Positions 1 to 64,000 of a DNA stretch of 64,000 nt are shown one piece after another. The DNA lies in NCBI GenBank assembly GCA_002310055.1, contig DBXS01000033.1, positions 40,822-104,821 of the forward strand. Reading direction: 5' to 3'. The notes under the pieces were generated by a model that saw only the letters and a list, made by a program, of their open reading frames with translations, was not told the origin of the DNA and did no database searches. Numbering within the stretch: position 1 is the stretch's first letter; the number at the start of each line of letters is the position of its first letter. This DNA is from Clostridiales bacterium UBA1206. Its GTDB lineage: Bacteria > Bacillota > Clostridia > Oscillospirales > CAG-382. The translations under genes were made by a program, and so were the position numbers.

Positions 1-101
1 GCGAATCCGCGGTCACCGGACGTATCGATTCCGCGGTGTTTTCCCAAAGCGCGGTGCAGAAGACGTTCCTTTCGCGCCTGTTCGGCAGGCATGGTATTTA
101 A
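1..101 (+). CDS. yabP: Sporulation protein YabP, C-terminal end (truncated by window edge)
   Basis: Frame 3 reads ...GRIDSAVFSQSAVQKTFLSRLFGRHGI, then TAA at 99-101, overlapping the ATG (91) of the next gene. Position upstream of yabQ-divIC-yabR matches the Bacillus order. Confidence 0.5.
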   Translation, partial: ESAVTGRIDSAVFSQSAVQKTFLSRLFGRHGI

Positions 102-528
102 CGTCCAGCTTTCGTGGCAGCTGCTTTGGGCGTCTCTTGTATGCGGCGCCGCGTTCGGCGTGCTGTACGACGTGCTGCGCTTTTTCAGGGCGTTCACCAA
201 AAACGGCCGCGTGCTGCTGTTTTTCCACGATATCTCGTTCTGTCTGCTTTTTTCTGCGGCGATGTGCGTCTTGTATTTCAATTATTCAAACGGGCGCATA
301 CGGCTTTACGCGCTGCTTGCGGCGTGTTCCGCGTTCGCGGCGTACCGCCTTACGCTCGGGGCGATCAGCGCGCGCACGGTCGCAAAAATGCATTCCGCGC
401 TCGTAAAGTTAAAAAACAAATGCGTTTCCGCGTTCCGCCGCGCGTGCCGTTCGGCGCGCAGGGCGGCGGTTTCCCGCCTTATGCGTATGCGTCAGCTGCG
501 CGGCGCGGGGAACGGATTCGGTATGTAG
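91..528 (+). CDS. yabQ: Spore cortex biosynthesis membrane protein YabQ
   Basis: 145 aa with several hydrophobic helices followed by a basic tail. Lies between the yabP end and divIC, as in the Bacillus yabP-yabQ-divIC-yabR cluster. Confidence 0.6.
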   Translation: MVFNVQLSWQLLWASLVCGAAFGVLYDVLRFFRAFTKNGRVLLFFHDISFCLLFSAAMCVLYFNYSNGRIRLYALLAACSAFAAYRLTLGAISARTVAKMHSALVKLKNKCVSAFRRACRSARRAAVSRLMRMRQLRGAGNGFGM

Positions 529-552
529 TATGTTTGCAAAGGAGGTAAAAAC

Positions 553-837
553 TTGCAAAGAAGGACCAGCACCAATTTCATAGTCCGCGCGGCAATAGCG
601 TTTATGCTCATATTGCTCGTTTTTGCCGTCATCAACATACAAATGAAACTCAACACGCTCAAACAGAACAAAAAAGCGCTGGAAGCTCAGGTCGAAGAAG
701 TCGTCGACATCATCGACGAGATCAACGTGCGGCTCGACACGCCCGTCACCGACGAATACATAGAGCGCGTCGCGCGCGACGAACTGGGCTACCGCCGCGA
801 GGGAGAGATAATCTTCTACAACGATATGGCTAATTAG
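553..837 (+). CDS. divIC: Septum formation initiator, DivIC/FtsB family
   Basis: 94 aa with one N-terminal TM helix, a coiled coil (LNTLKQNKKALEAQVEEV) and a C-terminal ARDELGY motif. TTG start lies 7 nt after AAGGAGG. Confidence 0.8.
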   Translation: MQRRTSTNFIVRAAIAFMLILLVFAVINIQMKLNTLKQNKKALEAQVEEVVDIIDEINVRLDTPVTDEYIERVARDELGYRREGEIIFYNDMAN

Positions 838-860
838 CCGTCATTACGGGGAGCTTGTTT

Positions 861-1262
861 TTGGGAAAGATCGTTAAGGGCAAAGTGACAAAGATCACGA
901 ACTTCGGCGCGTTCGTCGCGGTCGAAGGCGGCGCGAGCGGAATGATCCATATTTCCGAAGTTTCGCAAAGCTTTGTGAAGGATATCAAAGATTTTCTGAC
1001 CGAAGGCCAGGAAGTCGAATGCGCGGTCGTCTCGTCCGACGAAAACGGACGTCTCGCGCTTTCGCTCAAACGTCTGCCGCAAAAAGCGGCGTCCTGCGCG
1101 GCGGTTCCGCCCGAGGATTTCCGCAAAACGCAAAAGAGCTCCGGCGCCACGCTCGAAAGTATGATCACGCGCTTCAAAAGCGTTTCCGACGATAAGCTCG
1201 GCGACCTCAAAAAGGGCGGCGACGTCAAACGCGCACGGTCCGGCAGGCGCAATAAACGCTGA
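861..1262 (+). CDS. yabR: S1 RNA-binding domain protein YabR
   Basis: S1 fold signature KGKVTKITNFGAFVAVEGGASGMIHISE. The ORF opens at TTG 855, but TTG 861 is better spaced from GGGGAG, so the start is uncertain by 6 nt. Confidence 0.8.
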   Translation: MGKIVKGKVTKITNFGAFVAVEGGASGMIHISEVSQSFVKDIKDFLTEGQEVECAVVSSDENGRLALSLKRLPQKAASCAAVPPEDFRKTQKSSGATLESMITRFKSVSDDKLGDLKKGGDVKRARSGRRNKR

Positions 1263-1269
1263 AAATTCC

Positions 1270-1296
1270 ACGGCGGCACAGACCGCCGTTTTTTTG
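1270..1296 (+). terminator. Rho-independent terminator after yabR
   Basis: ACGGCGG-cacaga-CCGCCGT stem followed by a T7 run. Confidence 0.75.
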
Positions 1297-1339
1297 TCGC
1301 GAAATGTCGCGGCAAAACGCAAATTCGGCGCGCAGTTCA

Positions 1340-1368
1340 TTGACATTTGCGCGCGGTTATGATATAAT
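1340..1368 (+). promoter_or_regulatory. Sigma-A type promoter for hpf
   Basis: TTGACA (1340-1345), 17-nt spacer, TATAAT (1363-1368). Confidence 0.7.
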
Positions 1369-1428
1369 GTACACAGCGGGGAAACAATAAGCGTTTTCCT
1401 TTTACATATAAAAAAGGAGGAATCCGAA

Positions 1429-1953
1429 ATGAAGATCAAATTCAACGCGCGCAAGTACAGACTCACCGACGACGTCAAACAGAGATTCGAAAAAAAGCTT
1501 GCAAAGCTCGACAAATTCTTTTACAAGGACGCCGAAGCAATAGTGTCTTTGTATAAAGAAAAGATCGGCGAACGCGTGGAGATCACCGTACACGGCAAGG
1601 GCACGCTTTTCAGAGCGGAAGAGACCGATACCGACGCGGCGTGCGCGCTCGACAAAGCTATGGACGTCCTTGAGCGCCAGATCCGCAAGAACCGCACGCG
1701 GCTCGAAAAGAGAAAACAGATCCAGCCCGTCACGAGCGAGGAAGACACTCTTTACGAAGAAAACAAGGAATTCAAGATCTCCAAAGTCAAAAAGTTCGTA
1801 CTCGATTCTATGACCGTGGAAGAAGCCATCCTGCAGATGAACCTGCTTTCGCACGAGTTCTATCTGTTCAAGAACGCCGAGACCGGAGCCGTCAATCTCG
1901 TGTATAAGAGAAAAAACGGCGACGACTACGGCGTGATAGTGTCGGCAGACTGA
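1429..1953 (+). CDS. hpf: Ribosome hibernation promoting factor, long form (HPF/YvyD)
   Basis: 174 aa. N-terminal RaiA/HPF domain (MKIKFNARKYRLTDDVKQRFEKKL...) plus a C-terminal dimerisation domain (KFVLDSMTVEEAILQMNLLSHEFYLFKN). AAGGAGG RBS. Confidence 0.9.
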   Translation: MKIKFNARKYRLTDDVKQRFEKKLAKLDKFFYKDAEAIVSLYKEKIGERVEITVHGKGTLFRAEETDTDAACALDKAMDVLERQIRKNRTRLEKRKQIQPVTSEEDTLYEENKEFKISKVKKFVLDSMTVEEAILQMNLLSHEFYLFKNAETGAVNLVYKRKNGDDYGVIVSAD

Positions 1954-1972
1954 GAATATAATCGATCGGAGC

Positions 1973-1997
1973 AAAAAGCCCGCTGTGCGGGCTTTTT
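1973..1997 (+). terminator. Rho-independent terminator after hpf
   Basis: GCCCGC-tgt-GCGGGC stem flanked by an A-run and T5. Confidence 0.75.
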
Positions 1998-2015
1998 GAA
2001 TGAAAGGAAATAAGT

Positions 2016-3140
2016 ATGCGTTTCGTCACCACCTGCCTTTTCGGGCTCGAGCGGCTCGCGGGCGAGGATATCGACGCGCTCGGCTACAAACGAATAGAAA
2101 CCACCGACGGCAGGGTGGAATTCGAAGCGCCCGCCGACGCCATAGCGCGCTGCAACGTCAATTTCCGCTACAGCGAGCGCGTGCTCATAAAGCTCGGCGC
2201 GTTTGGCGCGGAAACTTTCGACGGGCTTTTCGAAAACACACGCGCGCTCCCTTGGGAGGATCTCATCGGGCGCGACGACGCGTTCCCCGTAAAAGGGCAT
2301 TCGGTAAAATCGCGCCTGTTTTCGGTGCCGGACTGCCAGGCGATAATCAAAAAAGCCGTGTGCCGCCGGCTCGGTTCGGTCTACGGTATGGAACGCCTGC
2401 CCGAGACGGGCGTAAAAAAGCAGATAGTGTTCTTTTTGATGAACGATACCGCCCACCTTATGATAGACACCACCGGCGAAGGACTGCACAAACGCGGCTA
2501 CCGCCCGGCGGCGAACCTTGCGCCCATACGCGAAACGCTCGCGGCGGCGATGGTGAGCTTTTCCCGCCCGCGCGCAAACGTGCTCACCGTCGATCCTATG
2601 TGCGGTTCGGGCACCATAGCCATAGAGGCGGCGCTGCTCGCTTCTAACACCGCGCCGGGAATGAACCGCGCGTTTTCCGCCGAACGGTACGGTCTGCTCC
2701 CCGAAAACGCCTTCGAACTCGCACGCGAGGAAGCGCGCGCAAAAGTGACCGAGCCGCAGATGCGTATCTTCGGGTCGGATATAGACAAAGATTCACTGGA
2801 TATCGCGCGCGAAAACGCCCGCCGCGCCGGAGTGGAAAAATGGGTGGACTTTTCGTGCGCCGACGTGCGCTCGTTCGTCCCGCCCGTGGAAGGCGCGCGC
2901 GGCACGATAGTTTGCAATCCGCCCTACGGCGAGCGGATGATGGACAAAGAAAGCGCGGCGGAACTTATAGCCGCGGCGGGCAAAGCCATAGCGCGTTCCG
3001 CGCCTATGTGGCAGCTGTATTTCATATCGCCGGATCCGCTTTTCGAACGCCATTTCGGGCGGCGCGCCGACAAAGTACGCACGCTTTATAACGGAATGAT
3101 CAAATGCGGCTTTTACCAGTTTTACAAGCAAAAAACATAA
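2016..3140 (+). CDS. THUMP-domain class I SAM-dependent RNA methyltransferase (RlmL/YpsC-like)
   Basis: 374 aa. SAM-binding DPMCGSGTIAIEA and catalytic NPPYGERM motifs, with an N-terminal THUMP-like region. Confidence 0.8.
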   Translation: MRFVTTCLFGLERLAGEDIDALGYKRIETTDGRVEFEAPADAIARCNVNFRYSERVLIKLGAFGAETFDGLFENTRALPWEDLIGRDDAFPVKGHSVKSRLFSVPDCQAIIKKAVCRRLGSVYGMERLPETGVKKQIVFFLMNDTAHLMIDTTGEGLHKRGYRPAANLAPIRETLAAAMVSFSRPRANVLTVDPMCGSGTIAIEAALLASNTAPGMNRAFSAERYGLLPENAFELAREEARAKVTEPQMRIFGSDIDKDSLDIARENARRAGVEKWVDFSCADVRSFVPPVEGARGTIVCNPPYGERMMDKESAAELIAAAGKAIARSAPMWQLYFISPDPLFERHFGRRADKVRTLYNGMIKCGFYQFYKQKT

Positions 3141-3215
3141 AAATGTAACAATTTTGACATTGAAATTATATAATTTGTGATTATTATATTATATGCAAAA
3201 ATAACCGTTTGCTAA

Positions 3216-5166
<1,951 letters not shown>

Positions 5167-5223
5167 TGCCGCAGAACGCATTAAAGCGGTGAATTTACGC
5201 ACCGATTTAAAAAAGGTTTTTAC

Positions 5224-5262
5224 AAAGCTATGCCAATTAAAAAAGGCATAGCTTTCTTTTTT
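5224..5262 (+). terminator. Rho-independent terminator after groEL
   Basis: AAAGCTATGCC-aattaaaaaa-GGCATAGCTTT 11-bp stem followed by CTTTTTT. Confidence 0.85.
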
Positions 5263-5290
5263 GCTTACCCGTTTTGCGTAAAGAAGGTGC

Positions 5291-5346
5291 TTGTCTGAAA
5301 ACTTCGACTGCCGTACGACCGTACGGCGACGCTCGTTTTCAGACAA
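5291..5346. other. Nested long hairpin in non-coding DNA
   Basis: TTGTCTGAAAAC (5291-5302) pairs with GTTTTCAGACAA (5335-5346). It encloses an inner 7-bp stem GCCGTAC-gacc-GTACGGC. No T-run follows. Confidence 0.6.
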
Positions 5347-5385
5347 AATTCCCTCGCTTTACTGCGTTCTGCCTCGTGACGCCGC

Positions 5386-5480
5386 AGCGTTCGGTTACGC
5401 TATCCGGAATGTGGGCGGAAAAGGCGGAAATGACGCCGGAGCGTTGGGTTACGCCCGCCGGAATAAAGGCGGGAAAACGT
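5386..5480. repeat. Degenerate tandem direct repeat, about 54-bp period
   Basis: AGCGTTCGGTTACGCTATCCGGAATGTGGGCGG at 5386 and AGCGTTGGGTTACGCCCGCCGGAATAAAGGCGG at 5440. About 27 of the first 33 nt are identical. Confidence 0.55.
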
Positions 5481-5565
5481 CTGCAAGGATGTCGGCTGCT
5501 CCCGTCTGTACTTTTGTGAATATAGCAGAAACGTCTATTTTTCAGAATCTCGCCGCTCCTTAAAT

Positions 5566-5634
5566 ATACTCCCGCGCCGCCGCCGGGCAGAGCGTAGCGA
5601 GGGACAGGCGTGGGCGGCGGTGGCGCGGGAGTAT
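5566..5634. other. Long GC-rich hairpin in non-coding DNA
   Basis: ATACTCCCGCGCCGCCGCC pairs with GGCGGCG(gtg)GCGCGGGAGTAT: 19 bp with a 3-nt bulge and a 28-nt loop. No T-run follows. Confidence 0.6.
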
Positions 5635-5712
5635 GAGAGGGAAGCTGCGGAATTTATGCTATACCCCCTCTTCCTCGCAGCGTTTGTGGGGGTATTCCAA
5701 GCGAACATTCAG

Positions 5713-5741
5713 TTGAAAAACGGCGGATTTTGTGTTATTAT
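5713..5741 (+). promoter_or_regulatory. Sigma-A type promoter for the sigma-fusion gene
   Basis: TTGAAA (5713-5718), 17-nt spacer, TATTAT (5736-5741). About 110-nt leader to ATG 5861. Confidence 0.55.
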
Positions 5742-5860
5742 CATATATAAGAACGGCAAAGAAGCAAAAATATTTACCGTGACCCAACCTTTTTGCGCTT
5801 TTTAGTATCTTATGGGTGAAAGGCGACAAAAGAACAAACAAGTCAAAGAAAGGAAAAAGG

Positions 5861-8437
5861 ATGAAAAACGTTTCCGCAATGAACGACGCAACGCTCGTTG
5901 AACTTACTCTTATAGGGAACGATTCGGCTTATGAAGAGCTTGTGAAACGGCATGAAAAAGCGGTCAAAGGCACCGCGTACAAAGTCACCGGAAATGCGTT
6001 TTCCGCCGAGGACGCTTCGCAGGACGCCTTTGTTTCGGCGTGGATGAATCTTTCTGCGCTGCGCGATCCTTCGCGGTTCAGACCGTGGGTATGTTCCATA
6101 GCAAAAAACTGCGCAAGGAGAGTTGTGGAAAACTATCACGCCGCCATCCCCGATATCAGTCTTTCTTTACTTGAAGACGCCGATCCCGAAAGTATCGATC
6201 GCGTCGCTTTTGAAAACGAGCAGAGCGCGTATTCCGATCTTCACGAAGCCGTCGAAGCGCTGGGCGGCAAGATCAGGGAGACCGTAAAGCTCCATTATTT
6301 CGAAGGTTTGTCTGTCGCCGAAATAGCCGCAAAACTGTCTCTTCCGGAAGGGACCGTTAAATGGCGGCTGAGCGAAGGGAGAAAACGACTTAGAAAGGGT
6401 TACGGTATTATGGAAAAAGAATACGACGAAAACGAGAAAATGGTGCGCAAAGTTATGCGCCAAATCGAACGTCTCAAACTGTGGCGGCTCAAAAACGATC
6501 GCTCCGGCTTTGAAGAGGAATTCAAAGAAGTCCTCGCAAGCGCGGAAGCGCTTGAGGATTCAAAAGAAAAGAGCCGCGCGCTTTCGGACGTGCTGATGAT
6601 GGGATATTGGTGGATCCCGGGAACCAGAAACGACGAAACGCTGGCAAGAATAAAGAAACACGCCGAAGAAAGCCGCAACGACGACGTTATGATGGAAGTA
6701 CTCGGTGGTGAAGCCGAGAATAAGAGCCCGCAAGAGATCATAGATCTTATAAAAGAAAAACAGATCCCCTACGTACAGGGATTGGGGATGAAGAAAACGC
6801 TGGGATATCTGCATTTTTGGCTGGGCGTCAAGCTGTTCGACGTTGGACGTTATGAAGAGGGTATCGAAAGCTATAAAGCGGTGCTATCCGTGCTTGGACC
6901 GACTGACGTTTATTACGCCAACGCTATCGCTGCAATACGTATAGAAGAAAAAGTGCGCGAAAAAGGGCTGAGCAGAAACGATGATTCTCTGGCGTTCAGC
7001 GCGTGCGGAGACGAATACCGCAGCATAGACGGAAAGCTCTGGTTCTGGCAGGAGCCGGGCTACAGCCGCGGCAGCCTGTGGTCTGCGAGCGAGCCGGGAG
7101 TATACTTTGCAAGTCTGTGCGATAGCCTTATTATCGAACCCGAAATGAAGGCGGGCGACGTCAAGACCGCGTCAGACGGCATAACAAAGCTCGTTTGCAA
7201 AAGCACAAACGCTGCCGTATCCACTCCTGCCGGAGTTTTTGAAAACTGCAGCGTCTTTGCCGTCAGCGAGAACGAAAAGTTTTTCGAAACGGCGTTTTGT
7301 CCGGGCGTGGGTATGGTATATCAAAAGATCACGAACACCATCGTGAACGAGCATTTCCTTAAGAAATATCATATAGAAGGCGGTTCGGGCCTGCTGCCGC
7401 TCGCCGCGGGCAACCGTTGGGAATACATCGCAAAAAATGCGTTCATAGCGGGCGAATTCGAAGATATATTGGAAATCACAGGTGCAGAGGACGGCAAGGC
7501 GGTCGCCGCTGCGTACGGATTCTCGCATCGCACCGGTTACGATGAGACTGCGTGGGCGGGCAATATGCTTAACGCGCGTCAGAATTACGCCGTGTGCGAA
7601 AACGGAAAAGAACGTCTTGTAGATATGAGGGAATGCTTTGCAAAGGCGTTGCCGCTCGCAAAGACCAAACGCGAAAAGACGCATACCCGTATAGCCGCCG
7701 GCGTTATGGAACGCATATTGAATACCGATCCCGAGTTCAATCCCGAATACGCCGAATGCGGACGCTGGAATTTCTTCCAAAGACATTTCGCCCGGCGCGA
7801 AGACGGCAGGACTGTGATCTGCGAAGATGAACGTATGTTTTCATTTGAATGGAAAAATATGGGCGGCAATATGGGCGAAAACGGCGTGGGGAAACGGCTG
7901 CTTTATAATATGCTGTACGGTATCGTTCAGGACGCTGCGGACTGTATGTGGTCGGATAAATGGACGCCCGGATACACGGAAAAACGTGATGTCGCGATTT
8001 ATAACAACGTCTGCAAGCTCGAGCTCACGGTGCTCGGCGAAGAGCGCGTGGAGACTCCCGCGGGGACTTTTGAAAACTGCCGGCACGTCGTTATGGAGCT
8101 GAGCAATTTACCCGCCGGATTGAGTTATCGCTCGGGACGTATGGAATGCTGGTACGCTCCGGGCGTGGGGATCGTAATGTTCAGCCGTCCTTTGAACAAC
8201 GGCGGTACCGATAACGTGAGCAACGTCTGGTATCTTACGGCGTACGAAGGCACGGGAGACGGATATTTCCCGATCAAAGACGGTCTCTTCCGCCGGTACG
8301 AACCAGAATACACCGAAGGCTGGAACGGCAGAGTGGAATATACTTATGTCGAAGACGAAAACGGCGTAGTCATATTCTTTGACCAGCTGGGAACGCAGGA
8401 CCGCGCCTCGTATGAAGCGGGGCTGAAAACTGAATAA
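5861..8437 (+). CDS. ECF-type sigma-70 family sigma factor fused to a large (about 670 aa) C-terminal domain of unknown function
   Basis: N-terminal 190 aa carries region 2 (DASQDAFVSAWMNL, FRPWVCSIAKNCARR) and region 4 (LHYFEGLSVAEIAAKLSLPEGTVKWRLSEGRKRLRKG). The remainder has a TPR-like stretch and two copies of TPAG[VT]FENC...PGVG[MI]V. No hydrophobic TM stretch is visible. ATG 5861 follows AAAGGAAAAAGG; the ORF opens at GTG 5816. Confidence 0.8.
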   Translation: MKNVSAMNDATLVELTLIGNDSAYEELVKRHEKAVKGTAYKVTGNAFSAEDASQDAFVSAWMNLSALRDPSRFRPWVCSIAKNCARRVVENYHAAIPDISLSLLEDADPESIDRVAFENEQSAYSDLHEAVEALGGKIRETVKLHYFEGLSVAEIAAKLSLPEGTVKWRLSEGRKRLRKGYGIMEKEYDENEKMVRKVMRQIERLKLWRLKNDRSGFEEEFKEVLASAEALEDSKEKSRALSDVLMMGYWWIPGTRNDETLARIKKHAEESRNDDVMMEVLGGEAENKSPQEIIDLIKEKQIPYVQGLGMKKTLGYLHFWLGVKLFDVGRYEEGIESYKAVLSVLGPTDVYYANAIAAIRIEEKVREKGLSRNDDSLAFSACGDEYRSIDGKLWFWQEPGYSRGSLWSASEPGVYFASLCDSLIIEPEMKAGDVKTASDGITKLVCKSTNAAVSTPAGVFENCSVFAVSENEKFFETAFCPGVGMVYQKITNTIVNEHFLKKYHIEGGSGLLPLAAGNRWEYIAKNAFIAGEFEDILEITGAEDGKAVAAAYGFSHRTGYDETAWAGNMLNARQNYAVCENGKERLVDMRECFAKALPLAKTKREKTHTRIAAGVMERILNTDPEFNPEYAECGRWNFFQRHFARREDGRTVICEDERMFSFEWKNMGGNMGENGVGKRLLYNMLYGIVQDAADCMWSDKWTPGYTEKRDVAIYNNVCKLELTVLGEERVETPAGTFENCRHVVMELSNLPAGLSYRSGRMECWYAPGVGIVMFSRPLNNGGTDNVSNVWYLTAYEGTGDGYFPIKDGLFRRYEPEYTEGWNGRVEYTYVEDENGVVIFFDQLGTQDRASYEAGLKTE

Positions 8438-8444
8438 GCAAACG

Positions 8445-8485
8445 AAAAAGTGCCGGAACCATTACGGGTTCCGGCACTTTTTTTC
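8445..8485. terminator. Bidirectional terminator between the sigma-fusion gene and tex
   Basis: AGTGCCGGAACC-attacg-GGTTCCGGCACT 12-bp stem with an A-run upstream and a T7 run downstream. Flanking genes are convergent. Confidence 0.85.
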
Positions 8486-8495
8486 CGATAACAGT

Positions 8496-10649
8496 TTATT
8501 TCGGCTTTTTCATGGTAAGCGAGATGCGGCCCTTTTGAGTATCCACGGCAAGCACCCAGACGGTGACGATATCGCCGACCTTGAGCACTTCGGACGGATG
8601 CTTGATATATCTGTCCGAGATCTGCGTGACGTGAACGAGTCCGTCCTGATGCACGCCTATATCCACGAACGCGCCGAAATCTATGACGTTCCTCACGGTG
8701 CCCTTCATTTCCATGCCGGGCTTCAGGTCTTCAATGCCCATGACGTCGGTGCGGAGCATGGGCGGCGGCAGCTCGTCGCGCGGGTCGCGCGCGGGGCGTT
8801 CCAGTTCCTTGACAATATCTATCAGCGTGGGTTCGCCTATGCCCAGTTCATTGGCGAGCGCCGAAGTGCCGTCGGTGGAAACGCGTTCCGAAAGTCCGCT
8901 TATCCTGCCCTGCGCCACGTCGGAATCGGTATAGGAATAATGCTTTAACAGCGCCTCGGCGGCTTCGTAGCTTTCGGGGTGGACGGCGGTGCGGTCGAGC
9001 ACGTTCCTGCCGTCGGTCACGCGCAAGAACCCGGCGCACTGTTCAAACGCCTTGGGCCCCAGTTTGGGCACCTTTTTGAGCTGCGCGCGGGATATGAACT
9101 TGCCGTTTTCTTCGCGGTAGGCGACGATATTCTTGGCTATGGCGCTGTTTATTCCGGCTATTCGCGCAAGCAGCGGCGCGGACGCGGTGTTGAGGTCGGC
9201 GCCCACCGAGTTCACGCAGTCTTCCACCACGCCGTCGAGCGCTTCGCCCAGCTGTTTTTCGGGCATGTCGTGCTGATACTGACCCACGCCTATGGCTTTG
9301 GGATCTATCTTCACAAGTTCCGCGAGCGGATCCTGCAGGCGTCTTGCAATAGACACCGCCGAACGCTGAGTGACGTCGAAATCCGGGAATTCCTGCTGCG
9401 CAAGCTTGGAAGCCGAATAAACGCTTGCGCCGGCTTCGCTGACCACCATGTACGAAACGCCTTTGGCGTTCATTTCCTTAAGCAGCTCGGCGGTGAACGT
9501 CTCGGTCTCGTGCGAGGCGGTGCCGTTGCCTATCGCTATGCAGGTCACGCCGTATTTCTGTATGAAAGTCTTTATCTTCGCTTTGGCTTCGGGTATCCTG
9601 TTGTGAGGCGGAACGGGGTAGATGACGCCGGTGTCGAGCACTTTTCCGGTGCCGTCCACCACGGCGACCTTGCATCCGGTGCGGTAGCCCGGGTCGAGTC
9701 CTATGGTAACGGCGTTGCGGACCGGCGGCTGCATTAGCAGGTGGCGCGTGTTTTCGGCGAACACCTTTATTGCGTCGGTGCTGGCTTTGTCGGTGAGCTC
9801 GTTGCGTATATCGCGCTCTATGGAAGGGAATATGAGGCGGTCATAAGCGTCGTCCGCGGCCCGGAGCACCAGCTGACCGGTCTCGCCGTTGTTCTTCACG
9901 TGGATGGAAGCGAGTATGCGCATAGCCATATTGCGGTCGAATTCCACGGTTATTTTAAGGAATTCCTCTTTCTCGCCCCGGTTCATGGCGAGCACGCGGT
10001 GGCCGGGGACCTTGTTCAGCTTTTCAACTTTGTCGGCGTACATTCCGTAAACGCCCAGGTCGTCCTTTGCGCCGGCTGAACGTATGCTGCCGTTCTGCAT
10101 ACAGACGTAGCGTATGCGCTTTCTGCCTTCGGCGTCGTCGGAAATCGTTTCGGCGATGATATCCAGAGCGCCCTGCAGCGCGTCCTCCGCGGAAGCCACG
10201 CCCTTTTCTTCGTTTGTATACTGCTCGGCGATCTTGAGCACGCCGGTCGTCTTTTCGTCCTGCGCATAGATCAAAAGCGCAAGCGGCTCCAGCCCTTTTT
10301 CCTTTGCCACCGAAGCGCGCGTGCGGCGCTTGGGGCGGAACGGGCGGTAGATGTCTTCTATTTCGGTCAGCGTTTCGGCGGCGTCCAGCGCGGCGGAAAT
10401 CTCGTCGGTCATTTTTTCCTGCTCGGTTATGGAAGCGCGCACCTTTTCGCGCTGTTCGTCGAGCGAACGCAAATACGCCAGCCGCTCGCTCAGGTTGCGC
10501 AGAACTTCGTCGTCGAGCGAGCCGGTCATTTCCTTGCGGTAGCGCGCTATGAACGGCACCGTGTTGCCTTCGTCGAGCAGCTTCACCGCCGCTTCGGTCT
10601 GACTTTGTCTTATGCGAAGTTCCTGTGTGAGTTTTGCAATAATGTCCAT
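8496..10649 (-). CDS. tex: Tex-like transcription accessory protein (S1 domain-containing)
   Basis: 717 aa. N-terminus matches Tex (TVPFIARYRKEMTGSLDDEVLR), with YqgF-like and HhH regions and a C-terminal S1 domain (GTVRNVIDFGAFVDIGVHQDGLVH). Confidence 0.93.
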   Translation of the reverse strand: MDIIAKLTQELRIRQSQTEAAVKLLDEGNTVPFIARYRKEMTGSLDDEVLRNLSERLAYLRSLDEQREKVRASITEQEKMTDEISAALDAAETLTEIEDIYRPFRPKRRTRASVAKEKGLEPLALLIYAQDEKTTGVLKIAEQYTNEEKGVASAEDALQGALDIIAETISDDAEGRKRIRYVCMQNGSIRSAGAKDDLGVYGMYADKVEKLNKVPGHRVLAMNRGEKEEFLKITVEFDRNMAMRILASIHVKNNGETGQLVLRAADDAYDRLIFPSIERDIRNELTDKASTDAIKVFAENTRHLLMQPPVRNAVTIGLDPGYRTGCKVAVVDGTGKVLDTGVIYPVPPHNRIPEAKAKIKTFIQKYGVTCIAIGNGTASHETETFTAELLKEMNAKGVSYMVVSEAGASVYSASKLAQQEFPDFDVTQRSAVSIARRLQDPLAELVKIDPKAIGVGQYQHDMPEKQLGEALDGVVEDCVNSVGADLNTASAPLLARIAGINSAIAKNIVAYREENGKFISRAQLKKVPKLGPKAFEQCAGFLRVTDGRNVLDRTAVHPESYEAAEALLKHYSYTDSDVAQGRISGLSERVSTDGTSALANELGIGEPTLIDIVKELERPARDPRDELPPPMLRTDVMGIEDLKPGMEMKGTVRNVIDFGAFVDIGVHQDGLVHVTQISDRYIKHPSEVLKVGDIVTVWVLAVDTQKGRISLTMKKPK

Positions 10650-10662
10650 GGTCTGTCTCCGT

Positions 10663-13374
10663 TTATTTCTTCTTTTTCTTTTTGAAAATCAATGCGCACG
10701 CCGCCGCGCATATCGCCGCCGCGGCAGCCGCTATGCCTATGATGAGTCTGGGCTTGCTTCCGCTTTCTTCCGGTGCGGCTGTTTCCTCACTCTGCTCGGG
10801 CCCGCTTTCGGCCATGCTTTCTTCGGCAGAGCTTTCTTCGGAGCTTTCCTCGCCCGGATGATTGTAAGCGTACACCATGGCTTCGAGCTCGTCGCACAAC
10901 GCCTTGAGATGTATGGCGAAGACCCGTTCGCCGGCGAGATACCGTTTTATGGCGCGGATCTTCAGATTGATCTCCGTGTCGCCGCACTGTTCGGCGGCTT
11001 CCAGCACCGGCGTATAATCGAAAGCGACCTTGTAGACTTCGAATTCGCTGATGCCGCCGCTGTAATAGGTGTTGTACTGGCTCGCGTACCAGCGCTTGAG
11101 CTGGACGTATTTGACGTAACGCGCCCTGACCGGCTTGAATTCCACGGTCTCGGTCACGCGCCGGCCTTCTTCTTTTCCGCTCGCTTCAAAGACTTTTTCA
11201 AAGTTTTCGCCGTCTTCCGAAACATATAGCTCGAACGCCTGCACGGATTCGAAATAGTGTATGATTATTTTTGAAATATCGTAAACGTCGGCGAGATCGA
11301 CGACCATCCACTGGGTATCTTTCGACCTGTCGAACGAAAGGCGCGTGTTCATATCGCCGTCGACCGCCATCGGTTCGTTCAGCCGTCCGTCGTTGACTTC
11401 AAGTCCGCTTACCGTGACCTTTTTGCCCAAAGCCACGTTGCTTTCGTAAAGCAGATCGTTGAGCGATCCGCCCTCGGGTGCGAGAGTCAGATTTTCAACA
11501 ACGCAGTTTTCGCCGCCGATTCTTTCGAGCGGGAGCACGAACGACGAACTGTATTCCGCGGCTTTTCCGCCGGAAGCCAGCACGGGTTCGGAGACCCACT
11601 TGCCGTCGACTATCAGCACGGTCGAAGTCCTGTCGCCGTAAAGCCTGATATTGGTCTTTTCGCCCAAAGTCACGCCTCTGTCGAAGATATACGTCACGCC
11701 GCCGCGTTCAAAGCTCAGTTTGCCCGCCGCGTTGACGAACAGTTTTCCGTCTTTGCCTTCGGTTATCACGGCGCCTTTTTTGGTCACGGTCACGTCGGCG
11801 CTCATATAATACGGCCAGCCGTACGATATCGCTTTGCCTTCTTCGAGAGCTTTCGTCACATCGGCGTCGATCGCGTATTTGCGCCGCGCGGGGTCTGCGT
11901 TGCCGCCGCGGACCGATAATTTTTCAAAGCGCGAAATAAAGTTTTTGGCGCTTATCTTCGCGGTCTTGCTTCCGGTCCAGGTCTTTTCCGCCACAAGGCA
12001 GACCTGATAGCGGAGCCGGTCGAAAATCTCGAACACCGAAAAACCAGTCGAAGGTCTGACAAGATCGTTCCAAAGCGCAAAGCACGCGCCAAGCAGCTGT
12101 TTGTCGTTTTCGGCGACTTTTTTGCCGTTGTAGATGCCAAGGATATTCACGAACCACTTTGAATAAAGGTTGTTAAGATCGAAATAATCGGCGAATCCGT
12201 TTCCTCCCGGAACGCAGTAGAGTATGGGCCCGCAGGTGTTTATAATGTCGTAGCCCATATCCCACAGAACTTTGTGGTCCGAAAGTTCCACCGCCCAGTA
12301 GTTGCACTGCGAATCGCCCGAAACGGGCGTGCTGCCGTTGAAGCCCTTGCCGCCGAACGAACCCCAGAACCGGGTCGTATACCCGCGCGAACGCAGGTGT
12401 TTCATCAGCGCGTCGGTGTAGGCGCGCATCTCCTCGTTGTGGCCGGCGGGGTATTCGTCGGTGCCGAAATGGACCGTGTCGCCTATGAACACGGGCTCTT
12501 CGCCGGCGACGTATTCGTCCCACAGATCGCAGACGAATTTCAGCGTTTCGGGCTTGCTTATGTCAAGATGCGAATCGTCGAGCATTAGCTCGGGGACGGC
12601 TTTTTTAAAGCATTTGCTGTGCGCCGGAGTGTCTATCTCGGTGACGACGCTCACGCCGTATTCCCGCATGCGAAGCTGATATTCGCGGTAATCCTTTTTG
12701 CTGTAATGGTCTTCGGCGGTCAGCCCCGGTACGTCGCTTTCAAGACGGAAATAACCGTTGCCGTCGGACGAGTTGTCGTTTATATGCAGATGTATCTCGT
12801 TGAGCTTGAACCACGCAAAGTATTTGGTTATCTCCTCCACGTAATCGAGCGGTATCCAGGTGCGCGCCACGTCTATCATACCCGAGCGCAGTCTGTACTG
12901 CGGCACGTCGCGGACGTATCCGCAGGGCATATACCCGTCGTGGTAACAGGACTGTATCAGCGTGATGACGCCGTACAGCAGCGATATCTCTGTCGTGCCG
13001 CTTATGATCACGTTCGTTTCGGTCGCTTCAAGCGTATAGCCTTCGCCGCCAAGCGACGTGTCCGAAGAATGCGCAAGCACGATGTCGCCCGTGCGCGCTT
13101 CGCCCGCGGCAAAATCCACGCTTATAAACAGCATATCGTCAAAATAGCCGCGGATTATGTCTTTCTTCGCTTCCGAAAGCTCGGCGCCTTCGCTTAGAAC
13201 GATGCGCGCGCCGTCTTTTACGGTGAACGTTCCTTCTCCGCCGGTCCATTCGGTCACCGCGGGGATGACGTTGGGAGCGGGATTCGCCGTTCCGGCCGCC
13301 GAAGCGGGGACGGCGGGCAGGACCGCCGCAAAAAACAGCGAAGACGCGAGCATGAACGCTATATGTTTTTTCAT
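10663..13374 (-). CDS. Secreted, C-terminally membrane-anchored GH20-like beta-N-acetylhexosaminidase with F5/8 type C (discoidin) domain
   Basis: 903 aa. Signal peptide, GH20b-like N-domain (GEGYTLEATETNVIISG...LYGVITLIQS), catalytic-region motifs (NEIHLHINDNS, HFGTDEY), a discoidin-like block (AVDGDMNTRLSF...WMVVDL), an acidic SE-rich linker, one TM helix and a KKKKKK tail. Stop lies 13 nt before the tex start. Confidence 0.7.
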   Translation of the reverse strand: MKKHIAFMLASSLFFAAVLPAVPASAAGTANPAPNVIPAVTEWTGGEGTFTVKDGARIVLSEGAELSEAKKDIIRGYFDDMLFISVDFAAGEARTGDIVLAHSSDTSLGGEGYTLEATETNVIISGTTEISLLYGVITLIQSCYHDGYMPCGYVRDVPQYRLRSGMIDVARTWIPLDYVEEITKYFAWFKLNEIHLHINDNSSDGNGYFRLESDVPGLTAEDHYSKKDYREYQLRMREYGVSVVTEIDTPAHSKCFKKAVPELMLDDSHLDISKPETLKFVCDLWDEYVAGEEPVFIGDTVHFGTDEYPAGHNEEMRAYTDALMKHLRSRGYTTRFWGSFGGKGFNGSTPVSGDSQCNYWAVELSDHKVLWDMGYDIINTCGPILYCVPGGNGFADYFDLNNLYSKWFVNILGIYNGKKVAENDKQLLGACFALWNDLVRPSTGFSVFEIFDRLRYQVCLVAEKTWTGSKTAKISAKNFISRFEKLSVRGGNADPARRKYAIDADVTKALEEGKAISYGWPYYMSADVTVTKKGAVITEGKDGKLFVNAAGKLSFERGGVTYIFDRGVTLGEKTNIRLYGDRTSTVLIVDGKWVSEPVLASGGKAAEYSSSFVLPLERIGGENCVVENLTLAPEGGSLNDLLYESNVALGKKVTVSGLEVNDGRLNEPMAVDGDMNTRLSFDRSKDTQWMVVDLADVYDISKIIIHYFESVQAFELYVSEDGENFEKVFEASGKEEGRRVTETVEFKPVRARYVKYVQLKRWYASQYNTYYSGGISEFEVYKVAFDYTPVLEAAEQCGDTEINLKIRAIKRYLAGERVFAIHLKALCDELEAMVYAYNHPGEESSEESSAEESMAESGPEQSEETAAPEESGSKPRLIIGIAAAAAAICAAACALIFKKKKKK

Positions 13375-13479
13375 TGCCTTTTTACGCTCCTGAGTATATT
13401 TTTATCAATTATACCATAAAAAGCGGCTCTTTGCAAGTTTTTTAACGCTTGGGTGCCGGCGTTTTTTTGCCGTAACGTC

Positions 13480-13508
13480 TTGATTTATGCGTTCGGGGGT
13501 GATATAAT
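13480..13508 (+). promoter_or_regulatory. Sigma-A type promoter for alaA
   Basis: TTGATT (13480-13485), 17-nt spacer, TATAAT (13503-13508). Confidence 0.65.
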
Positions 13509-13539
13509 AGCACAAAAGATAACGGGGAGGAGTCCCATT

Positions 13540-14754
13540 ATGAGAGAAATAGGCAAATCGCATAAGCTCGACAACGTGTGCTACGATATCCGCGGGCCCG
13601 TGATGGACGAGGCGATCCGTATGGAATCCAACGGCATAGATATCCTAAAGCTCAATATCGGCAATCCCGCGCCGTTCGGCTTCAAAGCGCCGGACGAAGT
13701 GATAGTCGACTTCATTTACAACCTGCGCGCTTCGGAAGGTTATTCCAATTCCAAAGGGCTGTTTTCGGCGCGCAAAGCCATTATGCAGTACTGCCAGCTC
13801 AAGGGCATCCCCAACGTCACGGTCGAGGATATCTACACCGGCAACGGCGAAAGCGAACTCATCACAATGTCTATGCAGGGGCTTCTCGACGACGGCGATG
13901 AGATCCTCATCCCTATGCCGGATTACCCGCTGTGGACGGCTTCGGTGGTGCTCGCCGGCGGCAAGGCGGTCCATTACCGCTGCGACGAGGAAAACCACTG
14001 GTATCCCGATATCGAAGACATCCGCCGCAAGGTCACGCCGCGCACCAAAGGCATAGTTGTCATCAACCCCAACAACCCCACCGGCGTGGTGTATTCCAAA
14101 GAGATACTGCTTCAGATAGTCGATATCGCGCGCGAACACGGGCTCATCCTTTTCGCCGACGAGATCTACGACCGGCTCGTGATGGACAACATAGAATTCA
14201 CTCCGCTCGCGTCGCTCGCGCCCGATCTGTTCACGGTCTGCTTCAACGGACTTTCCAAATCGCACCGCGTGGCGGGCTTCCGTTCCGGCTGGATGTGCCT
14301 CGCCGGCGACAAGACTTACGTGCGCGGATATATCGAAGGCCTCAATCTGCTCGCGGCGATGCGGCTTTGCTCCAACGTTCCGGGGCAGAGCGTCATCCAG
14401 ACCGCTATCGGCGGCTATCAGTCGAGCGACGAGATGATAAAGCCCGGCGGAAGACTTTTCGAACAGCGCGAATTCATCTGCAAGGCGCTCAATTCCATAC
14501 CAGGCGTTTCCGCCGTCAAACCCGACGCCGCGTTTTACGTGTTCCCTAAATTCGATACCGAAATGTACGGCATCAAGGACGACCAGGAATTCGTATTCGA
14601 TCTGCTGCGCGAACAGAAACTGCTCGTGACCGCCGGCACCGGCTTCAACTGGGACAAACCCGACCATCTGCGCATAGTCTACCTTGCGCGCACCGAAACG
14701 CTCGAAGAAGCCGTAACGCGGCTCGAGACGTTCTTGAAAGAAAGAAGAAGATAA
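13540..14754 (+). CDS. alaA: PLP-dependent alanine aminotransferase (AlaA family)
   Basis: Collinear with E. coli AlaA as I recall it (KLDNVCYDIRGPV, LKLNIGNPAPFGF, INPNNPTG, PLP-lysine block NGLSKSHRVAGFR). ATG 13540 follows GGGGAGGAG; the ORF opens earlier at 13453. Confidence 0.9.
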   Translation: MREIGKSHKLDNVCYDIRGPVMDEAIRMESNGIDILKLNIGNPAPFGFKAPDEVIVDFIYNLRASEGYSNSKGLFSARKAIMQYCQLKGIPNVTVEDIYTGNGESELITMSMQGLLDDGDEILIPMPDYPLWTASVVLAGGKAVHYRCDEENHWYPDIEDIRRKVTPRTKGIVVINPNNPTGVVYSKEILLQIVDIAREHGLILFADEIYDRLVMDNIEFTPLASLAPDLFTVCFNGLSKSHRVAGFRSGWMCLAGDKTYVRGYIEGLNLLAAMRLCSNVPGQSVIQTAIGGYQSSDEMIKPGGRLFEQREFICKALNSIPGVSAVKPDAAFYVFPKFDTEMYGIKDDQEFVFDLLREQKLLVTAGTGFNWDKPDHLRIVYLARTETLEEAVTRLETFLKERRR

Positions 14755-14761
14755 AAAGCAT

Positions 14762-14793
14762 AAAAAAACAAAGAGGCGGATACCGCCTCTTTG
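14762..14793 (-). terminator. Hairpin terminator with T-run on the minus strand only
   Basis: CAAAGAGGCGG-ata-CCGCCTCTTTG 11-bp stem. The A7 run on the plus side gives a T7 run after the hairpin on the minus strand. The plus strand has only TTTGT after the stem. Confidence 0.65.
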
Positions 14794-14838
14794 TAAACTC
14801 AAAGAGCCGTCTGCCTCTCTGTATCCGTCGTGGGGATC

Positions 14839-15057
14839 TTACGTTTTGTTTCCGTCACGCGCATCGTTTCCGCATTTTTGGGGAAAATCGCGCGCGGTGC
14901 GCAAAAAAACGCATTCCGTATCTGTCTCTGCCGCAAACAGCTCGCCGAACTCTTCGCGCACGTTCCGGGGCGTTCCCGCCCGCAGATCGAATGTGTGCGA
15001 AATCGCGCAGTATGCGGTATCGCGGCGCGTAAAGCCGCCGTCATTCAAACGTCTCAT
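14839..15057 (-). CDS. Candidate small protein (72 aa), unknown function
   Basis: ATG at 15057 lies 8 nt after GGAAGGA. G/C-rich third codon positions resemble neighbouring genes. TAA at 14839-14841 is followed 46 nt later by the minus-strand terminator. I recognise no family. Confidence 0.35.
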   Translation of the reverse strand: MRRLNDGGFTRRDTAYCAISHTFDLRAGTPRNVREEFGELFAAETDTECVFLRTARDFPQKCGNDARDGNKT

Positions 15058-15120
15058 CCTAACGATCCTTCCGACGTTCTTATTATCGGCGGACGTTTCA
15101 TTTTTATACGAGGTAAAAAA

Positions 15121-15537
15121 ATGGTTTATATTGGAATAGATTTCGGCGACAGACGCGTCGGTATCGCCCGCAGCGACGGCGTGCTCGCCACCGCCGTCTG
15201 TACGGTAAAAGTCAGCGGGCTTGCCGACGCCGTGAAAAAATGCGCCGAAAAGATAAAAGAGCTCGGCGGCGAAGCCGTGGTGATAGGCCTCCCCCGGAAT
15301 ATGGATTCCACCGAAGGCTTCCGCGCCGAACGCACCCGCCGTTTCGGCGAAGCGCTCGCGCTTTCCACGGGGATCTCGCCCGAGTATTTCGACGAACGGC
15401 TCACGACCGTGCGCGCCCACGCGTTTATGAACGACGCCGACCTGGCGCCGAAACGCAAAAAGGGAATGGTCGATTCGCTTTCGGCCGAGATAATTTTGCA
15501 GGATTATCTCGATTCGCTCAAGAACAGGCAAATATAA
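15121..15537 (+). CDS. ruvX: Holliday junction resolvase-like / pre-16S rRNA nuclease RuvX (YqgF)
   Basis: 138 aa, MVYIGIDFGDRRVGIA...VVIGLPRNMDSTEG...DERLTT. Classic YqgF motifs. Confidence 0.9.
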   Translation: MVYIGIDFGDRRVGIARSDGVLATAVCTVKVSGLADAVKKCAEKIKELGGEAVVIGLPRNMDSTEGFRAERTRRFGEALALSTGISPEYFDERLTTVRAHAFMNDADLAPKRKKGMVDSLSAEIILQDYLDSLKNRQI

Positions 15538-15542
15538 GAATA

Positions 15543-15596
15543 AAAAGTATCCCGCGCAAGACGTATGAAGTCCTGCGCGGGATTTTGCTTTTTGTT
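15543..15596. terminator. Bidirectional terminator between ruvX and the convergent lipoprotein gene
   Basis: ATCCCGCGCA...TGCGCGGGAT 10-bp stem followed by TTTTGCTTTTT, with an A-run upstream. Confidence 0.75.
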
Positions 15597-15600
15597 TCGT

Positions 15601-16587
15601 TTATTTGTTTCCCACTTCGCTGCCGCCCCATTCGACCACGGTGAAGCCGTGACGTTCGGGCGCGGAAAACTCCTGCGGCGGGATATCGACCGGTTCGTCG
15701 AGCGGCGTAAACGCCATAAAGACTCTTATGCAGGTATCGGGTTCGGGCGTCACGCACAGCACGGCGTTTTCGGTGTAGGCGTTTGTCTGGAACGATATGA
15801 GGTTGTATTCGTTATCCTGCATCAACGGCAGCCAGTAGATAATGAACTCGTTCGCCTCGCGCGCGGAAAGCCCAAGCTTCGGCAGCGTTTCCGCAAGGAA
15901 CGCCGCGGTGTCTTTCCCCGCCACGCACGCTCCGCGTGTGAAATCGAATACGGCGCCGTATCCAACGCCCTCCCAGTAAAGGGCATAGTATTCGCTTCCG
16001 TCGGGGAACACTAGCGTGCCGTCGGGCTTGGCAACAAAGTTTTCCCAGCCGTTTTCGCCGTATTCGGGGTAGGTACAGGTCAGCTTTCCGTTAAGCATGA
16101 GTTTTACCGAACAGACCGTTTCTTCGGCGGGATACAGGTAGATAATGGGTTTGTCCATTACCGGCTCGCCTGCCTCGTAATTCGATCTTCTCGCGCTGAC
16201 GACTTCTTTTATGACGAATTTGCACGTTATTTGATATGCGTTTTCTCTGGTGCCGTAGTCAAAGACTCTTTCTTCGGCGATACAGTATCTGCCGTAAAAC
16301 TCTATGCGCGCGGTATCGAACTCATTGAACCCCGTAACGCCTTCGACGAACACGTCGTCGCCGACTGTGCCGTTTTCGTCCGAACTCCTAACGTAAAGGT
16401 ACGTCACGTACAGTGTGCCCGGATCCAATTCCACGCCTTCTCTCAGGCATATATAGTTTTCGGGCACCGGATTCGTCACGGGTTTCGACGGAACGTCGTT
16501 CCCGCACGAAACGAGCAGTAAAGAAAAAACGAGTGCTGTCATTAGTATCGCCACCGCAAAAGCGGCTGTCTTGCTGCGATTTGTCAT
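15601..16587 (-). CDS. Lipoprotein, unknown function
   Basis: Start at ATG 16587 (MTNRSKTAAFAVAILMTALVFSLLLVSCGN) with lipobox LVSC, 8 nt after GGAG. The longer ORF to 16737 would overlap the upstream gene end. Confidence 0.7.
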   Translation of the reverse strand: MTNRSKTAAFAVAILMTALVFSLLLVSCGNDVPSKPVTNPVPENYICLREGVELDPGTLYVTYLYVRSSDENGTVGDDVFVEGVTGFNEFDTARIEFYGRYCIAEERVFDYGTRENAYQITCKFVIKEVVSARRSNYEAGEPVMDKPIIYLYPAEETVCSVKLMLNGKLTCTYPEYGENGWENFVAKPDGTLVFPDGSEYYALYWEGVGYGAVFDFTRGACVAGKDTAAFLAETLPKLGLSAREANEFIIYWLPLMQDNEYNLISFQTNAYTENAVLCVTPEPDTCIRVFMAFTPLDEPVDIPPQEFSAPERHGFTVVEWGGSEVGNK

Positions 16588-16612
16588 AGCGGTATTCTCC
16601 TTTCGCTTTCTG

Positions 16613-16635
16613 TGGATTGGTTGCTTTTTTGTAAG
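16613..16635 (-). repeat. 23-nt core of the lipoprotein-leader element (third, partial copy)
   Basis: On the minus strand, CTTACAAAAAAGCAACCAATCCA is identical to the 3' end of the 105-nt element. It ends 25 nt upstream of ATG 16587. Confidence 0.85.
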
Positions 16636-16726
16636 GTGGATGAAATCTTCCGTCGCGGTGTGGTGTACTGAACGCCGCCCGAAGTGTTTCAGTATCAAAA
16701 AATACATAGAACTGAGCACTGCCTTA

Positions 16727-17152
16727 TCATTCGCCAAACCATATTCTTACAACTGCACCATTTCTTTTATCAATTGCAATAGTGCAATCGTAACCTATGA
16801 CGCCATTTTCATATGCATCACTATCCCAAAATGTTACTATCCATATGCCATCTTCTTCATCATAAAACACGCGCTGTGGGGTAAATTGGCTTGCAGTTTT
16901 GCTTTTCTCCATTCCTTCAAAAACAGACACGGCAATATTCAGCGCGACTGTTTGACTTGGAACAACATCTCCGTAATATGTTCCCGTGGGATCGTTCCAA
17001 TTCTTGTTGTCGTAAATACCGGTTTCATATTCTATCAGTTCATAAGACTCCATTTCAAAAATACTTTCGTCACTATCGTCGTTTCTGCTACATGAAATAT
17101 TTGAACATATCAAAATGATAATCATACCAAATAAAAGAATTGATTTTTTCAT
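16727..17152 (-). CDS. Lipoprotein resembling NTF2-fold immunity proteins (Imm-NTF2-like)
   Basis: 141 aa, lipobox NISC. The C-terminal pattern A..IA..VF...P..VFYDEEDGIWIVTFW...G..G.D..I.I.K.NG.V..IW.GE resembles the NTF2-fold immunity family as I recall it. Markedly AT-richer codon usage than its neighbours. Confidence 0.45.
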   Translation of the reverse strand: MKKSILLFGMIIILICSNISCSRNDDSDESIFEMESYELIEYETGIYDNKNWNDPTGTYYGDVVPSQTVALNIAVSVFEGMEKSKTASQFTPQRVFYDEEDGIWIVTFWDSDAYENGVIGYDCTIAIDKRNGAVVRIWFGE

Positions 17153-17174
17153 ATTTCATAACCTCCTCGTATTA

Positions 17175-17279
17175 TGGATTGGTTGCTTTTTTGTAAGAGG
17201 GTAATGCGGCAACCGTATGCATTACCGATAATGCATATGATACCACTTTTTACCCTCTTATACAATTCCGTACCAGTCC
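17175..17279 (-). repeat. 105-nt imperfect-palindrome leader element, copy A
   Basis: Reverse complement is 101/105 identical to 38227-38331. It ends 22 nt upstream of ATG 17152. Confidence 0.9.
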
Positions 17280-17337
17280 ATCTGTATGATAATACTGCCG
17301 AAAAGCCGAAAAGCGGACAAAAAACAACCGTATTTTT

Positions 17338-18630
17338 TCAAGTTTCTTCTTCGGTGTCGCTTACTATGGCGACGTATTCTTCGCATATGCGGCGGTAGGT
17401 TAGCAGAAATACCGCGATGAACGCGACAGAAAGCAGTATCCTGGGCAAAAGCAGCCACGGGTAAAGAACGGGCATCGCAAAAGCGGCTATGTTCATAAGG
17501 GCGTATGCGGTATATAAGATCTCGGCGTACACGAGCGGTTTGAGCGAAGTTTTTTCGCAGCCGAAATCGAAGTGCAATTCGCGCAGCGAATAGCACAGGC
17601 GCCGCACGAACAGCACGGAACATACGGCGAACGCCGCGCCCGACGCCGCAAGTACCGCGCTTTCGGTCAACGTACCTACCGTGTCGGTGCTGCCGAACAG
17701 TATAAAGCAAACATCCAGCGCCAGCCCCGTCGCCGCGGCGCACAGCGCGTAAGGCGCAAGCGCCTTTTTAAGCACGCGCTTGGCGCGGATGATCGCGTAC
17801 GCCGATATGAGCGCTCCTAGAAAAGCGGGCAGTACGGGGACGCGTTCGAACCGCACGTCTAACGCGAAAGCCGCGATCCCCACGATCGCGAACACATAGG
17901 AAACGCTGAGCTTTTTATCGATGCTCTCGCTCGAACTGCCGGTCACGTATTCGGCGGCTTTAGTCGCCGCAGCGACGAATGCTGCGTCTTTGCGCACCGC
18001 GCCGAAATAGCGGCAGATCTCTATATACCACCACACGCCGAGTATGATCGTGATCAGAATGAACAGCGCGGTTGCGTACGGCTTGTAGCTTGCGATATCA
18101 TTGTAAAGCGGGATATCGTCCACGTCGATGAGGTCCGAAAACAGCACTTTCTGCACCAGAAGCACCGCCGCCTCGGGTATCACGCCCAGCGCCACTTTCA
18201 CTATAAGGAACAGAAGCGTAAGAAATCTGGCGTTGTTGAGCCGCCCCAGCGCCTCGTAGCCGTCGTAGCGTTCGAGCAGATACTCTGTCCCGCCGAAAAG
18301 GTCAGAAGCGAACCTGATGACGAGCAGTATCTCCGCCACGCCGAAGCTGAAAGTCAGAAGCAGCCGCATGCTGTCGTCCGACCCGAGCGAAAGCACGAAC
18401 GCTGCCGCGCGCGCGAACGAAAGCAGCCCCAGATACGCCGAATATTTCATCGCCGATTCCATACGGTATTCCAGCTTCGCAAGGTCGCTCACGGCGTAGC
18501 AGATCAGCGCGTATCCTATAAAATCGGGCAGGATATCGAGCATGGCGAAATAGGGGTTGATAAGGAAAAACAACCCTATAAACAAAAGCGGCGAACGTAT
18601 TCTGTTTTTGGTCGCGGCAGCGTCGTTCAT
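17338..18630 (-). CDS. Polytopic membrane protein, unknown function (internal repeat)
   Basis: 430 aa, about 10 or more hydrophobic helices. Motif LDILPDFIGYALICYAV recurs as VPVLPAFLGALISAYAI. Start ATG lies 4 nt after the stop of the upstream gene. Confidence 0.7.
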   Translation of the reverse strand: MNDAAATKNRIRSPLLFIGLFFLINPYFAMLDILPDFIGYALICYAVSDLAKLEYRMESAMKYSAYLGLLSFARAAAFVLSLGSDDSMRLLLTFSFGVAEILLVIRFASDLFGGTEYLLERYDGYEALGRLNNARFLTLLFLIVKVALGVIPEAAVLLVQKVLFSDLIDVDDIPLYNDIASYKPYATALFILITIILGVWWYIEICRYFGAVRKDAAFVAAATKAAEYVTGSSSESIDKKLSVSYVFAIVGIAAFALDVRFERVPVLPAFLGALISAYAIIRAKRVLKKALAPYALCAAATGLALDVCFILFGSTDTVGTLTESAVLAASGAAFAVCSVLFVRRLCYSLRELHFDFGCEKTSLKPLVYAEILYTAYALMNIAAFAMPVLYPWLLLPRILLSVAFIAVFLLTYRRICEEYVAIVSDTEEET

Positions 18631-18634
18631 AAAC

Positions 18635-19249
18635 TCATTCCTTTTCGCGCTTGCGGCGTTTCTGTTCCTCTTTTTCGGCTATGCGGCGCATGGTCTCTTC
18701 GTCTTTTTCCATTTGCGAAGCCGTGGTTATCTTGGTATAACAGCCGTACAGGAACCACAGGTTGGTGAATCCTATAAGGTATTTCATGATTATCGTCACG
18801 TTGCCCACTATCTGCGCGAACTCCGAACCGGTCGCCCCGCCTTTTACCAGATACGCCGAAATTATGCACAGCGCGTAATAGAATTCGGTAAAAGCCAGCC
18901 ACGCCAGCGCGTTCATGGCTATCTTCATATCGCCGCCTTCGAGCGCGATATCGCGAACCGAAAGCAGATAGATCAGGTGTATGCAGGCGCCCAGCAGGAT
19001 ATACGCCAGATGTAGCGCGAAATACAGTCCGCCGGTCTTATCCAGCGTTATGACCTTCGCCAGGTCCAGCAGTTCGCATACCGAATACAGCGTGCAAACG
19101 GCGCAGAGCGCGCATGAAGCGAAAAAGCTTTTGCGCACCTTGCCCAGCTTGAAAAAGCCCCACGCCAGAAGCGGCCAGCCTATAACGCCCGCGTAGAAAG
19201 AATCGAATATTATGAGCAGATATCCGAGCACGCACAGACCGAATCCCAT
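18635..19249 (-). CDS. Polytopic membrane protein, unknown function, with a charged C-terminal tail
   Basis: 204 aa, about 6 helices, with the motif AGVIGWPLLAWGFFKLGK. Tail EKDEETMRRIAEKEEQKRRKREKE. ATG lies 3 nt after the secA stop. Confidence 0.7.
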   Translation of the reverse strand: MGFGLCVLGYLLIIFDSFYAGVIGWPLLAWGFFKLGKVRKSFFASCALCAVCTLYSVCELLDLAKVITLDKTGGLYFALHLAYILLGACIHLIYLLSVRDIALEGGDMKIAMNALAWLAFTEFYYALCIISAYLVKGGATGSEFAQIVGNVTIIMKYLIGFTNLWFLYGCYTKITTASQMEKDEETMRRIAEKEEQKRRKREKE

Positions 19250-19252
19250 AAA

Positions 19253-22000
19253 TCAGCCGTTTCCTTTCATATCCTTTGCCATACAGCACTTTTTGTATTT
19301 GAGCCCGCTGCCGCAGGGGCAGGGATCGTTGGGCCCCACTTTTTTGCGTTTCACCGCGGTGACGGTGACTTTTTTGTCGCCTCCGCCCGCATTCATATTG
19401 TCGGCGGCGGTGAGCACCTTCTTGCGTTCCATCGTGCGCCGCGGCGCCACGGTAAGCAGCATACGGACGGTGTCGGTGCGGATGTCGTGGATCATATCGT
19501 CGAACATCTGCGAACCGAATATCTTGAATTCCTTCACCGGGTCGCGCTGAGCGTAGGCGTTCAGCCCCACGCCGGTCTCAAGGTCGTCCATCGCGTCTAT
19601 GTGGTCCATCCACTTGCGGTCGACGTTTTCAAGCAGTATTATGCGCTCTATCTCGCGGAACCGTTCGGGCGTGAATACCGCCTCCTGCGCGGCGTAGCGC
19701 TTTTCGGCGCGGGTAATCAGCGTGTCGCGTATCGATTCTGCGGTTATTTTATCCATATCGTCGGGCGTGTAGACAAAGTCGTCCTTGCCGCAGAGTATGC
19801 CTAAGAAATACGCCCGCAGTCCGTCGTAGTTCCATTCGTCGGGGACGTCGGAAGCGCAGTATTCCGCCACGGCGCCGTCTATGTAATCCTCGACCATCTT
19901 CCAGATCATCGATTTCAGATCCTTGCCGTCGAGCACGTCGCGGCGCTGAGCGTAGATCAGCTCGCGCTGCTGGTTCATAACGTCGTCGTATTCAATAACG
20001 CGCTTGCGGCGTTCGAAGTTCATACCTTCAAGCCGTTTCTGCGCCGATTCTATGGAATTGGAAAGCAGTTTGGCGTTTATGGGCTGGTCTTCGGGAAGTC
20101 CCAGCACCGACACCACGCCCAGCATTTTGTCCGAACCGAACAGGCGCATAAGGTCGTCCTGCATCGAAAGGTAGAACCGGCTTTCGCCCGGATCGCCCTG
20201 ACGTCCGGAACGGCCGCGCAGCTGGTTGTCTATGCGGCGGCTTTCGTGGCGCTCGGTGCCGAGTATGAACAGGCCGCCCGCCTCGCGGACTTTGTCCGCC
20301 TCGGGCGCGATCTCGGCTTCGAACTGCTTTTCAAGCTCTCTGAAACGGCGGCGGTATTCGAGTATTTCGGGGTTGTCGGTGTGCGAATACGCCGTCGCCT
20401 CGTTTATCTGCCATTCTTCAAAGCCTTCGTCGCGCAGTGCGGATTTCGCCATGAACTCGGCGTTGCCGCCCAGCTTGATATCGGTGCCGCGCCCCGCCAT
20501 ATTGGTGGAAATCGTCACCGCGCCGACTTTGCCGGCCTGGGCGATTATCTCGGCTTCTTTTTCGTGGTATTTGGCGTTTAAGACGTTGTGCTTTATGCCT
20601 TCTTTTTTGAGCAGCGCCGAGACCACTTCGGATTTTTCGACCGACGCGGTGCCGACCAGCACGGGCTGGCCCTTGGCGTGACATTCTTTGATCTGCTCCA
20701 TTATGGCGCGATATTTGCCGTTTATGGTCTTGTATACCACGTCGTTGTAGTCTTTGCGTATCATCGGGCGGTTGGTGGGGATCTCCACCACGTCCAGATT
20801 GTATATCTCGCGGAACTCGTTTTCTTCGGTGAGCGCCGTGCCGGTCATGCCGGAAAGCTTTTTGTAAAGGCGGAAATAGTTCTGGAACGTTATGGTCGCC
20901 TGAGTCTTGTTTTCGCGCTCGACTTTAACGCCTTCTTTGGCTTCTATCGCCTGATGCAGGCCGTTGGAATAGCGTCTGCCGTACATTATGCGGCCGGTGA
21001 ACGAATCGACTATCAGCACCTGACCGTCCTTGACGATGTAATCCACGTCTTTTTTCATAACGCCATGCGCGCGGATGGCGTTGTTAATGTAGTGCATATA
21101 CTCCTGATTTTCGGCGTCGCCCAGGTTTTCAAGTCCAAAGTATTTTTCCGCTTTGGCTATGCCGGATTTTGCGAGCACCGCGGTGTGCGCCTTTTCGTCC
21201 ACCACGTAATCCGCGCCGTAATCGTCGGCACCCTGCTTTTCGTCTATCTCTTTTATGCGGAAACAGCTCATCCTGCGCACGAGCTCGTCGGTCTTTTCGT
21301 AAAGCGGATCCGATTCGCTGCCGGCGCCGGATATTATGAGCGGCGTGCGCGCTTCGTCTATGAGTATGGAGTCCACCTCGTCCACTATGGCAAAGACGTG
21401 TCCGCGCTGGACCACGCGCTCTTTGTATATCGCCATATTGTCGCGCAGGTAATCGAACCCCATTTCGTTGTTGGTGCCGTAGGTGATGTCGGCGGCGTAG
21501 GCGGCTTTGCGCTCCTCGTTCTTCATCCCGTTTACGATGAGCCCGACCGAAAGCCCGAGAAAGTTGTAAAGCTTGCCCATCCATTCGCTGTCGCGCTTGG
21601 CGAGATAGTCGTTCACCGTGACTATATGCACGCCGCTGCCGTCAAGAGCGTTGAGATACGCGGGCAGGGTGGCGACCTGCGTTTTGCCTTCGCCGGTCTT
21701 CATTTCGGCTATACGCCCCTGATGTATGACTATGCCGCCTATCAGCTGAACGCGGTAATGCCGCGTGCCCAGCACGCGGTCGGCGGTCTCGCGCACGACG
21801 GCGAACGCGTCCGGAAGGATATCGTCCTTTGTCTCGCCCGCCTTCAGACGTCCGCGCAGGATATCGGTCTGCGCGCGCAGCTCGTCGTCTGTCATGGCTT
21901 TGTATTTATCGGCGAGCGCCTCTATTTTATCCACCACGGGCTCTATCTTTTTTATCTGCCTTTCGCTGTAAGTGCCGAAAACTTTTGAAATGAGTGACAT
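19253..22000 (-). CDS. secA: Preprotein translocase ATPase SecA
   Basis: 915 aa. Walker [28 protein letters not shown], and a C-terminal zinc-binding [13 protein letters not shown]. Confidence 0.98.
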
Positions 22001-22131
22001 ATCTGACCTGCCTTTTTTGCGTATTTCACGCGCACGCGCGCCATAGTTTTCCTATTTTCCTTTATCATAACATATAAAAAGCAAAAAATACATACTTTTT
22101 TGTAAAATAAATCCAAAAACGTAAAAAAGAA

Positions 22132-22160
22132 TTGAAAAGTGCGCGCGGATATGGTAAAAT
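22132..22160 (+). promoter_or_regulatory. Sigma-A type promoter for the trmL-mnmE-mnmG-rsmG operon
   Basis: TTGAAA (22132-22137), 17-nt spacer, TAAAAT (22155-22160). Confidence 0.6.
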
Positions 22161-22191
22161 ACAATGAAATCATATGGAAAGGTGAACGACC

Positions 22192-22695
22192 TTGGCGGCT
22201 TTGAACGTTGTGCTGCTCGAACCCGAAATACCGCAGAACACCGGGAATATCGCACGCACCTGCGTGGCGACTCATTCCGTCCTGCACCTTATACGACCTT
22301 TCGGATTCGAGATAACCGATAAAAACCTCAAACGCGCGGGACTCGACTACTGGCAGTATCTCGACGTGCGTTACTATGACGATATCGAGCGTTTCCGCGC
22401 CCTCAATCCCGGCGCGGTCTGCCGCTATTTCACCACCAAGGCGCCGACTTGTTATACCGACGCCGAATACCCGGACGGGTGTTATCTTTTCTTCGGCAAA
22501 GAGACAAAGGGTCTGCCGGAGGAACTGCTTATGCAAAACATAAAAGACTGCGTGCGCATCCCCATGTTCGGCGAGATACGTTCGCTGAACCTGGCAAATT
22601 CGGTCGCCGTGGCTGTCTACGAGGCGCTGCGGAGGAGCGATTTTGCCGGGCTTAAACACGCGGGCAAATTCTCCGCGGGAGGTAACATATTATGA
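22192..22695 (+). CDS. trmL: tRNA (cytidine/uridine-2'-O)-methyltransferase TrmL (SpoU family)
   Basis: 167 aa, LLEPEIPQNTGNIARTC...RAGLDYW...LNLANSVAVAVYEALRR. TTG start. Stop overlaps the mnmE ATG (ATGA). Confidence 0.85.
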   Translation: MAALNVVLLEPEIPQNTGNIARTCVATHSVLHLIRPFGFEITDKNLKRAGLDYWQYLDVRYYDDIERFRALNPGAVCRYFTTKAPTCYTDAEYPDGCYLFFGKETKGLPEELLMQNIKDCVRIPMFGEIRSLNLANSVAVAVYEALRRSDFAGLKHAGKFSAGGNIL

Positions 22696-24050
22696 ACGGT
22701 ATCACGGTTGCCGCCGTATCCACGCCGCGCGGCAAGGGCGGAGTCGCTTTGGTCCGCGTAAGCGGCGAGAACGCTTTTGAAATAGCGGACCGCGTGTTCG
22801 CGCCTTCTTCGGGTAAAAGGATAACCGAATACAAACCGAATACCGTGGTGCACGGAGTGTTTTCCGGGCCCGACGGCGCGTTCGACGACGGCATGGCGGT
22901 ACTTTACGCGTCTCCGCGCTCGTTCACCGGCGAAGACACCGCCGAGCTTTGCTGTCACGGCGGCGTGCTCGTAACGCAAAAACTGCTTTCGGCGTGCTTT
23001 GCGGCGGGCGCCGTCCCCGCGGGCAGAGGCGAATTCACCCGCCGCGCCTTTATAAACGGCAAGCTTTCGCTTTCCGAAGCCGAAGCCGTAGGCGGACTTA
23101 TCGACGCCGTTTCCGAAAAACATCTGGGCGTTTCGCTCCTTCAGCTGGGCGGCTCGCTCGCGCAGAAGATAGGCGATATCTATTCGCGCCTCGCGCTGCT
23201 CGCGGCTTCCGTCTACGCGTATATAGATTACCCGGACGAAGATATGACCGACGTCGGCGTGCCCGAGATGAAAGAAAAGCTCAAAAGTATACTCGCCGAA
23301 CTCGAAGAGCTGCGCAAAACTCGCAAATACGGCAAAGCCATAAGCGAAGGCGTAAAAGCTGCGATAATCGGCAGGCCCAACACCGGAAAATCCTCGCTGC
23401 TCAATCTGCTTGCGGGCGAGGAACGCGCCATAGTCACCGAGCTCGAAGGCACCACGCGCGACGTGGTCACCGAAAAGATAACCGCCGGCGGAGTGGTGCT
23501 TGACCTTTCCGACACCGCCGGAATAAGAGCGAGCGCCGACAGGATCGAAATGCTGGGCGTGGCGCGTTCGCTCGAGCAGATAAACGACGCCGAACTGCTC
23601 ATACTGGTGCTTGAAAACCGCGTGTGCGGCGCCGATATGGAAGTCATAGACGCAATAAAAAAAGCCGGCAAGACGGGATCCACGATCGCGCTGCTCAACA
23701 AGAGCGACCTTGCAATGTGTGAAAAGCCGGGGATTTTCAAATACGAAATAGAATTTTCCGCGCTCACGGGCGACGGCAGGGAAGAGCTCATAAACGCCAT
23801 AGAAACGCTGTGCGGCGCCGGCGAATGCGGCGACGACGGGGCGATAATAGTTTCGGCGCGTCAGAGCGCCGCGCTCGACAAAGCCGCGCAAAGCGTAAAG
23901 GACGCGCTCGTTTCGCTCGAAAACTACACTCAGGATATCGCCGGAATGGATATAGAAAACGCGCTCGCCGCGCTGGGCGAGATCGACGGCAGGGCGGTCA
24001 CCGAAGAAATAGTCGATTCCATCTTTTCACATTTCTGTGTAGGCAAATAA
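22692..24050 (+). CDS. mnmE: tRNA modification GTPase MnmE
   Basis: 452 aa. G-domain GRPNTGKSSLLN and DTAG, with the C-terminal FCVGK motif. Confidence 0.96.
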   Translation: MNGITVAAVSTPRGKGGVALVRVSGENAFEIADRVFAPSSGKRITEYKPNTVVHGVFSGPDGAFDDGMAVLYASPRSFTGEDTAELCCHGGVLVTQKLLSACFAAGAVPAGRGEFTRRAFINGKLSLSEAEAVGGLIDAVSEKHLGVSLLQLGGSLAQKIGDIYSRLALLAASVYAYIDYPDEDMTDVGVPEMKEKLKSILAELEELRKTRKYGKAISEGVKAAIIGRPNTGKSSLLNLLAGEERAIVTELEGTTRDVVTEKITAGGVVLDLSDTAGIRASADRIEMLGVARSLEQINDAELLILVLENRVCGADMEVIDAIKKAGKTGSTIALLNKSDLAMCEKPGIFKYEIEFSALTGDGREELINAIETLCGAGECGDDGAIIVSARQSAALDKAAQSVKDALVSLENYTQDIAGMDIENALAALGEIDGRAVTEEIVDSIFSHFCVGK

Positions 24051-24066
24051 GAAGGAAAAAACCATT

Positions 24067-25941
24067 ATGAACGAACTCGAATTTGACGTAGCGGTAATAG
24101 GCGCAGGTCACGCCGGCATAGAAGCCGCCCTCGCTTCGGCGCGGCTGGGTATGCGCACCGCGGTGTTCACGCTGAATATGGACCTTGTGGGCAATATGCC
24201 CTGCAACCCTTCCATCGGCGGAACGGGCAAGGGACATCTGGTCTACGAAATAGACGCGCTCGGCGGCGAAATGGCGCGCGCGGCGGACGAAGTCATGCTT
24301 CAGTCGCGCATGCTCAACAGCTCAAAAGGGCCCGCCGTCCATTCGCTGCGCATGCAGGCGGACCGCGTGAAATACCGCAATTATATGAAAAACGTGCTGG
24401 AAAACACGCAGAACCTTCTGCTCGTCCAGGCGGAAGTCACGGGTATACTCACCGATGAAAGCGGCGCGATATGCGGCGTAAAGACCGCGTTCGGTATGGA
24501 ATACGCCGCAAAAGCGGTCATCATCGCTTCCGGCACGTCGCTGGGCGGAAAAATCATAGTGGGCGAGGAATCTTACGCTTCCGGCCCCGATAACACTTTG
24601 CCCGCCACGCGCCTCACCGCCGACCTTATCGCCCACGGCGTAAAGATAGTCCGTTTCAAGACGGGCACTCCGCCGCGCGTCCACGCAGACAGTCTCGATT
24701 ACGGCGAAATGGAGCTGCAGGAGGGCGACGCCGAACCGTATCATTTCACGGCAAACGGCGAAACGCCCAACACCAAAAGCTGTTATATCACATACACCAA
24801 TCAGACCACGCACGATATCATCCGCGCCAATCTGCACCGCTCGCCGCTGTTCGGCGGCGTCATCAAGGGGACCGGGCCGCGCTACTGCCCTTCGATAGAA
24901 GACAAAGTCGTCCGCTTTTCCGATAAGGAACGGCACCAGATATTCGTCGAGCCCATGGGCTCCGACACCAAGGAAATGTACTTGCAGGGGCTGTCTTCCT
25001 CCATGCCCGAAGAGGTGCAGAGGCAGATAATCCATTCCATAAAGGGATTGGAACACGCACGCATAATGCGCACCGCCTACGCAATAGAATACGACTGCGC
25101 CGATCCTTTGCAGATGGCGCCCACGCTGGAATTCCGCGATATCCCCGGGCTTTACGGCGCCGGGCAGTTCAACGGCTCCTCGGGGTATGAAGAGGCGGCG
25201 TCTCAGGGACTCGTGGCGGGCATAAACGCCGCGCTCAAAATAAAAGGCAAAGAACCGCTCATACTTTCGCGCGCGGAATCGTATATAGGCACGCTCATAG
25301 ACGATCTTGTTACCAAAGGAACCAACGAACCGTACCGCATAATGACCAGCCGCAGCGAATACCGGCTGTATCTGCGGCAGGATAACGCAAAGACGCGCCT
25401 CACTCCCAAGGGATACAAAGCGGGACTTGTGAGCGAAGAAGCTTACGCCGTGTTCCTTGCGGAAGAGGAAGCGCTCAAAGCGGAGATCGAACGGCTTTCG
25501 CAGCTCACGCTCAAAGCGGGCGAAAAACTCGACGCGCTGCTCGTTTCCAAGGGATACGAGCCCAGCGAAAGCGGCATACGCGCCTCGGAGCTGCTCCGCC
25601 GCCCGTATATCACCGTGCGAGATATCTATGCGCTCGAAGGCAGAACGGAATACGACGCGCGCATTGCCGAACGCGCCGAGACCGAGATCAAATACGAAGG
25701 ATACATAAAAAAGCAGCTCGCCGAAGTCGAACGGTTCGCCAAACTCGAAGAAAAACGGCTCCCGCCGGACATCGATTATTCCACGGTCAAGGGCCTGCGG
25801 CTCGAAGCGCAGCAAAAACTCAACAAACTGCGCCCGGAATCCATAGGGCGCGCCTCGCGCATATCGGGCGTTTCGCCCGCCGACGTTTCGGTGCTGCTCA
25901 TATGGCTTGCGCAGAAAGGAAAACGCGATGTCGATAACTGA
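24067..25941 (+). CDS. mnmG: tRNA uridine 5-carboxymethylaminomethyl modification enzyme MnmG (GidA)
   Basis: 624 aa. FAD motif VIGAGHAGIEAALA, plus GTGPRYCPSIEDK and AGQFNGSSGYEEAA. Confidence 0.97.
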   Translation: MNELEFDVAVIGAGHAGIEAALASARLGMRTAVFTLNMDLVGNMPCNPSIGGTGKGHLVYEIDALGGEMARAADEVMLQSRMLNSSKGPAVHSLRMQADRVKYRNYMKNVLENTQNLLLVQAEVTGILTDESGAICGVKTAFGMEYAAKAVIIASGTSLGGKIIVGEESYASGPDNTLPATRLTADLIAHGVKIVRFKTGTPPRVHADSLDYGEMELQEGDAEPYHFTANGETPNTKSCYITYTNQTTHDIIRANLHRSPLFGGVIKGTGPRYCPSIEDKVVRFSDKERHQIFVEPMGSDTKEMYLQGLSSSMPEEVQRQIIHSIKGLEHARIMRTAYAIEYDCADPLQMAPTLEFRDIPGLYGAGQFNGSSGYEEAASQGLVAGINAALKIKGKEPLILSRAESYIGTLIDDLVTKGTNEPYRIMTSRSEYRLYLRQDNAKTRLTPKGYKAGLVSEEAYAVFLAEEEALKAEIERLSQLTLKAGEKLDALLVSKGYEPSESGIRASELLRRPYITVRDIYALEGRTEYDARIAERAETEIKYEGYIKKQLAEVERFAKLEEKRLPPDIDYSTVKGLRLEAQQKLNKLRPESIGRASRISGVSPADVSVLLIWLAQKGKRDVDN

Positions 25942-26626
25942 TATCATCCGCCGCCTTTCGCCCGTTCCCCTTACCGAAGAACAGCTCGGGCTTATGAGCG
26001 GCGTCTACGAAAAGCTGGAACAGAAAAACCGCGTTATGAATCTTACCGCCATAACCACCCCCGAAGAAGCCGCCGAGCTGCATTTTGCCGATTCGCTCTA
26101 CGCGCTCACCGAACCGCGCGTAAAAGGCAGCGTGCTCGACGTGGGCAGCGGCGGCGGATTCCCCGCGTTCCCGGTCGCCATTGCTTCCGGCTGCTTTGTT
26201 ACCTGTCTCGATTCCACCGCCAAAAAACTGGCGTTCATAAAAGAAACGGCGTATGAGCTCGGTATAGACAATATAGATATCCTGTGCGGCAGGGCGGAAG
26301 AGCTTTCGCGGCTCGAAGCACATCGCGAAAAATACGACGCAGTGCTCGCGCGCGGAGTCGCGCGGCTCAACGTGCTTTGCGAATGGTGCCTGCCGTACGT
26401 AAAGCCCAACGGCGTGTTCGTCGCGCTCAAGGGCGTTTCCGGCAGGGAAGAGGCCGACGAAGCCGCTAACGCGATCAAGACCTTAGGCGGAAGACTTGCG
26501 TATATAAACGAATACACGCTCCCCGCTTCGGGGCATACTCACACGCTCGTGGTCATAGAAAAAGTCGCCCGCACTCCCAAAACGTACCCGCGCCGCAATT
26601 CGCTCATAAGCAAAAAGCCATTATAA
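25928..26626 (+). CDS. rsmG: 16S rRNA (guanine527-N7)-methyltransferase RsmG
   Basis: SAM motif VLDVGSGGGFPAFPVA. ATG 25928 follows AAAGGA; the ORF opens at TTG 25907. Overlaps the mnmG end. Confidence 0.9.
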   Translation: MSITDIIRRLSPVPLTEEQLGLMSGVYEKLEQKNRVMNLTAITTPEEAAELHFADSLYALTEPRVKGSVLDVGSGGGFPAFPVAIASGCFVTCLDSTAKKLAFIKETAYELGIDNIDILCGRAEELSRLEAHREKYDAVLARGVARLNVLCEWCLPYVKPNGVFVALKGVSGREEADEAANAIKTLGGRLAYINEYTLPASGHTHTLVVIEKVARTPKTYPRRNSLISKKPL

Positions 26627-26638
26627 GGGGTCATCACA

Positions 26639-27262
26639 ATGAAATCGTTCTATATTCGCAACTTTCATTGCTATAAGCTGATAACGGGGATTCTTTCGGC
26701 GGTATTCGGGATGCTTTCTCTTGCTTTATATCTGACAAGCGTTGATAAACTGTTTCCGTGGGCTCTCTTGCTGTTCGTTTTGCCATTAACATACTTTTTG
26801 TTCGAATGGGTATATGAACAACGACGCTATAAGATATCGAGCGACGGCATTGTTTTCTCTTTCTTCGGCATTCATTATAAGCGCATCCTGTTTGATGAAT
26901 ATCCGGTCATTATAATTACAAATGCAGCCGTAAGTCATTACGGAACTGCTTTTCCTATCCGTGACCGCGCAAGAACAAAAACAAACGGCCACCCCGTATC
27001 TTATCCGTACTTTGTCGTTTGTACGGGATTATTTCCGCTAAGCAGGGTGAAACCCGAAATGAACTCTGTGACTGTACACGCTTTGAATTACGCTCAGTCC
27101 GAATACATTGGAATCTGCTGGGAAGACGCGCTTGCCGAGGTGATAGATAAGACAGATATCGTTATCAATGTGCAAAGTGATATTTTCGGTAATTATAAGG
27201 AGTTTTTCCGAAAGAATCCTGAGCGATTTGCCATTATAAAGGAGGACAATTATGATACTTAG
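26639..27262 (+). CDS. Membrane protein, unknown function (two N-terminal TM helices)
   Basis: 207 aa with AT-richer composition than its neighbours. No family recognised. Its 3' end contains the RBS and start of the next gene. Confidence 0.6.
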   Translation: MKSFYIRNFHCYKLITGILSAVFGMLSLALYLTSVDKLFPWALLLFVLPLTYFLFEWVYEQRRYKISSDGIVFSFFGIHYKRILFDEYPVIIITNAAVSHYGTAFPIRDRARTKTNGHPVSYPYFVVCTGLFPLSRVKPEMNSVTVHALNYAQSEYIGICWEDALAEVIDKTDIVINVQSDIFGNYKEFFRKNPERFAIIKEDNYDT

Positions 27263-28775
27263 AGTTTCTCATATCAACGGTCCGCGCCTGGCGGACGAGA
27301 TCGTCGTTTACGAAAATATACCGTCCACCGGTACCAACCCCTACGGCATGGAAGCCGTCGTCGAAGACGGCGTGGTGGTCCGCGTCGGCTCCAACGATAA
27401 CGCCGTCCCCGCGAACGGATACGTCATATCCGGCCACGGCAAAGGAGCCGAGGCCGTGCGTTCGCTGTGCGCGGGCGCAAAGGCAGCGTTCGACAGAGAA
27501 GCGGGAGAAATCGATATTATCATCGACGATTCGTCGCGCATATACGGCGCAAAACAAAAACTCGCCGTCATAAAAGAACGCTTTGAAAAGCTCGTGATGT
27601 CGAATCAGAGCTTTTATATCGACCGCGCGGTGAGCGAGATCGACCGCGCCGCCGCCGCTATCGAAAAAGGCGACGTAAAAGCTGCGGAAGAAGCGGCCGA
27701 AGAAGCGTATTATCTCACCGCCGAGACCAAAGAAAACGAGATACGCGCCATCTGGCACCGCCCCAAAGAAACGAGTGCGAAACAGGTGGAAGCCACCGTC
27801 AGACGGCTCAAAGACGCGGGCTTCAATATGATACTTATCGAAACGAACTACGAGGGTTACGCCAACGCCGCCAAGACGGTCAAGCCGTGGCTGCCGCTCA
27901 GAAAAGGGCTTGAAAACGCCGATTGCGATATCATCGAAGAATTCATAAAGCAGGGAAAAAAGCAGGGCGTGCAGATCCACGCGTGGGTGGAGGATTTCTT
28001 CTTCGGCGTTCAGGGCGAAGAAAACGCAATGCTCAAGCTGCGCCCCGATCTCATTGCGCGCACGCGCTCGGGCGATATCTACGTCGACGGCTGGGATTGT
28101 TTCATATTCCTCAACCCCGCGCTCGACGAAGTTCACGATCTGCTTGCCGATCTCTACCGCGAGATGCTGGAAAAATACGATTTCGACGGAATACAGCTCG
28201 ATTATATACGCTATCCCGTAATAAAGGATATCGATCATTCCGCCGGCTTTGAAGCACAGACCAAAAAGATGTTCTTCGCCGAAAGCGGCATAGATATCGA
28301 CAAGATAAACTCGGTCAACGACCCCGAATGGACCGAATTCGTCAACTGGCGCGCTTCCCGCGTCACGTCTTACGTCAAACGCATTGTCGAAATGGTGGCG
28401 GATCTCAACGCAAAAGGCAGGAACATAAAGCTTTCCACCGCCGTGTTCGGCGACCCGAACGAAGCGATAAAGCTCAAGTGCCAGAACTGGCTGTACTGGG
28501 TAAAACAGCGCTGGCTCGACTATATCTTCCCCATGGCGTACCTTTCCGACGCAAAAGACGTTGAAAAACAGATACGCTTTATGGTGGAACAGTACGGCGA
28601 AGCGCCCAACGTTTCGGGCATCTCGCCCATGTACGGGCATCTTCCCGTAATAGAATCGACCAAGCAGGTCGAAGCGTGCCGCCGCGCCGGCGCCGCGGGA
28701 GTTGCGTTTTTTGAAACGGTGGCGCTCACCGATATCCAGATAGAAAAACTCAAGGAAGGCGTTTTCCGCAAATGA
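27252..28775 (+). CDS. GHL10 / YngK-like (family 10-like) glycosyl hydrolase domain protein
   Basis: 507 aa. TIM-barrel-like core with MILIETNYEGYA, HAWVE and FDGIQLDYIRYP, typical of the DUF187/GHL10 family. AAGGAGGA RBS. Confidence 0.6.
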   Translation: MILRVSHINGPRLADEIVVYENIPSTGTNPYGMEAVVEDGVVVRVGSNDNAVPANGYVISGHGKGAEAVRSLCAGAKAAFDREAGEIDIIIDDSSRIYGAKQKLAVIKERFEKLVMSNQSFYIDRAVSEIDRAAAAIEKGDVKAAEEAAEEAYYLTAETKENEIRAIWHRPKETSAKQVEATVRRLKDAGFNMILIETNYEGYANAAKTVKPWLPLRKGLENADCDIIEEFIKQGKKQGVQIHAWVEDFFFGVQGEENAMLKLRPDLIARTRSGDIYVDGWDCFIFLNPALDEVHDLLADLYREMLEKYDFDGIQLDYIRYPVIKDIDHSAGFEAQTKKMFFAESGIDIDKINSVNDPEWTEFVNWRASRVTSYVKRIVEMVADLNAKGRNIKLSTAVFGDPNEAIKLKCQNWLYWVKQRWLDYIFPMAYLSDAKDVEKQIRFMVEQYGEAPNVSGISPMYGHLPVIESTKQVEACRRAGAAGVAFFETVALTDIQIEKLKEGVFRK

Positions 28776-29266
28776 AAAAGGATCTGCCCAAGACCAACGC
28801 CATGCGCGAACTCGAAAAAGCGGGCGTTGCGTACGAACCGCGCTTTTACGATCCCGATATAACGGAAGATTCTTCCACGCTCGGCGAGACCATAGCGCAT
28901 ACCGTGGGGTTCCCGCCCGAACAGGTATTCAAGACTCTGGTGGGCAGAGGCGACAAAAACGGCATAGCCGTGTTCTGCATCCCGGTGTGCGCCGCGCTCG
29001 ATACCAAGCGGGCAGCGGCAGTCAGCGGGAACAAAAGGTTCGAGCTTCTGGCGGTAAAAGAACTGCTCCCCGCTACGGGATACGTGCGCGGCGGCTGTTC
29101 GCCCATTGGTATGCGCAAAAAGTACCCCGTGTATATAGATTCCTCCGCGCTGGGGTACGGAATCATGACGATATCCGCGGGGATGCGCGGCTGTCAGCTG
29201 GCGCTCGCGCCGAAAGATCTTTTCGCCGTCACCGGGGCTTCCGCCGCGGAAAACATTTTGAGGTGA
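28772..29266 (+). CDS. ybaK: Cys-tRNA(Pro)/Cys-tRNA(Cys) deacylase YbaK
   Basis: 164 aa. KTNAMRELEKAGVAY..., KTLV, then GYVRGGCSPIGM. ATGA overlap with the upstream gene. Confidence 0.85.
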   Translation: MKKDLPKTNAMRELEKAGVAYEPRFYDPDITEDSSTLGETIAHTVGFPPEQVFKTLVGRGDKNGIAVFCIPVCAALDTKRAAAVSGNKRFELLAVKELLPATGYVRGGCSPIGMRKKYPVYIDSSALGYGIMTISAGMRGCQLALAPKDLFAVTGASAAENILR

Positions 29267-29273
29267 GCGTTTT

Positions 29274-30716
29274 ATGAAATGCGCATTCGGCAAGATATCG
29301 CTTAAAGGCACGTTCAAAGAGCAGTGGGAATACGGCACCGGACTTTACGGCAGATTTTTGTATCTGCAAAGCGGTTCGGAGCAGGCGCTTATCTGCGCGT
29401 TCGACCTCGCCGGCACGTTTCATACCGAAGCGCGCCGCTTTACCGCGCGCGTTTCCGAAATGACAGGCATTCCGCAAAAAAGCATATGGTTTCACGAGCT
29501 GCAGATCCACGCCGCCCCGGGCGGAAAAGAACTGTGCGGCGAGCCGATGGATATGATCATTTCGTGTTCCGCCGAAGAAGTCAGAGCCATGTTGTCGCGC
29601 GCCGAGGAATGCGAATGTTCCGCGTGCGATATCCATATGGGCACGGAATTCACCATGAACCGCGAACAGTACGTGGAAGGTCTCGGCGGAGTCACTGTCT
29701 GGCGCGGGCTCAAATTCGATAAAGACGGCGTCCCGTACACTAACGATCCTTCGGTCATGCTGCTGCGCGGTTACGAACCTAAACTTCATTCGCTCGATTC
29801 GCCCGTGTATTTCGATAACGCGGTCGACGAAAAGGCGTATCTGTTCGCGTTCAAAAACAAAGCGGGCAAAACGCTCGGCACGCTCAGCCGGTTCGCGGCG
29901 CATCCCGACGTGGCGGTGCTGTTCGAACACAGCGAAAACCCCGACCGCCTTAAAGAATACCGCTACGATTTCGACTGGCCCGGGTATCTGACCGAAATAA
30001 TGGAACGCGAATTCGGCGCGCCGGGGATGTATATAAACGGCCCGTGCGCCGATCTGGCGGTCAAAAAAGACTGCGTAAACAAAGGCACTTACGTTTCTTC
30101 CGCCGCCGAATGCCGGCGTATCGCCGCGCTTATCGGCAAAAAGATGATAAACGAGTTTCGCGGGCGTTCGCGTCCCGTGGATACCAAAGCGGTCTTCAGG
30201 ACCGAAACGTTTGAAATAAAGCTGCCGGTAAAAGACGATTTTCCACGCTCGCGCGCGGAAGCACGCGACTTCGAAGGGCGCGTCAAATCCGCTCAGGCGG
30301 CGCTCGACAAAGCGCTGGAAGAGGGAAGACCGGCGTATGAAATAAAAAAGCTCATAGACGAACGCTGGCGAAAAGGGCATTTCCATTCGATGGTGTTTTC
30401 AAGCGGCGGCTATACCGACGAAGAGCTCGCTTCCCGCGAGATACCCGTTCAGGTGACGGCGCTGCGGTTCGGCGGATATCTGTTCGTGGGCGTTCCCGGC
30501 GAATCGCTCGTGGATATCACGCTGTGGCTGCGCGGCTCGTTTACCGGCGAAAAGACCGTTCCCGTCGACCAGGTCAACGGCTATTACGATTATCTCGCCA
30601 CTCCGCGCTCGCTCACGCTCGGCGGCTACACATACTGGTCGAGCTTCGTCTCGCGCGGCGCGATCCCCAAACTCAAACGCGAACTGTACCCGCTGCTGCG
30701 GTCGTTTATGAAATAG
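29274..30716 (+). CDS. Hypothetical protein, possibly neutral/alkaline ceramidase-like fold
   Basis: 480 aa. Weak resemblance to the ceramidase N-terminal family pattern (LICAFDLAG..., IHAAPGG, RFAAHPD, ALRFGGYLFVGVPGE). Recognition from memory only. Confidence 0.3.
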   Translation: MKCAFGKISLKGTFKEQWEYGTGLYGRFLYLQSGSEQALICAFDLAGTFHTEARRFTARVSEMTGIPQKSIWFHELQIHAAPGGKELCGEPMDMIISCSAEEVRAMLSRAEECECSACDIHMGTEFTMNREQYVEGLGGVTVWRGLKFDKDGVPYTNDPSVMLLRGYEPKLHSLDSPVYFDNAVDEKAYLFAFKNKAGKTLGTLSRFAAHPDVAVLFEHSENPDRLKEYRYDFDWPGYLTEIMEREFGAPGMYINGPCADLAVKKDCVNKGTYVSSAAECRRIAALIGKKMINEFRGRSRPVDTKAVFRTETFEIKLPVKDDFPRSRAEARDFEGRVKSAQAALDKALEEGRPAYEIKKLIDERWRKGHFHSMVFSSGGYTDEELASREIPVQVTALRFGGYLFVGVPGESLVDITLWLRGSFTGEKTVPVDQVNGYYDYLATPRSLTLGGYTYWSSFVSRGAIPKLKRELYPLLRSFMK

Positions 30717-30753
30717 ACTTTGCCCGAAAAGAGGAAACCATACGGAAAAACGC

Positions 30754-31866
30754 ATCTTCACCGTACCCGATATTTATCCGGAATTTACCTGCAAAGCCGA
30801 AAAATGCACGCGCAACTGCTGCCTCGGCTGGCACATAACCGTTTCGATGCGCGATTATTTCAAGCTCGTAGGGATGGAATGCGGGCGCGATCTGCGCGAA
30901 CGGCTCGACCGCTCGCTGCACATATTGCGCGACGCCACTCCCGAACGTTACGCCGAATTTTCGCGCACCTACACCGGCGATTGCCCCATGCTGCGGCCCG
31001 ACGGACTGTGCATGCTCCAGCGCGAATGCGGCGAGGACGCGCTTTCGGCGGTCTGCCGCTACTATCCTCGCAGTCCGCGCACGCTCCGCGCCGACGAATG
31101 CGCGCTTTCGGCCTCGTGCGAGCGCGTGTGCGAGCAGCTCTTTGAAAAAACTGACCGCATGCGGTTCGTCAGAATACCGCTGGAATTCGCTTACGAGCTC
31201 CCCAAACGGAGCGACGACATGATAACGCGCTTTTACGTTCCGGTGCGCAAGCTGTTCGTTTCCGCTCTTCAAAACAGAGAATATACGCTTTCCGAACGCC
31301 TTGCGTTCTGCGAAAAACTCGCTGCCGTACTGCGCGACGGGTTCGCCGCACGCGGAATAAGCGGGATCGAACGCGCGCTTGAAGAATGCGCTTCGCTTTC
31401 CCCCGAACGCGCGGCAGGCGAACGCGATACGAGCGGATTTGAAACCGCCGCATATATGCTTTCGCGGCTTGCGGAACGCTACCCCATAGAGCGTTACGCC
31501 GCGGCGTGCGCCGCGAGCGAATACGGGGGAATGGAAAAAGAATTTTTAAAACGCTTTCCCGGATGGGAGATCATGTGCGAGCAGGTGCTCGTCAATCACG
31601 TCTTTTACGACGGTTTTCCGTTCTACGGCGACTTGCGGTACGATATCTACCACGCTTTCGCGGCTCTGGCGGCGCTGTACGCGGTGTGGAAAGTATCGTC
31701 GGTCTGCTCGCTTGCGGGCGAAGGCGATATAAACGCGCTCGTCGCGCTCACGAGCGAACTGTTCCGCATGGCGGAAAACTCCAATTTTAACATAGCCGCT
31801 TTAGCGCTTCTGGCAAACGGCGGCGTGCCCGAAAAAAGCGTAATACTGCCGCTCTGCGCGCTGTGA
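30754..31866 (+). CDS. FliB/YkgJ-type Cys-cluster protein (flagellin lysine-N-methylase-like); start codon unresolved
   Basis: Frame is open from 30712. The conserved N-terminal motif FTCKAEKCTRNCCLGWHI (30784-30837) precedes the first canonical start (ATG 30847). The only in-frame near-cognate candidates are ACG 30742 and ATC 30754. Confidence 0.5.
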   Translation: MFTVPDIYPEFTCKAEKCTRNCCLGWHITVSMRDYFKLVGMECGRDLRERLDRSLHILRDATPERYAEFSRTYTGDCPMLRPDGLCMLQRECGEDALSAVCRYYPRSPRTLRADECALSASCERVCEQLFEKTDRMRFVRIPLEFAYELPKRSDDMITRFYVPVRKLFVSALQNREYTLSERLAFCEKLAAVLRDGFAARGISGIERALEECASLSPERAAGERDTSGFETAAYMLSRLAERYPIERYAAACAASEYGGMEKEFLKRFPGWEIMCEQVLVNHVFYDGFPFYGDLRYDIYHAFAALAALYAVWKVSSVCSLAGEGDINALVALTSELFRMAENSNFNIAALALLANGGVPEKSVILPLCAL

Positions 31867-31895
31867 GCGCCGAGACGAGCACAGGAGGTCATCGT

Positions 31896-32528
31896 ATGAA
31901 AACACAAAAACGCGCGCCTTTTATAGTCTTTGAAGGGATCGACGGCAGCGGCAAGACAACGCAGAAAAACCTGCTTTGCCGCCGGCTTTCCGCTATTGGG
32001 ATACCCGTATACCCCACGCGCGAACCGACCGACGAAAAGATCGGCCGCTTTATACGCAGTATTCTTTCCGGCAACGCCAAAGCCGATAACCGCGTCATAG
32101 CGGCGCTGTTCGTCGCCGACCGGCTCGACCACCTGCTTTCCGAAGAATACGGCATGCTCGGCATAGCCCAAAGCGGCAGAGCCGTCATATGCGACAGATA
32201 TTATTTTTCCTCGTATGCGTATCACAGCGTGGATATGCCTATGGAATGGGTGATGCAAGCCAATTCGGTCGCCGCAGGCATACTGCGCCCCGATATCACT
32301 TTGTTTATAGATATCACCCCGGAAAAAGCCATGGAACGAATTCGCAAAAACCGCGAAAGCACCGAGCTTTTCGAAACGTTCGCGCGCCAAACCGCCGTGC
32401 GCGGGAATTATCTCAAATCGTTCGAGCTCACCAAGGACGCCGAAAACGTAGTCGTCATCGACGGCGACAGGCCCATCGCGGATATCGCCGACGACGTCTG
32501 GAACGCGGTAAAGATATATTTCGAATGA
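31896..32528 (+). CDS. tmk: Thymidylate kinase
   Basis: P-loop FIVFEGIDGSGKTTQ, DRY motif (CDRYYFSS). ATG follows AGGAGG. Confidence 0.93.
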   Translation: MKTQKRAPFIVFEGIDGSGKTTQKNLLCRRLSAIGIPVYPTREPTDEKIGRFIRSILSGNAKADNRVIAALFVADRLDHLLSEEYGMLGIAQSGRAVICDRYYFSSYAYHSVDMPMEWVMQANSVAAGILRPDITLFIDITPEKAMERIRKNRESTELFETFARQTAVRGNYLKSFELTKDAENVVVIDGDRPIADIADDVWNAVKIYFE

Positions 32529-32536
32529 TCCGCGCC

Positions 32537-32575
32537 GCCGCGCCTTTTAAAAGAAAGCGCGGCTTTTTCTTTTTG
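32537..32575 (+). terminator. Rho-independent terminator after tmk
   Basis: GCCGCGC...GCGCGGC stem followed by TTTTTCTTTTT. Confidence 0.7.
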
Positions 32576-32612
32576 TAATATCCACAAAAACGCGGTATAA
32601 AACTCTGCGTTA

Positions 32613-32657
32613 TGAATAAATCATCACAAAAAACGCGTTTTCCTGAATAATATTGCA
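32613..32657. promoter_or_regulatory. Two candidate ARG boxes (ArgR/AhrC operator) upstream of argG
   Basis: TGAATAAATCATCA (32613-32626) and TGAATAATATTGCA (32644-32657) each match TGAAT-W4-ATTCA at 12/14. Their starts are 31 bp apart, just upstream of a TTGCGT-N17-TAATAT promoter. Confidence 0.4.
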
Positions 32658-32732
32658 ATTTCCTCTTGCGTTTTCGGACCGCGCGTGATAATATATATAA
32701 TACTTAAATTTTTCCGGTGGAGGTAATTCATA

Positions 32733-33962
32733 ATGGCAAAAGAAAATATCAAAAAAATAGTGCTCGCCTATTCGGGCGGGCTCGATACCTCGGTCATCAT
32801 ACCGTGGCTCAAGGAAAATTATAACGATCCCGAAATTATCGCCGTCGCCGGCAACGTCGGTCAGGCGGACGAACTCGAAGGGCTCGAGGCGCGCGCGCTC
32901 AAGACCGGCGCTTCCAAGCTTTACGTGGAAGACCTCACCGAAGAATTCGTGGAAGAGGTCATAATCCCCACCGTGCAGGCGGGCGCAAAATACGAAGGGT
33001 ATCTGCTTGGCACCGCCATGGCGCGCCCCGTGATAGCGCGCAGGCTCGCCGAGATCGCCGTCGCCGAAAAAGCCGACGCCATCTGCCACGGCTGCACCGG
33101 AAAGGGAAACGACCAGGTGAGGTTCGAGCTTGCCATAAAGGCGTTCGCCCCCGGTATGAAGATAATCGCTCCCTGGCGCGAATGGGACATCAAGAGCCGC
33201 GAGGAAGAGATAGATTACGCCGAATCTCACAACGTCCCGCTCAAGATCAACCGCGAGACCAACTATTCCAAGGATAAAAACCTGTGGCACCTTTCGCACG
33301 AAGGTCTCGATCTCGAAGATCCCGGCAACGAGCCGCTTTATCAAAAGAAGGGCTTTTTGGAAATGGGCGTTTCGCCGCAGGACGCGCCCGATACTCCCGC
33401 CGAGCTCACGCTGGAATTCGAAAAAGGCCGTCCCGTCGCCCTGAACGGCGAAAAGAAGAGCGCCAAAGAAATAATACTCGAGCTCAACAAGCTGGGCGGC
33501 GCCAACGGCATAGGACTTCTGGACCTTGTGGAAAACCGTCTTGTAGGCATGAAGAGCCGCGGCGTGTACGAAACGCCCGGCGGCGCCATACTCTATTTCG
33601 CGCACGAATACCTCGAGACGATCACTTTGGATAAAATGACGCAGCATAAAAAAGCCGAGCTTTCGGTATCGTTCGCCGATCTGCTTTACAACGGCCAGTG
33701 GTATACGCCTCTGCGCGAGGCGCTTTCGGCTTTCGTCACAAAGACGCAGGAACGCGTTACCGGCAAAGTAAAGTTAAAGCTTTACAAGGGCAATATAATC
33801 AAAGCCGGCGTGTGGAGCGACTGGTCGCTCTATTCCGAAGAGATCGCCACCTTCGGCGAAGACGCCGTATACGATCAGAAAGACGCCAACGGATTCATCA
33901 ACCTGTGGGGACTCCCGGTCTCCACCGTGGCGGCGGTGAACCGCAAAAATTCCAAAAAATAA
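32733..33962 (+). CDS. argG: Argininosuccinate synthase
   Basis: 409 aa, with [23 protein letters not shown] and [18 protein letters not shown]. Confidence 0.98.
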
Positions 33963-33973
33963 GAGGTGCAGCT

Positions 33974-35356
33974 ATGGCAAAGATCTGGGCGGGCCGCACG
34001 GCGGGCGAAATGAACGCCGCCGCCGACGAGTTCGATTCTTCCATAAAAACCGATAAACGTATGTACCGCCAGGATATCGCGGGTTCCTGCGCGCACGCCG
34101 AAATGCTCGCGCACTGCGGTATCATTTCGCAAAGCGAATGCGAAAGCATCGTCGCCGGGCTCAACGGCATACTCGCCGAACTCGAAAGCGGCGCACTCGC
34201 GATCGACCCCGCCGCCGAGGACATCCATTCGTTCGTGGAATGCGAGCTGACGAATCGCATCGGCGACGCCGGGAAAAAACTGCACACCGCGCGCAGCCGC
34301 AACGACCAGGTCGCGCTCGATATAAAGCTGTATCTGCGCGACGAATGCGATACCGTGCGCGGATATCTCGTTTCGCTTATCGAAGAACTCGCCGCGAAAG
34401 CGGAAAAGCATACGAATACCGTAATGCCGGGCTACACTCATCTGCAGCGGGCTCAGCCGGTCTCGTACGCTCATTATCTGCTCGCTTACGCGCAGATGTT
34501 CATGCGCGACCTTTTGCGGCTCAAAGACGCGCTCGCGCGGATGGATAAATGCCCGCTCGGCGCCTGCGCGCTCGCCGGAACGGGGTTCGCCATCGACCGC
34601 CGTTACAGTGCAAAGCTGCTGGGATTTTCGGCTCCCACCGCCAATTCGCTCGACACGGTCGCCGACCGCGATTTCTGCGTTGAGCTCGCGGCGGTGTTCG
34701 CGCTGATCGCCATGCACCTTTCGCGCTTCTGCGAAGAGATCGTGCTCTGGGCGGGCGCCGAATTTGCGTTCGTCACCGTGGGCGAGGGCTTCTCTACCGG
34801 ATCCAGCATAATGCCGCAAAAAAAGAACCCCGATATCGCCGAACTCATCCGCGGCAAGACCGGGCGCGTTTACGGCGACCTCACCGCGCTGCTCACGCTG
34901 CTCAAGGGGCTTCCGCTGGCGTACAACAAGGATATGCAGGAAGACAAAGAGGCGATCTTTGATTCGCTCGATACGGTCAAGCTCTGCCTCGGCGTGTTCA
35001 TCCCCATGCTGAGCAGCATCGAACCGCAGCCCGCGAATATGCTGGCGGCGGCGCAGAAGGGCTTTATCAACGCCACCGACCTCGCCGACTATCTGGCGAA
35101 AAAGGGCGTGCCGTTCCGCACCGCGTACAAGATATGCGGCGAGATCGTGTCGTACTGCGTCAAAAACGGCTGCGTGCTCGAAACGCTTCCGCTTGCGGAA
35201 TACAAAAAGTTTTCGCCGGTATTCGAAGAAGACCTTTACGCCGATATCGATCTTAAGAACTGTCTCGCCAAGCGCGAAAGCTGCGGCGGTCCGGGTCCTA
35301 ACAGCGTCAGAGCGCAAATGAAAGAACTGAAAGCGGAACTTGAAAAATACAAATAA
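33974..35356 (+). CDS. argH: Argininosuccinate lyase
   Basis: MAKIWAGR... start at ATG 33974 after GAGG. Fumarate-lyase signature GSSIMPQKKNPD. The longer ORF from 33698 overlaps argG and is rejected. Confidence 0.96.
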   Translation: MAKIWAGRTAGEMNAAADEFDSSIKTDKRMYRQDIAGSCAHAEMLAHCGIISQSECESIVAGLNGILAELESGALAIDPAAEDIHSFVECELTNRIGDAGKKLHTARSRNDQVALDIKLYLRDECDTVRGYLVSLIEELAAKAEKHTNTVMPGYTHLQRAQPVSYAHYLLAYAQMFMRDLLRLKDALARMDKCPLGACALAGTGFAIDRRYSAKLLGFSAPTANSLDTVADRDFCVELAAVFALIAMHLSRFCEEIVLWAGAEFAFVTVGEGFSTGSSIMPQKKNPDIAELIRGKTGRVYGDLTALLTLLKGLPLAYNKDMQEDKEAIFDSLDTVKLCLGVFIPMLSSIEPQPANMLAAAQKGFINATDLADYLAKKGVPFRTAYKICGEIVSYCVKNGCVLETLPLAEYKKFSPVFEEDLYADIDLKNCLAKRESCGGPGPNSVRAQMKELKAELEKYK

Positions 35357-35360
35357 AAGC

Positions 35361-35406
35361 AAAAAACACGAGGCAAGGTAAAAACCTTGCCTCGTTTCTT
35401 TGTTTG
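35361..35406. terminator. Bidirectional terminator between argH and pnp
   Basis: CGAGGCAAGG-taaaaa-CCTTGCCTCG 10-bp stem with an A-run upstream and TTTCTTTGTTTG downstream. Flanking genes are convergent. Confidence 0.85.
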
Positions 35407-35414
35407 TAAGGGTA

Positions 35415-37514
35415 TTATTCGTAAACGTCAAGGGCGTCTTTTCTCGAAAGATTGATGCGGCCCTTGTTGTCGACTCCGAGCACCATGATCTTGACGGTGT
35501 CGCCGATATTGACCACGTCTTCGACTTTTTCCACGCGTTTCTTATCCAGCTTGGAAATGTGGACGAGCCCTTCCTTGCCGGGAGCGTATTCGACGAACGC
35601 GCCGATGGGGATTATGCGGGTGACCTTGCCGGTGTAGATGGCGCCGGGTTCGGGATCCATAACGATGGCGTTGATGATGTCAAGCGCTCTGTAAGCGTTG
35701 TCCTTGTTGACAGCGGCGATGAACACGCTGCCGTCGTCTTCGATATCGATCTTTGCTCCGGTGTCGGCGCAGATCTTCTGGATGACTTTGCCGCCGGTGC
35801 CGATGACTTCGCGGATCTTTTCGGGATCGATCTTGGTGGAGATCATCTTGGGAGCGTATTCCGAAACGTCGTGTCTGGGCTCGCTTATGCAGGGCAGGAT
35901 GACGTTGTCGATTATATAGAAGCGGCCTTTCTTGGTGACTTCAAAGGCGTTCTTTATGATCTCGGGGGTAAGACCGTCGATCTTGAGGTCCATCTGGATG
36001 GCGGTGATGCCTTTCTTGGTGCCGGCGACTTTGAAGTCCATATCGCCGAAGAAATCTTCCAGACCCTGAATATCTATCATCGTGGCCCAGCCGCCGTCGT
36101 CGTCGGTTATAAGACCGCACGAAATGCCCGCGACGGGAGCGCTGATGGGCACGCCGGCGTCCATAAGGGCGAGCGTGGAGCCGCAGACCGAAGCCTGAGA
36201 AGTGGAACCGTTGGACGAAACGACTTCGGAAACGAGACGGATCGCGTACGGGAAATCCTCCTGCGCGGGGATAACGGGCTCGAGCGCGCGCTCGGCAAGA
36301 GCGCCGTGGCCGATCTCGCGTCTGCCGGGCGAACGGGAGGCTTTTGCTTCGCCTACCGAATAACCGGGCATGTTGTAGTGGTGCATGTATCTCTTGGTCT
36401 CTTCTTCGTCTATGCCGTCAAGCAGCTGCGCTTCGCGCAACGGTGCGAGAGTGGCGACCGTTACGACCTGAGTCTGACCTCTGGTGAACATGGCCGAACC
36501 GTGAGTTCTGGGCAGCAGGCCGACTTCCGCGGCGAGCGGACGGATCTGGTCCATGCGTCTGCCGTCGACTCTGCGGCGTTCTTCCTTGAGCCAGTGGCGC
36601 ACGATCTTCTTCTGCAGCTTGTACATGCATTCGTTTATCTGCAGCGTGGAATCGGGATATTCTTCGGCAAGCGCTTCGTAAACTTTTTCGTAAAGCGGCT
36701 TGAGGTTGGCGTCGCGAACTTTCTTGTCGTCGGTGTCGAGCGCGAGCTTGACGTCTTCGCCCACAAGGGCTTCGATCTTGTCGAACATATCGTGGTCGAT
36801 CTCACACGAAGGATACTCGAACTTGGGCTTGCCTATGGCGTCTTTGATGGACTGTATGAATTCCACGAGCGGGATTATCGCCTCGTGGGCTTTCATAATG
36901 GCTTCGAACATGGTGTCGTCGTCGACTTCCTTTGCGCCGGCTTCGATCATGACGACCTTTTCACGCGTGCCGGCTACGGTAAGTTCGAGCTCGGACTTTG
37001 CGCGCTGTTCGGCGGTGGGGTTGATGACGATCCTGCCGTCGACCAAGCCCACGAACACGCCGCCTATGGGGCCGTTCCAGGGGATATCGGAAATCGAAAG
37101 GGCGATGGAAGCGCCTATCATCGCGGCGATCTCGGGCGAGTTATCGGGGTCGACCGACATCACCATAAGCGAAAGCACCACGTCGTTTCTCAGATCCTTG
37201 GGGAAGAGAGGACGTATGGGGCGGTCGATGACGCGGCTGGCGAGTATGGCTTTTTCGCTGGGTCTGCCTTCTCTTTTAAGAAAGCTGCCGGGGATCTTGC
37301 CCACGGAATAGAGGCGTTCTTCAAAATCGACCGAAAGCGGCAAAAAGTCTATGCCGTCGCGGGGGGCGGCGGAAGCGGTGGCGTTTGCAAGCACCACGGT
37401 GTCGCCGTAGCGGACGAGGCAGGAACCGTTGGAAAGCTGGCTTATCTTGCCGGTCTCTATGACGAGCGGTCTGCCTGCGAGGGTATAATTGAATACCTTG
37501 TAGTTTTCGAACAT
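35415..37514 (-). CDS. pnp: Polyribonucleotide nucleotidyltransferase (PNPase)
   Basis: 699 aa. Two RNase PH domains, KH, and a C-terminal S1 (GKVTRIIPIGAFVEYAPGKEGLVHIS). Confidence 0.98.
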   Translation of the reverse strand: MFENYKVFNYTLAGRPLVIETGKISQLSNGSCLVRYGDTVVLANATASAAPRDGIDFLPLSVDFEERLYSVGKIPGSFLKREGRPSEKAILASRVIDRPIRPLFPKDLRNDVVLSLMVMSVDPDNSPEIAAMIGASIALSISDIPWNGPIGGVFVGLVDGRIVINPTAEQRAKSELELTVAGTREKVVMIEAGAKEVDDDTMFEAIMKAHEAIIPLVEFIQSIKDAIGKPKFEYPSCEIDHDMFDKIEALVGEDVKLALDTDDKKVRDANLKPLYEKVYEALAEEYPDSTLQINECMYKLQKKIVRHWLKEERRRVDGRRMDQIRPLAAEVGLLPRTHGSAMFTRGQTQVVTVATLAPLREAQLLDGIDEEETKRYMHHYNMPGYSVGEAKASRSPGRREIGHGALAERALEPVIPAQEDFPYAIRLVSEVVSSNGSTSQASVCGSTLALMDAGVPISAPVAGISCGLITDDDGGWATMIDIQGLEDFFGDMDFKVAGTKKGITAIQMDLKIDGLTPEIIKNAFEVTKKGRFYIIDNVILPCISEPRHDVSEYAPKMISTKIDPEKIREVIGTGGKVIQKICADTGAKIDIEDDGSVFIAAVNKDNAYRALDIINAIVMDPEPGAIYTGKVTRIIPIGAFVEYAPGKEGLVHISKLDKKRVEKVEDVVNIGDTVKIMVLGVDNKGRINLSRKDALDVYE

Positions 37515-37659
37515 TTTTTTCTTCCTTTCTTGTTTTTTGTTATATTATCAAGGAAGGAGCGCGGTTTAACACTTAAACACGGCGCAAAGCAAAAGCGTTC
37601 TTTGCGGCATATTTAACTGCTAAACCCGTTGAACTTCCCCGAATTTCTTAAAATTTGCA

Positions 37660-37695
37660 GGAAATAAGGGCCGCCGAGAAGACCCGGCAGCCCTT
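37660..37695 (-). terminator. Hairpin between rpsO and pnp (rpsO terminator/attenuator, pnp leader)
   Basis: Minus strand AAGGGCTGCCG-ggtcttct-CGGCGGCCCTT (6+4 bp with one mismatch), followed by ATTTCC. Position is analogous to the rpsO-pnp intergenic hairpin of other bacteria. Confidence 0.5.
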
Positions 37696-37700
37696 GCGGA

Positions 37701-37967
37701 TCATTTTCTTATACCGAGGCGCTCGATGATGGAACGATAACGGGTGATATCGATATCGGTGAGATAAGCAAGGAATTTCTTTCTCTTGCCGACCATCTGA
37801 TGCAGGCCTCTGCGCGAATGATCGTCTTTGGGGTTGCGCTTGAGATGTTCGGTGAGTTCGCGGATCCTGTAGGTGAGGATAGCGATCTGGACCTCAGGCG
37901 AACCGGTGTCGCCTTCGTGAACAGCGTACTCTTTGATGATCTGCTGCTTGAGTTCGGGTGCGAGCAT
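37701..37967 (-). CDS. rpsO: 30S ribosomal protein S15
   Basis: 88 aa from ATG 37967 ([32 protein letters not shown]...HSRRGL), 7 nt after GGAGGAA. The longer ORF to 38039 is rejected. Confidence 0.96.
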
Positions 37968-38072
37968 TGTTTTGTTCCTCCTTCTTGTATTATTTACGCA
38001 AACGCTAAGCCGCCGGCGGAGGACCGCACGACTGAGCATCGCCTTGCGCGCGTTTTCCGCGCACCAAGCCGT

Positions 38073-38101
38073 ATTATATCACAACGTTTTCGTTTTGTAA
38101 A
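38073..38101 (-). promoter_or_regulatory. Sigma-A type promoter for rpsO
   Basis: Minus strand TTTACA, 17-nt spacer, TATAAT. Gives a leader of about 100 nt containing a GC hairpin (GCGCG-gaaaa-CGCGC), possibly an S15 autoregulatory site. Confidence 0.65.
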
Positions 38102-38140
38102 TACCTTTTTTATAAAAAATGCGGTTTTTTTGATTTTACC

Positions 38141-38164
38141 GCAGGGAAAACCCTGCTGCTTTTT
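38141..38164 (+). terminator. Orphan terminator-like hairpin between divergent promoters
   Basis: GCAGGG-aaaa-CCCTGC followed by TGCTTTTT on the plus strand. There is no plus-strand gene upstream of it. Confidence 0.35.
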
Positions 38165-38175
38165 AGCGTTTGGTA

Positions 38176-38204
38176 TTGACATAGCATATAAAGACTGTTA
38201 TAGT
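38176..38204 (+). promoter_or_regulatory. Sigma-A type promoter driving the long leader of the 38406 lipoprotein gene
   Basis: TTGACA (38176-38181), 17-nt spacer, TATAGT (38199-38204). Predicted 5' UTR of about 195 nt. Confidence 0.7.
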
Positions 38205-38226
38205 ATAAATGAAATCTAGGGAAAGT

Positions 38227-38331
38227 GGACTGGTATGGAATTGTATAAGAGCGTAAAACGTGGTATCATATGCATTATCGGTAATGCATACGGTTGCCGC
38301 ATTACCTTCTTACAAAAAAGCAACCAATCCA
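38227..38331 (+). repeat. 105-nt imperfect-palindrome leader element, copy B
   Basis: 101/105 identical to the reverse complement of 17175-17279. Lies within the predicted 5' UTR, 74 nt before ATG 38406. Confidence 0.9.
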
Positions 38332-38405
38332 GACAATGAAATTAACCATTTGTCGCAGATCTATCAACTTATTGCAGATAATTGATATATTAGGGAGGAA
38401 AGAAA

Positions 38406-39467
38406 ATGAAACGCATTATTTCTGTATTACTCATTATAATCCTTGTGCTTATGATTACCGTCGGATGCGGCAGAGTAAACGAATCAGATGTCAATTCCGA
38501 TGACGCTGCGTCCGGTCAAACAAAAAGTGAAGACGGTAATAACGGATCCGTTGCGCAAACGGAACCATCTGCCGGCGAGGATAGCAGTACGCCTATCGAA
38601 AGCTCGGAAGAAGACAGCGACACGGACGTCTCCACGGATACGGCGCCACAGCACGTAACTGCGGTGCTGCAATATCTTTATTTCGAAGACTATTTGGAAA
38701 CCGTGACCGACCTTGTAGAAGGCAGGTTCGTTTCTTCGACGCAAGAGGGCGCTCTTATATACTGCATATTCGAGGCGGTGAATGATTTAAGGGGGAACGG
38801 CCTGAACGGAACGGTTACGGTCCGGTATAAGCCGGCTGACTGTACGTTTGCAGATGCGAACGGCGAGTTTTCGACCTACGATGCAAAATTCATCGCAGGC
38901 ACTACGTATCTGCTGCCCCTTATCAGGGCGACATCCGTTTATATCGATGGTGATTCGTATTATTTTTCGGCAGACAGCCTTATTATCCCTGTGCAGGATT
39001 ACGAACAGTCGGCCGAGTTATACGGAACTCCGCTGCGCGGCCATATAAAAACGCAGGAGGCGATGGAAGCTTTTGATAACGGCGAATTGGCGGGATATAT
39101 CCTTGAAACGATACGTGATAATCCGCGCGTTTTCGGAACTCCTTATACGGAATCGACCGATATAGCCGAGATCGTCGGTTTTTCCGATCACGTGCTGAAG
39201 GTCACCGTGGGCGTAAAGATACAAGACGGCGACAGTGGCGACAGGACGACGTACAAATGCCGGATCGACGAGGTGCTGAAAGGCGATATCGGACCGGACT
39301 TGGAGCCCTGGGTAGTATTCCCCGCGGGCAAAGCCGAACAGGGCGGCACATATATCGTCGCCGTTTGCGAAGTCGACTCGCCTACGTTTTTGGTGATGTC
39401 GAGCAAAAACAGCGTATTCGACTGCTCGGAATATGATACGTTAAAAGAGATAATAAACAACGAATGA
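38406..39467 (+). CDS. Lipoprotein, unknown function
   Basis: 353 aa. Signal peptide with lipobox TVGC, then an acidic S/E/D-rich linker. GGGAGGAAAG RBS. Confidence 0.75.
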   Translation: MKRIISVLLIIILVLMITVGCGRVNESDVNSDDAASGQTKSEDGNNGSVAQTEPSAGEDSSTPIESSEEDSDTDVSTDTAPQHVTAVLQYLYFEDYLETVTDLVEGRFVSSTQEGALIYCIFEAVNDLRGNGLNGTVTVRYKPADCTFADANGEFSTYDAKFIAGTTYLLPLIRATSVYIDGDSYYFSADSLIIPVQDYEQSAELYGTPLRGHIKTQEAMEAFDNGELAGYILETIRDNPRVFGTPYTESTDIAEIVGFSDHVLKVTVGVKIQDGDSGDRTTYKCRIDEVLKGDIGPDLEPWVVFPAGKAEQGGTYIVAVCEVDSPTFLVMSSKNSVFDCSEYDTLKEIINNE

Positions 39468-39488
39468 CAAATAGCGCATATCAGATCC

Positions 39489-39513
39489 GCGGCGGAGCAA
39501 AACGCTCCGCCGC
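39489..39513 (+). terminator. Stem-loop after the lipoprotein gene (weak T-run)
   Basis: GCGGCGGAGC-aaaac-GCTCCGCCGC 10-bp stem followed by AACTATTATT. Confidence 0.45.
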
Positions 39514-39645
39514 AACTATTATTCGCCCAAGCGGCGCTTGCGCTTTTTATTTACATTTTTGTCATTGAAATATTTTTTAACTGTGGTATTATATTAGCAA
39601 GGATTGCAATATCACGTTTCCGCATATTTTTGGAGAACTGTTCAA

Positions 39646-41055
39646 ATGATAAAGAACGCGTTGAAATTCATAATAGCCGCCGCGATAATGTGCGGCGTGG
39701 CGTTCGGCGCCGTTTTTCTGGCGTCTTCGCGCTCGCTGCCGTTTTTGCCCAAAGAGGCGCCCGAATACAGCACCGTGGAAAATTCCGAAGAGACTTCGCC
39801 CGAAATTTCCGACGAGCCCTCTTACCCCGAAGAAAGCTCGGCGGAGGAAAGCTCCGGGACCGAAGTATCCGTCGACGAAGCCGCCGCGTTTATAGGCGGA
39901 GCCGAAACTTTCTCCCCCGGAAGCTTTGCGCCTCTCGACCGCCGCTATTTGGCGAAAGACGAAAAAGTCGTATATATAAACGCTCCTCTGCCCGCGGAAG
40001 AGTCCGCCGTCACGGCGGTGCGGATGGGGTTCGTCTTCCTGGAAGACGGGCGCATATTCGACAGCGCTTTCAACGACATAACCGAGCTCGCCGCGGGGTA
40101 CGCGTTCATCGGCGCGCGCGACAAAGCGGGACATCCGGTGTTCAAAAAAGGCGATTCGTATTATTATTACAACGGCGAAAACGGCTTTGCGCCTTCGAAC
40201 TACAACGTCTATTCCGACGCGACGGGATTCGAGTTCGACGTCCCCGTGTATCTGTGCGAGCAGCTTATGCCCATAAAGCGGTATTATGTAAAAAAGAAGA
40301 AATATTATAACTTCTACGGCGACGACGGCGACAGCTACGCTTACGGCTGCAAAGAGGTGTTCGCGTTCTATCCGTTCATAGAAAACGGCGTGGAGCGCGG
40401 CATCGCCTGCACCATCAAACGCGCGCACAGCGAAGACCGGCTCGTGTTCTATTCCACACGTTTCCGCCACGCCGGCGATTCAATAGACAACACGCTTTCG
40501 GATATCTACTATCCGCCCGAATCCCGCGGCATAGAATCCATAGGCTACTTCTATTTCTGCGACGGATATATCCGCGTCCGCGTAAAGAACGGCAAAAACT
40601 GGGAAGAACGGCTTATGGATACCGGCTGCAACCTGGCGCGCACGCTGAACGGCTACGTCATCGCGGGCTATTCCGACGGCTGCATACTTTACGAACGCAA
40701 CGGCAAATACGGCTTTACCACCAATTCGCTCAACTGGATCACCACGCCCGACCTCATCTCGGCGCACCCGTTCACCGAAGGGCTCGCGGTCGTGCAGACC
40801 GAGACCGGTTTCGGTATGATCGACACGACCGGCGCTTACGTGCTGCCTCCGGTGTTCGAAAAAGTCACGCCCTGCTCGGGCGGCGTGTTCGCCGCGTATT
40901 CTTCCGGCACCGGCTGGAACCTCTTCGCCAAGATCGACATAAATTCGCAGTACGTCCCGCCCGAAGAGATCGAGACCGAATCGACGGAAGAAAGCGATTT
41001 TGAATCCGTTGAAGAGAGTTCGGATCCCGAAGAAAGTTTTGAAGAAGAGCAGTGA
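39646..41055 (+). CDS. Membrane-anchored WG-repeat (KWG-like) protein
   Basis: Start at ATG 39646 (MIKNALKFIIAAAIMCGVAFGAVFLA). Acidic linkers at both ends. C-terminal repeats of the type GKYGFTT...PDLISAHPFTEGLAVV / TGFGMIDTTGAYVLPPVFEKV. Confidence 0.65.
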   Translation: MIKNALKFIIAAAIMCGVAFGAVFLASSRSLPFLPKEAPEYSTVENSEETSPEISDEPSYPEESSAEESSGTEVSVDEAAAFIGGAETFSPGSFAPLDRRYLAKDEKVVYINAPLPAEESAVTAVRMGFVFLEDGRIFDSAFNDITELAAGYAFIGARDKAGHPVFKKGDSYYYYNGENGFAPSNYNVYSDATGFEFDVPVYLCEQLMPIKRYYVKKKKYYNFYGDDGDSYAYGCKEVFAFYPFIENGVERGIACTIKRAHSEDRLVFYSTRFRHAGDSIDNTLSDIYYPPESRGIESIGYFYFCDGYIRVRVKNGKNWEERLMDTGCNLARTLNGYVIAGYSDGCILYERNGKYGFTTNSLNWITTPDLISAHPFTEGLAVVQTETGFGMIDTTGAYVLPPVFEKVTPCSGGVFAAYSSGTGWNLFAKIDINSQYVPPEEIETESTEESDFESVEESSDPEESFEEEQ

Positions 41056-41100
41056 CATATTAACAAATATACGGTAAAATATTATAAATCTGTTAAAATT

Positions 41101-41140
41101 CGCCCTCCGTGTAAAAAAACGGAGGGCGCGTTTGCTTTTT
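41101..41140 (+). terminator. Rho-independent terminator after the WG-repeat gene
   Basis: CGCCCTCCG-tgtaaaaaaa-CGGAGGGCG followed by CGTTTGCTTTTT. Confidence 0.8.
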
Positions 41141-41153
41141 GGCCAAAATGGTA

Positions 41154-41182
41154 TTGCATTTTTATATAATAGGAATTAAAAT
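41154..41182 (+). promoter_or_regulatory. Sigma-A type promoter for the glg operon
   Basis: TTGCAT (41154-41159), 17-nt spacer, TAAAAT (41177-41182). Confidence 0.5.
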
Positions 41183-41271
41183 AAAAATACCAAAAGCGCG
41201 GGACGTGTTTCCGCGCCCGGCGTACGCGAATTTCCGGCGCATATCACAAATTTGAGCGGGGGGTTTACAGT

Positions 41272-42486
41272 TTGAACAAAAAGAAAGAATGCATCGCAAT
41301 GCTGCTTGCCGGCGGACAGGGCAGCCGTTTGCGTCTGCTGACCGAAAAGACCGCGAAACCGGCGGTCACCTTCGGCGGCAAATACAAAATAATAGATTTT
41401 CCGCTTTCCAACTGCGTCAACTCGGGCATCGACACCGTGGGCGTTATGACCCAGTATCAGCCGCTTATGCTCAACGAATACATAGGCAACGGCCGCGCGT
41501 GGGACCTCGACCGCAGCTGGGGAGGTATAACGGTGCTTTCGCCTTATCAGGCGATGACCCATTCCGAATGGTACACCGGTACCGCCAACGCCATCTACCA
41601 GAACCTGCGCTTTATCAAACGCTATTCGCCCGATTACGTGCTCATCCTTTCGGGCGACCATATCTATAAGATGGATTACGACGCAATGCTCGCCTTCCAC
41701 AAAAAGTCGCAGGCGGACTGCACCATAGCGGTGCTCGACGTCCCCAAGGAAGAGACCTACCGGTTCGGCATAATGTCCGCGGACGAGACCGGCAGGATCT
41801 ATAAGTTCGAAGAAAAACCCAAGGTGTCCGATTCCACCACCGCCAGCATGGGAGTGTATATCTTCACCACCGAAAAACTCATTTCGTATCTCGAAGCCGA
41901 CGCGGCGGACGAAACGAGCGACAACGATTTCGGCAAAAACATCATACCCAAGGCGCTCGCCGACGGCGAACGGCTCTTTGCTTATCCGTTCACCGGGTAC
42001 TGGAAAGACGTGGGGACCGTGGATTCGCTTTGGGAATCCAATATGGACCTTTTGGGCAGCCGACCCAAGTTCGACCTCAACGACAGGTCGTGGCGCATCT
42101 ATTCGCGCAACTACGCCGATCCGCCTCATTATATGGGCGGCAACGCGGTGGTCTGCAATTCGCTGATCACCGAAGGCTGCGAGATATTCGGCACCGTCGA
42201 AAACAGCGTGCTTTCCAGCAACGTGCGCGTCGAACCCGGCGCCTGCGTGCGCGACAGCGTCATAATGTCGGGCGTGCGCATCTGCCGCGGAGCCACGGTC
42301 AATTACAGCGTTATAGATTCCGACACCGTCGTCGGAGCGCGCTCCACCGTGGGCGTAAACCGCGAGATCTCAAAGGGCATCACCCTCGTGGGCGGCGAAC
42401 TCAACATCCCGGAACGCTCGACGATCCCGGATAACACCGACGTGAACGAAGAATACATTGAAAATATCCTGAAAGCGAGGTCGTGA
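41272..42486 (+). CDS. glgC: Glucose-1-phosphate adenylyltransferase, catalytic subunit
   Basis: 404 aa, [13 protein letters not shown]...[18 protein letters not shown] start after GGGGGG. Confidence 0.95.
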
Positions 42487-42490
42487 CGCA

Positions 42491-43621
42491 ATGGCAAACG
42501 TAGTAGGGCTCATATTTTCCAATATCCACGATAAAAACGTCCCGGAGCTGACCAAGCTCCGCACCATGGCGTCGGTGCCTTTCGGCTGCCGTTACCGGCT
42601 CATAGATTTTACGCTTTCAAATATGGTCCACAGCGGCATCGAGCACGTGGGCGTAATAACCCATTACAATTATCAGTCCCTTATGGACCATCTCGGCTCG
42701 GGCAAATCGTGGGACCTCGCGCGCCGTTCGGGCGGCATACAGATCCTGCCCCCGTTCATCACGGCGTTCGCAAACCCCGGCGCGTCGCTTTATTCCACGC
42801 GGCTCGAAGCGCTCAGGAACAGCATTTCGTTCATCAGCGGCTGCACCGAGGATTACGTGGTCTTGAGCGACTGCGACGTAATATGCAATATCGATCTGGG
42901 CGATATGATAGACGCCCATATCGCGTCGCGCGCGGATGCCACTATGATGATAAAGAAGACATTCTTGACCGGCGACGTCAGCGGAGTCTACGTCACCGAA
43001 AGCGACGAAAACGACCGCCTCACTTCCGTAAAGGAATTCACGGAACGCGGCGGCGGCTTCCGCGACGTCTGCACCAATATCTGGGTGATGAACCGCCGCT
43101 TTCTCGAAAACGCGGTGCTCGACGCCGAAGCGCACGGCTACACCGCTTTCATAAAGGATATCATCCAGCGCAATCTCGAAAACTGCAGCGTCAACGTCTA
43201 CCGGCACGAAGGCTATTTCGCCACCGTGGATTCCATGCAGTCGTATTATATGTGCAGTATGGACCTGCTCAACGAGGACGTGCGGCACGAGCTGTTCGGC
43301 AACCCAAGCAGACCGGTGTTCACCAAGGTGCGCAATTCGCCGCCCGCGGTATATTCCGAAGGCGCCGCGGTGCATAATTCGCTTATCGCCGACGGCTGCG
43401 TCATCAACGGAAAAGTCGAAAACTCCATCCTGTTCCGCGGCGTGCGCGTGGGCAGGAACACTCATGTCAAAAACTGCATCCTTATGCAGGATACCATCGT
43501 CGGCGAAAACTGCACGCTCAACGCCGTCATCACCGACAAAAACGCCGTCATTCGCGACGGCAGGAACCTTTCCGGCTACGAAACGCTGCCGTTTTACATA
43601 TCCAAATTCGCTCAGGTCTGA
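42491..43621 (+). CDS. glgD: Glucose-1-phosphate adenylyltransferase, GlgD subunit
   Basis: 376 aa paralog of glgC lacking the GGxGxRL motif (GLIFSNIHDKNVPELT...FGCRYRLIDFTLSN). Position matches Firmicute glgC-glgD. Confidence 0.88.
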   Translation: MANVVGLIFSNIHDKNVPELTKLRTMASVPFGCRYRLIDFTLSNMVHSGIEHVGVITHYNYQSLMDHLGSGKSWDLARRSGGIQILPPFITAFANPGASLYSTRLEALRNSISFISGCTEDYVVLSDCDVICNIDLGDMIDAHIASRADATMMIKKTFLTGDVSGVYVTESDENDRLTSVKEFTERGGGFRDVCTNIWVMNRRFLENAVLDAEAHGYTAFIKDIIQRNLENCSVNVYRHEGYFATVDSMQSYYMCSMDLLNEDVRHELFGNPSRPVFTKVRNSPPAVYSEGAAVHNSLIADGCVINGKVENSILFRGVRVGRNTHVKNCILMQDTIVGENCTLNAVITDKNAVIRDGRNLSGYETLPFYISKFAQV

Positions 43622-43641
43622 GAAAAGCGGAGGAAGATACT

Positions 43642-45069
43642 ATGAAGAAGATCCTTTTTGTCGCTTCGGAATGCGTGCCGTTCGCGTCTTCCGGCGGCCT
43701 CGGCGACGTCATCGGCTCGCTGCCCGCCGCGCTCAAAAAAGAATACGGCGAAAAAGCCGATATCCGCGTTATGATACCGCTTTATTCGCAGATAGGCGAG
43801 ACCTACCGCGAAAAAATGGAATTCCTGTGCCATTTCGACGTCCCGCTCGCGTGGCGGCGTCAGTACTGCGGCGTGCTTTCGCTCGTCAAAGACGGCATAA
43901 CCTATTATTTTCTGGATAACGAATACTATTTCAAGCGCCGGTCGCTGTACGGCAGTTTCGACGACGGCGAACGCTACGCGTTCTTCTGCCGCGCCGCGCT
44001 CGAATCGCTCCAGCGCATAGATTTTATGCCGGATATCCTCCATGCGCACGACTGGCAGTCGGCGCTCGCCGTGGTGTATCTCAAATACAAATACGGTCTC
44101 GTGCCCGAATACTGCGGCATAAAGACCGTGTTCACCATCCACAACATACAGTATCAGGGAATATACGACAAAGCCATACTCGGCGACGTGTTCGATATTC
44201 CCAATTCCGACGAAGCCGTGCTGGAATACGACGGCTGCATAAACCTTATGAAAGGCGCTATAGTCTGCGCCGACAGGATCACCACCGTATCGCCCACCTA
44301 CGCCAAAGAGATCCTTTCGCCGCAGTTTTCACACGGGCTGCATTACGTGCTCGAACAGAACAAGGGCAAGATAATCGGAATACTCAACGGCATAGACACT
44401 TCGTACTATAACCCCGCGTCCGATACCGAGCTGTACGCCAATTATTCCGCGCGCAGCTTAAAAGGCAAGCGCGCCGACAAAGAAGAGCTGCAAAAGCTTA
44501 TGGGGCTGCCCGCCGATCCGGATATTCCGGTGCTGGCGGTGATATCGCGCCTCGTCGACCACAAGGGCATAGACCTCATCACGCTCGCCGCCGACGACAT
44601 ACTGCAAAAGGAAGTCCAGCTGATAGTGCTCGGCACCGGCGACAGCTATTACGAACAGTTCTTCGCCTGCCTTGCCGAAAGATATCCGCGCAAAGCGGCG
44701 GTGCGGTTCGCGTTCGACAAAGCGCTTGCCAAAAAGATCTACGCCGGCGCCGATATCTTCCTTATGCCTTCGCGCAGCGAACCCTGCGGGCTCGCGCAGA
44801 TGATCGCTTCGCGCTACGGAACGGTGCCGCTCGTCCGCGAGACCGGCGGTTTATACGATTCCATCCGCGACGTCGGCTGCCCCGGCGGCGGCAACGGATA
44901 CACGTTCGCGCCCTATTCGGTGTGGGAACTGTATCAGGCGGTCGGGCGCGCACTCGAAGGGTATTCCCGCAAGGAAAGCTGGGAGGTCCTTGTAAAGACC
45001 GTTATGAAATGGGATTTTTCGTGGAAAAAATCGGCCAGGCAGTATATAAAACAGGTCTACGGCTTATAA
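43642..45069 (+). CDS. glgA: Glycogen synthase (ADP-glucose type)
   Basis: 475 aa, with ASECVPFASSGGLGDV and PSRSEPCGLAQM. Confidence 0.96.
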   Translation: MKKILFVASECVPFASSGGLGDVIGSLPAALKKEYGEKADIRVMIPLYSQIGETYREKMEFLCHFDVPLAWRRQYCGVLSLVKDGITYYFLDNEYYFKRRSLYGSFDDGERYAFFCRAALESLQRIDFMPDILHAHDWQSALAVVYLKYKYGLVPEYCGIKTVFTIHNIQYQGIYDKAILGDVFDIPNSDEAVLEYDGCINLMKGAIVCADRITTVSPTYAKEILSPQFSHGLHYVLEQNKGKIIGILNGIDTSYYNPASDTELYANYSARSLKGKRADKEELQKLMGLPADPDIPVLAVISRLVDHKGIDLITLAADDILQKEVQLIVLGTGDSYYEQFFACLAERYPRKAAVRFAFDKALAKKIYAGADIFLMPSRSEPCGLAQMIASRYGTVPLVRETGGLYDSIRDVGCPGGGNGYTFAPYSVWELYQAVGRALEGYSRKESWEVLVKTVMKWDFSWKKSARQYIKQVYGL

Positions 45070-45097
45070 TTTTACATTCTATTTTTCAGGAGCAGTT

Positions 45098-47512
45098 ATG
45101 AATTCTACCGCAAAAGAGATCCGCAACGCGATCACCGACAAAATATCGCGCTACTTCGCGGTCACGCCCGCCGAGGCGACCGCCGAACAGGTTTACAAAG
45201 CGACCGTGCTCACGGTCCGCGACAGACTTGCCGCTAAAAACAAGGCCTTCCGCGACGAATCCCGCAATCGCAAAAAGGTCTACTATATGTGTATGGAGTT
45301 CCTTCTCGGTCCGTCGCTGAGGATGAACATATTCAATTTAGGGCTCACCGAAGTTTACAGCCAGGTGCTTTCGGAAATGGGCTTTTCGCTCGAAAACATC
45401 TGCGAAATGGAACAGGATCCGGGGCTTGGCAACGGCGGTCTCGGCAGACTCGCCGCCTGCTTTATGGATTCGCTCGCCACTATGCAGTATCAGGCGCGCG
45501 GCTTTTCCATTTGCTACGAATACGGGCTTTTCAAACAGAAGATAGTCGACGGCGAGCAGCTCGAGCTGCCCGATATCTGGCTGCCTTCGGGCGAGGCGTG
45601 GCTGGTGCCGCGCCAGGACAGATCGGTAAGAGTGCGTTTCGGCGGCAGGATCGAGGAAAACTGGAACAACGGCAGACTCGAGATCACCTACCGCGATTAC
45701 GACGAAGTCGAAGCCGTGCCTTACGATATGTTCGTTTCGGGCTATCATTCCAAAGCCGTGGCGCCGCTCAGACTTTGGAAAGCCAAGGGCATAAAGAACT
45801 TCAATATGGAAGCCTTTTCGCAGGGGCAGTATCTCAAAGCGGTGGAAGACAACACCATAGCCGAAACGCTCACCCGCGTGCTGTATCCCGCCGATAACCA
45901 CCACGAAGGCAAACTGCTGCGATTGAGCCAGCAGTACCTGCTCGTTTCGGCGTCTTTGCAGAACATACTGCTCGCGCATATCGAGCAGTACAAGACGCTC
46001 GACAACCTGCCCGAAAAAGTCGCCATCCACATAAACGACACCCATCCGGCGCTCGTCATCCCCGAACTTATGCGCCTGCTCGTGGACGTGCACAACTATT
46101 CGTGGGAAGACGCCTGGCGTATGACCGTCGCCACGGTCTCCTACACCAATCACACCGTGCTCCCCGAGGCGCTCGAATGCTGGAACGAGGACCTCTTCAG
46201 GTTCAAGCTACCGCGCATATATATGATAATCAAAGAGATCAACCGCCGTTTCTGCGCCGAAGCGTGGGAAAAATTCCCAGGAAACTGGGATAAGATCGAC
46301 CGTATGTCGGTGCTCAGCCACGGTCAGGTGCGTATGGCGAACCTTTCGGTCATCGGTTCGCATAAGGTAAACGGCGTTTCAAAACTGCATTCCGATATTC
46401 TCAAAAACACCGTGTTCCGCGATTTCAACGACGCGTTCCCCGGCAAGATCATCAACGTGACGAACGGCATAGCGCACAGAAGATGGCTCTGCCTTTCCAA
46501 CCCGCGCCTCAGCGCGCTGCTCGACGAATGTATCGGCACCGGTTACCGCACCGACGCGTCGCAGCTCGAAAAATTCGTCCCGTTCGCCGACGATCCTTCC
46601 GTGCGCGAACGCCTGGCGCAGATAAAGCGCGCCAACAAAGAGGATTTCGCCGCCTTTATCCGCCGCACCACCGGCGAGATCATCGATCCCGCGTCGATGT
46701 TCGACGTCCAGGTCAAGCGTCTGCACGAATATAAGCGCCAGCTCATGAACGCGCTTTATATCGCGTCGCTGTACGTCAGTCTCAAACGCGACCCGTCGCT
46801 CGACGTCACACCCAAGACCTTCATCTTCGGCGCCAAAGCCGCGCCCGGTTATTATATCGCCAAGGATATCATCCGCTTCATCTGCTATCTCGCCGCGGAT
46901 ATCAACAAAAACCCGCTCACGCGCGATAAACTCAAGGTCATATTCCTCGAAAACTACTGCGTGTCGCTCGCCGAACGGCTCATGCCCGCCGCCGAGCTCA
47001 GCGAGCAGATATCGCTCGCGGGCAAAGAGGCTTCCGGCACCGGGAATATGAAATTTATGATCAACGGCGCGCTCACGCTCGGCACGCTCGACGGCGCCAA
47101 CGTCGAAATGGCGGAAGCCGTCGGCCGCGACAACATCTTCATTTTCGGCCACACCGCCCCCGAAGTCGACGAGCTCTGGAAGAAAGGCTATTCTTCCGCA
47201 AGCTATTACAATTCCAACCCCGATCTCAAAGCCGCGATCGATTCGCTGCAGGCGGGCTACAACGGCCGTTCGTTCAGCGATATAGCCAATTATCTGCTTT
47301 ATTCCTACGGCGTTTCGGATCCGTATATGTGCCTCGCCGATTTCGCATACTTCACCGAAGCGCACCGCGCCGCCGACCGCAAGTACGCCGACCCCGACGC
47401 GTGGTACCGCTCTTCCGCGATCAATATCGCAAAATCGGGCTGCTTTTCTTCCGACCGCAGCATAAAGGAATACGCCGAAAACATCTGGGGAATGGACAAA
47501 GACAATGGTTGA
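45098..47512 (+). CDS. glgP: Glycogen/maltodextrin phosphorylase
   Basis: 804 aa. PLP site EASGTGNMKFMINGALTLGTLDGANVE. Confidence 0.97.
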   Translation: MNSTAKEIRNAITDKISRYFAVTPAEATAEQVYKATVLTVRDRLAAKNKAFRDESRNRKKVYYMCMEFLLGPSLRMNIFNLGLTEVYSQVLSEMGFSLENICEMEQDPGLGNGGLGRLAACFMDSLATMQYQARGFSICYEYGLFKQKIVDGEQLELPDIWLPSGEAWLVPRQDRSVRVRFGGRIEENWNNGRLEITYRDYDEVEAVPYDMFVSGYHSKAVAPLRLWKAKGIKNFNMEAFSQGQYLKAVEDNTIAETLTRVLYPADNHHEGKLLRLSQQYLLVSASLQNILLAHIEQYKTLDNLPEKVAIHINDTHPALVIPELMRLLVDVHNYSWEDAWRMTVATVSYTNHTVLPEALECWNEDLFRFKLPRIYMIIKEINRRFCAEAWEKFPGNWDKIDRMSVLSHGQVRMANLSVIGSHKVNGVSKLHSDILKNTVFRDFNDAFPGKIINVTNGIAHRRWLCLSNPRLSALLDECIGTGYRTDASQLEKFVPFADDPSVRERLAQIKRANKEDFAAFIRRTTGEIIDPASMFDVQVKRLHEYKRQLMNALYIASLYVSLKRDPSLDVTPKTFIFGAKAAPGYYIAKDIIRFICYLAADINKNPLTRDKLKVIFLENYCVSLAERLMPAAELSEQISLAGKEASGTGNMKFMINGALTLGTLDGANVEMAEAVGRDNIFIFGHTAPEVDELWKKGYSSASYYNSNPDLKAAIDSLQAGYNGRSFSDIANYLLYSYGVSDPYMCLADFAYFTEAHRAADRKYADPDAWYRSSAINIAKSGCFSSDRSIKEYAENIWGMDKDNG

Positions 47513-49220
47513 TCTTCCGGTCCGCTTCATATCGGGCGGCGCGGAGACGCGTTCGCTCGTCAAATATTCGGGCAGCGATTTTTGCGCGGTCGTCGAAGGC
47601 GCAGATACCGTGGGTCTGGCGCTGCTTTACGAAAACGTGCGCGTGCACGAATCCGCCTGCCGCGGCGAAAGCATCGCTTTTCCCCCGCTCGAAGCCGGCG
47701 TGTATACCTTTGTGCTTTCGGCGAACGGCAGGGTAGTGACGCACGACCGCGTGGTCTACTACGCCGAAAAATATCCGCTCATAACTCCGCCTAAAGGTAT
47801 AATATACCATATCTTCGTCGACCGCTTCGCGCGCGGCGGCGACGTCCCCGTGAGGAGCGACGCCGTGATGAACGACGACTGGTACGGCGGCGTGCCGCAG
47901 TACGCCGAATATCCGGGCATGCCCGTGGAAAACAATATGTTTTTCGGCGGAACGCTTTACGGCGTGGCGGAAAAGCTCGATTATCTGCTTTCGCTCGGGT
48001 GCGAATGGCTTTACCTGAGCCCCATATTCACCGCCTATTCCAACCACAAATACGACACCGCCGATTTTATGTCGGTCGACCCGATGTTCGGCGGCGACGC
48101 CGCGCTGAAGCACCTCATAAAAGAATGCCACTCGCGCGGGATAAAACTCATACTCGACGGCGTGTTCAATCACGTCGGCGACAGGTCGGTGTATTTCGAC
48201 AGGCTCGGCCGGTACGGCGGGGCCTATGTGAATGAAAACTCGCCTTACCGCGAATGGTTCGATATCCGCCCCGACGGCAGCTACGACTGCTGGTGGGGAC
48301 TTACCAACGTGCCCAAGATACGCAAAGTGCGCTCCTACCGCGACTTTATCTGCAAGACCGTCATCCCGCATTATATGGCGATGGGAGTCGACGGCTGGCG
48401 GCTCGACGTGGTGGACGAATACAGCAACGATTTTCTGGAAGAGATCACCCGCGCCGCCAAAACGTGCGACCCCGAAGCCGTCATCATAGGCGAAGTGTGG
48501 GAAGACGTCACCGACAAGGTGGCGTACAGCGAACGCAAAAAGTATTTCTGCGGCGCCTGGCTCGATTCGGCTATGAACTACCCGGTCAGGAACGCCATAC
48601 TCGAATATTTCGCAAATCACGACGCGTCTCCGCTCAAAGCGGTGATCGAAACTCAGACCGCGCATTATCCGCGCCGCTCGCTTCTGTGCCTTATGAATAT
48701 GCTCGGCACGCACGACACCGAACGCGTGCTCACGCTGCTCGGCGGTCAGAGTTCCGAAGGCAAAAGCGGCTCCGAACTCGCCGCCATGCGTCTTGCGCCC
48801 CAAGACCGCGAACGCGCGGTAAAGCTTATCAAAGCGGCGTTCTGGCTGCTGTTCTGCCTGCCCGGCGTGCCGTCGGTCTATTACGGCGACGAAGCGGGGC
48901 TTGAAGGCGGCAGGGATCCGTTCGACCGCCTGCCTTTCCCGTGGGGGAAAGAAGACGAAGGCATACTGAGTACCGTCCGCGCCGCCGCGAGAGTCAGGCG
49001 CGAAAACGAATGTCTCGTCACGGGCGATACCGAGGTGACCCAGTGCAACGACGGCTTCATCGTCATAAAGCGCACGCTCGGCAAAGAGCGCGTAGTCTGC
49101 GTGTGCAATATGTCGCTTGAATACGATTATAAAGTCGACCCGGCGCTCGTTCCGCTGAACGGCGCGCCGCACGTGCTTTTCCCCGGCGAGACCGGAGTAT
49201 ATAAGGAGACGGCAAAATGA
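47505..49220 (+). CDS. GH13 alpha-amylase family enzyme (neopullulanase/cyclomaltodextrinase-like)
   Basis: 571 aa. GH13 conserved regions DGVFNHVG, DGWRLDVVDE, GEVWED and LGTHDTER. Overlaps the glgP stop by 8 nt. Confidence 0.85.
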   Translation: MVDLPVRFISGGAETRSLVKYSGSDFCAVVEGADTVGLALLYENVRVHESACRGESIAFPPLEAGVYTFVLSANGRVVTHDRVVYYAEKYPLITPPKGIIYHIFVDRFARGGDVPVRSDAVMNDDWYGGVPQYAEYPGMPVENNMFFGGTLYGVAEKLDYLLSLGCEWLYLSPIFTAYSNHKYDTADFMSVDPMFGGDAALKHLIKECHSRGIKLILDGVFNHVGDRSVYFDRLGRYGGAYVNENSPYREWFDIRPDGSYDCWWGLTNVPKIRKVRSYRDFICKTVIPHYMAMGVDGWRLDVVDEYSNDFLEEITRAAKTCDPEAVIIGEVWEDVTDKVAYSERKKYFCGAWLDSAMNYPVRNAILEYFANHDASPLKAVIETQTAHYPRRSLLCLMNMLGTHDTERVLTLLGGQSSEGKSGSELAAMRLAPQDRERAVKLIKAAFWLLFCLPGVPSVYYGDEAGLEGGRDPFDRLPFPWGKEDEGILSTVRAAARVRRENECLVTGDTEVTQCNDGFIVIKRTLGKERVVCVCNMSLEYDYKVDPALVPLNGAPHVLFPGETGVYKETAK

Positions 49221-49954
49221 AAGAACAAATGATTTCCGATCTGCGCGCGCTCGGCGTGCGCGAGGGCGATTCGCTGCTCGTGCATACCGCGTTTTCCAAG
49301 CTCGGCAAAAACGTCGACCCCGCCGAAGTCATAGACGCCCTGCGCACGGCGCTCGGCGAAAAAGGCACGCTGGTGCTGCCCGCGCTTTCGTGGGCGAACG
49401 TCACCGCCGCAAACCCCGTGTTCGACGTAAACGCCACGCCGGTCTGCGTGGGTTTCCTGCCGGAATATTTCCGCCGTCTTCCGGGCGTGAAACGCTCGGT
49501 CCACCCCACCCATTCGTGCTGCGCGATAGGGTATAAAGCCGGGTATTATCTGGAGTCGCACCAGGCGGATATCACTCCGGTGGGCCCGAATTCGCCGTTT
49601 TCCAAGCTCGCGCGCGACGGCGGCAAGATCCTGTTTCTGGGGTGCGGCACCACGCCCAACACCTCGATGCACGGAATAGAAGAGCTCGTGGTTCCGGATT
49701 ATCTTTACGGCGACGATATCGTCTACACGATCACCGACAACGAAGGCAGGACGTATACCAAAAAGTATCACACTCACGGCTTCGCCCGCACCGCTCAGCG
49801 TTACGAGCGCGCCGAAGAACTGCTTTCGCCGGGCGAGATTTCGCGCGGCAAGGTGCTTCAGGCGGAATGCACGCTTATGTACGCGCCCGCGCTTTGGCAC
49901 AAGGCGGCGGAGGCGCTGCGCCGCGATCCGCACTGCATGGTGGATATTTACTGA
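49217..49954 (+). CDS. AAC(3)-family aminoglycoside N3-acetyltransferase-like protein (YokD-like)
   Basis: 245 aa. LGVREGDSLLVHTAFSKLG...GTLVLPALSW matches the Antibiotic_NAT family pattern. ATGA overlap with the GH13 gene. Confidence 0.75.
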   Translation: MKEQMISDLRALGVREGDSLLVHTAFSKLGKNVDPAEVIDALRTALGEKGTLVLPALSWANVTAANPVFDVNATPVCVGFLPEYFRRLPGVKRSVHPTHSCCAIGYKAGYYLESHQADITPVGPNSPFSKLARDGGKILFLGCGTTPNTSMHGIEELVVPDYLYGDDIVYTITDNEGRTYTKKYHTHGFARTAQRYERAEELLSPGEISRGKVLQAECTLMYAPALWHKAAEALRRDPHCMVDIY

Positions 49955-50003
49955 AAACGCGGCGGATCTATTCTAAAAAATTTTACAATTTTTGCAAAAA
50001 ATA

Positions 50004-50032
50004 TTGACAAATCCAAAAACGTGTTATATAAT
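50004..50032 (+). promoter_or_regulatory. Consensus sigma-A promoter for the SigH-like sigma factor gene
   Basis: TTGACA (50004-50009), 17-nt spacer, TATAAT (50027-50032). Confidence 0.75.
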
Positions 50033-50068
50033 GCCTATTTGTAAAGGCAGAATTTCCGGCGGTGTGAT

Positions 50069-50641
50069 ATGCGTAAAACTAACAACTCCAATCCTTATGA
50101 ACAAACCGCCGAATACGAACTTATCCTTGCGGCAAGGAACAACGACGACTCGGCTTTCGAGACCTTGTATAAACGTTACATCCCGCTTGTAAACGGGTGC
50201 GTTTCGTCCTTTCAGGTCCCCCCTTCCGAACGCGACGACCTTTTTCAGGAAGGTATGATCGGGCTTCTGAAAGCGATCCGCACATACGACAATACCTCTT
50301 CCGCATTCCAGACCTATGCCTCGCTTTGCGTAAAGCGCAGTATGATCAGCGCCTTGCGCAAGTATAACCGCGCAAACCGTTTGGTATATTCGGCAGAAGT
50401 ACCGGATCATATCCCCGCCCCGCACGACGCGGCCGCCGGCGACAGATACCGGGACGAAGACAGACAGCGCATAATGAGCTTTGTAAACGAGCTTTCACCT
50501 TTTGAAAAGAAAACGTTTTCCCTGTATATTTCGGGTATGAAGTATTCTTCTATGGCCGAAAAACTGGGCTGTTCTGTCAAAAGCGTAGATAACGCAATAA
50601 CTCGAATAAAATCCAAGATCAAAAAGTTCAAGGCGCGGTAA
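50069..50641 (+). CDS. Sigma-70 family sigma factor, SigH-like
   Basis: 190 aa. QEGMIGLLKAIRTYD...SFQTYASLCVKRSMISALRK and LSPFEKKTFSLYISGMKYSSMAEKLGCSVKSVDNAITRIKSKI parallel B. subtilis SigH regions 2 and 4. Confidence 0.7.
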   Translation: MRKTNNSNPYEQTAEYELILAARNNDDSAFETLYKRYIPLVNGCVSSFQVPPSERDDLFQEGMIGLLKAIRTYDNTSSAFQTYASLCVKRSMISALRKYNRANRLVYSAEVPDHIPAPHDAAAGDRYRDEDRQRIMSFVNELSPFEKKTFSLYISGMKYSSMAEKLGCSVKSVDNAITRIKSKIKKFKAR

Positions 50642-50693
50642 TACGCCCCTAACAAGGGTTTATTATAAAATTTTCAAGTGAGGTACCTCAAAC

Positions 50694-50969
50694 ATGTTCG
50701 AAGACAAGACATTGGTTTGCAAAGAATGCGGTAAAGAATTCGTTTTCACCGCAGGCGAACAGGAATTCTACGCAGCTCGCGGCTTCCAGAACGAACCGCA
50801 GAGATGCAAAGAATGCAGAGCGGCAAGAAAGAACGCTGCTAAAGCTCCGCGCGAGATGTTCACCGGCGTTTGCGCTAAATGCGGCAAAGAAGCTACCGTT
50901 CCTTTCCAGCCCACCACTGACAGACCTATTTACTGCAGTGAATGCTTCGCAGCTATGAAGCAGAACTAA
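50694..50969 (+). CDS. Zinc-ribbon protein (two CxxC...CxxC units)
   Basis: 91 aa. CKECGKEF...CKEC and CAKCGKE...CSEC. Resembles a widespread small zinc-ribbon family. Confidence 0.7.
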   Translation: MFEDKTLVCKECGKEFVFTAGEQEFYAARGFQNEPQRCKECRAARKNAAKAPREMFTGVCAKCGKEATVPFQPTTDRPIYCSECFAAMKQN

Positions 50970-51000
50970 GGCGTAAAGGCAAACGACAAACAATGACTAC

Positions 51001-51031
51001 AAAAAGAGCGCTTTGATCAAGCGCTCTTTTT
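51001..51031 (+). terminator. Rho-independent terminator after the zinc-ribbon gene
   Basis: AGAGCGCT-ttgatca-AGCGCTCT followed by TTTTT. Confidence 0.8.
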
Positions 51032-51053
51032 GCGTTTATATCTTGCGCGTTTA

Positions 51054-51083
51054 TTGACAAACGCGCCCCTTTTGTGCTATAAT
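51054..51083 (+). promoter_or_regulatory. Sigma-A type promoter for ilvBN
   Basis: TTGACA (51054-51059), 18-nt spacer, TGcTATAAT extended -10 (51078-51083). Only about 25 nt of leader. Confidence 0.7.
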
Positions 51084-51107
51084 CCACTAAAAGAAGGCGG
51101 TGAAACA

Positions 51108-52637
51108 ATGAAAGGTTCGCAAATCGTCGTCGAGTGCCTCAAAAGCCACGGCGTAACGCATATATTCGGTTACCCCGGCGGAAGCGTGCTTCCGGTCTAT
51201 GACGCGCTGATCGGCTCCGGCATAACGCATATACTTTCCTCGCACGAGCAGTTCGCCTGCCACGCGGCGGACGGCTACGCCCGCGCAACGGGAAAAGCCG
51301 GCGTGGTGCTCGCCACCAGCGGACCTGGCGCCACCAATCTGGTCACGGGCATCGCCAACGCGTATATGGATTCCATCCCGCTCGTCGCGATAACCGGCAA
51401 CGTAAAGCTTTCGCTCTTGGGGCACGACGCGTTCCAGGAAATAGATATCACCGGCGTCACAATGCCTGTCACCAAACACAATTTCATAGTCAAATCCGCG
51501 TCCGAGCTCGCAAGCGCCTTAAAGCGCGCGTTCCTCATAGCGAATTCGGGGCGCAAAGGACCGGTGCTGGTCGATATACCCACCGATATATTCGATACCG
51601 AAACTCAGGAATGCGACGTGACGCCGCTCCCCGCGCGCGAATACCATCCGTCCGCGGAAGAGATCGAAAACGCCGTAAACGCGGTCAACGCCTGCAAGTA
51701 CCCGTTCATCTGCGCGGGCGGGGGAGTCATAGCTTCCGAAAGTTCAGACGAACTTTTTGCGCTGGCTCACCGCATAAACAGTCCGGTCGCCGTGACCGCT
51801 ATGGGCAAGGGCGCGTTCCCCGCGCACGATACGCTCTACGCCGGAGTCGTGGGTATGAACCTTGGCGAACAGGCAAAGCGCGCGCTCAAAAAGTGCGACC
51901 TGTTTATTGCAATGGGCATACGTTTTTCCGAACGTCTTATGAAAAACGTGGTCTCGTTCGCGCCGAATGCAAAGATACTGCATATGGATATCGACGCCGC
52001 CGAGACCGGAAAGAACGCCGAATATCACACCCGCGTGGTGGGCGATATGAAAGAGACGCTCAAATCGCTTCTTCCGCGCGTAAATGAAAAGCCTTACAAG
52101 GGCTTTGAGGGCGGAAAACCGCCGGCGGAAGGCTTTTTCGGCGTTATCGAACGCCACCGCCGCGGCGTTATCGTCACCACCGAAGTCGGCCTGCATCAGA
52201 TCGAGGCGGTCAACCGCATAGGCACCGAACAGCCGCGCACCTTCATAACCAGCGGCGGGCTCGGGACTATGGGTTTCGGGCTCCCAGCCGCTATAGGAGC
52301 GTCTGTCGGCACCGGCAAGCGGGTGATCAACGTCGCCGGCGACGGCAGTTTCAATATGAATATGCAGGAACTTTCCACCGCCGCGCGTTACGGACTCCCC
52401 GTGACTCAGGTTGTCGTGTACAACGGTTCGTTGGGCATGATAGAAAAATGGCAGAACGAGCAGTACGGCGGCAGGATATTCCAGACCAAACTGCCGCGTA
52501 TAGAATATTCCGCGCTGTCGCGCGCTTTCGGCGTGCCGTACGCGCACGCGTCGACCGAAAAAGAACTCGATAACGCGCTGTCCGACGCGGAGACGGGGTC
52601 CGGTCCGTATCTTATCGTGTGGGAGGGGCAGATATGA
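51108..52637 (+). CDS. ilvB: Acetolactate synthase, large (catalytic) subunit
   Basis: Start at ATG 51108 (MKGSQIVVECLKSHGVTHIFGYPGG). ThDP motif GGLGTMGFGLPAAIGA...GDGSFNMN. Confidence 0.92.
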   Translation: MKGSQIVVECLKSHGVTHIFGYPGGSVLPVYDALIGSGITHILSSHEQFACHAADGYARATGKAGVVLATSGPGATNLVTGIANAYMDSIPLVAITGNVKLSLLGHDAFQEIDITGVTMPVTKHNFIVKSASELASALKRAFLIANSGRKGPVLVDIPTDIFDTETQECDVTPLPAREYHPSAEEIENAVNAVNACKYPFICAGGGVIASESSDELFALAHRINSPVAVTAMGKGAFPAHDTLYAGVVGMNLGEQAKRALKKCDLFIAMGIRFSERLMKNVVSFAPNAKILHMDIDAAETGKNAEYHTRVVGDMKETLKSLLPRVNEKPYKGFEGGKPPAEGFFGVIERHRRGVIVTTEVGLHQIEAVNRIGTEQPRTFITSGGLGTMGFGLPAAIGASVGTGKRVINVAGDGSFNMNMQELSTAARYGLPVTQVVVYNGSLGMIEKWQNEQYGGRIFQTKLPRIEYSALSRAFGVPYAHASTEKELDNALSDAETGSGPYLIVWEGQI

Positions 52638-53092
52638 AAACGCGCATCTTTTCGGCGTTCGTCAACAACAACTCGGGCGTTCTCACGCGCATTTCCGGTC
52701 TGTTCGCGCGGCGCGGCTACAACATAAAAAGCCTCACCGTCGGCGAGACGACCGATCCGCGCGTTTCGCGCATGACCATTGAATGCCTGGGCGACGACCG
52801 CACTTTCGAGCAGATCGAAAGCCAGCTCGGCAAGGTCGAAGACGTCATAAGCGTCGCCATGCTTGATCCCGAACGCACCGTGTGCCGCGAGCTTTTCCTT
52901 ATAAGCGTGCGCGGCGGCGCGTTACCTCAGCGCGAAGAGGATCATCTGGATTACCGCGTCGTTTCTCAAAGCGCTTCCGGCGCGGTCTACGAGCTGTGCG
53001 GCACGGGCGAAGACCTCGGGCGCTTTTGCTCGATGTTCCCCGGCGCCAAGTTCGATATCGCCCGTACCGGCATAACCGCGGTAGAAAAGTAA
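52634..53092 (+). CDS. ilvN: Acetolactate synthase, small (regulatory) subunit
   Basis: ACT domain FVNNNSGVLTRISGLFARRGYNIKSLTVGETTDPRVSRMTI. ATGA overlap with ilvB. Confidence 0.9.
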   Translation: MKTRIFSAFVNNNSGVLTRISGLFARRGYNIKSLTVGETTDPRVSRMTIECLGDDRTFEQIESQLGKVEDVISVAMLDPERTVCRELFLISVRGGALPQREEDHLDYRVVSQSASGAVYELCGTGEDLGRFCSMFPGAKFDIARTGITAVEK

Positions 53093-53103
53093 GAGGTGGA
53101 ACT

Positions 53104-53673
53104 ATGAAGATCCTTATGCTCGGCAACAGTTTTACTTACTGCAACGATCTCGATAAAATGCTCGCCGAAAGGCTGAACGCCTGCGTCGTGCGCAACGTGC
53201 GCGGCGGCGCGCGGCTTTCGGAACAGCTCAACCCCGCGACGGAGCTCGGCGCAAACGCCAAAAAACTTTTTGAAGAAAAATGGGATTACGTCGTGCTGCA
53301 GGAAATGTCCCGCGGGCCCGTGACCGAAAAAGAAAGCTTTATGCAAAGCGTAAAAGAGCTGTCGTCGCGCGCAAGGGAATGCGGCGCAAAGCCGCTGCTC
53401 TACGCAACCTGGGCGTACCGCGAAGGCAGCGAAAAGCTTGCGTCCACCGGGCTCGGGTATAAAGAAATGACGCTGGCGCTGCACGATTCGTATCACGAAG
53501 CCGCCGCGGCTAACGGCTGCCTTGTCGCCGACGTGGGCGACGCGTTCTACGAGATGCGCGAAAAAGCGGACGAGCTTTTTGTTGAAGACGATTATCACCC
53601 CGGCGTATACGGATCCGGCCTCGCCGCCGACGTCATCGCCGCGGTCATCAGAGAAGATGTGAAAAATGGCTAA
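53104..53673 (+). CDS. SGNH/GDSL-type hydrolase family protein
   Basis: 189 aa. Block I MKILMLGNSFTY and a C-terminal DDYHPG block. Confidence 0.6.
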   Translation: MKILMLGNSFTYCNDLDKMLAERLNACVVRNVRGGARLSEQLNPATELGANAKKLFEEKWDYVVLQEMSRGPVTEKESFMQSVKELSSRARECGAKPLLYATWAYREGSEKLASTGLGYKEMTLALHDSYHEAAAANGCLVADVGDAFYEMREKADELFVEDDYHPGVYGSGLAADVIAAVIREDVKNG

Positions 53674-54763
53674 CATACTCGATTACATAGAATGGCGCGG
53701 CGATCTGCCCATAAAAGACGTCCCGCTAAGCGAAGCCGACGCGTTGGTGTTTTCACGCGCGGCGTATATGCCGCTCGAAGGTCTGCTCGGCGAATCCGAC
53801 GGTCCTGTCCCGCTGGGCGAGCTTTATACCGCGCTCGCCGAACAGTTCGCAAGCGGCGAAAAACAGCAGCTTATCGAAGGCGACGAAAAACTCTGCCGCC
53901 TTATGGCGCGCGCCCCGCGCTACGCGAATATCGGCGCCGCGCACTACGTCAATATCGTCGACGAATTTTCGGAAAAGCAGTTTTCGGCGGTGACTTTCGT
54001 GCTGCCGGACGGCATCTGCGTGGCGTTCCGCGGTACCGACGGCACGGTTTTGGGCTGGAAAGAAGACTTCAATATGGCGTTTTCGGACGTCGTCCCCGCG
54101 CAGATGGACGCGGTGAAATATCTCGAACGTTCCGCGCACGTGTTCGACGGGAGCATCCGCGTGACCGGACATTCCAAAGGCGGAAATCTTGCTATCTACG
54201 CTTCGGCGTTCTGCGACCCCGAGACCAAGCAGCGTATCATAGCGGTGCGCAGCCACGACGGGCCGGGGTTTTCGGATAAGATCGCCAACACCGAAGAATA
54301 TATGCAGACTATGCCGCTGGTGCGCACGTTCCTGCCGCAGTCTTCGGTGATAGGTATGCTTATGGTCCACCGCGAAGAGACCGTCATAGTAAAAAGCACC
54401 GAGCACGCGCTTATGCAGCACGACCTTTACAGCTGGTGCGTGCGGCGCGGAGGTTTCGAGCGGGTGGAAGAGCTCACCGATATGAGCCGTTTCGTCGACG
54501 ACACGCTAAAGCGCTGGGTATGCGAAATGCCAGTCGCCGAGCGCGGCAAGATGGTCGAAGCCGTGTTCAAGGTGATAGGCACCGGCGGCACCTCCGCCAT
54601 CAAAGACATTATGGCGGGCACACACAGCATAACTATGGTGCGCGCCTATGCGGCGCTCGATCCGGAATCCAAACGCGTGGTCTCGGACGGACTCAGGATA
54701 CTTCGCGAATGCGCTTCCGCCGCAGAAGCGCGCAGAAAGGCTTCCAAAGCGGCAAAGGTATAA
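53666..54763 (+). CDS. Mbeg1-like (DUF2974) alpha/beta hydrolase
   Basis: 365 aa. Nucleophile elbow VTGHSKGGNLAIYAS and the N-terminal pattern ILDYIEWRGDL...F...DALVFSRAAYMP typical of DUF2974. Confidence 0.7.
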   Translation: MANILDYIEWRGDLPIKDVPLSEADALVFSRAAYMPLEGLLGESDGPVPLGELYTALAEQFASGEKQQLIEGDEKLCRLMARAPRYANIGAAHYVNIVDEFSEKQFSAVTFVLPDGICVAFRGTDGTVLGWKEDFNMAFSDVVPAQMDAVKYLERSAHVFDGSIRVTGHSKGGNLAIYASAFCDPETKQRIIAVRSHDGPGFSDKIANTEEYMQTMPLVRTFLPQSSVIGMLMVHREETVIVKSTEHALMQHDLYSWCVRRGGFERVEELTDMSRFVDDTLKRWVCEMPVAERGKMVEAVFKVIGTGGTSAIKDIMAGTHSITMVRAYAALDPESKRVVSDGLRILRECASAAEARRKASKAAKV

Positions 54764-54803
54764 AAAAACGGTCACGAACGGTTCTGTTCGCGACCTTTTC
54801 GTT

Positions 54804-55292
54804 TTATTTTATCTCGGTATATATCATCCCGCGCTCGCCTCTGTCGGAACGCATCAGCGCCGCGTGCGGCGATACCGTCACCGCTTTGGGCGGCGTTACC
54901 GCGGGGATGATATCGCGGTCGGGTCTGCGCAGCAGGGTGATGTGCGGCGAAAACGGCTTTTTGTCGAACGGCACGCCCGCTTTTTCCAGTTCCGCCCTTA
55001 TTTTCGCCGCGTAAGCGTACATTTCACGGCTCGCCTTTACGCCGACCCACCATACGCCGTTAAATTTGCCCACGCCCGCAAGCTCTATCGCAAATTCCGG
55101 TTCGCCGCAGGATCTGAGTATACGCAGTATCTTTTCGGGATGATCGTATTCGCCTGTAAAGGCAAGCGTAAGGTGAATATTCGCGCGCGAGGTGTAATTT
55201 CCGCGCACTCCCGCTTCTTTGAGCGCCGCCTGCGTTTTGCACACCGCGTCAACGGTTTCTTTGTCCGGGATAAGAGCTATAAAGAGCCGCAT
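54804..55292 (-). CDS. thpR: RNA 2',3'-cyclic phosphodiesterase ThpR (2H/LigT family)
   Basis: 162 aa from ATG 55292 (MRLFIAL...). Two HxT motifs, HLTLAF and HITLLR. Confidence 0.88.
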   Translation of the reverse strand: MRLFIALIPDKETVDAVCKTQAALKEAGVRGNYTSRANIHLTLAFTGEYDHPEKILRILRSCGEPEFAIELAGVGKFNGVWWVGVKASREMYAYAAKIRAELEKAGVPFDKKPFSPHITLLRRPDRDIIPAVTPPKAVTVSPHAALMRSDRGERGMIYTEIK

Positions 55293-55393
55293 ACCGTTTT
55301 CACCCCTTTCTTTTTTAAGCTTTTTACCATTATAACACGGCGTTTGCGCTTTTTCAAGCGCGGAACGTACAAAAAACGTCCGCGCACGCGCTA

Positions 55394-55422
55394 TTGACAT
55401 TTTACGCCAAAAGTAGTATCAT
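55394..55422 (+). promoter_or_regulatory. Sigma-A type promoter for the surface-protein gene
   Basis: TTGACA (55394-55399), 17-nt spacer, TATCAT (55417-55422). Confidence 0.65.
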
Positions 55423-55483
55423 ATTATCAATAACAGACGCACGCGCACCATTTGCGCGGAACGAATCGAACGGAGGTATACGT

Positions 55484-57811
55484 ATGAAAAGAACCGTATC
55501 TGTGTTTGCGGCGCTGATCATCGCGCTTGCGCTGCCGTTTTCGGCGCTCGCGCACTATGCGTTGCTCGACGACGTCGATCCCGGCGTCATCACCGGCGTG
55601 ACGCTGACCGGCGTGGTCGCGCCCGCGACCGGCGAACAGCCCAGCTACAACGTGGTGATCCCCGCGGGGTCCGACTATATCGTAGACTACAGCCGCGACG
55701 GCGACGGGTCTTATATCAAGAACGGCGTGCAGTGGAGCCGCCAGGGCGAACCCGTTCCGTTTGACGGGACTTTCGGACCCGGCGCCGAATACACCGTGCG
55801 CGTCTTCCTTAAAGCCAAGACCGGCAAGACCTTTGCCGATCCGTCCGCCATCTCCGCTTCGGTCAACGGAGGATCCGCCGAAGCGGGCAGGGATTCGGAC
55901 GGCGGCGAAATGATATACGTCACGTACACGTTCCCGCAGACTGCCGGCGTGCAGAAGACCGAGATTGTTTCGGTCGTTTTCACAGGGTCCGTAGGTTACG
56001 GCACTCCGCTCGGGCCCACGACTATCGTGACCTCTTCGGACGGGATACTGACGGCTTCCGTGCACTGGCTTTCGGGTACGGAAGAACTCGAATCCGGCAC
56101 GCCGGCGGTCAACGGCACTTATACTGTAAGGATCGAAGCGTTCACCGACGGCGAGCATGAATTCACGGCCCAAACCGTATTTCAGGCGCTCGGCTCGGGC
56201 GGCGCGCCCTGTCAGGTCGCCGAGGACGGCTCTTCCGCCGTCTATATCGCCGAATTCACCGTCGCGTGCGACCATTCCGGAAACACCGACGGCTATATCA
56301 TCGACGACGAACAGCACGTGCTCGTCTGCTCGGTCTGCGGCGAGACCGTCACGAGCGGCGCGCACGAATTCGACGGCGGAGTCGATAACGGCGCCGAAAC
56401 GGTGTATACCTGCACCGTGTGCGGCTACCATTACTCGGTCCCGCACGGAAGCACCGGGAATATAAACGTCGACCTGCCTGCGTTCCACGCCGGCGACAAA
56501 TACCGCGATATCGCCGATTCCGTCATCGTAAGTTTTGAAAACGGTTCGCCCAAGAACGTGTTATTCACGTTCACCGCCGGCGAAGATACCGAAGTCGTGA
56601 TCTTCAACTGCGCGTCCGGCAATTATATGCTTCCGGGCGGCGGCGACGTCGACGAAGCGCTCGAAAAAACTGTCGAACCGTACGCCGATTTCGAACTCAC
56701 GCTGGAAATCGAACCCGGGCTTATTGCTCAGGCCTCTGATGTCACCGTCACCGGCGGGCCCGAGCCCGAAATTTCCATATCCGAAAACGGCAATATAGTC
56801 ATTCATCTCGATTACGGCGCGTTTTCGACCGTGATATCACAGATCGGATTTTCCGTTTCGCCCGATATCACCATGGGGCAGAAACCTTCGTCCGCTGCTT
56901 CGGTTTCCACCGACGGCGTGAGCGTCGACAAAGTGGAATGGTACAAGAACGGCGAGCCCTGGAGCGCCGACGAAAAGGCGGTCTGCGCGGACGAATACGT
57001 TGTTAAAGTAACGCTTTCGGCGGATAACGGACTTTCCTTCGCGCCCGACCTCACCGTTTCGCCAAGCGCGCTTAACGTCACGGTCTCCGGAAATACCGTA
57101 ACGGTCGAATATTCCTTCGGCGGCGTCGACCACAATTTCGGCAGATGGCAGACCATCACTTCCGCCAAGGAAGGCGTCGAGGGCAAAAAGATGCGCAAAT
57201 GCTCCGTCTGCGGCGCGGTCGAATATATGACCGTCCCTGCGCTCGAGCACACGCACAAATACGTTCAGAAATCTTCTGCCGAAGGCCATTGGACCGAATG
57301 CTCCTGCGGCGATAAGACCGAAATACTCGCGCACGAATGGGGCGAATGGAACGTCGTTACCGAAAGCGATATCGGCGTCGAAGGCGAAAGGGAACACGTC
57401 TGCACGGTCTGCGGCTACAAGGAAAGCGAAGTCATCCCCGCGCTCGATCCTCCGCACGTACACATCTACGGCCTGGAATACGACGAACAGTATCACTGGG
57501 GCAGGTGCGAATGCGGCGACCTCACAGATAAGGAAGAGCACGAATTCGACGAAGACGGCAAGTGCGCGATGTGCGGCTACGTCAGGCAGCAGCCGGCTGA
57601 AATTTCCGAAGAAGAATCTTCGGCGGATATTTCCGAACCCGTAACGGAAGAAAGTATTGCCGAATCGTCGGCCGAAACGGTATCGGAACCCGAGATGGTC
57701 GATAAATCCGGCAAAGTCGGGCTCATCATAGCCGCCGTGTTCATAGTGACCGCAGGCGCCGGAGTTGCGCTGTGGCTGTTTATGAAAAAGAAAAACGCCG
57801 GCAAAGCGTAA
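55484..57811 (+). CDS. C-terminally anchored surface protein with tandem Cys/His (zinc-ribbon-like) modules
   Basis: 775 aa from ATG 55484 after GGAGG. Signal peptide, beta-rich repeats, at least 7 CxxCG/CxCG units interleaved with HEF/HEW/HTH motifs, an acidic SE-rich linker, one TM helix and a basic tail. Confidence 0.75.
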   Translation: MKRTVSVFAALIIALALPFSALAHYALLDDVDPGVITGVTLTGVVAPATGEQPSYNVVIPAGSDYIVDYSRDGDGSYIKNGVQWSRQGEPVPFDGTFGPGAEYTVRVFLKAKTGKTFADPSAISASVNGGSAEAGRDSDGGEMIYVTYTFPQTAGVQKTEIVSVVFTGSVGYGTPLGPTTIVTSSDGILTASVHWLSGTEELESGTPAVNGTYTVRIEAFTDGEHEFTAQTVFQALGSGGAPCQVAEDGSSAVYIAEFTVACDHSGNTDGYIIDDEQHVLVCSVCGETVTSGAHEFDGGVDNGAETVYTCTVCGYHYSVPHGSTGNINVDLPAFHAGDKYRDIADSVIVSFENGSPKNVLFTFTAGEDTEVVIFNCASGNYMLPGGGDVDEALEKTVEPYADFELTLEIEPGLIAQASDVTVTGGPEPEISISENGNIVIHLDYGAFSTVISQIGFSVSPDITMGQKPSSAASVSTDGVSVDKVEWYKNGEPWSADEKAVCADEYVVKVTLSADNGLSFAPDLTVSPSALNVTVSGNTVTVEYSFGGVDHNFGRWQTITSAKEGVEGKKMRKCSVCGAVEYMTVPALEHTHKYVQKSSAEGHWTECSCGDKTEILAHEWGEWNVVTESDIGVEGEREHVCTVCGYKESEVIPALDPPHVHIYGLEYDEQYHWGRCECGDLTDKEEHEFDEDGKCAMCGYVRQQPAEISEEESSADISEPVTEESIAESSAETVSEPEMVDKSGKVGLIIAAVFIVTAGAGVALWLFMKKKNAGKA

Positions 57812-57821
57812 TACATAAAAC

Positions 57822-57860
57822 AAAAATCCCGCCGGAGCCAGCGCTCCGGCGGTTTTCTTT
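57822..57860. terminator. Bidirectional terminator between the surface-protein gene and barstar
   Basis: CCGCCGGAGC-cagc-GCTCCGGCGG 10-bp stem followed by TTTTCTTT, with an A-run upstream. Confidence 0.85.
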
Positions 57861-57866
57861 CGGTCT

Positions 57867-58130
57867 TTATTTGACTTTCAGCGTAAAGTTCGGGTTGTTT
57901 TCGGCGGCGTCGCAGAAGCATTTGAGCATCTCGCAGCCGTAACCGCCCAGCGCGTTGAGCATAACGTCGGCGTTTTTGAGCACCACGTTGGCGGGGCGTT
58001 CGGTCAGCAGATCGTACAGCGCGTCCAGATTGCGCCCGAAATATTCGGGGAACTGCATCACCTGGGAAATATGGTCGTACGCCTCTTCGCGCGTTTTCAT
58101 CCTTTTGCCGTTGAGCAGATATGCGTTCAT
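57867..58130 (-). CDS. Barstar family ribonuclease inhibitor
   Basis: 87 aa. PEYFGRNLDALYDLLT parallels barstar PEYYGENLDALWDCLT. Lies 12 nt downstream of the barnase-like gene. Confidence 0.85.
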   Translation of the reverse strand: MNAYLLNGKRMKTREEAYDHISQVMQFPEYFGRNLDALYDLLTERPANVVLKNADVMLNALGGYGCEMLKCFCDAAENNPNFTLKVK

Positions 58131-58142
58131 TTACGTCCCTCC

Positions 58143-58691
58143 TTAATAGAGCTGAGTGTAGGACTCATAGTGGTCTTCGGTATAATAGATGAGCCCGTCG
58201 TTGGAAAACACTATGCGTTTGGCGCCGCGGCTGCCGCCGTCATAGTCGATATCGCATTCATACCATTTGCGGCCGTCTTTCTTGGGGAGCAGACCTTCGC
58301 GGTTGCTGAAAACGTCGCCGCCTATTGATTTGCCCGGCGCGTAGTCCCAAAGCGGACCGCCTTCCCAGCCCAGCTCCTGAGCCTTGGCTTTGGTTATGAA
58401 ATTCTGCGGCAGCTTGCCGTAGGTGTGGATATAGAGCGCCACCTCGTCTTTAGAGGTATAGACTCCGTTTTCGTCTATGCCCGACGATATGTCGGATTGC
58501 GAATTCGTACCGCCGTTCGAAACGGGTTCGGAATTCGTTTCGGTCTGCCCCTGCGACGCTTCGCCGAACAGACCGCTTATAAGCTCGCCCAGCGATTTGC
58601 CGGTCAGCTTGGGTATGACGAGCACTGCAACGATGATGAGTACCGCCGCGATCATCGCGATAAGCGACTTGTTTTTCATTAGCTTTTTCAT
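58143..58691 (-). CDS. Secreted/membrane-tethered barnase-like guanyl-specific ribonuclease
   Basis: 182 aa. N-terminal TM/signal helix, a linker, then a domain collinear with barnase (YIHTYGKLPQNFITKAKAQELGW, APGKSIGGDVFSNREGLLP, YECDIDY, RIVFS, IYYTEDHY) with equivalents of Glu73, Arg83, Arg87 and His102. Confidence 0.88.
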   Translation of the reverse strand: MKKLMKNKSLIAMIAAVLIIVAVLVIPKLTGKSLGELISGLFGEASQGQTETNSEPVSNGGTNSQSDISSGIDENGVYTSKDEVALYIHTYGKLPQNFITKAKAQELGWEGGPLWDYAPGKSIGGDVFSNREGLLPKKDGRKWYECDIDYDGGSRGAKRIVFSNDGLIYYTEDHYESYTQLY

Positions 58692-58722
58692 TTTTTCACA
58701 CTCCGTATTTGCTTGTTCGGCC

Positions 58723-59433
58723 TCATTCGGCCGTAATAAGATCTTTAACTATTTCGGCTGCCATCAAAAGCCCCGCGGCTCCGGGAACGAACGCCGCAGA
58801 CCCCGGCGTCGACCGCCGCACGCCGTCTTTCACTTCAAAGCGCGGGATCACCGGCGGCTCTTTGGAATACACGACTTTCAAACGTTTTATGCCCGCCTTG
58901 CGGCATTCGGCGCGCATAACTTTCGCCAGCGGGCATACCGAGGTTTTAAAGATATCCGCGGCCTCGAACGCCGAAGGGTCCAGCTTGTTTCCGGCGCCCA
59001 TACAGGAAATGACTTTGACTCCCGCGTCCTGCGCCGCGCGCACTATCGCTATCTTCGCGGCGACGGTGTCCACCGCGTCCGCGACGTAGTCGTACTTTGA
59101 AAAATCAAAGTCGCTTGCGTTTTCGGGCAAAAAGAAGACGTTGTGCACGCGCACTTTGCAGTTCGGGTTGATATCGGCTATGCGTTCGCGCGCGGCTTCG
59201 GTCTTGAGCTTTCCCACCGTCGAATCCAACGCTACGATCTGGCGGTTGACGTTGGAGACCGACACCACGTCGCTGTCGATAAGATCCAGCGCGCCGACTC
59301 CCGACCGCGCGAGCGCTTCCGCGATATATCCGCCCACGCCGCCTATTCCGAATATTGCCACGCGCACCGACGCGAGTTTGTCAAGCGCTTCTTCGCCCAA
59401 TAGCATCGCGGTGCGGCAAAACCGTTCGTCCAT
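58723..59433 (-). CDS. tcdA: tRNA threonylcarbamoyladenosine dehydratase TcdA (ThiF/E1-like)
   Basis: 236 aa. Rossmann motif VAIFGIGGVGGYIAEALARSGVG...DSDVVSVSNVNRQ. Confidence 0.85.
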   Translation of the reverse strand: MDERFCRTAMLLGEEALDKLASVRVAIFGIGGVGGYIAEALARSGVGALDLIDSDVVSVSNVNRQIVALDSTVGKLKTEAARERIADINPNCKVRVHNVFFLPENASDFDFSKYDYVADAVDTVAAKIAIVRAAQDAGVKVISCMGAGNKLDPSAFEAADIFKTSVCPLAKVMRAECRKAGIKRLKVVYSKEPPVIPRFEVKDGVRRSTPGSAAFVPGAAGLLMAAEIVKDLITAE

Positions 59434-59540
59434 TTCGCTCTTCCTTCTTTTGGTTTTTATTATTATACCATCATATCCCGCGCAATGTCAATGTTTTTTA
59501 GCAAAACGCCGCATCATCGCGCGCGCTTTTTTCATAAGTC

Positions 59541-59570
59541 TTGACAAAAGCACGCGTTACGTGATATAAT
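59541..59570 (+). promoter_or_regulatory. Sigma-A type promoter for the NUDIX gene
   Basis: TTGACA (59541-59546), 18-nt spacer, TATAAT (59565-59570). Confidence 0.65.
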
Positions 59571-59651
59571 CAGCGTGCAGGCAGAAAAAGACCGGACGGC
59601 GGCCGTTTGCATTTTCTTTTTATGTGAACACGCGCCGTTTTGCTTTTTGAT

Positions 59652-60623
59652 ATGCGCGCAGAATACCGGGTTTTACGGGGCGGAAACGTGTTAAAACTTA
59701 AATATCTCGAGCCAAATGAATACGACGAAAACGACGTTTCCGTTTCGGTGATGGCGGCGCGCTATGAAGGCAAATGGATCTTTTGCCGCGATAAAGAGCG
59801 CACGTCGTGGGAACTCCCCGGCGGCCACCGCGAAGCGGGCGAGACGCCGCTTATGACCGCGCGCCGCGAGCTTTACGAAGAGACCGGCGCAACGGAGGCG
59901 GAAATCGTCCCGGTCAGCGCGTTTTCCATAACCACCGACAAAGGGACCGACTACGCGGTGCTCTACCTCGCGTACATCAAAGAGATGGGCGACATACCCG
60001 AAACCAGCGAAGTCGGCGAAAAGCGCGGCTTTTCGGTCATCCCGTCCGACCTTACATATCCGCTCATCCATTACGACCTTTTCAATTACGCCCAGCGCTG
60101 GCTCAATTTCAGGACCGTAGCTAATACCGAGCTCGCCGTTTTCGGCGCCGACAAGATGCCCAAACGTTATGGCAAAACGCCGTTCGAGCGGCTGGGCGAA
60201 GACGAGTATTTCGCTTCCGTCCACGTCTGGATCCGCCGCAGCAAAGGCGATTATCTTCTGCTTCGGCGTTCCGAAAACGCCGGATATCCCGGCTTGTGGT
60301 GCTGCGTCACGGGGCTCGTCAAAAAAGGCGAAAACAGCCTTTCCGCCGCGGTGCGCTCGGCAAAGGAAAAGACCGGGATCTCGCTCGTGCCCGAATTCGG
60401 CAGATGCGTGCTCAGCTTTACGGATTCGAGCACTCACGCCGATATCTGGCTTTGGGTGTGCGACACTGAAAAAGAAGATCTTGTGATAAACAGCCGCGAT
60501 ACCGTGCGCGCGGATTTCGGCACCAAGTGCGATATCCTCGTATTCGAACGGGCGGGCGAGCTCGTGCCGTTCCCGTATTTGCGCGACTTTTTGAACGTTT
60601 CGGACCGTCTGTTTTATATGTGA
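59652..60623 (+). CDS. Tandem NUDIX hydrolase domain protein
   Basis: First Nudix box GGHREAGETPLMTARRELYEETG. Second, degenerate domain GLVKKGENSLSAAVRSAKEKTG. Start is ambiguous (TTG 59640, ATG 59652 or GTG 59688). Confidence 0.75.
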   Translation: MRAEYRVLRGGNVLKLKYLEPNEYDENDVSVSVMAARYEGKWIFCRDKERTSWELPGGHREAGETPLMTARRELYEETGATEAEIVPVSAFSITTDKGTDYAVLYLAYIKEMGDIPETSEVGEKRGFSVIPSDLTYPLIHYDLFNYAQRWLNFRTVANTELAVFGADKMPKRYGKTPFERLGEDEYFASVHVWIRRSKGDYLLLRRSENAGYPGLWCCVTGLVKKGENSLSAAVRSAKEKTGISLVPEFGRCVLSFTDSSTHADIWLWVCDTEKEDLVINSRDTVRADFGTKCDILVFERAGELVPFPYLRDFLNVSDRLFYM

Positions 60624-60631
60624 TACGGGGT

Positions 60632-61486
60632 GTGAAAGTGAAGAACAAAAAAACCGTAATAACAGCCGCCGTCTGCATAGCGGTGATCGCGGGCATATTC
60701 GTGCTGGCGTTCGCCGGCTCGGGCGGAAGTATCAAAGTGGTGTTCCCGTCGCTCGGTAAAGCCGATTGCGCCATACTTTACGAAGACGGCGCCTGCGTGG
60801 TCATCGATTGCGGCAACAAAGGCGACGGCAAGGGCGTCGCCGATCTGTGCGCGTCGCTCGGCGCCGAAAAGATCGACTGCCTAATAATAACGCATTTTGA
60901 TAAAGACCATATCGGCGGCGCCGCCAAGCTGCTCACGTCGATACATGTCGCCAAAGTCTACGAGCCCGACTACGACGACAGCGAGGTCGACATAAACGAA
61001 TATTCGCTTTACCGGCTGGCGCTGGAAAACGCCGTCGCCGAAGGCACCGAGCTCATCAAACTCGGCAGCGACGAAAAGATCGCCGTAGGCGGAATGGAAC
61101 TCACTCTTATGCCGCCTCACAAGAGCTACGACAAGAGTATCGATAACAACAGCTCGCTCGTCGTTCTTGTTTCGGCTTACGGCAAAAGGCTGCTTTTCGC
61201 CGGCGATATCGAAAAACAGCGCATAGACGATATGCTCGCGGAATACGACCTGAAGTGCGACTTTCTCAAAATGCCGCATCACGGCGAATACGGCAAAAGC
61301 GTTTCCAACCTCATAAAAGCGTGCTCGCCGTCGGCGGCGGTCGTCACCTGCGAAAACAGGGAAGAGCTCGACCCTTCGCTGGAAAACGCGCTCGCTTCTG
61401 CGGGCGTGAACGTGTATTACACCGATACGGGCAAAACGCTTTATTTCACCTGCCGCAAAAACGGCATCGATCATAACGAAGAATAA
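60632..61486 (+). CDS. Membrane-anchored MBL-fold hydrolase (ComEC C-terminal-domain-like)
   Basis: GTG start at 60632 or 60638, N-terminal TM helix, ITHFDKDHIGG and KMPHHG metal-binding motifs. Confidence 0.75.
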   Translation: MKVKNKKTVITAAVCIAVIAGIFVLAFAGSGGSIKVVFPSLGKADCAILYEDGACVVIDCGNKGDGKGVADLCASLGAEKIDCLIITHFDKDHIGGAAKLLTSIHVAKVYEPDYDDSEVDINEYSLYRLALENAVAEGTELIKLGSDEKIAVGGMELTLMPPHKSYDKSIDNNSSLVVLVSAYGKRLLFAGDIEKQRIDDMLAEYDLKCDFLKMPHHGEYGKSVSNLIKACSPSAAVVTCENREELDPSLENALASAGVNVYYTDTGKTLYFTCRKNGIDHNEE

Positions 61487-61526
61487 AAAACCACGGACCG
61501 GAACTGCTGTTCCGGTCCGCTTTTTG
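61485..61526. terminator. Bidirectional terminator between the MBL gene and the convergent membrane-protein gene
   Basis: CGGACCGGAAC-tgct-GTTCCGGTCCG 11-bp stem with A6 upstream and T5 downstream. Confidence 0.85.
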
Positions 61527-61539
61527 CTTATGTGATCTT

Positions 61540-62316
61540 TTAGCTTAAAGTCTTTTCGATCTCGCTTTCGGCTGTTTCAACTTTATCGTCGACAGTCGCG
61601 TCGTCGGTTTCGAGATTGGTGATGTTGTCGTGCGCGGCGCAGGATTTGCAAAGTCTGGTGCGGCCGGCGGCTATAGCCTGTTCGACGGTGCCGCTGGTTA
61701 GGGTGTCGGAGTGGTTGAGGTGCGAGCAATCCGGGTCGGTGTGATACACGTGGCCGAAAGGCGACCAGTAAACGGTCTCGTCACCCAGAGTGTTGATCGC
61801 TTCTTCTTTCTTTTCCTGCGAAACGGGGTTGAAATCATAGCTGCAGACGCCGGCTATGAGCAGAGCGACTATCGCCACCACGGTGGCTATCGCCTTGGTG
61901 CGCTTGTCGTTGTTCTTGCTCGAAAGCATAATGATTATGAACGGTACGAACGCCGCGACGCTCACGATCACGCCCAGGTTATTCCAGAGCCAGAACTTGA
62001 CTTTGTTCTTTTCGCTTGCGGGACTGATGTGGTTGGCTTTTTTCCAGAGCAGCGAACCGATCACCACGCAGATGAGGTCGAGCACGAGGAAAATGATGAG
62101 TTGCCACAGTGAAGGCATAAAGTGGAACGAGAATTTGCCCAGCGCAACGAGTATCGCCAGCACTTCGAACGCGAACGCGAGCACCCACAGCACTATCGCT
62201 CCTATGCGGTAGCCTACGGAACTGCCGGTGGGGGCCGTCTCTTTGATCTTCTTTTTGCCGGTGACTTCTTCGCCGGTGGAAGCCGAAATGATTTTCTTCT
62301 TTTTGATCTCTGCCAT
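61540..62316 (-). CDS. Membrane protein with C-terminal Cys/His motif, unknown function
   Basis: 258 aa, four hydrophobic helices, then a soluble tail VYWSPFGHVYHTDPDCSHLNHSD...AIAAGRTRLCKSC. Confidence 0.65.
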   Translation of the reverse strand: MAEIKKKKIISASTGEEVTGKKKIKETAPTGSSVGYRIGAIVLWVLAFAFEVLAILVALGKFSFHFMPSLWQLIIFLVLDLICVVIGSLLWKKANHISPASEKNKVKFWLWNNLGVIVSVAAFVPFIIIMLSSKNNDKRTKAIATVVAIVALLIAGVCSYDFNPVSQEKKEEAINTLGDETVYWSPFGHVYHTDPDCSHLNHSDTLTSGTVEQAIAAGRTRLCKSCAAHDNITNLETDDATVDDKVETAESEIEKTLS

Positions 62317-62404
62317 TTGGATACACCTTTCTGTTATTATTTGGTCCGTCGATTGATTATATAATATTTTTCTTCAATTTGCAAGTATATTCTGCAAAAA
62401 ACGG

Positions 62405-63277
62405 TCATTTGCCGAAAAAATCGGGAATAAAGCTTTCGCTCGCCGTGCCTTTTTGCTGTATATAGGCGTTTTCCACACCGATAGATAGCGCGTAGCCGAC
62501 CACCCGGTCGTATTCCAGAGTGGTGAGTCTGCGGTTTATCTCGGGGTAAGATTCAAGCCCTATCGGCGTGAACTGGTTCATTATGGATATCTGTATCGCG
62601 TTCCCGTAGGTCTTGTGAAGGTATTCTATCACGCGCTTGGAATCTTCCGTATGCCCGGGCAGGATAAGATGCCGCACTATCACGCCCGAACGCATCGTCC
62701 CGTCTTCCGCGTAGACGCGCGACGGATGTTCGCGCACCATTTCTTCAAGCGCTTCCTTGGCTTTTTCGGGGTAGTCGCGGCAGGCGGAATAGCGAAACGC
62801 GAGTTCGTTTGACATATATTTGAAATCCGTCAGGTAAATATCTATATACTTTGCCGCATCTTTCAGCGTCTGCGGCAGTACGTAGCCCGAACAGTTGTAA
62901 ACGACCGGGATAACAAGCCCCTGCTTTTTCGCCTCTTCCAGCGCCGCGCAGATCTGCGGAGCGAAATGGTCGGGGGTCACCAGATTTATGTTGTGCGCGC
63001 CTTCGTTTTGCAGCGAAAGAAACAGTGCGGCGAGCGAACGGGTATCGTATTCTTTGCCCGTCTCCGCGCGCGATATCGCCCTGTTCTGGCAATAGACGCA
63101 TTTGAGCTGACAGCCGGCGAAAAACACGCAGCCCGAACCGCGCGTGCCCGAAATACAGGGCTCTTCCCAGCAGTGCAGCATATGATGCGCCACCACGGCG
63201 TTTTCGCCGCAGCCGCAGTATCCTTTGCCCGCCGCGCGGTCGACTCCGCAGCGGCGCGGACACAGTTCGCATTTCAC
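62405..63277 (-). CDS. Radical SAM protein, PflX-type (pyruvate formate-lyase activase-like)
   Basis: 290 aa. N-terminal CELCPRRCGVDR...GYCG cluster and the radical SAM motif CQLKCVYCQN. Confidence 0.8.
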   Translation of the reverse strand: MKCELCPRRCGVDRAAGKGYCGCGENAVVAHHMLHCWEEPCISGTRGSGCVFFAGCQLKCVYCQNRAISRAETGKEYDTRSLAALFLSLQNEGAHNINLVTPDHFAPQICAALEEAKKQGLVIPVVYNCSGYVLPQTLKDAAKYIDIYLTDFKYMSNELAFRYSACRDYPEKAKEALEEMVREHPSRVYAEDGTMRSGVIVRHLILPGHTEDSKRVIEYLHKTYGNAIQISIMNQFTPIGLESYPEINRRLTTLEYDRVVGYALSIGVENAYIQQKGTASESFIPDFFGK

Positions 63278-63340
63278 AGCGTTCTTCCCCCTTTCTTGTA
63301 GATATTATAATATAAAAACGCGCAATAATCAAGGCGGTAC

Positions 63341-63369
63341 TTGAAAAGTCCGGCGGAATGTGTTATAAT
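63341..63369 (+). promoter_or_regulatory. Consensus sigma-A promoter for the downstream lipoprotein gene
   Basis: TTGAAA (63341-63346), 17-nt spacer, TATAAT (63364-63369). Confidence 0.7.
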
Positions 63370-63403
63370 GACTAAAACCATCCTATAAAGGAGTTTTGAT
63401 ATT

Positions 63404-64000
63404 ATGAAAAAAACAGTATGTCTGTTCCTTGCGGTAATGCTGCTTCTCGTTTCGTTCGTCGCTTGCAAGGGCGACGAAAACAAGCCTTCGGATAAAACCG
63501 AATCCAATACTTCGGGCGTTTCCGACGTTTCTGCTCCCGACCAGTCCGCAGATACGGGCTCGGAAGAAGTTTCGGAAGATTACGTCTACGGCAAGGATAT
63601 CCCCGTAAAGGATCTGGGCGGCAGAGTCATCCGCGTCCTTTCCATCAACTGGGCGGCAAACAGCACGTCTATGACCTATAACGGCGATATCATCCAGCGC
63701 GACACCTACGACGAACTCACCGCCGACGTGCTCGACAGGACCAAATGCGAAGTCAGGCAGAATATCGAAACGCGCTACAACTGCGTTATAGAAGGCGTGT
63801 TCGATTCCAATAACTTTGCAAGCGTCATCTACAATCAGGTCCAGGCGCCTTCCGAAAATTCCTACGACATAGTGCTCAATTCGTTCGGCGGCGCGGCTCA
63901 GGCCACGCTCACCGGCGTTTACGTCGATATGAACGATATCCCCACCATCGATCTCAGCAACCCCTGGTGGGACCAGAACGCCGTGCACGACCTTTCAATA
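63404..64000 (+). CDS. Lipoprotein, probable ABC-transporter solute-binding protein (N-terminal part, runs off the window)
   Basis: Not in the ORF track because it has no stop in the window. ATG 63404 follows AAAGGAG. MKKTVCLFLAVMLLLVSFVACKG lipobox, acidic S-rich linker, then ...IPTIDLSNPWWDQNA typical of large sugar-binding lipoproteins. The 63383..63988 minus ORF is its antisense shadow. Confidence 0.6.
   Translation, partial: MKKTVCLFLAVMLLLVSFVACKGDENKPSDKTESNTSGVSDVSAPDQSADTGSEEVSEDYVYGKDIPVKDLGGRVIRVLSINWAANSTSMTYNGDIIQRDTYDELTADVLDRTKCEVRQNIETRYNCVIEGVFDSNNFASVIYNQVQAPSENSYDIVLNSFGGAAQATLTGVYVDMNDIPTIDLSNPWWDQNAVHDLSI

Follow-up and report, generated by a model that had tools for sequence, protein, structure and literature searches.

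A conserved family of ECF sigma factors with a large C-terminal extension in uncultured gut and rumen Clostridia

Introduction

ECF sigma factors with a fused regulatory extension represent one-component systems in sigma-factor signalling, and their independence of a partner protein makes them appealing as orthogonal genetic switches. To our knowledge, few types of ECF extension have been studied, namely SnoaL, TPR and Cys-rich extensions.

In the ECF42 group, a TPR extension of ∼200 aa is essential for activity, its proximal part alone is predicted to contact sigma-4 (PMC8999054), and regulation is thought to act via conformational change (PMC8999054, PMC7826278); the members characterized so far come from Streptomyces and Pseudomonas (PMC8999054). 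Extensions of ECF41 contact the linker between the sigma domains (PMC8999054). Larger tails have been described, with up to ∼400 aa in ECF48, ECF52 and ECF53 and up to ten times the length of the sigma core in Planctomycetes (PMC8999054, PMC7671368), and very large ECF extensions are already known in other phyla. A preliminary description of the locus studied here had put ECF extensions at roughly 100 to 200 aa, a figure that is right for ECF41 and ECF42 but too low for these larger cases. DUF3108 and comparable Firmicutes extensions are absent from the main text of the ECF reclassification. The locus reported here lies in a 64,000-nucleotide stretch of a contig from Clostridiales bacterium UBA1206 (hereafter “the window”).

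Results and Discussion

The gene and its surroundings

The sigma-extension gene is one intact open reading frame encoding 858 aa (ATG at 5861, TAA at 8435 to 8437); the open frame itself spans 5816 to 8437. The features of the locus are as follows.

5861 to 8437, + strand: coding sequence of an ECF sigma factor with a C-terminal extension; full-length homologues share 42 to 93% identity
5713 to 5741, + strand: sigma-70-like promoter (TTGAAA-17-TGtTATTAT, extended −10), 10 of 12 matches in a consensus scan
5782 to 5815, + strand: conserved ECF-type promoter, ACCCAACCTTT-N13-(c)GTCTTATA, with the same motif and spacing in orthologues
8445 to 8482, no strand assigned: bidirectional intrinsic terminator with a 16-bp stem and A/T runs on both sides, common to the gene and the convergent Tex-like gene

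The preliminary description had read this gene as an ECF core fused in one frame to a tail of ∼670 aa, standing alone between a promoter and a bidirectional terminator with no anti-sigma gene adjacent. The single intact frame bears out the fusion, and both the promoter at 5713 to 5741 and the terminator at 8445 to 8482 were found. The neighbors are groES-groEL upstream (+ strand) and a Tex-like gene downstream (− strand), and no anti-sigma gene was present around the gene in the window. Across 83 loci of the family, no neighboring gene family was conserved, unrelated ECF-fusion paralogues apart; the lack of any recurring neighbor implies that there is no anti-sigma partner. An Rfam scan of the 690-nt intergenic region upstream of the gene returned nothing near any gathering score.

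It is also worth noting that groESL adjoins the family gene in the window and at two further loci (L005 and L041), and hrcA-grpE-dnaK does so at another two (L001 and L006). A heat-shock neighborhood was considered and rejected as too weak, being seen in three lineages where about one would be expected by chance.

An ECF-type sigma core and its promoter

The ECF-type sigma-2/sigma-4 core occupies residues 27 to 177 of the protein, and the remainder amounts to ∼670 aa.

5939 to 6121, + strand: Sigma-70 region 2, residues 27 to 87; Pfam PF04542 (Sigma70_r2), 45.8 bits (cut-off 24)
6236 to 6391, + strand: Sigma-70 region 4, residues 126 to 177; PF08281 (Sigma70_r4_2), 41.7 bits (cut-off 25.7), and PF04545

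The core was also recognized by PF07638 (Sigma70_ECF; 25.9 bits, cut-off 21.1) and by NCBIfam TIGR02937 (sigma70-ECF; 77.7, cut-off 42.9), while the NCBIfam equivalog and subfamily models (SigM, SigY, SigW, SigE and others) all scored far below their cut-offs. No Pfam match to Sigma70_r1 or Sigma70_r3 was found in the 858-aa protein at E ≤ 1. Mean pairwise identity across the family is 70% in region 2 and 69% in region 4; the linker between them (∼30 residues, disordered at 93 to 122 in the AlphaFold2 model) averages 39%. When the full-length model was searched with Foldseek, sigma cores dominated the matches, region 2 of the core matching ECF sigma structures and SigG1 (7qh5) aligning through the sigma core only. 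Regions 2 and 4, a short linker, the absence of regions 1.1 and 3 and an AAC/CGT-type promoter place the protein, as judged from its sequence, in the ECF (group 4) sigma factors.

The ECF-type promoter consists of a −35 element ACCCAACCTTT at 5782 to 5792 and a −10 element GTATCTTAT at 5805 to 5813 (family −10 consensus cGTCTTATa). By regular expression, 54 of the 73 upstream regions of orthologues contained the bipartite motif, ∼30 to 85 nt before the start codon. With a position weight matrix at ≥20 bits, 80 sites were found across the window and the 83 loci, compared with one in shuffled sequence, and the site at 5782 to 5815 was the sole match in the 64 kb of the window, where none was expected. 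Searching 185,579 species genomes for the exact pattern yielded 88 matches, 42 of them directly upstream of a family member. This bipartite AAC/CGTC-type promoter of nearly all orthologues is a new finding of this analysis. Its presence on nearly every orthologue implies positive autoregulation, in which the promoter would be recognized by the sigma factor encoded downstream; its conservation also suggests a sigma core with conserved specificity, typical of ECF sigma factors. The sigma-70-like site at 5713 to 5741 might possibly provide weak basal transcription of the gene; in 17 of 66 orthologues, a similar site precedes the ECF-type promoter (2 of 66 in shuffled controls).

Searches for a wider regulon identified no member of it. 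The window held the gene's own site plus one of 11.8 bits at 51087 to 51121, which is at noise level, and in 1.2 Mb of flanking sequence the motif scored at family genes and at paralogous sigma genes alone. Across all GTDB species genomes, the non-self matches in Clostridia were isolated ones, at an ABC transporter (L135) and another ECF fusion (L162).

Architecture of the extension

The tail falls into three parts, a helical domain (residues 194 to 367) and two homologous beta-rich modules (377 to 560 and 632 to 847). AlphaFold2 predicted the full-length protein at a pLDDT of 86 and the beta region at 90.5, the TPR-like and beta domains being folded and the linkers that tether them disordered.

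6401 to 6646, + strand: proximal extension, residues 181 to 262; a linker with the motif YGiMEKtYdENE and then the first helices, conserved like the sigma domains
6440 to 6961, + strand: all-helical TPR-like domain, residues 194 to 367, nine helices; AlphaFold2 pLDDT about 90 to 98
6989 to 7540, + strand: beta-rich module 1, residues 377 to 560, with TPAGVFENC...FCPGVGMV; AlphaFold2 strands, homologous to module 2
7553 to 7723, + strand: helical insert between the modules, residues 565 to 621, with a conserved TKRxKxHT motif
7754 to 8401, + strand: beta-rich module 2, DUF3108-like, residues 632 to 847, with TPAGTFENC...YAPGVGIV; Pfam DUF3108_like

The highest 19-residue Kyte-Doolittle mean over the 858-aa protein was 1.23, below the level of ∼1.6 usual for a membrane helix, in keeping with the earlier view of a tail free of transmembrane segments. 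A signal-peptide-like N-terminus is impossible, as the protein begins with its sigma domain. NCBIfam gave no match anywhere in the extension; neither a SnoaL domain, a Cys-rich motif nor a zinc-finger anti-sigma domain was found in it with Pfam and NCBIfam, and the HxxxCxxC motif is absent from the 858-aa sequence. A search of PDB sequences with the single extension sequence likewise gave no match, and family profiles alone did so.

Directly after sigma-4, the linker YGIMEKxYDENE (residues 181 to 193) is 67% identical across the family, and residues 179 to 191 have an AlphaFold2 pLDDT below 50 despite this high conservation. Over residues 181 to 262, identity per 20-residue block is 62 to 76%, compared with 64 to 83% in sigma-2/sigma-4 blocks, and we regard this stretch as a candidate sigma-contacting or regulatory segment. 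Foldseek matched the TPR-like domain to MamA, BtubC and LGN, and a family profile of residues 181 to 372 run against PDB sequences retrieved TPR proteins only (consensus-TPR proteins, E = 2.5 × 10−12) and no anti-sigma factor; Pfam likewise gave no anti-sigma or zf-HC2 match. The TPR-like stretch of the preliminary description is real, yet a single repeat (residues 316 to 344) is detectable by sequence: TPR_2 is below threshold in the 858-aa protein (E = 0.006 to 0.03) and matches 11 of 15 relatives, and relatives are matched by TPR_1, TPR_2 and TPR_8.

The internal duplication proposed earlier holds at the spacing given, T455 (nucleotide 7223) and T732 (nucleotide 8054) lying 277 aa apart. 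Profile-profile alignment with hhalign relates module 1 to module 2 with a probability of 98.2% (E = 3 × 10−14; pairwise BLASTP E = 3 × 10−5), and the alignment takes in the trailing Y.EG.G..P..G motif. In module 1, C463 is invariant and C480 occurs in 51 of 56 sequences. The DUF3108_like model scored 24.0 bits against the full protein and 27.2 bits against the beta region alone (cut-off 27), and the second DUF3108 Pfam model (of the PF11306/PF21347 pair) scored 23.7 bits against the full protein (cut-off 26). Among relatives, DUF3108_like matched 19 of 21 (34 to 40 bits reached; best E = 2.2 × 10−12). The DUF3108 alignment covers the Pfam profile in its C-terminal quarter alone (positions ∼135 to 183 of 199). 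A family profile also matched the DUF3108 crystal structures (4fvs_A, E = 6 × 10−6; 3fzx_A, E = 6 × 10−5).

By Foldseek, the beta region had no convincing neighbor in the PDB (best TM-scores 0.1 to 0.4), and neither 3fzx nor 4fvs was among its 50 best matches. TbpB, PR-10 and outer-membrane barrels were rejected as candidates for the fold on low probability or low TM-score, as was StfQ, a di-domain ARO/CYC protein (TM 0.16 to 0.24 despite a probability of 0.91). Neither a ligand-binding pocket nor a known type of sensor fold could be recognized in the extension. The earlier suggestion of an extension of uncharacterized type stands insofar as Pfam and NCBIfam matched it to no described ECF extension class, and has to be amended insofar as its first third is of TPR type and its beta modules carry the DUF3108 hairpin.

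Distribution and conservation

The fusion architecture of ∼850 aa was found in >230 protein clusters (90% identity) and at least 80 species-level genomes, all of them uncultured gut or rumen Clostridia. In public records, the family is labelled merely “sigma-70 family RNA polymerase sigma factor”. An exhaustive profile search of 1.84 billion representatives returned 186 proteins at E < 10−30; among the matches listed, those in proteins of ∼820 to 890 or 1,044 to 1,153 aa begin at residue ∼340 to 440. The tail was never found without a sigma core: three short entries examined as possible sigma-less members (P0121, P0186 and P0204) were rejected as truncated fragments. Two beta modules are present here and three in some relatives. 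The extension is under strong purifying selection: its domains average 45 to 56% pairwise identity, and its proximal 80 residues are as well conserved as the sigma domains (∼70%).

Comparison with described ECF systems

Going by published descriptions, the closest known case appears to be ECF42 (Streptomyces venezuelae Sven_0747/4377/7131, Pseudomonas putida ECF-10), which likewise combines a sigma core with a soluble, TPR-first extension, does without an anti-sigma factor and has its best conserved segment in the proximal part of the extension. Neither Pfam nor NCBIfam recognizes the tail as a whole. In contrast to the ∼200 aa of TPR repeats alone in ECF42, the 670 aa found here comprise a helical domain and then ∼490 aa of DUF3108-like modules, and the hosts are uncultured Clostridia rather than Streptomyces or Pseudomonas. 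We propose that this tail, three times as long as that of ECF42, includes a new beta-module sensor region.

The groups with SnoaL-like extensions (ECF41, ECF56, ECF205, ECF294 and ECF295, including M. tuberculosis SigJ and S. tsukubaensis SigG1) also join a soluble regulatory domain to the core in one polypeptide and lack an anti-sigma factor, their extension folding back onto the sigma-2/sigma-4 linker. However, that extension is a SnoaL fold of 120 to 150 aa, and no SnoaL Pfam match was obtained here at E ≤ 1. ECF48, ECF52, ECF53 and IutY of ECF243 resemble the present family in carrying a long C-terminal extension (up to ∼400 aa) on an ECF core, but theirs has a zinc-finger anti-sigma domain and one or two membrane helices, neither of which was seen here, and activation is by proteolysis. 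Planctomycete ECF factors (ECF57 and duplicated clusters; Pinto and da Fonseca 2020) have extensions several times the size of the sigma core, as here, although those are poorly conserved and heterogeneous and apparently represent random capture (PMC7671368), whereas one architecture is conserved here across hundreds of species.

DUF3108/DUF3108_like proteins (3fzx and 4fvs, from Bacteroidetes) share the TPAGxF.C ... (A/C)PxVGIV beta-hairpin signature. Known members are ∼215 aa long and labelled by their depositors “putative exported protein” or “putative lipoprotein”; the module here is instead part of a cytoplasmic sigma-factor fusion, in which it is duplicated.

A proposed mechanism and its alternatives

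We favor, at a probability of roughly 55%, an anti-sigma-independent one-component ECF sigma factor that is controlled in cis by its own extension. The protein would be a functional ECF (group 4) sigma factor for which no separate anti-sigma factor is needed, and it would be transcribed from its own ECF-type promoter, perhaps with a weak housekeeping promoter in addition, giving positive autoregulation. A flexible, sequence-conserved linker would join the sigma-2/sigma-4 core to the 670-aa cytoplasmic extension, whose proximal TPR-like part may contact sigma-4 and the sigma-2/sigma-4 linker region and so set whether the core can engage RNA polymerase, in the manner of ECF41 and ECF42. The input domain for an intracellular small molecule or partner protein would be formed by the two DUF3108-like beta modules (three in some relatives). 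We infer that the extension regulates the core, in a direction that may be either inhibitory or required for activity. In an exploratory and underpowered mean-field coupling analysis (effective n = 139), pairs 127-267 and 127-270, which link the start of sigma-4 to the helix at 258 to 271, were in the top 30. The preliminary description had already suggested a one-component sigma factor gated by a large cytoplasmic domain; our results support it in part, as none of the three outcomes named there as refuting it was seen and no conserved neighbor points to an anti-sigma partner, while the gating itself is what we infer. More tentative, and on balance doubtful, is the fuller proposal that the tandem modules are a new class of input domain in the cytoplasm, responding to a hydrophobic metabolite or partner protein and linked directly to RNA polymerase by the TPR domain as adaptor, in an undescribed ECF group restricted to uncultured gut and rumen Oscillospirales-type Clostridia.

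Other explanations were weighed against control in cis. The window comes from a metagenome-type assembly, and split or truncated genes occur in a small number of relatives (L028/L101, L100 and L137), so that the fusion might reflect an assembly error or frameshift joining an ECF gene to a downstream gene, or a decaying pseudogene. This is effectively refuted by the recurrence of the same frame in >230 of the clusters formed at 90% identity and, uninterrupted, in all 80 of the 80 best species-level loci, which come from independent studies and hosts, and by conservation that is even over the whole length at identities of 37 to 93%; no frameshift or stop, which the preliminary description had named as fatal to its reading, separates the sigma domain from the tail, and the fused frame is kept in hundreds of independent assemblies. 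A real fusion could still be a pro-sigma factor, in which a fused soluble inhibitor (an ancestral anti-sigma factor) is removed by cleavage at the linker (181 to 193) to release an active sigma factor of ∼20 kDa. A linker that is 67% identical and nevertheless modelled as disordered (pLDDT about 38) would suit a recognition or cleavage motif, and proteolytic activation of ECF fusions is known for IutY and has been proposed for ECF48, ECF52 and ECF53 (PMC8999054). We nonetheless consider it unlikely: the known proteolysis-activated fusions are membrane-anchored and have zinc-finger anti-sigma domains, whereas this protein has no membrane helix, no HxxxCxxC and no anti-sigma match in Pfam or the PDB in its proximal region; no protease gene is a conserved neighbor in the 83 loci, and 670 conserved residues are more than a simple inhibitor needs.

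Alternatively, the extension might tether the holoenzyme to some other protein or cell structure or have a biochemical function of its own, leaving the sigma factor to be controlled at transcription alone. TPR domains are generic scaffolds for protein-protein interaction, DUF3108 is without known function, and the gene's own autoregulatory promoter, with a housekeeping-type promoter in some orthologues, makes transcriptional control possible. This, too, seems improbable. If no post-translational brake existed, positive autoregulation would be bistable or runaway, and where an ECF sigma factor lacks an anti-sigma factor some other brake is normally present. Furthermore, no catalysis-like set of invariant residues stood out in the extension alignment (judged from a reading of the invariant columns), and the tail was never seen as an independent protein.

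Implications

The family, which is widespread in abundant, uncultured gut and rumen Clostridia, adds to the described ECF sigma factors an extension that is large, highly conserved and confidently modelled, in which a TPR adaptor is joined to duplicated DUF3108-like modules. Its conserved promoter makes the system directly testable and offers a handle on the regulon in complete genomes. The extension probably makes the protein a self-contained signal sensor. If the tandem modules do form a new input domain, they would provide the first functional context for DUF3108-type modules and represent a new kind of one-component sigma switch.

Gene architecture and genomic setting

The gene for the ECF-type sigma factor lies downstream of groES-groEL on the same strand and is followed by a convergent Tex-like gene. 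A ribosome-binding stretch (GGAAAAAGG) precedes its ATG at 5861.

5816–8437, + strand: open reading frame; probable start ATG 5861, product 858 aa
8445–8482, both strands: bidirectional terminator with a 16-bp stem, common to the sigma factor gene and the Tex-like gene

Within the sigma core, Sigma70_r2 (residues 27–87) and Sigma70_r4_2 (residues 126–177) both exceeded Pfam thresholds, and the sigma70-ECF superfamily model TIGR02937 matched the entire N terminus (77.7 bits; cut-off 42.9). Of the equivalog models (SigM, SigY, SigW, SigE and others), none came near its cut-off for this protein, and neither region 1 nor region 3 was detected. No membrane helix was found in the 670-residue extension (maximum 19-residue Kyte-Doolittle mean of 1.23). 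A preliminary description by a model, made from this sequence alone, was factually correct on the gene, including the coordinates of its two TPAGxFENC modules, the lack of a TM segment and the bidirectional terminator. Further downstream, a 903-aa protein (10663–13374, − strand) looks, from its translation, like a cell-surface protein: its N terminus resembles a signal sequence, and a hydrophobic anchor at the C terminus ends in KKKKKK.

Distribution of the fusion

The fusion of sigma core and extension is real, and an assembly artefact is excluded. The extension alone, searched against 5.8 billion proteins, returned at least 233 clusters, and most of those listed were ∼850 aa with precomputed sigma domains. 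A GTDB scan with one genome per species identified 465 relatives, the best 80 of which covered nearly the entire query where the contig permitted (37–99% identity). An exhaustive search of 1.84 billion representatives with a beta-region profile recovered 186 proteins (E < 1e-30); among the matches listed, in proteins of ∼820–890 aa or 1,044–1,153 aa the beta-region match began at around residue 340–440. At least one long variant carried a third DUF3108-like module (DUF3108 and DUF3108_like being Pfam families PF11306 and PF21347), and other long variants an extra C-terminal helical region. Because the shorter beta-region entries that were read were truncated fragments, the tail was never seen without a sigma core in the extension and beta-region protein searches. 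A few MAG copies were split into two ORFs or truncated (L028:8001–10646, on a contig shared with L101; L100; L137; L-numbers denote loci from other genomes), reflecting either assembly frameshifts or occasional pseudogenes. All carriers were uncultured Clostridia from the gut of human, ruminant, rabbit or chicken, variously labeled Oscillospiraceae, Acutalibacteraceae, Candidatus Apopatosoma, Candidatus Flemingiibacterium, Faecousia and similar. The window was 99% identical to L004 (rumen MAG Ruminococcus sp. RUG11813), and some genomes held two paralogues.

Structure and conservation of the extension

A confident AlphaFold2 model (mean pLDDT 86, pTM 0.71), based on 56 members of the family, divided the protein as follows:

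residues 9–93: sigma-2 helices
residues 93–122: disordered sigma-2/sigma-4 linker
residues 114–180: sigma-4
residues 179–191: second linker, low confidence
residues 194–367: helical domain of nine helices
residues 377–560: beta-rich module 1
residues 565–621: helical insert between modules
residues 632–847: beta-rich module 2, then a terminal helix

A second model of residues 368–858 only was better than the full-length one (pLDDT 90.5, pTM 0.83). The helical domain is TPR-like: Foldseek aligned it with MamA, BtubC and LGN, and the family profile (residues 181–372) matched consensus-TPR structures (E = 2.5e-12) through one repeat only (316–344), the same stretch previously quoted as TPR-like. 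Comparison of sub-alignments indicates that modules 1 and 2 are true duplicates, as had been proposed (hhalign probability 98.2%, E = 3e-14 for an 88-column alignment that takes in the trailing Y.EG.G..P..G motif; pairwise BLASTP E = 3e-5).

The DUF3108/DUF3108_like signature in module 2 was borderline in the protein itself (24.0–27.2 bits against a cut-off of 27), with DUF3108_like clear in relatives (19/21, best E = 2.2e-12), and the family profile matched solved DUF3108 structures (4fvs, E = 6e-6; 3fzx, E = 6e-5). DUF3108 has no known function. The proposed input region is still essentially uncharacterized at the fold level, because the DUF3108 alignment was confined to the final quarter of the Pfam profile and Foldseek of the whole beta region gave no convincing PDB neighbor. 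The TPAGxFENC cysteine of each module (C463, nt 7247–7249; C740, nt 8078–8080) was invariant in 56/56 sequences, and DUF3108 crystal-structure sequences have a cysteine at the same position (TPAGTFDC, TPAGAFYC); a second cysteine (FCPGVG; C480, nt 7298–7300) was conserved in module 1 only (51/56).

Mean pairwise identity among the 56 members was ∼70% in sigma-2 and sigma-4, 39% in the linker joining them, 56% in the helical domain, 45% in module 1, 51% in the insert and 53% in module 2. The proximal ∼80 extension residues (181–262) were 62–76% identical, equal to the sigma domains, the pattern expected if the core and the proximal extension function jointly, and one that parallels ECF42.

Promoter and neighboring genes

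In the vast majority of orthologues, alignment of the upstream regions revealed a bipartite motif, ACCCAACCTTT-N13-(c)GTCTTATA(g)GTGAA, located ∼30–85 nt ahead of the start codon. The upstream features are:

5291–5346: hairpin, 12-bp stem (groEL-sigma intergenic region)
5377–5422 and 5431–5476: 46-nt imperfect direct repeat (same region)
5566–5634: GC-rich hairpin, 20-bp stem (same region)
5713–5741: sigma-70-like promoter site, upstream of the bipartite motif
5782–5815: bipartite promoter motif, the only match in 64 kb (0 expected by chance)

ECF promoters generally combine an AAC-containing −35 with a CGTC-like −10 at such spacing, and because of this architecture we read the motif as a putative autoregulatory promoter of the family. 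A position weight matrix scan (≥20 bits) of 83 loci plus the window gave 80 sites versus 1 in shuffled sequence, nearly all the family's own. When every species genome was scanned for the exact pattern, 88 matches were obtained, and 42 of these immediately preceded a family member. This family promoter is newly identified; it could not be seen from a single sequence, and the promoter noted in the preliminary description was probably the sigma-70-like site. Comparable sites occurred in 17/66 orthologues versus 2/66 shuffled controls, and this site may therefore give basal expression.

The pattern CCCAACCTTT-N13-15-GTCTTATA also occurred at roughly 30 loci of Bacteroidota (Chitinophagaceae, Saprospiraceae, Flavipsychrobacter and others; within L084–L171, e.g., L099:3511–3542, L124:5656–5687, L110:913–944, L112, L141, L160, L163), usually 10–100 nt upstream of genes whose products have signal-peptide or lipoprotein-like N termini and in two cases ahead of genes for short ECF sigma factors (∼190 aa); these loci appear to form an unrelated ECF regulon whose promoter is almost the same. 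Most of the structured groEL-sigma intergenic region (5170–5860, 690 nt) had a conserved counterpart in the sister MAG L005 (96–98% over ∼545/691 nt; weaker or absent around 5465–5612), with no second copy in the window and no Rfam match.

When all ORFs within three genes were clustered across 83 loci, no neighbor recurred besides unrelated ECF fusions at about a dozen loci; there is therefore no anti-sigma candidate, in agreement with the earlier observation that none is adjacent. These second-family fusions (∼515–560 aa, ∼380-aa soluble tail; L012, L021, L023, L034, L037, L053, L062, L073, L083, with three in tandem at L083:1812–7376) lay within a few genes, and their sigma cores were 23–30% identical to the present one over the greater part of its length, with local values of up to 46%. 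At L037, L062 and L073 a similar promoter (CCAACCTTTTT-N-GTGTCTATA), 32–33 nt upstream, suggests cross-regulation or shared specificity. Adjacency to groES-groEL (window 3228–5166, L005, L041) or divergence from hrcA-grpE-dnaK-dnaJ (L001:11–5666, L006) involved three lineages and may be coincidence, since chance alone would produce about one.

A proposed one-component sigma factor

A one-component ECF sigma factor, as first proposed, is the best-supported reading, and that proposal is supported in part: the analysis shows the architecture, solubility, internal duplication, conservation, lack of a partner gene and promoter, and we infer that the extension gates the core. The extension would determine in cis how far an intact, autoregulated core has access to RNA polymerase, with the TPR-like proximal domain as adaptor and the duplicated beta modules as input domain; the extension-core contact, the direction of control, the signal and the regulon are likewise what we infer. 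An exploratory mean-field coupling analysis, underpowered at 245 sequences (effective number 139), recovered plausible pairings between helices of the TPR-like domain and placed couplings 127–267 and 127–270 (sigma-4 start versus extension helix 258–271) in its top 30. The linker YGiMEKtYdENE falls within the highly conserved 181–262 yet is disordered in the model, and its cleavage could possibly release sigma from a pro-sigma; however, the fusions for which this is known are anchored in the membrane and carry zinc fingers (PMC8999054), and no protease gene is a conserved neighbor. A rival to cis gating would make the extension a scaffold or effector tail and leave control entirely to transcription.

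Described ECF extensions include SnoaL-like (ECF41, ECF56, ECF205, ECF294, ECF295), TPR (ECF42), Cys-rich (ECF238, ECF287, ECF288), DUF1835 (ECF264) and multi-membrane-helix (ECF263) types and membrane-anchored zinc-finger fusions (ECF48, ECF52, ECF53). The size range of 100–200 aa in the preliminary description was incomplete, because very large, poorly conserved extensions are known in Planctomycetes (PMC7671368). No homology of the extension to any named type was detectable with Pfam or NCBIfam. The nearest functional analogue is ECF42, in which the proximal extension alone is predicted to contact sigma-4 (PMC8999054), but the present family does not share the ECF42 architecture because, beyond the TPR part, it has another 490 residues of beta modules. 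This ECF architecture is real, widespread and unstudied; unsurprising in principle to ECF specialists, it is set apart by its size, conservation, domain content and taxonomic niche, and can now be tested directly.

Follow-up and report, generated by a model that had tools for sequence, protein, structure and literature searches.

The near-identical palindrome that precedes two unrelated lipoprotein genes in the window (that is, the entire stretch of 64,000 nucleotides that was analysed) is almost certainly a 107-bp MITE, in which the left end (IRL, 52 bp) and the right end (IRR, 55 bp) of an IS3-family IS of ~1.45 kb are joined and the transposase has been lost. This MITE consists of exactly two terminal inverted repeats, with nothing between them. 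The element is an ordinary kind of bacterial repeat, and here it preserves the traces of a gene that was inserted and of another that was deleted.

The repeat pair and its parent element

The two copies, namely 38227-38331 on the plus strand and the reverse complement of 17175-17279, differ at 4 of 105 positions (101/105 identical), lie upstream of unrelated lipoprotein genes and have the same orientation relative to the downstream gene, all as described in the earlier note. As also described there, the products of these genes (141 aa, 16727-17152, minus strand; 353 aa, 38406-39467) show no mutual similarity; neither lipoprotein has itself a match in Pfam. With the flanking T included, a repeat finder recovers a single 106-nt pair at 96% identity with sharp edges, and similarity beyond these 106 nt is absent, the flanks of the two copies being unrelated. 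The 45-nt core is present at only two sites in the window, against a chance expectation of 0. A third piece that had escaped the earlier note is a recurrence of the last 23 nt of the element at 16613-16635 (minus strand), which brings the content of the window to two full copies and one fragment. Including the flanking T and A, the full element spans 107 bp, TGGACTGG...CCAATCCA. In copy B (38226-38332, plus strand), IRL (38226-38277) is joined to IRR (38278-38332), and these halves match the separated ends of the IS; in copy A (17174-17280, minus strand), which forms the left end of a 668-bp insertion, IRL occupies 17229-17280 and IRR occupies 17174-17228. No transposase was found in the window by tblastn with the two transposase reading frames, orfA and orfB, and the MITEs of the window would need a full-length IS elsewhere in the genome for their movement. 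There is no match to the 105-mer in plasmid and phage collections (blastn), scans of viral contigs with three element patterns yielded nothing related, and the transposase query on viral contigs gave just one distant match, at a contig end.

Scanning species-representative genomes with the apical-hairpin pattern produced 23 loci, only one of which (L010) is a true copy, the rest being chance hairpins; this pattern is too generic as a query for genome scans. The true copy comes from the goat-omasum Clostridia MAG RGIG2681, where one full copy precedes a third, unrelated lipoprotein gene by 32 nt and a half-copy of the 3' side lies another 2.3 kb on; L010 has these two within 2.4 kb. When metagenomes were scanned with the 20-mer of highest conservation, nine rumen-type contigs were retrieved. 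In rumen-type contigs, the 5' half (H5, positions 1-51) and the 3' half (H3, positions 52-105) of the palindrome are mostly separate, and the space between them is filled by orfA/orfB IS3 transposase sequence or by nested deletion remnants. Among the nested deletion derivatives, L027, L029, L036 and L026 have 612, 549, ~627 and 98 nt, respectively, between the halves. In L029, H5 is followed by the orfA N-terminus (VKYNPEMKEQTVKYVLEGNKSATKV...), the orfB C-terminus and H3; in L027, by a truncated rve ORF (159 aa), the conserved right-end region of ~90 nt and H3; and in L026, the 98 nt between H5 and H3 join the start of orfA to the right end across an ACAAGTC microhomology. Alignment of IRL with the reverse complement of IRR gives 35-36 matches in ~52 columns, and this match is unchanged whether the halves touch or sit 96-627 nt apart. 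Elsewhere on L026 (1845-2166), and on L025 (~735 downward), IRL is followed by unrelated conserved sequence in place of orfA, and in L026 the sequence past IRL runs on into repeated AGCTAAATT motifs spaced by short GC hairpins.

The closest full-length transposase match (P0008, 81% identity) is encoded on contig L035, where a complete element of ~1.45 kb comprises H5 (498-548), orfA (573-902), orfB (950-1765) and an H3-like end from ~1895, with this IRR-like end cut off by the end of the contig. In Pfam, the orfA product corresponds to HTH_Tnp_1 and the orfB product to HTH_21, rve, rve_2 and rve_3. There is an A7 slip site at position 863 of L035, from which the -1 frame is open into orfB, and joining of orfA to orfB by -1 frameshifting is predicted from this site. 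Counted from the D of HSDRG, the E of VESFF lies at a distance of 36 residues, a spacing of the DD(35)E type. The length of the L035 element and that of a Fibrobacter relative (1371 bp) both fall in the range of the IS3 family (about 1.2-1.55 kb), and the ends, TGGACTGG...CCAATCCA, conform to the TG...CA pattern of this family. The parent IS3-family element is unnamed, and it is common in rumen Clostridia. Several independent assemblies (L045-L048, L050 and L076) start inside the MITE, at H3 positions 1, 19 or 25, as is typical of repeats that short-read assembly collapses. Of the seven two-ended copies inspected, none is flanked by a target-site duplication of its own; the sole duplication flanks the 668-bp composite unit that contains copy A.

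An insertion at copy A and a deletion at copy B

The history of copy A was reconstructed from sister-strain loci found via contigs with an identical RuvX protein. In two of these (L066 and L072), ...ATCATACAGAAAGCGAAAGGAG... comes directly after the membrane-protein gene and is itself followed by a 328-aa gene, with the empty site reading ATCATACAGAAAGCG. The window has, at this position, ...ATCATACAGA immediately followed by TGGACTGG, the remainder of the unit up to CCAATCCA, and then CAGAAAGCG.... Homology between the window and the empty site stops at 16613 and 17281, with an overlap of 4-5 nt. Given the empty site and the presence of CAGA on both sides in the comparison with it (left copy 17281-17284, right copy 16609-16612, both on the minus strand), we conclude that a transposase-less, MIC-like unit of 668 bp (16613-17280, minus strand) was inserted. 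This duplication of 4 bp, the only one seen where elements of the IS3 family are expected to make duplications of 3-5 bp, became visible only once the empty site had been recovered, direct inspection of the flanks having shown none. Such a target-site duplication, found here around the unit that contains copy A, is precisely what the earlier note had set as refuting a regulatory RNA.

The 668-bp unit consists, in this order, of the MITE, the 141-aa lipoprotein gene, ~90 nt of an RHS-like remnant and an IRR tip. The passenger gene (16727-17152, minus strand) has homologs (P0145 and P0148) that match the NTF2-fold immunity protein family PF15631 (Imm-NTF2-2, polymorphic-toxin immunity). The terminal IRR fragment of 23 nt (CTTACAAAAAAGCAACCAATCCA; 16613-16635, minus strand), which is the right end of the insertion, ends 25 nt upstream of the resident lipoprotein gene (15601-16587, minus strand), the one that directly follows the membrane-protein gene in the strains with the empty site. 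A mechanical ORF of 378 aa (15601-16737, minus strand) reads across the IRR fragment; the true start is ATG 16587, yielding a 328-aa protein that begins with MTNRSKTAAF..., has the lipobox LLVSC and is called with the same start in other assemblies. In our reading, the cassette made of IRL-IRR, the immunity-like lipoprotein gene and the IRR tip moved as a single unit into the spacer that separates the membrane-protein gene from the lipoprotein gene, producing the 4-bp duplication. Either a tip as short as 23 nt is enough for transposition or it was truncated later. Other contigs (L078, L079 and L080) contain further rearrangements with breaks at or near the IS tips and also a longer RHS-like stretch after the passenger gene, so the 23-nt tip may be a deletion remnant of a full IRR; L079 and L080, in particular, are suggestive of a later deletion. 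A different IS3-family element (orfA 172 aa, orfB 297 aa), without H5/H3 ends, is present at L077:111-1519; it sits where homology to the window breaks off, at the 3' end of the gene for the 430-aa membrane protein that lies immediately before copy A.

Copy B resides in a slot (38120-39536) between rpsO (37701-37967) and a WG_beta_rep gene (39604-41055) that is hypervariable among strains, as found by comparing contigs with an identical S15 protein (loci L057-L065). The slot is empty in L064, contains a 287-aa gene in five contigs, and accommodates a pair consisting of a metalloprotease gene and the 353-aa lipoprotein gene in L060; of L057 and L058, one has a 276-aa gene and the other an HTH gene together with 195-aa and 112-aa genes. 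In none of these nine other loci is there an IS or a MITE in the slot. The homology between the window and L060 extends up to 38225 and is back at 38327, and the MITE exactly replaces 2.65 kb that comprise the leader and nearly the whole gene for an 837-aa metalloprotease. The gap of 73 nt between the MITE and the start codon is made up of the last 17 codons of the metalloprotease gene with its stop codon (DNEINHLSQIYQLIADN plus stop; 38333-38386, plus strand), a remnant of the deleted 837-aa RicinB/HExxH metalloprotease gene, and the normal 19-nt spacer; the 353-aa lipoprotein gene that follows (38406-39467, plus strand) was orphaned by the deletion. In L051, which has the same arrangement as L060, a 98%-identical lipoprotein is encoded 20 nt after an 815-aa gene. 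Normally, the 353-aa lipoprotein gene is located 20 nt past a large secreted RicinB/CBM96/HExxH metalloprotease gene (L060, reverse complement 3721-6234; L051:1-2448), and the lipoprotein may be a partner or an inhibitor of the metalloprotease.

The promoter TTGACA-17-TATAGT that the earlier note had placed at 38176-38204 (plus strand) was recovered by a promoter scan, with a TG extension, and is a resident of the locus that, in L060, precedes the metalloprotease-lipoprotein gene pair. As for the 5' UTR of ~195 nt with copy B that was proposed along with it, the transcript is plausible, but this UTR came about by deletion and is an accidental product of rearrangement rather than a conserved leader. 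Copy B is what was left after insertion of an IS or a MITE and loss of the 2.65 kb, which could have occurred either by adjacent deletion or by recombination between two copies. The loss removed the secreted metalloprotease gene and linked its promoter, via the MITE, to the next lipoprotein gene. Copy B lacks a target duplication, as is expected where one flank stems from a deletion. A similar event is apparent from the comparison of L010 with L030, which agree at 98% identity up to and including the final base of IRR, then contain different genes and become homologous again ~18 nt before the end of the replaced gene. The rpsO-pnp region of the window is 97.4% identical to that of the MAG RGIG2681 and 100% identical to a contig of run SRR5324818.

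Rival readings of the palindrome

Could the element nevertheless be a cis-regulatory RNA (a riboswitch, an attenuator or a protein- or sRNA-binding leader) of lipoprotein mRNAs, with the rod and its alternative helices functioning as a switch, as the earlier note preferred? In favour of this reading, both copies are located upstream of a gene in the sense orientation, copy B lies behind a strong promoter, and the fold is significantly stable. The rod-like fold is indeed real (z = -4.0 for copy B and -6.9 for copy A), but the opposite strand is as stable (z = -5.7 and -6.5, respectively), and a fold shared by the antisense strand is the mark of a DNA palindrome rather than of a strand-specific RNA. 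No riboswitch or leader class had been recognised in the earlier note, and this still holds, with 0 Rfam matches at the gathering score across the whole window and only two chance matches, outside or partly overlapping the element, in a local Rfam scan at E<=10. The helices, for which covariation had been suggested as a check, show compensatory change in 0 of 38 predicted pairs, with scores not above those of shuffles and with the base changes seen in paired positions being one-sided or disruptive; as the six distinct adjacent copies are of low divergence, this test is weak on its own. Furthermore, the two arms are equally conserved and equally complementary when they are 96-627 nt apart or, in the full IS, ~1.3 kb apart, strains exist that carry the same genes without the element, and the supposed specificity for exported lipoproteins does not hold, the genes downstream of the element elsewhere coding also for membrane and cytoplasmic proteins. 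The regulatory-RNA reading is thus largely refuted, and we consider it very improbable. It is the fallback of the earlier note, a miniature palindromic mobile element, that proved right, the halves being IS3-family ends. The "helices" would then be blocks of sequence common to the two IS ends, presumably transposase-binding sites, and the palindrome would resemble an RNA rod because both ends bind the same transposase and so are alike in inverted order.

Two further readings concern the DNA itself. IS1397 and ISKpn1 insert into REP palindromic units, and there, likewise, an IS3-family element lies between palindrome halves. By analogy, the halves could be those of a host REP-like palindrome, the apical loop of which is the target of an IS3-family element (as for IS1397 in E. 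coli), and such an origin would be compatible with the facts that every IS copy is flanked by both halves and that the break falls at the palindrome centre. However, the Fibrobacter relative of the IS (1371 bp, 71% aa identity; NCBI name 'IS3 family transposase ISMdi5') has ends homologous to H5/IRL and H3/IRR, with the same three conserved blocks, and in independent Fibrobacter insertions the flanks, which diverge outside these ends in different contexts, part exactly at TGGACTATGGCGTGATTTAATAAGAGGGTAAATCATG... on the left and ...AATGAATATGGCTTGCGAAAAGCCCTCTATTAAAAAATCTACAAGTCCA on the right. In the relative L039 (72% identical), the equivalent positions are occupied by inverted repeats of its own (51 nt, TGGAGTG.../...CATTCCA), which have diverged but still match. 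Moreover, the ends obey the TG...CA rule of IS3, the inner junctions show no duplication of the loop, and CAGA is duplicated outside the outer ends. Judged by these sequence comparisons, the halves are the IS's own ends, not a host target, and, in distinction from IS1397 and ISKpn1, the boundaries of the IS are the outer ends of the halves; the probability of a REP-like target is, in our estimation, very small. The element might also be a site-specific recombination site (attC- or dif-like) at which single-gene cassettes are exchanged, given that L026 and L036 contain arrays of the gene, element, gene type, that two syntenic loci, L010 and L030, have different genes following the element, and that the rpsO slot is hypervariable. 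Against this stand the absence of RYYYAAC/GTTRRRY cores on both strands of the element, the lack of any linked integrase or recombinase (none adjoins either copy), the variability of the rpsO slot without the element in all other strains, and the location of the breakpoints at the outer IS tips, which is the transposase- or homology-driven type, rather than at a central crossover. A recombination site appears extremely improbable.

Neighbouring genes and known systems

A co-oriented start codon follows within 11-75 nt of the outer IRR tip in at least ten contexts; this bias is strong, and it is unusual for random MITE insertion. Frequent neighbours of the copies are toxin-like genes and RHS/YD fragments, the latter being found beside the IS or MITE at L010:2940-3010, L035:90-515, L039:721-1569 and L079:~1050-1180. 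The notion that the element is part of an RHS gene was considered and dropped: the RHS-like fragments represent neighbourhoods into which the IS inserts. That the downstream genes code for lipoproteins would follow from the IS inhabiting variable accessory islands of the toxin/immunity type rather than from a shared regulon. The simplest reading of the bias is that the IS resides in accessory islands with short spacers, where co-oriented copies alone survive because transcription passes through them.

An additional contribution might come from a putative transposase promoter read from the sequence of IRL (38241-38269, plus strand; TTGTAT, 17 nt, TGgTATCAT, with an extended -10), the -10 element of which is TATAAT in L010, L030 and L031. 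This putative promoter is located ~35 nt before orfA, the site expected for the transposase promoter of an IS3 element. This promoter (TGnTATCAT or TGnTATAAT) probably reads out through IRR and, in the MITE, would do so into the next gene; such read-out would account for the co-orientation of the genes adjoining IRR. The promoter scan also detects a weak outward promoter-like site, ATGATA-18-TACAAT, at 38240-38269 and 17237-17266, on the strand opposite to the downstream gene. A hybrid outward promoter with TTACAA in IRR as the -35 element was rejected, as the flanks contain no matching -10. A bolder and rather unlikely proposal, which we offer only tentatively, is that IRL-IRR modules are portable promoter/5'-UTR units that, together with IS ends, would pick up orphaned lipoprotein genes of the immunity type, reshuffle them at the variable loci of rumen Clostridia and drive their expression there. 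If true, it would explain why IRR nearly always adjoins a co-oriented gene start.

The immediate consequence of these findings is the removal of a false riboswitch candidate, and there is a more general trap here: a MITE made of two IS ends mimics a structured leader RNA when a single genome window is read alone. In addition, two recent events come to light in an uncultured lineage of rumen Clostridia (~97% identical to the MAG RGIG2681), one in which IS3-type ends brought in an immunity-like lipoprotein gene and another in which a secreted metalloprotease gene was lost while the gene for its partner lipoprotein was retained. Furthermore, an unnamed IS3-family element, with its MITE and cassette derivatives, fragments metagenome assemblies.

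How does the element compare with those already described? RUP in pneumococcus and the Correia elements in Neisseria are familiar examples of MITEs, and MIC231 derives from IS231. The window element resembles known MITEs in its size of ~100 bp, its terminal inverted repeats, the lack of a transposase, the intergenic location, the hairpin fold, the presence or absence between strains and the propensity to break assemblies. Bacterial IS-derived MITEs are non-autonomous elements (PMC3281130); likewise, the present copies are 107 bp long without a transposase, have ends homologous to those of an autonomous IS and are polymorphic, the copy A site being empty in L066 and L072 and copy B being absent from the nine rpsO loci, and their mobilisation in trans by the parent transposase is predicted. 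They differ from the cited MITEs in having an IS3-family parent, in consisting exactly of IRL and IRR with nothing between, in adjoining co-oriented gene starts and in showing no target duplication around individual copies. Mobile insertion cassettes (MICs), such as MIC231 of Bacillus cereus, are a known non-autonomous class (PMC3281130), and the 668-bp unit is comparable to these, with IS ends around a passenger gene, no transposase and a target duplication; in contrast to MICs, however, its left end is a whole MITE (IRL and IRR) rather than a single repeat and its right end keeps just 23 nt of IRR, and its parent, unlike that of MIC231, belongs to the IS3 family. With that family the parent shares its two reading frames (orfA and orfB) with a -1 frameshift motif, an rve domain of the DD(35)E type and ends of the TG...CA form, and a 4-bp duplication was seen once, around the 668-bp unit. 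Its inverted repeats, at ~50 bp, are among the longest in the range of the family, and the copies in the window are ends only.
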